Part shown: positions 1-22,114 of the stretch, one piece after another
Layout of the letters: each line of letters begins with the position of its first letter
How positions within the stretch are numbered: position 1 is the first letter of the stretch
The notes under the pieces: model-generated
What the model saw: the letters and a program-made list of their open reading frames with translations, nothing else
What the model was told of the DNA's origin: nothing
The model's database searches: none
Made by a program: the position numbers and the translations under genes
Virus genome (UHGV): UHGV-0246545
Origin: a virus
Direction: 5' to 3' (one strand)
Length of the DNA stretch: 22,114 bases

Positions 1-89
1 ATTTTGAACTTTTGCTTTGCCACGGAACGGTCTGCGTTGTCGGGAAGATGCGTGATCTGATCCTTCAACTCAGCAAAAGTTCGATTTAT

Positions 90-695
90 TCAACAAAGCC
101 TGACATTTGTTGAAAAACTCGGCTTACATCGGTCTAATTCATCAATTATAATTACGATTTTTTGATTTTTTGATATACTTTCGATGCAGGATTTAAGTGA
201 ATTTATGTTTTTCTCTGAGTCCATATGGTCTTCAAGCAAATTTTCAATAGTCCCATCTATTGCTGCATTGCTTGCTTTCTTCATCGCATCTTGGAATTCT
301 TCGGCAACTTCACTAGCCTCCTGTCGTAAAAACCAACCTGCACCAGCTTTTAGTACCGTTTTTAAACCAAAGCGAATTGCAGGAAGAGATCTCTTAATGA
401 AGTGTTGTTTTTCTTCCTCAGGCAAAATGCTGGCAATTGCAGAGGTTATGAGAAGTAATGGAGATTCTGCATGATCCCCTTTAAAGGCATCAATATAAAC
501 AACTTTAGATTCAGTTTCTTGCTCAATAATGAGATTTTTCAGTTTGATACTAAATTCTGTTTTCCCTGTTCCCCATGCGCCGTCTATTACCAGTGGTGAA
601 ATGTCTGCCTCTGGTTTTAGCAACTTGATGATATTTTCAGCGATGTTTCTTCGTTGGAACTCGTCACGTTCAGTGAAAGATAGTGTATCTAACAT
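90..695 (-). CDS. KAP-family P-loop NTPase, N-terminal ATPase region only; ORF ends 11 codons after Walker B (probably truncated or interrupted)
   Basis: Walker A GAWGTGKT (aa 39-46) and KAP-type Walker B IIIDELDRC (aa 182-190) in the translation. ATG at 693-695 (reverse complement), TGA at 90-92. Visibly AT-rich and antisense to the late operon. Confidence 0.7.
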   Translation of the reverse strand: MLDTLSFTERDEFQRRNIAENIIKLLKPEADISPLVIDGAWGTGKTEFSIKLKNLIIEQETESKVVYIDAFKGDHAESPLLLITSAIASILPEEEKQHFIKRSLPAIRFGLKTVLKAGAGWFLRQEASEVAEEFQDAMKKASNAAIDGTIENLLEDHMDSEKNINSLKSCIESISKNQKIVIIIDELDRCKPSFSTNVRLC

Positions 696-818
696 AATAT
701 AAACCTATTAACTCCTACAGTAAAAAACGAATAATACGACTTTGGGATTAAAAATCATTAACGCGGTCCGCAAAAATTCTTGTAATCTGTTAAGAGTGGT
801 TACTTCGCCACACAGCTT

Positions 819-848
819 AAACCCGCCGTCGAGCGGGTTTTGTCGTTT
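819..848 (+). terminator. Intrinsic terminator-like hairpin (stem ACCCGC 821-826 / GCGGGT 833-838) followed by T-rich tract; possible tR'-like late-operon terminator upstream of the holin
   Basis: Perfect 6-bp GC-rich inverted repeat with 6-nt loop, then TTTTTGTCGTTTTT. About 150 bp upstream of the holin start on the same strand. Confidence 0.45.
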
Positions 849-991
849 TTGTTGCTGGGGATTCGTTGGGCCTGGCCTATCCCGCAGTTATCCATTGGTT
901 CGGCTCTTTGACGTTTCCGCTTCTGATTTGCGGTACATGATGTTCCCTCATTTTGCACCTGCTGTATCAGCGAGGTGAGAGATAACTACAA

Positions 992-1318
992 ATGCCTCAT
1001 AACCCAAATACCTGGTTGGAGTTGGTCCAGAGCTGGTGGCGTGGAGACACACCGCTGGGCGCAGTGATTATGTCGATTGTTATGGCTGGTTTACGTATTG
1101 CCTATTTTGGCGGTGGTGGGGGCTGGAAACGAAAAACACTCGAAATTCTACTCTGTGGCGCTCTGACGCTGACTTTTGCATCCGCTCTTGAGTATGTCGG
1201 ATGGCCTAAATCACTTTCTGTTGCCATTGGTGGTGGTGTTGGGCTGATCGGTGTCGATGCTATTCGTGGGGCAGCAATGCGAGTAATCGGTAACAAATTT
1301 GGTAGCTCGAAGGAGTAA
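992..1318 (+). CDS. Holin, lambda S-like class I (three hydrophobic segments)
   Basis: 108-aa ORF directly upstream of an R-like endolysin. Three hydrophobic stretches and a charged C-terminus, similar in layout and partial sequence to lambda S as I recall it. GAGGTGAGA Shine-Dalgarno-like sequence upstream. Confidence 0.85.
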   Translation: MPHNPNTWLELVQSWWRGDTPLGAVIMSIVMAGLRIAYFGGGGGWKRKTLEILLCGALTLTFASALEYVGWPKSLSVAIGGGVGLIGVDAIRGAAMRVIGNKFGSSKE

Positions 1319-1321
1319 TTT

Positions 1322-1798
1322 ATGCAGGCACTAAATTCCCAGCGTAAAGCTTTCCTTGATATGGTGGCATGGTCAGAAGGAACGGATAACGGGCGACAAC
1401 CGACACGTAACCACGGTTATGACGTTATTGTTGGTGGTGAACTGTTTACTGATTACTCCGATCATCCTCGCAAACTTGTCACGCTAAACTCCAAACTCAA
1501 ATCAACAGCCGCCGGACGTTACCAGCTTCTTTCACGTTGGTGGGATGCTTACCGTAAACAGCTTGGTTTGAAAGACTTCTCCCCCAAAAGCCAGGACGCT
1601 GTGGCATTGCAGCAGATTAAAGAACGTGGCGCTTTACCGATGATTGATCGTGGTGATATTCGTCAGGCTATCGACCGTTGCAGCAATATCTGGGCTTCGT
1701 TGCCGGGCGCTGGTTACGGTCAGTATGAACATAAAATTGGTGACCTGATTGCCAGGTTTAAAGAGGTTGGCGGGGTGGTAAATGAAGTTGAGCTATAA
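1322..1798 (+). CDS. R: Endolysin, lambda R-type lytic transglycosylase
   Basis: 158-aa translation (…QRKAFLDMVAWSEGTDNGRQ…RNHGYDVIVGGELFTDYSDHPRKLVTLN…) closely matches lambda R as I recall it; identity not computed. AAGGAG Shine-Dalgarno at 1310-1315. Confidence 0.93.
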   Translation: MQALNSQRKAFLDMVAWSEGTDNGRQPTRNHGYDVIVGGELFTDYSDHPRKLVTLNSKLKSTAAGRYQLLSRWWDAYRKQLGLKDFSPKSQDAVALQQIKERGALPMIDRGDIRQAIDRCSNIWASLPGAGYGQYEHKIGDLIARFKEVGGVVNEVEL

Positions 1799-2243
1799 GC
1801 TAGTTATCGCTGCTTTCTTCGTTACTATTATTGGTTCTTTCATCTGGTCAGCGAATCATTACCACAATCAAGCCATTGAATACAAAAAGCAGCGCGACGA
1901 AAACGCTATGGCATTACATTCGGCTATGGCGACGATCTCTGATATGCAGAAGCGTCAACGTGACGTAGCTGAACTTGACGCCAGATACACAAAGGAGCTT
2001 GCTGATGCTAACACGACTCTCGAAAGTCTCCGTACTGATGTCTCTGCTGGTCGTAAGCGCTTGCAAATCGCCGCCACCTGTGCAAAGTCAACGACCGGAG
2101 CCAGCGGCATGGGCTATGGAGAAAGTCCAAGACTTACAGCTGATGCTGAACTCAATTATTACCGCCTCCGAAGTGGGATCGACAAGATAACTGCACAGGT
2201 TAACTATTTGCAGGAGTACATCAAGACACAGTGCCAGAAATGA
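1782..2243 (+). CDS. Rz: Rz-like i-spanin (inner-membrane spanin)
   Basis: 153 aa with N-terminal TM segment (LVIAAFFVTIIGSFIW) and coiled-coil periplasmic part; …QRDVAELDARYTKELADA… resembles lambda Rz. Start overlaps the endolysin 3' end. Confidence 0.88.
   Translation: MKLSYKLVIAAFFVTIIGSFIWSANHYHNQAIEYKKQRDENAMALHSAMATISDMQKRQRDVAELDARYTKELADANTTLESLRTDVSAGRKRLQIAATCAKSTTGASGMGYGESPRLTADAELNYYRLRSGIDKITAQVNYLQEYIKTQCQK
2005..2190 (+). CDS. Rz1: Rz1-like o-spanin (outer-membrane lipoprotein), embedded in Rz in the +1 frame
   Basis: ATG at 2005 preceded by AGGAG (1993-1997). Signal peptide with lipobox-like LVVSAC followed by proline-rich KSPPPVQSQRPEP; wholly nested within Rz as in lambda. 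Confidence 0.82.
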   Translation: MLTRLSKVSVLMSLLVVSACKSPPPVQSQRPEPAAWAMEKVQDLQLMLNSIITASEVGSTR

Positions 2244-2251
2244 ATCTATAG

Positions 2252-2279
2252 ATGACACTCCACGTTCGTATAAGATAAT
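2252..2279 (+). promoter_or_regulatory. Candidate sigma70 promoter for the 287-aa moron gene (-35 ATGACA 2252-2257, 16-nt spacer, -10 GATAAT 2274-2279)
   Basis: Hexamers each 5/6 to consensus with 16-nt spacing, about 35 nt upstream of an AGGAG Shine-Dalgarno (2305-2309) and the ATG at 2316. Found by eye only. Confidence 0.35.
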
Positions 2280-2315
2280 GCTAAATTACTATTAGCTTAA
2301 TCACAGGAGACGGAC

Positions 2316-3179
2316 ATGGAAAGAGGTGTGGTATTTAGTGCATGCGAATTACTTAAAACCGAGGATGGAAAAGGCATCCGTACAGGTAAATGGATTAGTC
2401 AATTAGAAATAAACTATCTATGTCTTTATTGGGATAAACTAGTTTCACCCACTAATAATATTATACATACAGCATTAAATAACGAGGATGAATTAGAAAA
2501 ATGTGGATTGCTAACCAGACCTGTATATAGACATCATGGTTGTTTTGATGGCCAATATATGGCTGATTTTTATGCTGAAACTCATGCCAAAACAATAGAT
2601 ATACTTAGGCATGCGGATTCTTCTGTCGATTGGCGCATGCATTTTTTAAGTGACCAAATAAACTTGGTGCCTGAATTATCTAGAACCTCAGAAGTGATAC
2701 GTTTTGAGCTAGCAAATTTATTACCCGTTCCCACAGAAGATGTGCACCTACATGATATTCTTGATTTCAAGGAAAGAAGAAAACCTGAATTAATCGCTTT
2801 ACATGAATATCTTGATGAGCTTTACTTGGAAATAAAACGTTCTGGTGATATCAATCTTCAGAAAGCAAAAGCTCTTTCTAATCTTAAACAAGCAATAAAG
2901 GATATTGAACGCTTAAATTGTGAAGTGTGGAAAAGTCCAATAAAATTTAGCATCTCTACTTCCTTTGAGTTCGATTTTTCACAAATATTTAGTCTGGCGG
3001 GAACTGTTTTATCTATGTCAGTAGATTATCCTTATAATGTTATTGGAGGGGTAAGTAGTTTTGTTTATTTTTTGGGAGGATGCATAAAAATAAAGCCACA
3101 ATTTCAACAAGTGTTATCATTAGGTAATGATAAATTAGTTTACATAAGCAAAGGAAAATCGGAGGGTATTATTTCCTGA
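2316..3179 (+). CDS. Hypothetical protein, 287 aa, AT-rich moron; no recognisable family
   Basis: Long ORF with good AGGAG Shine-Dalgarno and an in-frame stop 18 nt upstream of the ATG. Visibly lower GC than flanking phage genes. Helical or coiled-coil-like central region and hydrophobic C-terminal stretch; no signal peptide. Confidence 0.7.
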   Translation: MERGVVFSACELLKTEDGKGIRTGKWISQLEINYLCLYWDKLVSPTNNIIHTALNNEDELEKCGLLTRPVYRHHGCFDGQYMADFYAETHAKTIDILRHADSSVDWRMHFLSDQINLVPELSRTSEVIRFELANLLPVPTEDVHLHDILDFKERRKPELIALHEYLDELYLEIKRSGDINLQKAKALSNLKQAIKDIERLNCEVWKSPIKFSISTSFEFDFSQIFSLAGTVLSMSVDYPYNVIGGVSSFVYFLGGCIKIKPQFQQVLSLGNDKLVYISKGKSEGIIS

Positions 3180-3255
3180 TTTTTGATTCTCATAATCAAT
3201 GAATGTTTTTTGTGAATATACTTATTTTAACCCTATAAATAATCAAGGTAATAAA

Positions 3256-3606
3256 GTGCCTCCTCGTATCCCGAAAGCCTGCCGTGCTCGAGGTTGCCGT
3301 AATACCACCACAGACCCGTCAGGCTACTGCGAAAGCCACAAAAGCGAAGGCTGGAAGCAATACAAGCCAGGCCAGTCCCGACACCAGCGCGGTTATGGTG
3401 CGAAATGGGATGTTATCCGTGAACGTGTGCTCAAGCGTGACAAAGGCCTGTGTCAGTTGTGTTTGCGTGCCGGTGTGGTGCGCGAGGCGAAAACCGTTGA
3501 CCACATCATCCCTAAAGCACATGGCGGCACTGATGCCGACAGTAATCTGCAGAGTCTGTGCTGGCCGTGTCATAAGGCGAAGACGGCCCGTGAACGGTTG
3601 AAGTAA
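3256..3606 (+). CDS. HNH endonuclease, terminase-associated (phage packaging HNH)
   Basis: HNH motif region …CQLCLRAGVVREAKTVDHIIPKAHGGTDADSNLQSLCWPCHKAKT… immediately upstream of the small terminase. Probable GTG start at 3256 (AAGG Shine-Dalgarno, GC-rich sequence begins here); the ORF track ATG at 3199 adds an AT-rich extension with no Shine-Dalgarno, which I consider less likely. Confidence 0.8.
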   Translation: MPPRIPKACRARGCRNTTTDPSGYCESHKSEGWKQYKPGQSRHQRGYGAKWDVIRERVLKRDKGLCQLCLRAGVVREAKTVDHIIPKAHGGTDADSNLQSLCWPCHKAKTARERLK

Positions 3607-3625
3607 GAACCAGTTCCCACTGCCA

Positions 3626-3692
3626 GAGGGGAGGGGCGGGTCAAATCCCTGTGACCTGACGTCTTCCGGACTGCCCGCCCCATCGTTTTTTT
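3626..3692 (+). other. GC-rich inverted repeat (GGGGCGGG 3633-3640 / CCCGCCCC 3674-3681) plus T7 tract; candidate cos or packaging-site region, or terminator-like structure
   Basis: Perfect 8-bp inverted arms enclosing about 33 nt that contain the palindromes GACGTC and TCCGGA, followed by TTTTTTT (3686-3692). Lies in the HNH-terS intergenic gap. Confidence 0.3.
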
Positions 3693-3731
3693 ATACCCGC
3701 GAAAAATGAAATTTAACCAGGAGTGCCGCAT

Positions 3732-4226
3732 ATGGCTGGAACGGCGGGGCGTTCCGGGCGTCGCCCCAAGCCAACGGCGCGCAAGGCGCTGGCCGGAAAC
3801 CCCGGCAAGCGAGCCCTGAACAAAGATGAACCTGTTTTTACGCCCATCAAAGGGGTTGAGCCACCGGAGTGGTTCGCAGAAGAAAATCTCCCTCTCGCTA
3901 CGATCATGTGGCAACTGACAACCAAAGAACTCTGCGGTCAGGGCCTGCTGTGCGTGACTGACCTCGCGGTGCTTGAGCGGTGGTGCGTAGCCTATGAGTT
4001 CTGGCGACGTGCCGTGAAAAATATTGCCAGCCAGGGCAACACCATCACCGGTGCAATGGGCGGTATGGTCAAAAATCCGGAGCTGACCGCCAAGAAAGAA
4101 CAGGAGTCCGAGATGAGCAGCACGGGGGCAATGCTCGGACTCGACCCCAGCAGCCGCCAGCGTCTGATTGGCCTGGCGGGGCAGAAGAAAGCCACTAACC
4201 CGTTTCTGAAAATTATCGAATCATGA
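3732..4226 (+). CDS. terS: Terminase small subunit (P27-like family)
   Basis: N-terminus [34 protein letters not shown] is typical of P27-family small terminases. AGGAG (3719-3723) 8 nt upstream of ATG 3732; the ORF track start at 3723 is GTG. ATGA overlap with terL. Confidence 0.85.
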
Positions 4227-5956
4227 GCCGGAAATCTTACCCCAACGTAAATGCAGCCAATCAGTATGCCCGTGATGTCGTGCGCGGAAAGATTGTGGCC
4301 TGCCAGTTTGTGATTCAGGCCTGCCAGCGCCATCTTGATGACCTGATGGCGGAAAAAAGTAAGTCGTTTCGTTACCGCTTCGACAAGGACCTGGCTGAAC
4401 GGGCCGCGAAATTTATTCAGCTGTTGCCGCACACCAAGGGTGAGTGGGCATTCAAACGGATGCCCATCACGCTGGAGCCGTGGCAGCTATTTGTGATCTG
4501 CTGTGCGTTTGGCTGGGTCAATAAAGGCACCCGGTTGCGCCGCTTCCGGGAGGTGTATACCGAAATCCCCCGTAAGAACGGCAAATCAGCAATCTCTGCC
4601 GGTGTTGCCCTGTATTGTTTTGCCTGTGATAACGAGTTTGGCGCGGAAGTGTATTCCGGTGCCACGACAGAGAAACAGGCGTGGGAAGTCTTTCGCCCGG
4701 CGCGACTGATGTGTAAACGCACACCCATGCTGACGGAAGCGTTCGGGATTGAGGTTAACGCCTCAAACATGAACCGTCCGGAGGATGGCGCGCGGTTTGA
4801 ACCGCTGATCGGTAACCCTGGTGATGGTTCATCACCCCACTGTGCGGTGGTGGATGAATATCACGAGCACGCCACCGATGCGCTTTATACCACGATGCTT
4901 ACCGGGATGGGGGCGCGACGTCAGCCACTGATGTGGGCCATCACCACCGCCGGGTACAACATTGAGGGGCCGTGCTACGACAAGCGGCGGGAAGTTATCG
5001 AGATGCTCAACGGTTCGGTACCCAACGATGAACTGTTCGGGATCATCTATACCGTTGATGAAGGTGACGACTGGACCGACCCGCAGGTGCTGGAAAAAGC
5101 CAATCCAAATATTGGCGTGTCGGTTTATCGCGAATTTTTGTTAAGTCAGCAGCAGCGTGCTAAAAATAACGCCCGTCTGGCAAACGTCTTTAAAACAAAA
5201 CACCTCAATATCTGGGTGTCGGCGCGTTCGGCGTATTTCAACCTGGTGAGCTGGCAGAGCTGCGAGGATAAATCACTGACCCTTGAGCAGTTCGAGGGGC
5301 AGCCGTGCATTCTGGCCTTTGACCTGGCGCGTAAGCTGGATATGAACAGCATGGCGCGACTTTATACCCGCGAGATTGACGGTAAAACGCATTACTACAG
5401 TGTGGCCCCGCGTTTCTGGGTACCGTATGACACGGTGTACAGCGTCGAGAAAAATGAAGATCGCCGGACAGCCGAACGCTTTCAGAAATGGGTGGAAATG
5501 GGCGTTCTGACTGTTACCGCTGGTGCGGAGGTGGATTATCGCTACATCCTCGAGGAGACCAAAGCGGCGAACAAAATCAGCCCGGTCAGTGAGTCACCCA
5601 TCGACCCCTTCGGGGCGACCGGGCTGTCGCATGACCTTGCTGATGAAGACCTGAACCCCATCACCATCATTCAGAACTACACCAACATGTCCGATCCGAT
5701 GAAAGAGCTGGAAGCGGCGATTGAATCGGGGCGCTTTCATCATGACGGCAATCCCATCATGACCTGGTGTATCGGCAACGTGGTCGGCAAAACCATTCCG
5801 GGTAACGATGATGTGGTGAAGCCTGTCAAGGAGCAGGCGGAAAACAAAATCGATGGTGCGGTTGCACTGATTATGGCGATCGGTCGGGCAATGCTCAAAG
5901 AACCCGACGATTTCCTCTCATCTCTTGATCCGGACGATGCTCTCTTAATTCTATGA
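4223..5956 (+). CDS. terL: Terminase large subunit (HK97-type)
   Basis: 577 aa. Walker A-like PRKNGKS and Walker B-like AVVDEYHEH ATPase motifs, with a C-terminal nuclease-type region. Position between terS and portal. Confidence 0.93.
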
Positions 5957-6114
5957 AATCACTAATTGCTGATGTTATCGGGCTGGCTGGTTTTGGCCTG
6001 CTTACGTGCGGGTTTTACCTGCAGTTTGGTATGGCTCCGGCTCTGATGCTGTCCGGCGGTTTACTGCTGGTGGGCGCACTGGCTATGGCCAGAAGGGGGA
6101 CGCGTGCTGCTTGA
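5953..6114 (+). CDS. Small hydrophobic protein (53 aa), putative membrane protein between terL and portal
   Basis: Hand-translated: [57 protein letters not shown] overlap with the terL stop. Below the ORF-track length cutoff. Two hydrophobic segments. Confidence 0.4.
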
Positions 6115-7330
6115 TGCTCTGTTCAGAAGTAAATCACTGGAGAATCCTTCCACCCCGATAACCGGGGATGCCGTTGATACTGATGGGCTGTTCCGGGCAG
6201 ACGTTTATGTCAGTCCTGAAACTGCGATGAAACTGGCTGCGGTGTATTCCTGTATCTATGTCCTGTCTTCCAGCCTTGCCCAGATGCCGTTGCATGTTAT
6301 GCGCAGGCACAATGGGAAGGTTGAGCCCGCACGCGATCATCCGGCGTTTTATCTGGTTCATGATGAGCCCAATACCTGGCAAACCAGTTACAAATGGCGC
6401 GAACTGAAGCAACGTCACATCCTTGGCTGGGGGAATGGGTATACCTGGGTGAAACGTAATCGTCGCGGTGAAGTCATATCCCTGGATTGCTGTATGCCGT
6501 GGGAAACGACGTTGATGAATACTGGTGGCCGATACACCTACGGTTTGTACAACGAATATGGGGCGTTTGCGATCAGCCCCGACGATATGATCCACATCCG
6601 TGCGCTGGGTAATAATCAGAAGATGGGGCTGAGTCCGATTATGCAACATGCCGAAACAATAGGCATGGGGATGAGCGGTCAGAAATACACAGAAAGCTTC
6701 TTCAGCGGTAATGCCCGTCCGGCGGGGATAGTATCCGTTAAAAGCGGACTCAATAAGGACAGCTGGGGCTGGCTTAAAGATCAGTGGCAGAAGGCATCGC
6801 AGGCGTTACGCAGCCAGGAAAACAAAACCATGCTGCTGCCAGCCGATCTGGATTACAAGGCACTGACTGTGTCGCCAGTTGACGCTCAGATCATTGACAT
6901 GATGAAACTGAACCGTTCAATGATTGCCGGTATTTTCAATATTCCTGCGCACATGATTAATGACCTCGAAAAAGCCACCTTCTCCAATATTTCTGCGCAG
7001 GCGATTCAGTTTGTCCGCTACACGATGATGCCGTGGGTGACGAACTGGGAGCAGGAGCTTAACCGTCGCTTGTTTACCCGCGCTGAGTTAGCCGCCGGGT
7101 ATTACGTCAGGTTCAATCTGACGGGGCTTTTACGCGGAACTCCACAGGAGCGCGCGCAATTCTATCACTTCGCTATTACCGATGGATGGATGAGCCGTAA
7201 TGAGGCCCGTGCATTCGAGGATATGAATCCGGTTGAAGGGCTAGATGAGATGCTGGTAAGCGTGAATGCTGCTAACCCGGCAGGAGATTTTAAGCCCCCA
7301 AAAAATGATGAGGGAAAAACCAATGAATGA
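6104..7330 (+). CDS. Portal protein (HK97 family)
   Basis: 408-aa ORF following the terminase; sequence character of HK97-family portal proteins. GTG start at 6104 with AGGGGG Shine-Dalgarno 4 nt upstream; start uncertain. Confidence 0.88.
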   Translation: MLLDALFRSKSLENPSTPITGDAVDTDGLFRADVYVSPETAMKLAAVYSCIYVLSSSLAQMPLHVMRRHNGKVEPARDHPAFYLVHDEPNTWQTSYKWRELKQRHILGWGNGYTWVKRNRRGEVISLDCCMPWETTLMNTGGRYTYGLYNEYGAFAISPDDMIHIRALGNNQKMGLSPIMQHAETIGMGMSGQKYTESFFSGNARPAGIVSVKSGLNKDSWGWLKDQWQKASQALRSQENKTMLLPADLDYKALTVSPVDAQIIDMMKLNRSMIAGIFNIPAHMINDLEKATFSNISAQAIQFVRYTMMPWVTNWEQELNRRLFTRAELAAGYYVRFNLTGLLRGTPQERAQFYHFAITDGWMSRNEARAFEDMNPVEGLDEMLVSVNAANPAGDFKPPKNDEGKTNE

Positions 7331-7925
7331 CCGTGAAATCCGTTGTTACAGCGGTGAGGTGCGTGCTGAGCGGCATGACGATAACCCTGCGCACATTATC
7401 GGTTATGGATCGGTGTTTGACTGTCGTTCTGAGCTGATATTTGGTTCATTCCGCGAAATCATCCGGCCCGGCGCTTTTGACGATGTGCTTGGTGATGATG
7501 TACGCGCACTGTTTAACCACGATCCTAATTTTATTCTTGGGCGTAGTGCAGCAGGCACGCTGAATCTTTCAGTTGATGAGCGCGGATTGCGCTATGACAT
7601 CCAGGCTCCGGAGACACAGACCATTCGTGATCTGGTGCTGGCCCCGATGCAACGTGGAGATATTAACCAGTCATCTTTTGCTTTCCGTGTCGCCCGTGAC
7701 GGCGAGGAGTGGTATCAGGATGAGGACGGGGTTGTTATTCGCGAGATAACCCGCTTTTCCCGTCTGCTGGATGTCAGTCCTGTGACATATCCTGCCTATC
7801 AGGAGGCTGACTCGGCTGTTCGCTCCATGAAAGCATGGCAGGAGGCGCGCAACAGCGGCGCGCTACAGAAAGCCATTAATCAACGTATGGCGCGTGAACG
7901 CGTCCTGACCCTTCTTAACGCGTAA
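7323..7925 (+). CDS. Prohead maturation protease (HK97 family, peptidase U35-like)
   Basis: Translation from ATG 7323 (MNDREIRCYSGEVRAERHDD…ALFNHDPNFILGRSAAGTLNL…) is typical of HK97-type prohead proteases. GAGGGA Shine-Dalgarno upstream. ORF track start 7266 is an upstream extension overlapping the portal. Confidence 0.88.
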   Translation: MNDREIRCYSGEVRAERHDDNPAHIIGYGSVFDCRSELIFGSFREIIRPGAFDDVLGDDVRALFNHDPNFILGRSAAGTLNLSVDERGLRYDIQAPETQTIRDLVLAPMQRGDINQSSFAFRVARDGEEWYQDEDGVVIREITRFSRLLDVSPVTYPAYQEADSAVRSMKAWQEARNSGALQKAINQRMARERVLTLLNA

Positions 7926-7935
7926 AGGAAACATC

Positions 7936-9165
7936 ATGAAACTGCATGAACTGAAACAGAAACGTAATACTATCGCAACTGACATGCGCGCCCTGAATGA
8001 AAAAATTGGTGATAACGCATGGACGGAAGAGCAGCGCACTGAGTGGAACAAAGCAAAATCCGAACTGGAAGCTCTTGATGAACGAATTGCACGCGAAGAA
8101 GAACTGCGTCGTCAGGATCAGGCGTACATTGAAAGCAATAAGGAAGAGCAGCGTCAGAATCTTGATCCGGAAAACAATTCGCAACAGGATGAGAAACGAG
8201 CTCAGGTTTTTGATAAGTGGATGCGTCACGGTGCCAGTGAGCTGACATCAGAAGAGCGAAAGGCGTTGCGTGAACTTCGTGCCCAGGGTGTAGCTCAGGA
8301 TGAAAAGGGCGGATATACCGTACCAGAAACATTCCTGGCGAAAGTTGTTGAGAAGATGAAATCCTACGGTGGCATCGCCAGTGTGGCGCAGATTCTGACC
8401 ACTTCTGACGGTCGCACCATGGAGTGGGCAACAGCTGATGGTACTTCCGAAGTTGGTGTTCTGCTGGGCGAAAATGAAGAAGCCGGTGAAGAAGACACCG
8501 ATTTCGGTATGGGAAGTCTTGGGGCGCTCAAAATGACATCGAAAATCATTCGTGTGTCTAATGAGTTGCTGCAGGACAGCGCGATCGATATGGAAGCTTA
8601 TCTTGCCCGTCGCATTGCTGAACGTATTGGTCGTGGTGAAGCCCGTTATCTGATTCAGGGGACGGGGGCTGGTACGCCTAAACAACCCAAAGGGCTGGTC
8701 GCATCTGTGACCGGCACAACACAGACTGCCGCGGCAAATACGGTGAAGTGGCAGGAAATTCTGGCTCTGAAACACAGCATTGATCCTGCATATCGTCGCG
8801 GACCGAAATTCCGCCTGGCGTTTAACGATAATACGCTGAAACTGATCAGTGAGATGGAAGACGGTCAGGGACGCCCTTTATGGTTGCCGGATATTGTTGG
8901 TGTGGCACCTGCTTCAGTGTTGAATGTACCGTATGTCATTGATCAGGAAATTGATGATATCGGGGCGGGTAAAAAATTCATGTTCTGTGGTGACTTTGAT
9001 CGCTTCATTATCCGTCGTGTGCGATACATGATTCTTAAACGTCTGGTTGAGCGTTACGCGGAATATGATCAGACCGGTTTTCTGGCCTTCCATCGTTTTG
9101 ACTGTATCCTGGAAGACACCTCTGCCATTAAAGCGCTGGTGGGGAAAGGTAGCGTTGGTGGTTGA
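7936..9165 (+). CDS. Major capsid protein (HK97 fold) with N-terminal coiled-coil delta/scaffolding domain
   Basis: 409 aa. N-terminal ~100 aa are charged and coiled-coil-like (ELEALDERIAREEELRRQDQAYIE), followed by a capsid-type body. Sits after the protease as in HK97-like head modules. AAGGAA Shine-Dalgarno. Confidence 0.92.
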   Translation: MKLHELKQKRNTIATDMRALNEKIGDNAWTEEQRTEWNKAKSELEALDERIAREEELRRQDQAYIESNKEEQRQNLDPENNSQQDEKRAQVFDKWMRHGASELTSEERKALRELRAQGVAQDEKGGYTVPETFLAKVVEKMKSYGGIASVAQILTTSDGRTMEWATADGTSEVGVLLGENEEAGEEDTDFGMGSLGALKMTSKIIRVSNELLQDSAIDMEAYLARRIAERIGRGEARYLIQGTGAGTPKQPKGLVASVTGTTQTAAANTVKWQEILALKHSIDPAYRRGPKFRLAFNDNTLKLISEMEDGQGRPLWLPDIVGVAPASVLNVPYVIDQEIDDIGAGKKFMFCGDFDRFIIRRVRYMILKRLVERYAEYDQTGFLAFHRFDCILEDTSAIKALVGKGSVGG

Positions 9166-9189
9166 TTAGTCTTTTTACGTAATACAGCA

Positions 9190-9211
9190 CGCCGCGTAAT
9201 GCGGTTTTTTT
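9190..9211 (+). terminator. Intrinsic terminator-like hairpin plus T7 tract just downstream of the major capsid gene
   Basis: Short stem CCGC/GCGG (9192-9195 / 9201-9204) with 5-nt loop, followed by TTTTTTT (9205-9211). The stem is short, so probably a partial (attenuating) terminator. Confidence 0.45.
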
Positions 9212-9243
9212 GTGCCCGCGTTCTGGCGGGCACAGGAGGTTTT

Positions 9244-9567
9244 ATGCTGTTAAAAATGGAAGAGATTAAGCTTCAGCTCCGTCTGGATGATGATTTCTCT
9301 GATGAAGATGAGTTGCTTGAACTGCTTGGTAAGGCCGCTCAGAGTCGTACGGAAAACTTCCTTAACCGTAAGTTGTATGCAACCGCAGATGACAGGCCTG
9401 CGGATGATCCTGATGGGCTTGTGATATCTGATGATGTGAAGCTGGCGCTTCTGCTACTTGTCAGCCATTTCTACGAAAACCGCTCAACGGTTACAGACGT
9501 TGAGAAAATGGAGTTGCCAATGAGTTTTAACTGGTTGGTTGCTCCTTATCGCCTTATACCACTATGA
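9244..9567 (+). CDS. Head-tail connector / DNA-packaging protein (phage gp6-like)
   Basis: MLLKMEEIKLQLRLDDDFSDEDELLELLGKAAQ… is typical of gp6-like head-tail connector proteins. AGGAGG Shine-Dalgarno at 9234-9239. The ORF track start at 9199 is a non-ATG upstream extension. Confidence 0.75.
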   Translation: MLLKMEEIKLQLRLDDDFSDEDELLELLGKAAQSRTENFLNRKLYATADDRPADDPDGLVISDDVKLALLLLVSHFYENRSTVTDVEKMELPMSFNWLVAPYRLIPL

Positions 9568-9974
9568 AAATTCGTCAGGCGCAGACCAGCGCAACCTACA
9601 TACTGCCGGACCCCGGCGAACTGAATAAACGCGTCCTGATCCGCCAGCGGGTGGATATGCCCGCGGATAACTTTGGCGTGGAGCCTCAATACCCGGTTGC
9701 GTTCCGGGCATGGGCGAAGGTTATCCAGACCAGTGCCACCACCTGGCAGGAAACCGCGCAGACCGGAGATGCCATCACCCATTACATCACCATTCGCTAC
9801 CGCCGCGGGATCACTGCTGATTATGAGGTGGTCTGTGATGACAGTGTGTACCGGGTGAAACGTCAGCGCGATCTGAACGGGGCGCGGCGCTTTCTGCTGC
9901 TGGAGTGTACGGAACTGGGCGAATTTACGCAGAGTCACGGAGGCAGCAATGGCGACTCCCTTTTTTCACGTTGA
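9564..9974 (+). CDS. Head closure / head-tail adaptor protein (putative)
   Basis: 136-aa ORF in the conserved position after the gp6-like connector, with ATGA overlap. Assignment is by position and size rather than strong motif recognition. Confidence 0.55.
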   Translation: MKIRQAQTSATYILPDPGELNKRVLIRQRVDMPADNFGVEPQYPVAFRAWAKVIQTSATTWQETAQTGDAITHYITIRYRRGITADYEVVCDDSVYRVKRQRDLNGARRFLLLECTELGEFTQSHGGSNGDSLFSR

Positions 9975-10455
9975 TGTTCAGCAGCCCGCGGAGATGCGCT
10001 TTAACCGCGCCCGTGTCCGGCGGGCGTTTGTCACGATTGGGCAGCGTCATATGCGTGATGCCCGTCGGCTGGTGATGCGCCGTGCGCGGTCGGCACCGGG
10101 TGAAAACCCCGGTTATCAGACCGGACGCCTGGCTCGTTCGATTGGTTACATGGTGCCGAGAGCCAGTAAAAAGCGAGCCGGTTTTATGACACGCATTGCC
10201 CCTAACCAGCGCAACGGGAAGGGGAACCGGATGATCTCTGGTGACTTCTATCCGGCGTTTCTGTTTTTTGGTGTCCGGGGAGGAGCAAAACGTCGTCGCA
10301 GTCATCATCGTGGTGCATCCGGTGGCAGCGGCTGGCGACTGGCTCCACGTAATAACTTCATGGTGGAAACTCTTGAAAAGAACCGCAGCTGGACACGCTA
10401 TTTTCTGGCGCGGGAATTGCGTAAATCACTGAAGCCGGAGCGACGACACAGATGA
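9949..10455 (+). CDS. HK97 gp10-like / virion morphogenesis (tail completion) protein (putative)
   Basis: 168-aa basic protein; GGAGG Shine-Dalgarno 5 nt upstream of ATG 9949. Position between head-completion and tail genes. Family call is tentative. Confidence 0.5.
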   Translation: MATPFFHVDVQQPAEMRFNRARVRRAFVTIGQRHMRDARRLVMRRARSAPGENPGYQTGRLARSIGYMVPRASKKRAGFMTRIAPNQRNGKGNRMISGDFYPAFLFFGVRGGAKRRRSHHRGASGGSGWRLAPRNNFMVETLEKNRSWTRYFLARELRKSLKPERRHR

Positions 10456-11012
10456 AACTGACGCCTGTTATTGCTGCGCTGCGTGCCCGCTGCCCGTATT
10501 TTGAAAACCGGGTGGCAGGCGCGGCACAGTTCAAAAATCTGCCGGAGGTCGGAAAGCTGAGACTCCCGGCGGCGTATGTGGTACCGGGTGATGACTCTCC
10601 GGGAGAAAACAAAAGCCAGACCGACTACTGGCAGGAGCTGAAAGAGGGCTTCTCCGTGGTTGTCATACTGAGTAACGGGCGTGATGAGCGCGGTCAGTTT
10701 GCTTCGTATGATGTGGTGGACGATGTCCGGAAGATGCTCTTTAAGGCCCTGCTGGGCTGGAACCCGGAGGCGTGCGGTAACCCGATTACCTATGACGGCG
10801 GCACGCTGCTGGATCTGAATCGTCATGAGCTGATTTATCAGTTCGATTTTTCGGTCATCAGCGAGCTGACTGAAGGCGATACCCGCCAGCAGGATGATCT
10901 GAACAGTCTGGATGAACTGCAAACGCTGGCGATTGATGTTGATTATCTCGAGCCCGGTAACGGGCCTGACGGCGATATCGAACATCACACCGAAATAACC
11001 CTTCCTTCCTGA
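10452..11012 (+). CDS. Mu gp37-like virion protein (putative tail terminator or sheath-proximal protein)
   Basis: 186-aa ORF positioned upstream of the tail sheath gene as in Mu-like tail modules. Family call is from recall of Mu gene order, not a computed search. Confidence 0.5.
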   Translation: MKLTPVIAALRARCPYFENRVAGAAQFKNLPEVGKLRLPAAYVVPGDDSPGENKSQTDYWQELKEGFSVVVILSNGRDERGQFASYDVVDDVRKMLFKALLGWNPEACGNPITYDGGTLLDLNRHELIYQFDFSVISELTEGDTRQQDDLNSLDELQTLAIDVDYLEPGNGPDGDIEHHTEITLPS

Positions 11013-11020
11013 GAATCTTC

Positions 11021-11191
11021 ATGTTTGTGAAACCTATTAAAGGGCGGTCAGTTCCTGACCCTGCCCGCGGCGACCTTTTGCCCGCCGAAGGGCGAAATGT
11101 TGACGAGAACAACTACTGGCTGCGCCGTGAAGCAGCGGGTGATATCCGGCGCGTGAATAAAAAGGTGAATACCGATGACGATAAGCTTTAA
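11021..11191 (+). CDS. Small conserved phage protein (56 aa) preceding the tail sheath (DUF2635-like, tentative)
   Basis: Hand-translated: MFVKPIKGRSVPDPARGDLLPAEGRNVDENNYWLRREAAGDIRRVNKKVNTDDDKL. Overlaps the sheath start by 17 nt. Below the ORF-track cutoff. Confidence 0.4.
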   Translation: MFVKPIKGRSVPDPARGDLLPAEGRNVDENNYWLRREAAGDIRRVNKKVNTDDDKL

Positions 11192-12671
11192 CACCATTCC
11201 GTCGAATACGCTGGTTCCGTTGTTTTATGCGGAAATGGATAACTCGGCGGCGAATACTGCACAGGACAGCGGAGCATCGCTGCTGATTGGTCATGCCAAT
11301 AACGGTGCAGAGATTGTTGCCAACAGTCTGGTACTGATGCCGTCGGCAGACTATGCACGCCAGATTTGTGGTGCGGGAAGTCAGCTGGCGCGTATGGTCG
11401 AGGCTTATCGCCAGACCGACTCGTTTGGTGAGCTGTATGTGATTGCCGTTCCTGAATCCACAGGCGCGGCGGCAACGGTTACGCTGACGGTGACCGGGGC
11501 GGCAACCGAAACCGGCACGGTGAATGTCTATGTGGGACGTACCCGCGTGCAGGCTCCGGTGACCAACGGCGATAACGTCACGACGATTGCCAGCAGTATC
11601 AAAGATGCCATCAATGCCGTTCCGGCCCTGCCGTTTACGGCTTCATCTTCGGCAGGCGTGGTCACACTGACCGCGCGTCATAAGGGGCTTTGCGGGAATG
11701 AAATTCCTGTCAGCCTCAATTACTACGGCTTTGGTGGGGGCGAAGTGCTGCCAGCGGGCGTACAGATTGCCGTGGCGACGGGGACCGCCGGAACGGGTGC
11801 TCCGGTTCTCACCGGCGCGGTGGCTGCAATGGCGGATGAGCCGTTTGATTATATCGGCCTGCCGTTCAACGACACGGCCTCCGTTAACACGCTGGTGACC
11901 GAGATGAACGATACCAGCGGTCGCTGGAGCTATGCGCGTCAGCTGTATGGTCATGTGTATACGGCAAAGATCGGCACGCTGTCAGAACTGGTGACCGCAG
12001 GTGACCAGTTTAACCAGCAGCACATTACCCTGGCGGGGTACGAAAAAGAGACCCAGACGCCTGCCGACGAACTGGCGGCAAGCCGTACCGCCCGCGCAGC
12101 GGTGTTTATTCGCAACGATCCGGCACGTCCCACGCAGACCGGTGAGCTGGTGGGTATGCTGCCTGCGCCGAAGGGGAAACGGTTCACGATGACCGAACAA
12201 CAGACCCTGCTGTCTCATGGCGTGGCAACGGCGTATGTCGAAAGCGGGGTACTGCGCATTCAGCGTGATGTCACCACGTACAGGAAAAACGCTTACGGGG
12301 TTGCGGATAACAGCTACCTAGACAGTGAGACTCTGCATACCAGCGCGTATGTACTGCGCAAACTGAAATCCGTCATTACCAGTAAGTACGGGCGTCACAA
12401 GCTTGCCAGTGACGGTACCCGCTTTGGTCCCGGTCAGGCGATTGTCACCCCGGCGGTGATCAAAGGGGAACTGCTGGCAACCTACCGTCAGCTTGAGCGT
12501 GCGGGGATCGTGGAAAACTACGCACTGTTTAAGCAGTACCTAGTTGTGGAGCGTGATGCCAGCGATCCGAACCGCCTGAACACGCTGTTCCCGCCTGACT
12601 ATGTTAACCAGTTGCGTGTCTTTGCCGTGGTTAACCAGTTCCGTCTTCAGTATTCAGAGGAGTCCGCATAA
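11175..12671 (+). CDS. Tail sheath protein (Mu gpL-like, contractile tail)
   Basis: 498 aa, size and sequence character of Mu-like sheath proteins; immediately followed by tube and chaperone genes with TAATG-type overlaps. Confidence 0.88.
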   Translation: MTISFNTIPSNTLVPLFYAEMDNSAANTAQDSGASLLIGHANNGAEIVANSLVLMPSADYARQICGAGSQLARMVEAYRQTDSFGELYVIAVPESTGAAATVTLTVTGAATETGTVNVYVGRTRVQAPVTNGDNVTTIASSIKDAINAVPALPFTASSSAGVVTLTARHKGLCGNEIPVSLNYYGFGGGEVLPAGVQIAVATGTAGTGAPVLTGAVAAMADEPFDYIGLPFNDTASVNTLVTEMNDTSGRWSYARQLYGHVYTAKIGTLSELVTAGDQFNQQHITLAGYEKETQTPADELAASRTARAAVFIRNDPARPTQTGELVGMLPAPKGKRFTMTEQQTLLSHGVATAYVESGVLRIQRDVTTYRKNAYGVADNSYLDSETLHTSAYVLRKLKSVITSKYGRHKLASDGTRFGPGQAIVTPAVIKGELLATYRQLERAGIVENYALFKQYLVVERDASDPNRLNTLFPPDYVNQLRVFAVVNQFRLQYSEESA

Positions 12672-13027
12672 TGGCCCGTATCGGGGGAACCTGTTATTTC
12701 AAAATTGACGGTCAGCAGCTATCGCTGACCGGCGGCATTGAGGTGCCCATGAACAGGACGGTCAATGATGACATCATCGGCCTGGACGGTTCAGTGGACC
12801 GCAAGGAAACTCACCGTGCGCCTTATGTCAAAGGGACCTTCAAGGTGCCGAAGAATTTTCCGGTGAGCAAAATCACCTCGTCTGATGAGATGACCATCAC
12901 TGCCGAGCTGGCGAACGGTCAGGTCTATGTACTGTCGTCTGCCTGGCTGCACGGCGAAGCGAACCATAATGCCGAAGAAGGCACGGTCGATCTTGAGTTC
13001 CACGGTGAAGAAGGGGATTACCAGTAA
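12671..13027 (+). CDS. Tail tube protein (Mu gpM-like)
   Basis: 118-aa ORF directly after the sheath, start overlapping the sheath stop. Typical size for a contractile-tail tube protein. Confidence 0.82.
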   Translation: MARIGGTCYFKIDGQQLSLTGGIEVPMNRTVNDDIIGLDGSVDRKETHRAPYVKGTFKVPKNFPVSKITSSDEMTITAELANGQVYVLSSAWLHGEANHNAEEGTVDLEFHGEEGDYQ

Positions 13028-13296
13028 TGAAAGAGCTTGAGTTAAAGAAACCGATTACCGCTCATGGCGAGACACTCTCCGTACTGGAGTTTGATGAGCC
13101 CACCGGGAAAGATGTCCGCGAGCTGGGGTATCCCTACCAGATGAATCAGGATGAGTCCGTCAGACTTCTGGCGCATGTGGTGTCGAAATACATTGTGCGG
13201 CTGGCGAAAGTGCCGCAAAGCTCTGTCGACCAGATGTCTCCGGCAGACCTGAATGCAGCGGCGTGGCTTGTGGCTGGTTTTTTCCTCCAGGCCTGA
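13027..13296 (+). CDS. Tail assembly chaperone (0-frame product)
   Basis: 89-aa acidic ORF between tube and tape measure. Contains a slippery heptamer near its 3' end (see frameshift feature). Confidence 0.75.
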   Translation: MKELELKKPITAHGETLSVLEFDEPTGKDVRELGYPYQMNQDESVRLLAHVVSKYIVRLAKVPQSSVDQMSPADLNAAAWLVAGFFLQA

Positions 13297-13445
13297 CGGC
13301 TGAATACCTCACTGATCGCTTCTTTGACTGCGCCAGCTACTGGCGCATTAATCCCTTCGAATTGCTGAATATGCCGATCAGTGAAATTCCCTTGCTGGTC
13401 AGTCAGGCAAACAGGATAGAGCAGGAGAAACGCACACATGGCTGA
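13027..13445 (+). CDS. Tail assembly chaperone, -1 frameshift-extended isoform (shift at T_TTT_TTC, 13278-13284)
   Basis: Slippery heptamer TTTTTTC lies 10 nt before the 0-frame stop. The -1 frame is open from there to 13445 (…PPGLTAEYLTDRFFDCASYWRINPFELLNMPISEIPLLVSQANRIEQEKRTHG) and ends 8 nt inside the tape measure start. Confidence 0.55.
13278..13284 (+). promoter_or_regulatory. Slippery heptanucleotide T_TTT_TTC for programmed -1 ribosomal frameshifting
   Basis: In the 0 frame the codons are GGT TTT TTC, so the heptamer fits the X_XXY_YYZ pattern, and the -1 frame is open downstream. Confidence 0.55.
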
Positions 13446-15270
13446 ATTTGAGCTTAAGGCGTTGATCACCGGTGTCGACAGGCTTTCTCCCGCGCTGTCG
13501 AAAATGCAAAAGAAAATCCGGGGATTTAAACGCCAGGCGGAAGAAGCGTCACAGGGTGGGCTGGCGCTTGGTGGAGGACTGGCAGCGGGGCTGACGCTTT
13601 CCCTGAAATCTTATGCCGATCAGGAAAACGCCGCCACCGGGCTGAAAGTCGCCATGATGGATGCGAACGGCGAGGTTGGAAAGAGCTTTCAGGACATCAA
13701 TAAACTGGCTATTGGCCTGGGTAACCAGCTACCCGGTACAACGGCTGATTTCCAGAACATGATGCAGATGCTGGTGCGTCAGGGGATCCCGGCAGAAAAC
13801 ATTCTGGGTGGTGTGGGTAAAGCGACAGCTTATCTTGCGGTACAACTGAAAAAAACACCGGAAGCGGCTGCTGAGTTTGCTGCAAAGATGCAGGATGCTA
13901 CCGGAACGGCGTCAGAAGACATGATGGGGCTGTTCGACACTATCCAGAAGGCGTTTTATCTGGGCGTTGACGATACCAACATGTTGTCCTTCTTCACTAA
14001 AACCAGTTCTGTTCTGAAGATGGTGAACAAGGACGGTCTTCAGGCTGCACAGAGCCTTGCCCCCATCAGCGTCATGATGGATCAGATGGGGATGAACGGG
14101 GAGTCGGCAGGTAATGCCCTGCGAAAAGTTATCCAGTCCGGATTAAGCGTTAAGAAAATCAGGGACGTCAATAAAGTTATGGCCCGTCAGAAACTCGGGG
14201 TACAGCTCGATTTTACTGACGGCAAAGGAAGTTTTGGCGGTCTTGATAACATGTTTAAGCAACTGGCAAAGCTGCGAAAACTTACCGACGTTAAGCGAAC
14301 AGGTGTACTTAAGGCAATATTTGGTGATGATGCCGAAACCCTTCAGGTGGTCAATGCGCTGATCGATAAAGGAAAGGATGGTTACGATCAGATCCAGCAA
14401 AAGATGAATAAACAGGCCAGCCTGAATAAACGTGTTCAGGCACAGCTTGGTACGCTGTCCAACCTGTGGGAGGCAATGACGGGGACCGCAACTAACGGCC
14501 TTGCGGCTATTGGCGGCGCATTTTCTGGTGACGCCAAAAATATCACGCAATGGCTGGGGGAGTTGGGGGAAAAATTCACGAAGTTTGCGGATGAAAATCC
14601 CCGGGTTATTCGCGGCGTCGTCGGGCTTGCTGCCGGTCTTGCGATTCTGAAACTGGGATTGATGGGCGTGGGCAGTGCCATCAGCATTGTCAGCAGGATC
14701 ATGTCGATGACGCCGATTGGCATGATTGCGACGGCGATAGCCCTGGCTGCGGGATTAATTATCACTAACTGGGATGTTGTCGGACCTTATTTCAAGAAGC
14801 TCTGGGAAACCATTGGTCCTTATTTTGAGGCTGGCTGGGAACTCCTTAAGAAAGTTTTTGCCTGGTCGCCGATGGGGATGGTGATCAATAACTGGGGGCC
14901 GGTTGTTAAGTGGTTTCAGGATATGTGGGACAAGCTGAAGCCAATTATTGAGTGGTTTACCGACAGTTCCGGTGACACGGTCGATGCCATTAACTCTGCG
15001 CAGTGGGGCGCGGGTGCTTATGATGCTTATGGGACGGGAATACCGGCACGGGGATACACTCCTTATCCGGCGGTGGATCCGGCTCAGGCAAACAACGCCT
15101 CCGATGCCACAGGCTCGAATCCCTTCATGATTAATAAAGCTACCGCGCCAAAAGTTGATGGTGAGATCAAGGTATCATTTATAAATATGCCACCAGGTAT
15201 GCGGGTTACGGAAACACGCTCCAGTGGCATTGATATAAATCACGATGTTGGCTATACCCGATTTTGGTAG
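13438..15270 (+). CDS. Tail tape measure protein
   Basis: 610 aa, alanine- and glycine-rich with predicted long helical regions and a C-terminal hydrophobic stretch. Located after the frameshifted chaperone. AGGAG Shine-Dalgarno at 13423-13427. Confidence 0.9.
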   Translation: MAEFELKALITGVDRLSPALSKMQKKIRGFKRQAEEASQGGLALGGGLAAGLTLSLKSYADQENAATGLKVAMMDANGEVGKSFQDINKLAIGLGNQLPGTTADFQNMMQMLVRQGIPAENILGGVGKATAYLAVQLKKTPEAAAEFAAKMQDATGTASEDMMGLFDTIQKAFYLGVDDTNMLSFFTKTSSVLKMVNKDGLQAAQSLAPISVMMDQMGMNGESAGNALRKVIQSGLSVKKIRDVNKVMARQKLGVQLDFTDGKGSFGGLDNMFKQLAKLRKLTDVKRTGVLKAIFGDDAETLQVVNALIDKGKDGYDQIQQKMNKQASLNKRVQAQLGTLSNLWEAMTGTATNGLAAIGGAFSGDAKNITQWLGELGEKFTKFADENPRVIRGVVGLAAGLAILKLGLMGVGSAISIVSRIMSMTPIGMIATAIALAAGLIITNWDVVGPYFKKLWETIGPYFEAGWELLKKVFAWSPMGMVINNWGPVVKWFQDMWDKLKPIIEWFTDSSGDTVDAINSAQWGAGAYDAYGTGIPARGYTPYPAVDPAQANNASDATGSNPFMINKATAPKVDGEIKVSFINMPPGMRVTETRSSGIDINHDVGYTRFW

Positions 15271-15298
15271 CCAGGATTCCCCTCACATGTATTGCTGG

Positions 15299-15326
15299 TT
15301 GTAAGTCATAAATAGAGTGATAGAAT
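15299..15326 (+). promoter_or_regulatory. Candidate sigma70 promoter with extended -10 (TTGTAA 15299-15304, 16-nt spacer, TGaTAGAAT 15318-15326) for the tail-module moron
   Basis: Found by eye in the AT-rich gap between the tape measure stop and the moron ATG. -35 is 4/6 and -10 is 5/6 to consensus, with a TG extension. Confidence 0.35.
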
Positions 15327-15361
15327 TAATGCACATTTAGAAAAATGTTAATAGGCGAAAA

Positions 15362-15892
15362 ATGAAAGGCTATATCACAGCAAGTGTAATTCTTGGAGCA
15401 GCGGCTATTTTTTCATCTCTCATAATCTCTGGCAACATCTCCTTTAAAGATGAACATATTATTCAGTTATCTGGAGGAGCCATAAAACTTGGTGATGTTT
15501 ATAAAGAAAATAAATTGATAAGTGCAAAGATTATTTTTCCAGATAATCAGGGTGAACAGATTCTTGTTGTCGACGGCAATCCTGAAAACTTTAAGGAGGA
15601 TTTTCAGGAGAAATTAAATAAAGTAATAAAAACTTTAAATGCGTCAAAGAAAAAAGATGAAGAGAAAGTTAGCCTGGATAATTTAAGTGTTATTGAAGAG
15701 TCTAAACTAGAGCTCGTTTCTGCGGTGCGTTACTCTGCTCAGTATGTTCCTATGTTTACTCTGACGCTGGACAAAAAAGAAATTACCATGCCTAAAAATA
15801 CGGTAATATTTCCATTTGCCAGCGATGAAACAGCTAAGTATTTAAATGAACAACAGCAAAAGTATAAAGATTCGTTGTTTCTGACTCGCTAA
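15362..15892 (+). CDS. Hypothetical secreted or membrane-anchored protein, 176 aa, AT-rich moron
   Basis: N-terminal hydrophobic segment ITASVILGAAAIFSSLIISG (signal peptide or signal anchor, no lipobox Cys), lysine-rich body. Visibly AT-rich, flanked by its own promoter-like sequence and a strong terminator. Confidence 0.7.
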   Translation: MKGYITASVILGAAAIFSSLIISGNISFKDEHIIQLSGGAIKLGDVYKENKLISAKIIFPDNQGEQILVVDGNPENFKEDFQEKLNKVIKTLNASKKKDEEKVSLDNLSVIEESKLELVSAVRYSAQYVPMFTLTLDKKEITMPKNTVIFPFASDETAKYLNEQQQKYKDSLFLTR

Positions 15893-15910
15893 TTAATAAA
15901 ATTCATTACA

Positions 15911-15940
15911 AGGCCACCTTCTAATAGGTGGCTTTTTTAT
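15911..15940 (+). terminator. Rho-independent terminator after the tail-module moron
   Basis: Perfect 7-bp stem GCCACCT (15913-15919) / AGGTGGC (15926-15932), 6-nt loop, followed by TTTTTT (15933-15938). Confidence 0.75.
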
Positions 15941-15953
15941 TTTCGGAGTGTAT

Positions 15954-17282
15954 ATGACGTGGAAAGACAGGCTTCAGGATGCGTCATTTCGAGGTGTGCC
16001 GTTTAAGGTTGAAGAAGAAAGTGCGGGAACTGGTCGCCGTGTGGAAACACATGAATACCCGAACCGCGACAAGCCCTATACCGAAGATCTGGGAAAAGTC
16101 ACTTTCCGCCCGTCCATCACAGCTTATGTGGTGGGAGATGACTGCTTTGACCAGCGCGATCGCCTGATTGAAGCGCTGAATAAACCCGGTCCCGGCACGC
16201 TTGTCCACCCGACATATGGTGAGCTGAAAGTCTGTGTTGACGGGGAAGTTCGGGTCAGCACATCGAAAAGTGAAGGGCGTATTGTCCGCTTTGACCTGAA
16301 GTTTGTCGAAGCAGGAGAACTCTCTTACCCCACATCAGGTGCGGCGACGGCGCAGACGCTGATGTCATCCTGTTCTGCACTGGATGACTGCATCAGTGAC
16401 AGCTTCAGCGGTTTCAGTATCGATGGTGTGGCGGATTTCGTGCAGAACGACGTTATCGGTAATGCCAGCATAATGCTGGGGTATGTTTCTGATGCGATGA
16501 AAGTGGTGGATTCTGCCGTATCGGATGCCGCCAGGCTGTTGCAGGGGGATATCTCGGTACTTCTGCCGCCGCCATCGTCAGGCAAAAATTTCGTTGAGCA
16601 GGTGCAGAAAATGTGGCGTACCGGGAAACGCCTTTATGGTAACGCCAGCGACCTGGTCACCATGATCAAAACGCTTTCCGGTGTCAGCCTCGGCAGCGAT
16701 CTGCAACCGCGCGGCGTCTGGAAAACGGACAGTAAAACCACCGCCACGGCTACGCAGCAGCGTAATGTGGTTGCCAGCACCCTTCGTACGACCGCAATCA
16801 GCGAAGCGGCGTATGCCATCACCCGATTGCCTGCGCCAACAACTTCCGCGGTGATGCAGAATTCCGCAGTGGGGCAGGCAACAACACCTGCGCAGAGCAC
16901 TGGCTGGCCTTCCGTCACGCATCCGGCACTGAACAATGCACCGGCGGTGAAAAACACGGTTGACCTGCCGACGTGGGAAGAACTGACTGACATTCGCGAC
17001 ACACTGAATACGACAATTGATAAGGAGTTGTCCCGTACAACCAGTGATGCGCTGTTTCTGGCGCTGCGCCGGGTGAAAGCAGATCTGAATGCGGATATCA
17101 ACACGCGCCTTGAACAGTCTGCACGGATCATTCAGCGCACACCGGATGAGGTTTTACCCGCGCTGGTGCTGGCGGCGACCTGGTTTGATAACGCGGCGCG
17201 TGACGCGGACATTATCCGGCGTAATGCAATTACGCATCCCGGCTTTGTGCCGGTGATCCCTCTGAAGGTGCCAGTGCAATGA
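15954..17282 (+). CDS. DNA circulation protein (Mu gpN-like)
   Basis: N-terminus MTWKDRLQDASFRGVPFKVEEES… is typical of Mu N-like DNA circulation proteins. GGAG 5 nt upstream of ATG 15954; the ORF track start 15948 is GTG. Confidence 0.85.
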   Translation: MTWKDRLQDASFRGVPFKVEEESAGTGRRVETHEYPNRDKPYTEDLGKVTFRPSITAYVVGDDCFDQRDRLIEALNKPGPGTLVHPTYGELKVCVDGEVRVSTSKSEGRIVRFDLKFVEAGELSYPTSGAATAQTLMSSCSALDDCISDSFSGFSIDGVADFVQNDVIGNASIMLGYVSDAMKVVDSAVSDAARLLQGDISVLLPPPSSGKNFVEQVQKMWRTGKRLYGNASDLVTMIKTLSGVSLGSDLQPRGVWKTDSKTTATATQQRNVVASTLRTTAISEAAYAITRLPAPTTSAVMQNSAVGQATTPAQSTGWPSVTHPALNNAPAVKNTVDLPTWEELTDIRDTLNTTIDKELSRTTSDALFLALRRVKADLNADINTRLEQSARIIQRTPDEVLPALVLAATWFDNAARDADIIRRNAITHPGFVPVIPLKVPVQ

Positions 17283-18358
17283 ACGACAATGTCACGCTAC
17301 GGGTAAATGGCCGGGAGTGGAATGGCTGGACATCGGTACGCATCGGTGCCGGTATTGAACGGCTGGCGCGGGATTTCAGTGTGGAGATCACCCGACAGTG
17401 GCCGGGAGATGAGGGTATCACCACGCTTCAGCCGCGCATTAAAAACGGTTCAAAAGTGGAGGTGCTGATTGGTGATGAGCTGGTGATCACCGGCTGGGTG
17501 GAGGCGACGCCCGTTCGTTACGATGCCCGTTCGGTCAGCACCGGTATTGCCGGACGCAGTCTGACCGCTGACCTGATTGACTGTGCAGCCGAACCGACAC
17601 AGTTTAACGGACGATCGCTGGTACAGATTGCGCAGGCGCTTGCTGCGCCTTTCGGCATTGAGGTGGTGAACAACAGTGCGCCGTCGGGGGTTATTCCTGA
17701 TGTCCAGCCTGATCACGGCGAAACGGTGATTGAGGTGATCAACAAAATACTCGGTCAGCAGCAGGCACTGGCTTACGACGACCCGCACGGCAGGCTGGTG
17801 ATTGGCGGTATTGGCTCAACGCGGGCACATACCGCGCTGGTACTTGGGGAAAATATCCTTTCCTGTGATACGGAGAAGAGTATCCGGGAGCGGTTTTCTG
17901 TTTACCAGGTGGCGGGGCAGCGTGCCGGAAACGACGATGATTTCGGTGAGGCCACCACCACCGCGCTGCGGGCCCGCACAGAGGACGCATTTATTGCCCG
18001 TTACCGTCCGATGTATATCAGGCAGACAGGGCAGGCTACGGGGGCAGGCTGTATTGCCCGTGCGGACTTTGAAGCCCGACAACGGGCGGCGCGGACGGAT
18101 GAAACCACCTATGTGGTTCAGGGCTGGCGACAGGGTAACGGTACGCTGTGGCAGCCCAACCAGCGGGTGATTGTCTTCGATCCGGTCTGTGGTTTCGACA
18201 ATACCGAACTGCTTGTCTCGGAAGTCACGTTTACTCAGGACCAGAACGGCACCCTGACGGAAATCCGTGTCGGCCCACCTGATGCTTATCTGCCTGAACC
18301 CGAAGCCCCCGGCGCGCGGAAAAAGAAAAAAGCCAGAGTACAGGAGGACCCGTTCTGA
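17279..18358 (+). CDS. Mu gpP-like tail protein (baseplate hub; P2 gpD / late-control-D family)
   Basis: 359 aa; follows the DNA circulation gene with an overlapping start, as in Mu (N then P). Confidence 0.82.
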   Translation: MNDNVTLRVNGREWNGWTSVRIGAGIERLARDFSVEITRQWPGDEGITTLQPRIKNGSKVEVLIGDELVITGWVEATPVRYDARSVSTGIAGRSLTADLIDCAAEPTQFNGRSLVQIAQALAAPFGIEVVNNSAPSGVIPDVQPDHGETVIEVINKILGQQQALAYDDPHGRLVIGGIGSTRAHTALVLGENILSCDTEKSIRERFSVYQVAGQRAGNDDDFGEATTTALRARTEDAFIARYRPMYIRQTGQATGAGCIARADFEARQRAARTDETTYVVQGWRQGNGTLWQPNQRVIVFDPVCGFDNTELLVSEVTFTQDQNGTLTEIRVGPPDAYLPEPEAPGARKKKKARVQEDPF

Positions 18359-18906
18359 TGAGGACGATTGAAGCCATGCAGCGACAACTTCTCGGCCTGA
18401 TTGGGCGGGCAGTGGTGAAAAGCATCAGTGCCGCCACGAAATGTCAGACCGTGGATGTGTCCCTGATTGCCGGTGAACCCAAAGCCGGGGTTGAACATCT
18501 TGAACCCTACGGTTTTACCGCAAGGGCAAACAGCGGTGCGGAAGCGGTGGTGTTGTTTCCGGATGGCGACCGTTCTCATGCGGTGGTTGTTACGGTGTCG
18601 GACCGGCGCTACCGCCTGAAAGGGCTGCAGACGGGTGAGGTGGCGGTCTATGACGATCAGGGGCAGTCCGTGACGCTGACCCGGGAGGGGATCGTGGTGG
18701 ACGGTGCAGGTAAAACGATCACGTTTCGCAATTCACCTAAAGCACGTTTTGAAATGGACCTAGAAGTGACAGGACAGGTGAAAGACCTGTGCGACTCCAG
18801 CGGCACCACCATGTCAGCGATGCGGCTTGCCTATAACGGGCATCGTCACAGAGAGAACGGTCAGGGCAGTAACACCGACAAACCTGATAAAGCGATGGAG
18901 GCATGA
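18358..18906 (+). CDS. Baseplate assembly protein V / central spike (Mu gp45-like)
   Basis: 182 aa; ATGA overlap with the preceding gene. Position and size match Mu gp45 / P2 V-type baseplate spikes. Confidence 0.82.
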   Translation: MRTIEAMQRQLLGLIGRAVVKSISAATKCQTVDVSLIAGEPKAGVEHLEPYGFTARANSGAEAVVLFPDGDRSHAVVVTVSDRRYRLKGLQTGEVAVYDDQGQSVTLTREGIVVDGAGKTITFRNSPKARFEMDLEVTGQVKDLCDSSGTTMSAMRLAYNGHRHRENGQGSNTDKPDKAMEA

Positions 18907-19331
18907 TGGAACTGTGGCTGACGGTGAACGGTAAACGCACCTGCGCCAGCGCACCGCTGGATCCGCTGACCCGCGCCGTGGTGATTTCCCTGTTTACCTG
19001 GCGGCGGGCGGAGCCTGATGACAACGCCGACGTCCCGATGGGATGGTGGGGGGATACCTGGCCTGCGGTACAGAATGACCGTTACGGCTCCCGACTGTGG
19101 CTGCTTCAGCGCAGCAAACTGACCAATCAGCTGGTGCAGACGGTAAGGGGGTATATCCGCGAATGCCTGCAATGGATGATTGATGACGGCGTGGTGTCCC
19201 GTATTGATCTGGATATCCGCCGCACCGGGATTAATGAACTGGGTAACAGTATCACTCTCTGGCGTCGTGACGGACCGGTAATGATTTCTTTTGATGATCT
19301 GTGGAGTGCGATAACGCATGGCGGACAGTGA
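18903..19331 (+). CDS. Mu gp46-like baseplate protein
   Basis: 142 aa, overlapping start and stop with neighbours. Conserved position between V-like and J-like baseplate genes. Confidence 0.78.
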   Translation: MMELWLTVNGKRTCASAPLDPLTRAVVISLFTWRRAEPDDNADVPMGWWGDTWPAVQNDRYGSRLWLLQRSKLTNQLVQTVRGYIRECLQWMIDDGVVSRIDLDIRRTGINELGNSITLWRRDGPVMISFDDLWSAITHGGQ

Positions 19332-20376
19332 ATTTCAGCGCCCGACGCTGGCAGAAAATATCAGTATGCTCCGTAACGATTTATTCGCCAGGCTGGACGT
19401 CAGCGACACGCTCCGGCGCATGGATGAAGACGTGCGGGCAAAGGTGTATGCGGCGGCGCTGCATACGGTTTACGGGTACATCGATTATCTGGCAATGAAC
19501 ATTCTGCCTGACCTGTGCGATGAGTCCTGGCTGGCGCGACATGCTGCGATGAAACGGTGTCCGCGCAAGGGGGCCACGGCTGCCAGCGGGTATATGCGCT
19601 GGGAAGGTGTCAGCGATGGCCTGAAGGTGACCGCCGGGAGTGTTATTCAGCGCGATGACCTGGTTCAGTACACGGCAACTGCCGATGCAACCAGCTCCGG
19701 TGGTGTCCTGCGCGTGCCGATCGCCTGCTCAAGTGCAGGCGCGGTCGGTAACGCTGACGACGGTACGTCATTAATCCTGGTCACGCCGGTTAATGGTCTG
19801 CCGTCTTCCGGCGTGGCAGATACCCTGACAGGTGGATTTGATACTGAAGAGCTGGAAACGTGGCGCGCCCGCGTCATTGAGCGGTATTACTGGACGCCTC
19901 AGGGCGGGGCTGACGGGGACTATGTCGTCTGGGCTAAAGAAGTGCCCGGCATTACCCGCGCATGGACATACCGTCACTGGATGGGAACGGGAACTGTCGG
20001 TGTGATGATTGCCAGCAGTGACCTGATTAATCCCATTCCGGAAGAATCAACGGAAACGGCAGCAAGACAACATATCTGGCCACTGGCCCCGGTGGCAGGC
20101 TCTGATTTGTATGTATTCAGGCCGGTGGCACATACGGTGGATTTTCATATCCGCGTGACGCCGGACACACCAGAAATACGGGCTGCCATTACCGCGGAGT
20201 TGCGTTCGTTCCTGCTGCGTGATGGTTATCCGCAGGGAGAACTCAAGGTATCGCGTATCAGTGAGGCGATTTCCGGTGCGAACGGGGAATACAGCCATCA
20301 GTTGCTTGCACCGGTGGACAATATCTCCATTGCGAAAAACGAACTGGCGGTACTGGGGACGATTTCATGGACGTGA
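19318..20376 (+). CDS. Baseplate J-like protein (Mu gp47-like)
   Basis: 352 aa; conserved gene order gp45-gp46-gp47-gp48 upstream of the tail fibre. Confidence 0.85.
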
Positions 20377-20951
20377 CAAACGATGATTACATCCGCCTGT
20401 TATCGGCACTGTTGCCGCCCGGTCCGGCGTGGTCAGCCAGCGATCCGGCGATTGCCGGTGCGGCACCGTCATTAACCCGTGTTCATCAGCGTGCGGATGC
20501 CCTGATGCGGGAGCTGGATCCGCGCACCACCACTGAACTGATAAACCGCTGGGAGCGTCTGTTCGGTCTGCCGGATGAATGTATTCCGGCGGGAACGCAG
20601 ACCCTTCGCCAGCGTCAGCAACGGCTGGATGCGAAGGTTAACCTGGCGGGCGGCATCAACGAGGATTTTTATCTTGCACAGCTTGCTGCCCTGGGCAGAC
20701 CAGATGCCACCATCACGCGATACGACAAAAGCACTTTCACCTGCTCATCGGCCTGTACTGACGCGGTGAATGCGCCGGAATGGCGGTATTACTGGCAGGT
20801 CAACATGCCAGCCACCACCAACTCCACCTGGATGACATGTGGCGATCCCTGTGATTCCGCACTGCGTATCTGGGGTGACACCGTTGTCGAGTGTGTGCTT
20901 AACAAACTCTGCCCGTCGCATACCTACGTAATTTTTAAATATCCGGAGTAA
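20367..20951 (+). CDS. Mu gp48-like tail protein (DUF2313; e14 YmfQ-like)
   Basis: 194 aa, cysteine-containing C-terminal part, immediately upstream of the tail fibre. Confidence 0.82.
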
Positions 20952-20954
20952 TCC

Positions 20955-21443
20955 ATGCATCGTATAGACACGAAAACCGCGCAGAAGGATAAGTTCGGCG
21001 CGGGTAAGAACGGTTTTACCCGTGGTAACCCCCAGACCGGCACGCCTGCCACCGATCTGGATGATGACTACTTTGACATGTTGCAGGAGGAACTTTGCAG
21101 CGTGGTGGAGGCATCCGGTGCCAGCCTGGAGAAGGGGCGGCACGACCAGTTACTTATCGCACTTCGCGCGCTGCTGTTAAGCCGCAAAAATCCGTTTGGC
21201 GATATCAAATCGGACGGCACGGTGAAAACGGCTCTCGAAAACCTTGGTTTGGGAGAAGGCTCTGCATTACCTGTTGGTGTGCCTGTTCCGTGGCCCTCAG
21301 CCACTCCGCCAACAGGCTGGCTAAAATGCAACGGAGCAGCTTTTTCTGCTGAAGAATACCCGGAACTGGCAAAGGCTTACCCGACAAATAAATTGCCTGA
21401 TTTACGTGGCGGCTTTATTCATCAGGCAGCCCTCACGATATAA
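20955..21443 (+). CDS. Tail fibre protein, N-terminal (constant) portion; ORF ends after only 162 aa
   Basis: N-terminus [47 protein letters not shown] is characteristic of enterobacterial prophage side tail fibres. Contains the fibre motif [44 protein letters not shown] and stops 8 codons later. Confidence 0.8.
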
Positions 21444-21473
21444 TTAAAGGCAATGTTACGAGGACGGTTTTCG
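21390..21473. repeat. Tail-fibre junction repeat, copy 1 (A+B parts contiguous)
   Basis: A part 21390-21420 matches 21533-21563 at 26/31 positions by hand alignment. B part (21415-21473) is clearly similar to 21701-21759. Confidence 0.7.
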
Positions 21474-21496
21474 TTTGCAGTTGGAACAATTCTTGA

Positions 21497-21750
21497 AGCA
21501 TCAAGGCCAATCACTTTTGGGTACCAACGTTAAAATTACCTGATTTACGCGGTGAGTTTATTCGCGGCTGGGATGATGGGCGAGGCGTGGATGCGGGAAG
21601 GGGCATCTTAAGCATACAGGGGTGGTTAACTGGAAGTCATTATCATAATATTCGGTCATGGCCTGCCTGTACGGCAATAAGATCATTATTTAATATCGCG
21701 TTATTCATTATGCGGCTCTCACAATATAATTGAAGGCAATATTGCGTGGA
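21497..21750 (+). pseudogene. Tail-fibre fragment without start codon (…KLPDLRGEFIRGWDDGRGVDAGRGILSIQG…), probable pseudogene remnant
   Basis: Open frame bounded by stops, with no ATG near its 5' end. Contains the canonical tail-fibre motif DLRGEFIRGWDDGRGVDAGR. It is out of frame with the downstream B-part copy (about 143 nt extra relative to copy 1). Confidence 0.4.
21533..21563. repeat. Tail-fibre junction repeat, A-part copy 2
   Basis: AAATTACCTGATTTACGCGGTGAGTTTATTC versus AAATTGCCTGATTTACGTGGCGGCTTTATTC at 21390-21420. Both encode KLPDLRG(G/E)FI. Confidence 0.7.
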
Positions 21751-21759
21751 CGGGTTTCA
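21701..21759. repeat. Tail-fibre junction repeat, B-part copy 2
   Basis: TTATTCATTATGCGGCTCTCACAATATAATTGAAGGCAATATTGCGTGGACGGGTTTCA versus 21415-21473. Encodes …IHYAALTI-stop, paralleling the …IHQAALTI-stop end of the fibre ORF. Confidence 0.7.
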
Positions 21760-21902
21760 TTCCCCCCTGAGGACTCCGTTCTGTATTGACTGGAAAATTT
21801 ACCATTAATCGCCCCTTCGCGGACGGCGTTATCTGTCGACAACAGACTATCCCCCCCTCTGTCATTTGGCACCAATACCGTGTTATCCCACGCGTCCCAT
21901 GA

Positions 21903-22114
21903 CCGAATATATATATTTCAGAGTCAACTGAATATCTTGCTGTGGGTGTTGGTATTCCGGCTAATTCCTGTTTAGATGCCCCAGGCGCACATAAATCTGG
22001 CTATGCTATTCGCCGTTCGGAGGATTTAAATTCATGGGAGTATGCGCCAGACCATCGTGGTGAAACCGTCTATAGCACTGACACGGGAAACACCGAAGAA
22101 ATCACGGCGCTGGG
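21903..22114 (+). CDS. Partial ORF running off the window end; possibly a tail-fibre variable segment or tail-fibre-associated gene
   Basis: 70 codons open to the window edge (…GYAIRRSEDLNSWEYAPDHRGETVYSTDTGNTEEITAL…). No in-frame ATG; a GTG at 21942 is possible. Phage-like base composition. Confidence 0.3.

What the first reader, a model, noticed from the sequence alone, without database searches (positions are those of the whole stretch)
1..695. KAP-family P-loop NTPase fragment encoded antisense in the interval upstream of the holin; ends abruptly after Walker B
Seen in sequence: minus-strand ORF 90-695 has the diagnostic KAP signatures, Walker A GAWGTGKT (aa 39-46, nt about 558-581) and the KAP-type Walker B IIIDELDRC (aa 182-190, nt about 126-152). 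It is AT-rich and antisense to the phage late genes. The ORF stops at TGA (90-92) only 11 codons after Walker B, too early for a complete P-loop NTPase core. The same frame then stays open for the remaining 29 codons to the window edge (INRTFAELKDQITHLPDNADRSVAKQKFK…), which fits either a nonsense-interrupted longer gene or chance (roughly a 1 in 4 chance event for random sequence). Established knowledge: the KAP family (named for Kidins220/ARMS and PifA) includes PifA of the F plasmid, which mediates exclusion of phage T7, so a phage-exclusion role is plausible for a prophage-borne KAP gene. Inference: a moron-encoded KAP NTPase, possibly pseudogenised, sitting in the Q-to-S accessory hotspot of a lambdoid late region.
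Basis: partly seen in the sequence, partly recalled or inferred. Interest (0 to 1): 0.65.

Follow-up and report, generated by a model that had tools for sequence, protein, structure and literature searches.

The report
IS903-disrupted prophage KAP NTPase gene
The "truncated" KAP-family NTPase is the first 198 codons of a normal 443-codon prophage gene, a catalogued but untested anti-phage candidate, that has been cut in two by an IS903-type insertion sequence, so this is an ordinary insertional knockout and not a nonsense mutation or a new short protein.

Summary
The minus-strand ORF 90-695 (201 aa) carries Walker A at 558-581 and Walker B at 126-152, and it matches Pfam KAP_NTPase (E=1.3e-39), but only profile positions 1-170 of 293.

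Window 1-100 is the end of a 1,057-bp IS903-group (IS5-family) element. Its 18-bp terminal inverted repeat lies at 83-100. The TGA at 90-92 sits inside that repeat, and the "still open" frame is the start of the transposase ORF.

A public scaffold identical to the window over 10,695 nt shows the whole IS, flanked by a 9-bp duplication (CAAATGTCA). Next come the missing 3' part of the gene and then antiterminator Q. Removing the IS and one repeat copy restores a 443-aa ORF.

All 50 complete E. coli genomes that carry this gene have it uninterrupted at about 1,332 nt. The best 120 homologues are mostly 440-447 aa.

The intact protein matches PADLOC candidate PDC-S20 end to end, has no strongly hydrophobic (transmembrane-like) segment, and is structurally closest to RdrA of RADAR. 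The same Q-to-holin slot holds other cargo in related phages.

Verdict: a real but ordinary IS-inactivated cargo gene. Interest is low.

The parts
1..100 (-). Terminal 100 nt of a 1,057-bp IS903-group (IS5-family) insertion sequence. It contains the start of the transposase ORF: GTG at 21-23 in the ENA gene call, or TTG at 66-68 in the RefSeq annotation of another copy.
   Evidence: It is 100% identical over 100 nt to IS903B-annotated copies in 1,948 of 5,426 complete E. coli genomes. The annotation of one copy is shown in L002. The full element is seen in L003 10596-11652, with a 307-aa transposase. NCBIfam scores the transposase as IS5-family NF033579 at 354 bits against a cutoff of 140.
83..100 (-). 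The 18-bp terminal inverted repeat of the IS (GGCTTTGTTGAATAAATC on the minus strand). The apparent stop codon TGA at 90-92 lies inside it.
   Evidence: The same 18-mer is present in inverted orientation at the other end of the element (L003 11635-11652).
101..109 (-). One copy of the 9-bp target-site duplication (CAAATGTCA on the minus strand).
   Evidence: The identical 9-mer directly flanks the other IS end in L003.
101..695 (-). The native 5' part of the KAP-family NTPase gene: 595 of 1,332 nt, codons 1-198 plus one base.
   Evidence: It lies within window 101-1000, which is 100% identical to intact alleles such as E. coli XH990 WP_063118234.1. It matches Pfam KAP_NTPase and PADLOC PDC-S20 model positions 4-200 of 450.
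90..695 (-). The chimeric 201-aa ORF as it now reads: 198 native residues, then R-L-C and a stop supplied by the IS end.
   Evidence: It was called as a gene on the public scaffold.
558..581 (-). Walker A motif, GAWGTGKT (aa 39-46).
   Evidence: G39, W41, G42, T43, G44 and K45 are invariant in 64 homologues.
126..152 (-). Walker B motif, IIIDELDRC (aa 182-190).
   Evidence: D185, E186, L187, D188, R189 and C190 are invariant in 64 homologues.
696..991 (.). Divergent intergenic region between the KAP start and the holin. It contains a terminator-like hairpin with a T run on the + strand at 819-840 (possibly the late terminator tR'; this is inference) and weak promoter-like sites on both strands.
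   Evidence: The region is shared with phages SfII and SfIV from about window 650-659 onward.
992..1318 (+). Lambda-family holin, the first late lysis gene (context only).
   Evidence: PF05106.

Best explanation
Window 101-695 (minus strand) holds the first 198 codons of a 443-codon, single-gene prophage cargo cassette. The cassette encodes a KAP-family P-loop NTPase with no strongly hydrophobic segment, so probably soluble (PADLOC candidate defence family PDC-S20, PHROG 8614).

The gene was split by transposition of a 1,057-bp IS903-group (IS5-family) element, whose last 100 nt form window 1-100. After codon 198 the reading frame runs into the IS terminal inverted repeat, picks up three foreign codons (R-L-C) and stops at a TGA inside the repeat. 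The frame that stays open to the window edge is the beginning of the transposase ORF, which happens to be in the same phase.

The insertion made a 9-bp target duplication and left the distal 245 codons intact 1,066 nt away, followed by a hairpin and the convergent antiterminator Q gene. It is therefore a recent, simple knockout.

The truncated product lacks two of the five core beta strands, the C-terminal helical half, and 17 of the 51 family-invariant residues, including R302 and R309. It should be inactive; this is inferred.

The intact protein is most likely a lysogen-expressed immunity factor. I infer that it is an ATP-dependent, oligomerising switch of the RdrA/Cdc6-like fold that responds to an infecting phage. 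Neither the defence role nor the effector step has been demonstrated.
For: Shown for the break point:
- Identity to intact alleles begins exactly at window 101 (100% over 101-1000), and no complete E. coli genome spans the junction.
- Window 1-100 is 100% identical to ends of IS903B copies.

Shown for the insertion:
- Scaffold L003 is identical to the window over 10,695 nt.
- It contains the full 1,057-bp IS with perfect 18-bp inverted repeats, a 307-aa IS5-family transposase and 9-bp direct repeats CAAATGTCA on both sides.
- Deleting the IS and one repeat copy restores a 443-aa ORF that differs from XH990 at 3 of 1,332 nt.

Shown for normal gene length:
- All 50 of 5,426 complete E. coli genomes with the gene match the whole 1,332-nt query in a single aligned piece.
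- Most of the best 120 homologues are 440-447 aa.
- Pfam covers profile positions 1-292 of 293 in the intact protein, against 1-170 of 293 in the window copy.

Shown for family and fold:
- PDC-S20 matches at E=2e-177 over model positions 4-449 of 450, and phrog_8614 at E=7e-189.
- The AlphaFold model has pLDDT 81.9.
- No 19-residue window exceeds hydropathy 1.6.

Context that supports a cargo or defence role:
- The gene lies between Q and the holin in E. coli and in the 92%-identical Salmonella orthologue, and next to Q in the 65%-identical Citrobacter orthologue.
- A 44%-identical paralogue lies between the cI repressor and the integrase in P2/186-like prophages.
- SfII carries candidate system PDC-M53A/B antisense in the same slot.
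- Other KAP NTPases have been shown experimentally to defend against phage (PMC13552941; PifA as summarised in PMC13001434).
Against: - The defence role of PDC-S20 is untested. PDCs are described as untested candidates found by being embedded in known systems (bioRxiv 10.1101/2024.01.29.577857), and no paper in the library mentions PDC-S20.
- No effector domain can be recognised in the 443-aa protein, so the mechanism is conjecture.
- No close homologue occurs in 50,697 deposited phage genomes. The best true phage match is 26% identical.
- The sequence beyond the window comes from a metagenome scaffold, not from a finished genome.
- The junction 40-mer was not found in GTDB representative genomes or in JGI metagenomes, so the insertion is documented only in the window and in one scaffold.
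Confidence: 0.93

Rival explanations
1. A nonsense mutation (for example TGG to TGA) interrupted a longer KAP gene, and the downstream open frame is the continuation of that gene.
For: The frame stays open for 29 codons after the TGA.
Against: The sequence stops matching intact alleles at 100/101, nine bases before the TGA, not at a single base. The 29 codons (…VAKQKFK) are the start of the IS transposase ORF, and they have no Pfam KAP signal. The true continuation in intact alleles (IETIKHIFDINNVFFILVTNT…) is found 1,066 nt further on in L003.
Confidence: 0.01
2. A genuine short KAP-like protein of about 200 aa.
For: Gene callers do call a 201-aa product. A search with the 198-aa fragment returned many proteins of 110-350 aa.
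Against: Every named hit is labelled partial. The two checked (P0001, P0005) simply run off contig ends in native sequence. The full-length search gives mostly 440-447 aa. All 50 complete-genome copies match the full 1,332-nt query. The last three codons and the stop of the 201-aa ORF are IS sequence. The model shows that strands at 211-217 and 246-249, and the C-terminal domain, would be missing.
Confidence: 0.01
3. Assembly artefact: the IS-to-gene junction is a chimeric join made by an assembler at a multicopy repeat, and the gene is intact in the organism.
For: IS903-type elements are highly repeated. The extended sequence is a metagenome scaffold. The junction is absent from every other collection searched.
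Against: Both IS ends are joined to the two halves of the same gene, with a perfect 9-bp direct repeat, which is the target duplication expected for IS903. Excising the IS restores the ORF exactly. A random chimera would not produce this (chance of a 9-mer match is about 4e-6). The window and the scaffold are two different records, since the window runs about 864 nt past the scaffold end, and they agree over the 10,695 nt compared.
Confidence: 0.04
4. The insertion is not neutral decay but was selected: loss of a costly or autotoxic immunity NTPase, or a reversible off state of a defence gene in a prophage hotspot.
For: The allele looks recent: both halves are otherwise intact and the duplication is perfect. 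Abortive-infection-type NTPases such as PifA are reported to harm the cell when triggered (as summarised in PMC13001434).
Against: It is a single allele seen only in the window and one scaffold. All 50 complete E. coli genomes with the gene have it uninterrupted by any IS. There are no fitness data.
Confidence: 0.1

Closest known systems
PADLOC phage-defence candidate PDC-S20 (single-gene KAP NTPase); RefSeq 'KAP family NTPase' WP_063118234.1; PHROG 8614
   Same: The restored protein matches the PDC-S20 model end to end (E=2e-177, positions 4-449 of 450) and phrog_8614. The window's 595 nt are identical to annotated RefSeq alleles.
   Different: The window copy keeps only model positions 4-200 and is interrupted by an IS. 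The family itself has no experimental validation (bioRxiv 10.1101/2024.01.29.577857).
PifA of the F plasmid (KAP-family NTPase, T7 exclusion by abortive infection)
   Same: Both have a KAP NTPase domain without transmembrane helices and are carried on a mobile element. The PADLOC PifA model matches residues 7-252 (E=2.8e-18).
   Different: Only the N-terminal third of the PifA model (13-255 of 720) is matched. This protein is 443 aa with an unrelated C-terminal half. The trigger and phenotype are unknown.
RdrA ATPase of the RADAR defence system (PDB 8fnt, 8fnu, 8hr8)
   Different: Sequence identity is 11-16%. RdrA is about 800 aa and works with the deaminase RdrB (the RdrA-RdrB complexes are listed; that RdrB is a deaminase is my own knowledge). 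No partner gene is present here: the neighbours are Q and the holin.
Experimentally validated KAP NTPase defence proteins (EF_KAP and three metagenomic KAP fusions, PLoS Biol 2026, PMC13552941)
   Same: These are single proteins with a KAP NTPase domain followed by a region of unknown function. Defence requires Walker B and the C-terminal region.
   Different: EF_KAP has transmembrane helices and a 322-aa C-terminal region, and comes from Firmicutes. No sequence relationship beyond the KAP domain was tested here.
IS903 / IS903B (IS5 family) insertional inactivation
   Same: The element is 1,057 bp with 18-bp terminal inverted repeats, a 9-bp target duplication and a 307-aa DDE transposase.
   Different: The copy is 94.4% identical to one RefSeq IS903B copy and 99.3% identical to copies on Klebsiella plasmids, so it is an IS903-group isoform and not that exact reference.

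Membership tests
KAP family P-loop NTPase (Pfam PF07693) | Profile match above Pfam's gathering score | tested here: met
   The fragment scores 136.6 bits and the intact allele 239.2 bits, against a cutoff of 20.
KAP family P-loop NTPase (Pfam PF07693) | Walker A (GxxGxGKT) and KAP-type Walker B (hhhhDELDR) | tested here: met
   GAWGTGKT is at aa 39-46 and IIIDELDRC at aa 182-190. The core residues are invariant in 64 homologues.
KAP family P-loop NTPase (Pfam PF07693) | Complete NTPase domain present in the window copy | tested here: not met
   Only profile positions 1-170 of 293 are present. Model strands 211-217 and 246-249, and 17 of 51 invariant residues, lie beyond residue 198.
KAP family P-loop NTPase (Pfam PF07693) | Transmembrane helices associated with the NTPase domain (a feature of a subset; PifA lacks them) | tested here: not met
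   The highest 19-residue Kyte-Doolittle mean is 1.53, and no window exceeds 1.6. This is not required for membership (PMC13001434).
PADLOC PDC-S20 | Full-length match to the PDC-S20 HMM as a single-gene unit | tested here: met
   PDLC04956 matches at E=2.1e-177 over 4-449 of 450 for the intact allele. The neighbours are Q and the holin only.
PADLOC PDC-S20 | Demonstrated anti-phage activity | not testable with these tools
   PDCs are stated to be untested candidates (bioRxiv 10.1101/2024.01.29.577857). No paper mentions PDC-S20.
PifA (F plasmid) | Full-length similarity to PifA (model of about 720 positions) | tested here: not met
   Only model positions 13-255 of 720 are matched, and the protein is 443 aa.
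QatA (qatABCD) | NCBIfam equivalog score and qatBCD neighbours | tested here: not met
   NF041923 scores 34.2 bits against a cutoff of 600. There are no QueC-like or TatD neighbours.
Tmn / YobI transmembrane NTPase | Two transmembrane helices inside the P-loop domain, and a tmn HMM match | tested here: not met
   No tmn model appears among the PADLOC hits at E<=0.01, and there is no hydrophobic segment.
RADAR RdrA | Ring ATPase of about 800 aa encoded next to the adenosine deaminase RdrB | tested here: not met
   There is fold similarity only. The protein is 443 aa and has no deaminase neighbour.
IS903 group, IS5 family | DDE transposase of the IS5 family | tested here: met
   NF033579 scores 354 bits against a cutoff of 140. 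Pfam DDE_Tnp_1 and DDE_Tnp_1_5 also hit.
IS903 group, IS5 family | About 1.06 kb element with 18-bp terminal inverted repeats and a 9-bp target duplication | tested here: met
   The element is 1,057 bp, has GGCTTTGTTGAATAAATC at both ends in inverted orientation, and is flanked on both sides by CAAATGTCA.
Lambdoid Q-to-S cargo gene (moron) | Located between antiterminator Q and the holin, with foreign base composition | tested here: met
   Searches show the location. GC is 0.371 against 0.518 for the window. The slot holds different cargo in SfII, SfV and mEp460.
Lambdoid Q-to-S cargo gene (moron) | Its own promoter and terminator | tested here: inconclusive
   A 10-bp-stem hairpin lies between the convergent stop codons of Q and KAP in L001. 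The only minus-strand promoter-like site upstream ends one base from the ATG, and the number of such sites is no higher than in shuffled sequence.

The most novel reading that the evidence does not exclude
PDC-S20 could be a genuine single-protein anti-phage system. In that reading, a 443-aa KAP NTPase with no hydrophobic segment, an RdrA-like fold and no recognisable effector domain protects lysogens on its own. The antisense slot between Q and the holin of SfII/SfV-like prophages would then be a swap-in hotspot for such systems (PDC-S20 here, PDC-M53 in SfII), and IS insertion would be one way in which lysogens shed them. The window itself would contribute only a natural null allele.
Probability: 0.4. 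Interest if true: 0.4.

Novelty: already known. Interest (0 to 1): 0.15.

Why it matters
The finding does three practical things:
- It corrects an annotation trap. A 201-aa "KAP NTPase" ORF that gene callers accept is really a chimera of 198 native codons plus an IS end.
- It shows that window edges which coincide with repeats should be checked for IS termini before a nonsense mutation is proposed.
- It flags, at low cost, an untested candidate defence gene (PDC-S20) that recurs as prophage cargo in at least two distinct slots, together with a natural knockout allele that could serve as a control.

It does not reveal a new kind of element or mechanism.

Tried and rejected
- A homologue search with the 198-aa fragment returned only proteins of 110-350 aa. 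Every named hit was labelled partial, so the result said nothing about natural length. It was repeated with the intact allele.
- I tested whether the abundant "partial" clusters reflect recurrent IS insertions: P0001 (182 aa, 351 members, Salmonella) and P0005 (219 aa, 111 members, E. coli). Both simply run off contig ends in native sequence with no IS terminus visible, so the result is inconclusive.
- I searched for the exact junction 40-mer in GTDB representative genomes and in JGI metagenomes. The DNA is 100% identical to E. coli prophage sequence over window 101-1000.
- A sequence search of the PDB found nothing at E<=1. Only fold comparison gave relatives.
- An Rfam scan of the whole window found nothing.
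- A literature search for "PDC-S20" found nothing. The original 2004 KAP-family paper is not in the searchable library, so I cite what later papers say about it.
- The promoter scan gave no more sites than shuffled sequence, so the KAP promoter and the late promoter pR' are not assigned.
- Membership of QatA, Tmn and RdrA was considered and rejected.

Full report
**Observation**

The minus-strand ORF 90-695 exists and encodes 201 aa. Walker A (GAWGTGKT) is at aa 39-46, nt 558-581. Walker B (IIIDELDRC) is at aa 182-190, nt 126-152. The ORF ends at TGA 90-92, 11 codons after Walker B, and the same frame stays open to the window edge.

The protein matches Pfam KAP_NTPase at E=1.3e-39 (136.6 bits, cutoff 20), but only profile positions 1-170 of 293. 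The gene part is AT-rich, with GC 0.371 against 0.518 for the whole window.

**What the truncation really is**

A megablast of window 1-1000 against 5,426 complete E. coli genomes gave many hits at up to 100% identity. Every one of the 30 best rows covers 101-1000 only. Window 1-100 searched alone is 100% identical to the ends of elements annotated as IS903B or IS5-family, which are present in 1,948 genomes.

Aligning the window with an intact locus (E. coli XH990, L001) shows perfect identity from position 101 onward and no similarity before it. On the minus strand, window 83-100 reads GGCTTTGTTGAATAAATC. The same 18-mer occurs in inverted orientation 1,057 bp away on a public scaffold that carries exactly this 201-aa ORF. 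That scaffold is L003, ENA ERZ28656895 scaffold_1673. L003 is identical to the window over all 10,695 nt that can be compared.

On L003 the element spans 10596-11652. It encodes a 307-aa transposase (Pfam DDE_Tnp_1; NCBIfam IS5-family NF033579, 354 bits against a cutoff of 140). It is flanked on both sides by the 9-mer CAAATGTCA.

Removing the IS and one copy of the 9-mer restores a 443-codon ORF that differs from the XH990 allele at 3 of 1,332 nt. Beyond the restored gene lies antiterminator Q. The consequences are:
- The TGA at 90-92 lies inside the IS terminal inverted repeat.
- The last three residues of the 201-aa ORF (R-L-C) are IS-encoded.
- The "open" 29 codons (…VAKQKFK) are the beginning of the transposase reading frame. 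Its start is GTG at window 21-23 in the ENA call, or TTG at 66-68 in the RefSeq annotation of another copy.
- The two frames are in phase by coincidence.

**Normal length of the gene**

The intact gene occurs in 50 of 5,426 complete E. coli genomes. It is always chromosomal and always covers 100% of the 1,332-nt query in one aligned piece, and none of the copies is interrupted by an IS.

A database search with the intact protein found more than 2,000 relatives. Most of the best 120 are 440-447 aa and come from Salmonella, Citrobacter, Enterobacter, Klebsiella, Yersinia, Serratia and other Enterobacterales. Pfam covers the whole KAP profile (1-292 of 293) in the intact protein.

The third possibility, an assembly chimera, is made very unlikely by the perfect target duplication and the exact restoration of the ORF.

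**What is lost**

An AlphaFold model was built for the 92%-identical Salmonella orthologue, using an alignment of 64 homologues (mean pLDDT 81.9, pTM 0.77). It places the core strands at 35-38, 64-69, 180-185 (Walker B), 211-217 and 246-249, followed by an all-helical C-terminal half.

Truncation at residue 198 removes two core strands and the entire C-terminal half. It also removes 17 of the 51 invariant alignment columns, including Q221, R302 and R309. I infer that the product is non-functional.

**What the intact gene is**

PADLOC's PDC-S20 model matches end to end (E=2e-177, positions 4-449 of 450). PifA matches only over its N-terminal NTPase part (13-255 of 720, E=3e-18), and QatA matches weakly. 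NCBIfam scores QatA at 34 bits against a cutoff of 600. PHROGs places the protein in phrog_8614, function unknown.

PDC systems are 145 untested candidates that were nominated because homologues are embedded inside BREX, DISARM, type I RM or Hma systems (bioRxiv 10.1101/2024.01.29.577857). No paper in the library mentions PDC-S20.

The protein has no hydrophobic segment of transmembrane strength. This sets it apart from Tmn, now classed as YobI-family, and from EF_KAP (PMC13001434, PMC13552941).

**Genomic setting**

In E. coli XH990 the gene lies antisense between antiterminator Q and a lambda-family holin, with a 10-bp-stem hairpin between the convergent stop codons. The rest of the window encodes lysis genes, an HNH endonuclease, terminase, portal, protease and capsid (Pfam families on L003). 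It then continues with long ORFs that I did not scan; I read them as tail and baseplate genes from their order and sizes only.

The lysis region is about 90-93% identical to Shigella phages SfII, SfIV and SfV. Other occupants and settings are:
- The 92%-identical Salmonella orthologue lies between Q and the holin, and the 65%-identical Citrobacter orthologue lies next to Q in prophages with a different lysis cassette.
- A 44%-identical E. coli paralogue sits between the cI repressor and the integrase of P2/186-like prophages.
- In SfII the Q-to-S slot carries two antisense genes that match the candidate system PDC-M53A/B.
- In SfV and mEp460 the slot carries sense-strand genes. In mEp460 one of them is annotated as a DNA adenine methyltransferase.

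No deposited phage genome carries a close homologue.

**How it most likely works**

Shown: an IS903-group element transposed into codon 199 of the gene, duplicated 9 bp and split the ORF.

Inferred:
- The allele is null.
- The IS lies downstream of Q and, if the hairpin at 819-840 marks tR', upstream of the late promoter region. It should therefore not disturb the prophage's lytic genes.
- The intact protein is a lysogen-expressed NTP-driven switch that oligomerises, as RdrA and Cdc6-like ATPases do, and interferes with superinfecting phage. This is by analogy with PifA and with the recently validated KAP NTPases, in which defence needs Walker B and the C-terminal region (PMC13552941).

The effector step is unknown. 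My confidence is about 0.95 for the IS disruption, about 0.5-0.6 for a defence role, and low for any specific mechanism.

**Verdict**

The feature is real but ordinary. It is an IS-inactivated copy of an already annotated and already catalogued prophage gene. The residual interest lies in the untested PDC-S20 family and its hotspot, not in this fragment.

Noticed in passing
window 2316-3179 (+): A second AT-rich cargo gene (GC 0.337) lies between Rz and the HNH/terminase genes. It encodes a 287-aa DUF6236 protein (phrog_23128, function unknown) with no PADLOC hit.
   Followed up: partly
L004 (phage SfII) 834-2448, equivalent to the slot left of window ~650: SfII carries two antisense genes in the same Q-to-holin slot that match PADLOC candidate system PDC-M53A/B. 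Homology of SfII and SfIV to the window begins at about 650-659, inside the first 12-15 codons of the KAP gene, so the cargo-exchange boundary lies within the KAP 5' end.
   Followed up: partly
L013 (SfV) and L014 (mEp460), Q-to-S interval: These relatives hold sense-strand cargo between Q and the holin instead: two small ORFs and a 350-aa gene. The 350-aa gene is annotated as a DNA adenine methyltransferase in mEp460 and as unknown in SfV.
   Followed up: no
window 819-840 (+): An 8-bp-stem GC-rich hairpin followed by a T run lies about 150 nt upstream of the holin start. It could be the late-operon terminator tR' that Q overrides. The late promoter was not located.
   Followed up: no
L001 5238-5262: A perfect 10-bp-stem hairpin (AATACGCCCC…GGGGCGTATT) lies between the convergent stop codons of Q and the KAP gene. 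It is a candidate bidirectional terminator.
   Followed up: no
window 1975-2190 (+), inside Rz (1782-2243): An embedded ORF in another frame carries a lipoprotein-type motif (LLVVSAC) and looks like the Rz1 o-spanin.
   Followed up: no
L009-L012 (E. coli P2/186-like prophages) 5001-6332: A 44%-identical member of the same KAP family sits between the cI-type repressor and the integrase. This is a second, unrelated prophage cargo slot for the family.
   Followed up: partly
window ~21251-22114: By coordinate arithmetic the window runs about 864 nt beyond the end of the only public scaffold that carries the same IS junction (contig length 25,903). The window therefore comes from another record. 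The junction 40-mer is absent from GTDB representative genomes and JGI metagenomes.
   Followed up: partly
L015 3001-3548 and L016 3001-3656: Large clusters of "partial" KAP proteins (351 Salmonella members, 111 E. coli members) end at contig ends inside the gene. Whether hidden IS insertions cause these breaks could not be decided.
   Followed up: partly

Follow-up and report, generated by a model that had tools for sequence, protein, structure and literature searches.

In lambdoid prophages, the interval between the lysis and packaging genes is a classical location of morons, lambda bor being one example, and the moron concept itself is reportedly that of Juhala/Hendrix and of Cumby et al. 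The viral genome UHGV-0246545 carries about 1 kb of AT-rich DNA at this junction, and the locus raises the question of whether this DNA is a moron and, if it is, what its single gene might do. The whole stretch of DNA that was analyzed (22,114 nucleotides) is referred to here as the window.

An AT-rich cassette between the lysis and packaging genes

According to the list of open reading frames and the annotation of Escherichia coli XH990, the window carries a lambdoid late region, in which the large terminase gene is followed by portal, HK97-type head genes and a Mu-like contractile tail. The same gene order was found in strain XH990, where it is annotated within an SfV/e14-like prophage and where the cassette is 99.9% identical. 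The Rz gene is labelled "lysis protein" in that strain. The cassette and its surroundings are laid out as follows.

992–1318: lambda-family holin
1322–1798: endolysin
1782–2243, + strand: i-spanin Rz, end of the lysis cassette and left flank (open reading frame list; phage Rz homology)
1975–2190, + strand: o-spanin Rz1 reading frame embedded in Rz (open reading frame list)
2246–3255, no strand assigned: AT-rich inserted cassette (moron), from the Rz stop codon to the HNH start codon
2316–3179, + strand: coding sequence of a DUF6236 family protein, 287 amino acids (open reading frame list; stop codon included)
3256–3606, + strand: HNH endonuclease with a GTG start, first gene of the packaging module and right flank (Pfam HNH, E = 2.3e-16; RefSeq annotation in XH990)
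4223–5956: large terminase, with a P27-type small terminase between it and the HNH gene

The AT-richness of the region had been judged by eye in the initial annotation, and a calculation of GC content across the window had been named beforehand as the test of it. A compositional difference was found: the GC content of the cassette (2246–3255) was 0.329, as against a window mean of 0.519 (S.D. 0.071) and values of 0.44–0.56 for the flanks. When segments of 300 nt were considered, those between 2251 and 3300 ranged from 0.31 to 0.36, compared with 0.45–0.50 in the upstream lysis genes and 0.56–0.59 in the downstream HNH/terminase genes. Only 6% of the 300-nt segments were as AT-rich as the cassette, and these were grouped in three islands. 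A second AT-rich moron in the same prophage matched the PADLOC candidate defence family PDC-S20.

Alignment with related prophages, which had been suggested as the means of fixing the limits of the insert, was carried out by megablast against 50,697 phage records. Homology to related phages ended at 2245, the end of Rz, and restarted at 3257, the start of the HNH gene, giving a precise presence/absence junction. The limits first proposed for the insert lay within 2 nt of these breaks and therefore mark the true insertion, and the single long reading frame (2316–3179, + strand, 287 amino acids) was present exactly as described. The contents of the slot between Rz and HNH varied between phages. 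In the Shigella phage SfIV, the Rz and HNH flanks are homologous with no gene between them; phage SfI carries a 124-amino acid DUF6979 protein in the slot, and E. coli ETEC1703 and PigCaeca_1 carry hypothetical reading frames of 62 and 229 amino acids, respectively. The view that a cassette with a single gene was acquired horizontally into a variable slot is thus supported by one empty slot and three slots with other genes. No PADLOC match was obtained for these other cargo genes either. The 1011-bp cassette itself was present in 32 of 5,426 complete E. coli genomes, in every case with at least 99% identity; of the complete genomes of this species, about 2,500 contained one of the flanking sequences.

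The best explanation of the region is that about 1 kb of AT-rich DNA, acquired horizontally where the lysis and packaging genes of an SfV/e14-like E. coli prophage meet, forms a genuine prophage moron. Presence/absence and foreign composition both agree with the moron assignment made initially, but a terminator of its own was not part of the unit: a terminator-site scan found no intrinsic terminator after 3179, and the predicted fold of 3165–3265 was no better than that of shuffled sequences (z = −0.47). Because there is no terminator, the cassette is not a complete classical moron unit, and because the gene also lies on the strand of the late operon, late transcripts are expected to run on through it. 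The cassette resembles the classical lambdoid morons in its foreign composition, its presence/absence pattern, its position at the post-lysis junction and its promoter-like element; it is unlike them in lacking a terminator and in lying on the late-operon strand. Lambda bor is on the strand opposite to the late operon. The two proteins are themselves unrelated, and the DUF6236 protein, unlike Bor, lacks a signal peptide and is no lipoprotein.

The DUF6236 family and its predicted fold

The encoded protein had been described as belonging to an unknown family. In terms of cataloguing this was incorrect, since the protein matched Pfam DUF6236 (PF19749) with 109.6 bits (gathering cut-off, 26.2 bits; E = 2.4e-31) and PHROG 23128 over its full length (E = 2.8e-143), and identical genes already bear the RefSeq name "DUF6236 family protein"; the family is functionally uncharacterized. 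The Pfam match covered amino acids 24–225 on profile positions 74–270 of 324, with the extreme N terminus and the hydrophobic C-terminal third outside the coverage of the model. PF19749 was carried by 88 of 88 homologues. No match was found in NCBIfam, and the search for a known defence family with PADLOC, which had been put forward as a check, was negative (none of the 5,027 models in PADLOC-DB 2.0.0 matched at E ≤ 10). A literature search with DUF6236, PF19749, phrog_23128, the accession WP_021556491 and characteristic peptides found no paper in the library searched.

A profile search of 1.84 billion representatives gave a family of 1,729 clusters at 50% identity (E ≤ 0.001), with members in Gamma-, Alpha-, Beta-, Delta- and Epsilonproteobacteria, Bacteroidota, Firmicutes, Nitrospirota and Cyanobacteria. 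Among the best 150 representatives, nearly all were 270–310 amino acids long with end-to-end matches and none was fused to another domain; the 287-residue query fits this typical single-domain length and architecture. An alignment of 40 members sharing 25–73% identity contained 16 invariant residues, which are given below by region. Between allele pairs, dN/dS values were 0.08–0.28, and the gene is therefore functional and under purifying selection.

2316–2744, + strand: N-terminal α/β domain, generic Rossmann-like, amino acids 1–143 (invariant Leu-37, Trp-39, Asp-40, Pro-45, Gly-64, Trp-106, Leu-136, Pro-137 and Pro-139)
2748–2924, + strand: helical region, amino acids 145–203, consisting of a conserved ILEFKERR helix and then a long helical hairpin (invariant Phe-151, Lys-152, Arg-155, Asp-167, Tyr-170 and Asp-178)
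2970–3083, + strand: Gly/Ala/Ser-rich hydrophobic segment, amino acids 219–256, possibly a membrane-interacting hairpin
3084–3176, + strand: C-terminal β-hairpin, amino acids 257–287 (AlphaFold strands 257–267 and 275–278; invariant Tyr-276)

An AlphaFold model was built from the 40-sequence alignment (pLDDT 74, pTM 0.75). Three features that had been read from the protein sequence alone were recovered. The central region, described as helical, was modelled as two long helices (156–176 and 183–203); an N-terminal signal sequence was absent, as stated; and the hydrophobic C-terminal stretch proved to be real, with its character kept across the family. In 95% of 217 family representatives, the most hydrophobic 19-mer was C-terminal (at 0.75–0.95 of the length, median 0.87). 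Its Kyte–Doolittle median of 1.52 is borderline for a transmembrane helix, with 34% of representatives reaching at least 1.6, and the best 19-mer of the query scored 1.37. The segment is rich in small-xxx-small motifs and carries few charges in 39 of the 40 aligned members; in the P0083 lineage its place is taken by a charged amphipathic segment. Model confidence fell below a pLDDT of 50 at residues 223–251, within this Gly/Ala/Ser-rich stretch.

Profile and structure searches for a characterized relative, also proposed at the outset, were run and gave no specific solved relative. Foldseek found no relative in the PDB at E ≤ 0.001, its top match being the CARF domain of Cad1 (E = 0.02), and sequence-profile matches to solved structures were at chance level only (Rop and 14-3-3, E ≥ 0.2). 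The predicted fold is therefore read as a generic Rossmann-like sandwich without a specific solved relative. CARF domains recurred among the structural matches, and the model was compared with CARF effectors that carry membrane modules, namely Cam1 (PDB code 8t64), and with the CARF domains of Cad1, Can1 and Csm6. These matches are a lead and not evidence of membership; the similarity to CARF did not stand out above that to other Rossmann-like folds, the scores being typical of any such fold, and glycosyltransferases and PLP enzymes scored equally or higher. Inspection of the alignment by eye revealed no CARF sequence motifs, and no CRISPR or cyclase genes occurred among the surveyed neighbours of DUF6236 genes. 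The domain order of the DUF6236 protein is opposite to that of Cam1.

The string RPVYRH, which had been likened to an Rx4H motif, did not hold up. Although Arg-68 is mostly conserved among the homologues, His-73 is replaced by Gln, Arg, Leu, Asn, Ser or a gap in most of them. A HEPN reading of this string was rejected, given the variable histidine and the location of the motif inside the α/β domain and not in an all-α HEPN fold. HEPN proteins were absent from the structural matches.

Upstream block, recurrent slot and allele exchange

The DNA between the start of the cassette and the gene contains the following elements.

2252–2279, + strand: sigma-70-like site, ATGACA–16 nt–GATAAT (consensus scan, 10 of 12 matches)
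2277–2287, + strand: conserved block AATGCTAAATT, read as a putative extended −10 element (TG at 2279–2280, TAAATT at 2282–2287)
2305–2309, + strand: Shine–Dalgarno sequence AGGAG, 6 nt before the ATG (read from the sequence)

For comparison of the upstream DNA, the 110 nt before the gene were aligned for seven cassette lineages, whose proteins are 33–73% identical to the query. Apart from the consensus AATGcTAAaTT, no upstream block was shared by six or more of the seven lineages; the TG of this block is placed 32–40 nt before the ATG. As the rest of the upstream DNA has diverged beyond alignment, selection acts on the block, which moves together with the gene. A search for a shared upstream motif outside the Enterobacteriaceae found none. 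An independent promoter, ATGACA–16 nt–GATAAT, had been proposed for the gene. This site exists, but sites of its kind are not above chance in the region (2 found, 4.4 expected from shuffles), and what argues for a promoter is the overlapping 11-nt block that is conserved in the cassette lineages. Judged from the sequence, an extended −10 element (TG-n-TAAATT, 2279–2287) is a better reading of this block than GATAAT, and it is likely that the DUF6236 gene has its own promoter. The AGGAG Shine–Dalgarno sequence was confirmed at 2305–2309.

Homologues in the Enterobacteriaceae with 33–73% identity to the query are located immediately downstream of the lysis cassette and ahead of the HNH/terminase genes, on the late strand. 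This slot recurs on about eight backbones, from Citrobacter, Klebsiella, Enterobacter (two), Salmonella, Providencia and a second E. coli phage, with packaging modules of the GpA/DUF1441, GpA/Nu1, P27–Terminase_4, Terminase_2 and Terminase_3/6 types. At 77 viral loci from IMG/VR, the upstream neighbours were mostly endolysins, spanins and holins and the downstream neighbours mostly packaging genes. The enterobacterial lambdoid-prophage homologues that were checked were 10–18 GC points below their own flanks.

Other positions were also occupied. In Klebsiella phage Mulock, a DUF6236 gene is flanked by the integrase and tail-fibre genes; in Vibrio prophages it is found at the very end; and plasmids of 12–16 kb in Acinetobacter carry DUF6236 genes as well. 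On one Acinetobacter plasmid of the 16-kb class, the gene follows, at a distance of 21 bp, an Abi_2/HEPN gene with PADLOC matches to PD-T4-5 and AbiD. In Pseudoalteromonas, Psychrobacter and others, a lone DUF6236 gene stands among housekeeping genes and not in a defence island. An all-versus-all blastp comparison of neighbours in 35 genomes gave no conserved partner gene, and the Pfam families of the neighbours were heterogeneous and often of housekeeping type. As a raw count, only about 4 of 118 immediate neighbours (within two genes) had a PADLOC defence match; these were a type IIG restriction-modification gene, HerA, SduA and a methyltransferase.

Exchange of alleles was apparent in Enterobacter-type phages, in which an adjoining 485-amino acid gene product is 88–94% identical and the DUF6236 alleles are 29–60% identical. 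The flanking DNA could be aligned, with 84–90% identity, to about 100 bp from the gene, and the DNA of the DUF6236 region itself is unalignable. The 485-residue downstream gene was considered as an obligate partner and rejected, as it is conserved backbone or co-cargo while the alleles vary and is absent from the window. Genes for immunity, exclusion and defence specificity are examples of genes in genetic conflict. Replacement by distant homologues within conserved backbones, combined with purifying selection within lineages, is typical of such genes but is not proof of this role.

Possible roles of the DUF6236 protein

The reading that we put forward as the most likely, tentatively and as a possibility short of even odds, is that the protein is a single-component phage-exclusion or abortive-infection factor, expressed in the lysogen and combining a Rossmann-like sensor with a membrane-engaging hydrophobic hairpin. 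We infer that transcription in the lysogen would probably start from the extended −10 promoter of the cassette, and on induction the gene would also be transcribed by read-through from the late operon. The Rossmann-like N-terminal domain, together with the ILEFKERR and helical region, could enclose a pocket, with invariant polar and aromatic residues as its lining, that might sense either a phage product or a small ligand. The change would then be relayed by the helical hairpin, and the Gly/Ala-rich C-terminal segment would engage the inner membrane, such that the infected cell is stopped or entry is blocked. The membrane step is less certain than the overall exclusion or abortive-infection reading.

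The points counted in favour of defence are circumstantial, comprising the composition and boundaries of the cassette, the size and uniform architecture of the family, the absence of a partner gene, the recurrent slot, the accessory positions, the conserved upstream block, the swapping of alleles, the purifying selection, the PDC-S20 moron in the same prophage and the constant position of the hydrophobic segment. Those counted against it comprise the absence of a PADLOC or NCBIfam match and of any paper on the family, the housekeeping neighbourhoods with few defence neighbours, the borderline hydrophobicity and its loss in the P0083 lineage, the PADLOC-negative cargo of the slot and the late-strand position after the lysis genes. 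Among known systems, HepS of Gifsy-1 is a prophage abortive-infection HEPN protein (PMC13043305), and BstA is an example of single-gene prophage defence (PMC8585504). Kinship with HepS was considered and rejected, HepS being a HEPN protein unrelated to DUF6236. More generally, the DUF6236 protein differs from HepS, BstA and Abi_2/AbiD-type proteins in having no sequence or fold relation to them, and it lacks a HEPN motif, a KilA-N domain and a PADLOC match; like them, the DUF6236 gene is a stand-alone, prophage-borne accessory in a variable slot.

A broader version of this proposal, that DUF6236 is a large and previously unrecognized family of single-protein anti-phage factors acting by abortive infection or exclusion, is rather unlikely in our estimation. 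In such a family, a Rossmann-like sensor would be joined to a latent membrane-inserting Gly/Ala-rich hairpin, promoter and gene would be exchanged as one cassette between lambdoid phages at the lysis–packaging junction, and the alleles would set target specificity. The prophage moron as a kind of feature and DUF6236 as a catalogued family were already known; new here are the conserved extended −10 block, the recurrent slot on about eight backbones, the allele swapping and the domain outline. Overall, the locus is a solid but ordinary prophage moron with a catalogued domain of unknown function, and it is a good experimental candidate. Should a defence or exclusion role be true, the defence catalogue would gain a single-gene family of wide distribution (about 1,700 clusters at 50% identity across many bacterial phyla, phages and plasmids), the enterobacterial lambdoid lysis-to-packaging junction would be a cassette-exchange hotspot worth mining, its other cargo being uncharacterized, and a compact sensor–effector protein would be available for mechanistic study. 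Should the role lie elsewhere, the gene is still a well-delimited target with a native promoter candidate, 16 invariant residues and a series of alleles in near-isogenic phages.

Three other explanations were weighed against exclusion or abortive infection. Matches to enzyme-like folds and neighbourhoods of housekeeping genes favour a lysogenic-conversion or fitness moron outside defence. The ligand of its Rossmann-like domain would be a nucleotide, sugar-nucleotide or cofactor, and the protein would modify or sense a host component, such as the envelope, a metabolite or a stress signal, to the benefit of the lysogen. We consider this improbable, though with an appreciable chance of being correct. 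A lower probability is given to a late-phase accessory protein that would serve the lytic cycle of the prophage itself, made mainly from Q-antiterminated late transcription; it could adjust the timing of lysis by way of the membrane, keep progeny from adsorbing to debris or lysing cells, or counter a host defence. The late-strand position right after the lysis genes fits a lytic-cycle role equally well: on about eight backbones and most of the 77 viral contigs, the gene always lies on the late strand after spanin or endolysin genes, no terminator separates it from HNH/terminase, and its hydrophobic segment could interact with the holin or the membrane. However, the cassette is rare relative to its flanks (32 of 5,426 E. 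coli genomes, as against about 2,500 with a flank) and the SfIV slot is empty, and it is therefore dispensable for these phages. Such a role also has to contend with the occurrence of the gene by an integrase, at the end of an element, on small plasmids and in chromosomes without phage genes, with the conserved promoter-like block that travels with it, and with a composition foreign to the late operon.

The least probable of the explanations, and one to which we attach little weight, is that the gene is selfish, as a toxin or an addiction-type element, or an otherwise neutral hitch-hiker, and is kept by recombination at a phage hotspot and not by any advantage to host or phage. The gene is indeed solitary, mobile and patchily distributed across phyla, phages and small plasmids, and no partner gene was found. 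Against this stand the strong purifying selection (dN/dS 0.08–0.28) and the absence of an antitoxin-like small open reading frame from the cassette in the list of reading frames. Furthermore, 16 residues are invariant across members that are 25–73% identical, and about 1,700 diverged clusters have retained both length and architecture.

Further AT-rich islands of the prophage

The KAP-family P-loop NTPase gene at the start of the window is a second AT-rich moron of the prophage that carries the DUF6236 cassette. An AT-rich island at 1–750 houses part of this gene, which lies between the antiterminator Q and holin genes on the opposite strand and encodes 443 amino acids at full length, as in E. 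coli strain XH990. When compared with PADLOC, the fragment matched the candidate defence family PDC-S20 (E = 1e-98) and, more weakly, PifA. The third AT-rich island of the window (about 15250–15950, GC 0.34) contains a 176-aa ORF, with the tape-measure gene on one side and the DNA-circularisation/baseplate genes on the other, for which no match was seen in Pfam or PADLOC; this ORF may be another moron, within the tail module. Unlike the DUF6236 protein, the KAP NTPase does have a defence-catalogue match (PDC-S20).

Window 1–695, minus strand: KAP-family P-loop NTPase, N-terminal part (ORF 90..695, cut by the window start)
Window 15362–15892, plus strand: 176-aa ORF

The Rz/HNH slot and the left cassette edge

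Related phages carry alternative occupants between Rz and HNH, which, like DUF6236, are uncharacterised.

L002 (phage SfI) 854–1228: DUF6979 protein gene
L053 (E. coli PigCaeca_1) 688–1377: 229-aa hypothetical protein gene
L052 (E. coli ETEC1703) 695–883: 62-aa hypothetical protein gene

Of the three, the DUF6979 protein and the 229-aa protein were scanned against PADLOC, and neither matched. It seems that this slot is a hotspot for cargo that is still unexplored. The 12-nt string CAGAAATGAATC (window 2235–2246) spans the Rz stop codon, and the same string was found in the Klebsiella locus L042 at about 5930–5945, about 70 nt upstream of its DUF6236 allele. Upstream DNA beyond the string differs between the two, and CAGAAATGAATC may represent a recombination junction common to both, on the left side of the cassette.

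Neighbours of DUF6236 in other replicons

Enterobacter-type phages repeatedly carry, about 100–200 bp downstream of DUF6236, a gene whose 485-aa product is uncharacterised and weakly matches glycosyltransferase-2 (L070, L072, L074, L077, L081, L083, L108 and L114); the window contains no such gene. Loci L045–L047 also carry a gene for this protein near DUF6236. The protein splits into two types sharing about 74% identity. Members of the larger type (L070, L077, L081, L108, L114, L045 and L047) are 87–95% identical, and the DUF6236 alleles adjoining them span 28% to 100% identity.

A different neighbour is found on the 16-kb Acinetobacter lwoffii plasmid pALWED1.3 (L054).

L054 3934–4971: Abi_2/RiboL-PSP-HEPN protein gene
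L054 4992–5882: DUF6236 gene

The 345-aa Abi_2/RiboL-PSP-HEPN protein matches PD-T4-5 and AbiD in PADLOC, and 21 bp separate its gene from the start of the downstream DUF6236 gene. The two genes may belong together as one unit, or they may be no more than defence cargo lying side by side.

Follow-up and report, generated by a model that had tools for sequence, protein, structure and literature searches.

A decayed tail-fibre cassette in what is probably the left part of an e14-type Pin-invertible segment

Results

The end of the window probably belongs to a Pin-invertible P segment

The end of the window (the whole 22,114-nucleotide stretch of UHGV virus genome UHGV-0246545 that was analysed) is probably the left part of a Pin-invertible "P segment" of an E. 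coli prophage of the e14/SfV type with a Mu-like baseplate. The stretch from 21386 to 22114, which an earlier sequence-only reading had flagged as a rearranged or switchable host-range region, is a damaged copy of a switch that is already known, the e14-type Pin switch, with a decayed cassette; it is not a new type of switch. A decayed fibre locus was one of the two options that this reading had offered, and it fits the flagged stretch.

That the locus is of the Pin/Gin/Cin class, the invertible tail-fibre regions with which it had been compared, is borne out by a 26-bp Pin crossover site, pixL (Table 1), although the sequence-only reading had found no canonical site of this length. The pixL 26-mer occurs once in the window, at codons ALENLGLGE of the fibre gene, and matches the site in stfP of K-12 e14 and that of strain S51 at 26/26 positions. 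It includes the 16-nt inverted repeat TTGGTTTGGGAGAAGG, published as flanking the e14 P segment (PMC12529663); repeats TTGGTTTGGGAGAAGG and CCTTCTCCCAAACCAA are reported to flank a P segment of 1797 bp (PMC12529663; see also PMC4272514). One of the K-12 P-segment inverted repeats lies in stfP at ENLGLGEG and the other adjoins pinE, in agreement with these papers (PMC12529663, PMC4272514). In the inverted orientation the pix site reads …TTCTCCCAAACCAACGTTT….

About 130 bp separate pixL from the flagged interval, which is downstream of it. Because the crossover site is at the ALENLGLGE codons, the variable part of the fibre takes in the KLPDLRG collar. The invertible segment thus does not have its left end at the collar junction, where it had been proposed to lie.

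The setting of the locus agrees with that of known prophages. Positions 12000–21400 are 99.5% identical to E. coli prophages, S51 among them. In S51, the one prophage inspected, the 99.5%-identical stretch is followed in order by a fibre gene (256 aa), tfa, tfa′(−), Sv′(−), and pinE. A second relative, contig L008, encodes an identical YmfQ protein and has the same gene order, with a resolvase-family gene in last place, so that each of the relatives inspected has an invertase gene (pinE in S51, the resolvase-family gene in L008). The order in S51 and L008 is the organisation of the K-12 e14 P segment, stfP-tfaP-tfaE-stfE-pinE. The late region in the window encodes an Rz lysis protein, an HNH endonuclease, and a small terminase; the annotation of the large terminase, portal, capsid, sheath, tube, and tape-measure genes is taken from near-identical prophages. 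A scan of 20800–22114 for promoters and terminators gave none.

No further pix-like site was found in 21258–22114 (857 bp), either with a relaxed core pattern or at up to 8 mismatches in 26. In K-12, S51, and intact locus L002, the second site is 1.85–1.89 kb from the first, and by analogy a second pix site and a pin gene are probably to be expected ∼1 kb past the window end. It is by comparison with these relatives that the segment may be considered invertible today, its far end and invertase being predicted beyond the window. If pixR and pin are indeed there, a flip of the whole segment would exchange the damaged cassette for the one at the far end.

The variable part is a mosaic of pieces from three cassettes

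When compared by blastn with intact relatives, the fibre locus resolves into five pieces that derive from three different cassettes and alternate in orientation (Table 1). The fibre and tfa remnants are 100% identical in nucleotide sequence to annotated genes. An alignment to tail-fibre and tail-fibre-assembly genes had been suggested as a check, and by this measure the remnants are genuine.

Table 1. Features of the fibre locus at the end of the window
Feature	Position	Strand	Description
YmfQ	20367–20951		Preceded by Mu-like baseplate genes, followed by the fibre gene
Truncated tail-fibre ORF	20955–21443	+	162 aa; constant N-terminus, crossover site, Collar domain, 7 junk codons, stop
Piece A	20955–21409	+	Constant part, pixL, and collar of cassette A; identical to L015 up to GATTTACG (21405)
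pixL	21232–21257	.	26-bp Pin crossover site CTCTCGAAAACCTTGGTTTGGGAGAA; constant/variable boundary within the fibre gene
Collar part of cassette A	21258–21409	+	...KLPDLRG, now fused to the constant part; identical to L007/L015 up to GATTTACG
Piece X′	21410–21523	−	Antisense fibre end (last 33 codons and stop) and first 13 nt of tfaE (ATGAATAAAGCCG)
Piece B	21524–21661	+	5′-truncated third cassette, PTLKLPDLRGEFIRGW...SHYHNIRSW; 138/138 to L005 5001–5138
Piece B″	21662–21910	−	Remainder of cassette B (IRSWDAWDN...RAA-stop) and tfa codons 1–15 (MNNAILNNDLIAVQA), inverted in place
Piece C	21911–22114	+	tfa from codon 30 (YISESTEYLAVGVG...), runs off the window; 204/204 to L005 5413–5616
14-nt perfect inverted repeat ATATTCGGTCATGG, left arm	21648–21661	+	
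14-nt perfect inverted repeat ATATTCGGTCATGG, right arm	21897–21910		

The closest relative, L015, is identical to the window through the constant part and the collar to 21405 and then continues into an intact cassette. Among complete E. coli genomes, the best match to the collar of cassette A is 97.6%; in the top-listed match at this value (L007), all four differing bases lie at the 3′ end, next to the first junction, J1. The 114 bp of X′ match positions 4001–4114 of L004, the Sv′/tfaE region of a P2-like prophage, at 114/114 positions, and the piece is matched at ≥99% in 72 E. coli records.

The parent match of the remaining pieces (B, B″, and C) is L005, a P1-like phage-plasmid locus. Piece B is without a pix site, without the first ∼45 collar codons, and without a start codon; in intact loci, a pix-like site is found 137 bp upstream of the point where B begins. 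B″ matches L005 5125–5373, read as its reverse complement, at 249/249 positions. In comparison with L005, this 249-bp block has been inverted in place, 14 nt (5125–5138) have been duplicated, and 39 nt (5374–5412) are missing. Cassette B and tfa are colinear and intact in both L005 and L002, where Tfa has 200 aa with a Caudo_TAP domain (PF02413) at residues 78–199, and alignment to L002 gives the same picture of an in-place inversion. The first junction copy had been read as a deletion derivative of the second; the two come from different cassettes, the former P2-like (114/114) and the latter P1-like (138, 249, and 204 nt).

The left arm of the 14-nt inverted repeat ATATTCGGTCATGG corresponds to L005 5125–5138, which is present in a single copy in the intact cassette. 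The 14-nt duplication thus accounts for the perfect inverted repeat and marks the in-place inversion. An inverted repeat of 14 nt, of any sequence, was obtained in 38/2000 shuffles. The perfect repeat ATATTCGGTCATGG is missing from the sequence-only reading.

Damage to a cassette is in itself nothing rare in this fibre family. In finished genomes, a cassette of L005 contains an internal deletion and a frameshift, and both the fibre gene and tfa of L007 are frameshifted.

The repeated junctions are conserved cassette motifs

Two direct repeats are present in the flagged stretch. The first, 21390–21420 and 21533–21563, has 84% identity (26/31), as described earlier for this pair; its second copy, at the collar junction, reads on as RGEFIRGWDDGRGVDAGRGILSIQG and has no start codon, which also agrees with the earlier description. 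The second, 21412–21475 and 21698–21761, has 81% identity over 64 nt.

Every cassette in the family has a collar motif (KLPDLRGEFIRGWDDGRG, KLPDLRGEFI) and a C-terminal motif that ends in a stop codon overlapping the ATG of tfa. Each motif is doubled here because the window has parts of two cassettes that carry it. Both copies of the C-terminal motif are on the minus strand, so IHQAALTI-stop and IHYAALTI-stop are antisense read-through. The second repeat had been described as a copy of the fibre 3′ end: the repeat exists, but it codes on the minus strand and IHYAALTI is not its product. Both repeats stem from conserved, homologous stretches of tail-fibre cassettes and are not due to chance.

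No working fibre is predicted from the cassette fused to the constant part

The early end that had been reported for the fibre ORF is confirmed: it encodes 162 aa and then stops. It does so after 7 junk codons because the ORF enters antisense DNA after the collar. A Pfam domain search of the product found a Collar domain (PF07484) at residues 108–155 (E 6e-15, 55 bits versus a cut-off of 24) and no receptor-binding domain after it. Its homologues, 200–275 aa long, have a C-terminal part that is absent here, and their match to the query is limited to its first 96%.

The chaperone gene is affected as well. Codons 1–29 of tfa are inverted or lost in the sense orientation and its start codon is absent; what is left is a start-less frame that extends from ∼21912 to the window end, where such a frame had been noted.

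The start-less fragments had been regarded as alternative cassettes, a role that their structure does not allow. X′ is a C-terminal stub of 33 codons, X′ and B are both unbounded by pix sites, and each fragment is without its 5′ or 3′ part. None of the fragments within the window provides an in-frame alternative variable part for the constant part, and the window does not contain a complete fibre C-terminus together with an intact tfa. Were the block flanked by the 14-nt arms turned back, B would regain its frame, while the ∼45 first codons and the site would still be missing and tfa would still be frameshifted. A functional fibre from a simple inversion inside the window is ruled out because B is incomplete and tfa is frameshifted after such a re-inversion. 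From the genes as they stand, we predict that the prophage of the source strain cannot make a working fibre in its present orientation, in which this cassette occupies the expressed position.

The four junctions are not products of Pin

A TTTATTC match (7 shared bases) between the collar (GAGTTTATTCG) and the antisense start of tfa (GGCTTTATTCAT) is in register with junction J1 (21409/21410), which lies 4 nt to its left. When the product was compared with its parents, J2 (21523/21524), J3 (21661/21662), and J4 (21910/21911) were found to be blunt, with zero microhomology. The junction tables, in which the product was aligned with each parent, showed no similarity to pix at any of J1–J4.

Exchange by serine recombinases is conservative and occurs at a 2-bp core, with which a gain or loss of bases is incompatible. 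At J3 and J4, the sole inversion with a known parent (L005), a gain of 14 nt and a loss of 39 nt were measured. We conclude that Pin did not make the junctions and cannot reverse them, because they do not resemble pix and the rearrangement of B was not conservative.

Other derivations of the mosaic were considered and rejected. One was a native "RGGFIRGW" variant of the collar, which would make J1 an 11-nt microhomology joint; this variant is absent from complete E. coli genomes. Another was that a canonical P segment gave rise to the mosaic by Pin inversion or by homologous recombination between inverted collar or C-terminal motifs. No one- or two-step path from a canonical P segment gives the observed order and blunt joints.

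The arrangement is absent from the collections searched

In BLAST searches of 5,426 complete E. coli genomes, PLSDB plasmids, and GenBank phages, 0 records covered ≥80% of the region. Exact searches of viral contigs returned no match to any of J1–J4, and there was likewise no exact match to J1 and J3 in genome contigs or to J2 and J3 in metagenome contigs. The positive control, the intact B junction, was present in 17 viral contigs. Exact-protein look-up of the truncated fibre protein and of a 55-aa minus-strand ORF gave no record.

Discussion

Origin of the scrambled cassette

We infer that illegitimate events, in which the invertase was not involved, made the four junctions, because the junctions are blunt or near-blunt and unlike pix, and because the rearrangement of B gained 14 nt and lost 39 nt. 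The order of the pieces could be followed along the unit "collar – middle – C-terminus – tfa" as a passage forward, a jump ahead to the other strand, a passage backward, and another jump, the whole twice over. Candidate processes would be a series of template switches from one strand to the other at a stalled fork and break repair with capture of fragments. The blunt joints fit neither of them cleanly. Template switching driven by microhomology does not usually leave blunt joints.

An assembly or library artefact is an unlikely source of the arrangement, if one that deserves to be weighed. The last ∼700 bp would in that case be a chimeric extension of the contig end, made from fibre cassettes of co-resident elements, possibly through fold-back chimeras formed during amplification, for example of the multiple-displacement type. 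Besides an e14-like prophage, the co-resident sources would be a P1-like plasmid and a P2-like prophage. No collection searched has a second copy of the arrangement, and its pieces are 100% identical to sequences that are normally on three different elements; mis-joins in a De Bruijn graph, however, need shared k-mers, and J2–J4 share 0 bases and J1 only 7. Strand alternation is the typical form of displacement-amplification chimeras, and here the strand alternates at every junction, with all four within 500 bp at the window end; yet four chimeras with identical junctions over 500 bp would require many concordant reads. Contigs of this prophage in draft genomes mostly break at or just after pixL (L010–L014), and the window itself ends within the multi-copy tfa gene, whereas the deleted and frameshifted cassettes of L005 and L007 are real features of finished genomes.

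We consider it improbable that the scramble, if real, records an invertase-independent process that moves cassette pieces between co-resident prophages and P1-like plasmids, or that the locus is a collar-only ON/OFF switch instead of an A/B switch. If the former is true, transfer of pieces by fold-back or template-switch copying, or by break repair with fragment capture, would be one route to mosaic fibres. If the latter is true, a truncated, collar-only fibre in one orientation might affect the cell surface or other phages; an effect on the cell surface or other phages has been reported for the chimeric StfE2 of e14 (PMC12529663).

An active multi-cassette switch of the Min/p15B type, in which the start-less fragments would be alternative C-termini that an invertase can fuse, is very unlikely, and for the fragments inside the window it is largely refuted. 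Relatives L005, L018, and L021 do have arrays, with up to 8 pix-like sites and a cassette spacing of ∼440–570 bp (most often 514–517 bp), and in an e14-like prophage, L001, a pix-like site stands before each of two tandem cassettes, but the window has zero pix-like sites after pixL at up to 8 mismatches in 26. Moreover, B is without the site and the ∼45 first codons that are found in every intact cassette, X′ is only a stub, and the 14-nt gain and 39-nt loss in B do not agree with conservative exchange.

Use of secondary "quasi" sites in the cassettes by Pin or a co-resident Din-family invertase, followed by small deletions, is hardly credible: quasi-site use is documented for Cin, and cassette B at YPTLKLP (…ACCCAACGTTAAAA…), which J2 abuts, resembles the centre of pixR (CCAACGTT), but AA-core exchange predicts GGGTAAACGTT and the observed joint is GGGTACCAACGTT, a mismatch for which Pin action at this J2 pseudo-site was dropped, half-site similarity is absent at the other three junctions, and the duplication and loss of bases need extra ad hoc steps.

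Implications

Beyond annotation, the importance of the damaged cassette, in which we believe illegitimate events placed the junctions, is small. In this prophage family, which is very common in E. coli, Pin switches at ALENLGLGE and not at the collar motif KLPDLRG. For readings made from DNA alone, the locus is a caution that repeated "junctions" can be nothing but motifs conserved among cassettes and taken from the wrong strand. The damage, if real, is one more example of fast cassette decay and of piece exchange between prophages and phage-plasmids.

Comparison with known systems

The resemblance to an R64-type shufflon, with its Rci tyrosine recombinase and sfx repeats, is superficial and consists of a constant N-terminus and alternating fragments. 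The recombinase belongs to a different family, and shufflon segments begin, rather than end, at the segment borders. No short repeat of the shufflon type was found at each fragment border; the repeats in the window are cassette homologies and the one 14-nt inverted repeat made by duplication.

With the Min region of p15B and P1-like phage-plasmids the window shares DNA directly, as cassette B and tfa are 100% identical to one cassette of a P1-like phage-plasmid. The P1-like phage-plasmids with cassette B have ≥6 pix-like sites and 514-bp cassette repeats. In contrast to these arrays, the window has a single site, and its fragments are unbounded by sites.

In the Mu G segment with Gin and the P1 C segment with Cin, a constant fibre part contains an in-gene crossover site and is joined to promoterless variable parts, each with its own chaperone. 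The locus in the window shares this logic, but its fibre family and the position of its site differ. The Mu G and P1 C segments are intact two-state switches, whereas the rearrangements in the window are not invertase products. The logic of the P1 C segment and Cin has been described (PMC6906374).

The e14 P segment of K-12 with PinE differs from the locus described here. e14 is a remnant, whereas the late region of the window prophage is complete, and in the window four non-pix junctions scramble the cassette at the expressed position. The second site and pin are absent from the window. The two loci have the same collar-type cassette and Tfa family and the same upstream YmfQ and baseplate genes, and in both a constant fibre N-terminus ends at an identical 26-bp site at ALENLGLGE (PMC12529663, PMC4272514).

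A probable intact counterpart of the fibre gene

In an ENA metagenome scaffold (L015, positions 2577-3299), the constant part and the collar of the fibre gene are identical to those of the window, and the constant parts of both contain the rare variants LLIALR and TVKTAL. Unlike in the window, the sequence downstream of the collar in this scaffold is an intact cassette (…GVDAGRQLLSSQGDAIRNIEGFADGG…). L015 is likely to show the fibre gene of the window in its undamaged form.

Draft and Logan contigs that encode an identical YmfQ protein, the product of the gene just upstream of the fibre gene, were also found (L010-L014). These contigs end within codons 96-105 of the fibre gene, at the pix site or shortly 3' of it, a break point that is expected from short-read assembly of an invertible or repeated cassette.

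Other open reading frames in the window

The 176-aa ORF at 15362-15892 had no Pfam match and is retained by relatives, whose annotations list it as hypothetical. At the left end of the window, the 201-aa ORF looks truncated, because its match is confined to the first 170 of the 293 positions of the KAP P-loop NTPase profile. Nucleotides 1-100 of the window had no match in the closest E. coli relatives.

Positions and context of two ORFs in the window
ORF	Position	Strand	Profile match	Flanking genes
201 aa	90-695	-	KAP P-loop NTPase	
176 aa	15362-15892	+		Tape-measure and DNA-circularisation genes

Comparison with other invertible fibre loci

In the e14-like prophage of E. coli 2022E04-002 (L001, 5333-7836), two collar cassettes lie in tandem, and a pix-like site precedes each of them. 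The tfa gene of this prophage is adjoined, tail to tail, by fibre and baseplate genes that belong to a P2-like prophage; these genes lie on the opposite strand and have their own pix-like sites. This locus looks as if two prophages had been joined via their invertible fibre segments.

Arrays resembling the multiple-inversion region Min of plasmid p15B are present in the P1-like phage-plasmid p98222 (L005, 4209-8268), in which one cassette (4740-4949) is frameshifted and has an internal deletion, and in viral contigs L018, L019, L021, L028, and L032. Each of these arrays contains six to eight pix-like sites, and their cassettes are spaced ∼440-570 bp apart.
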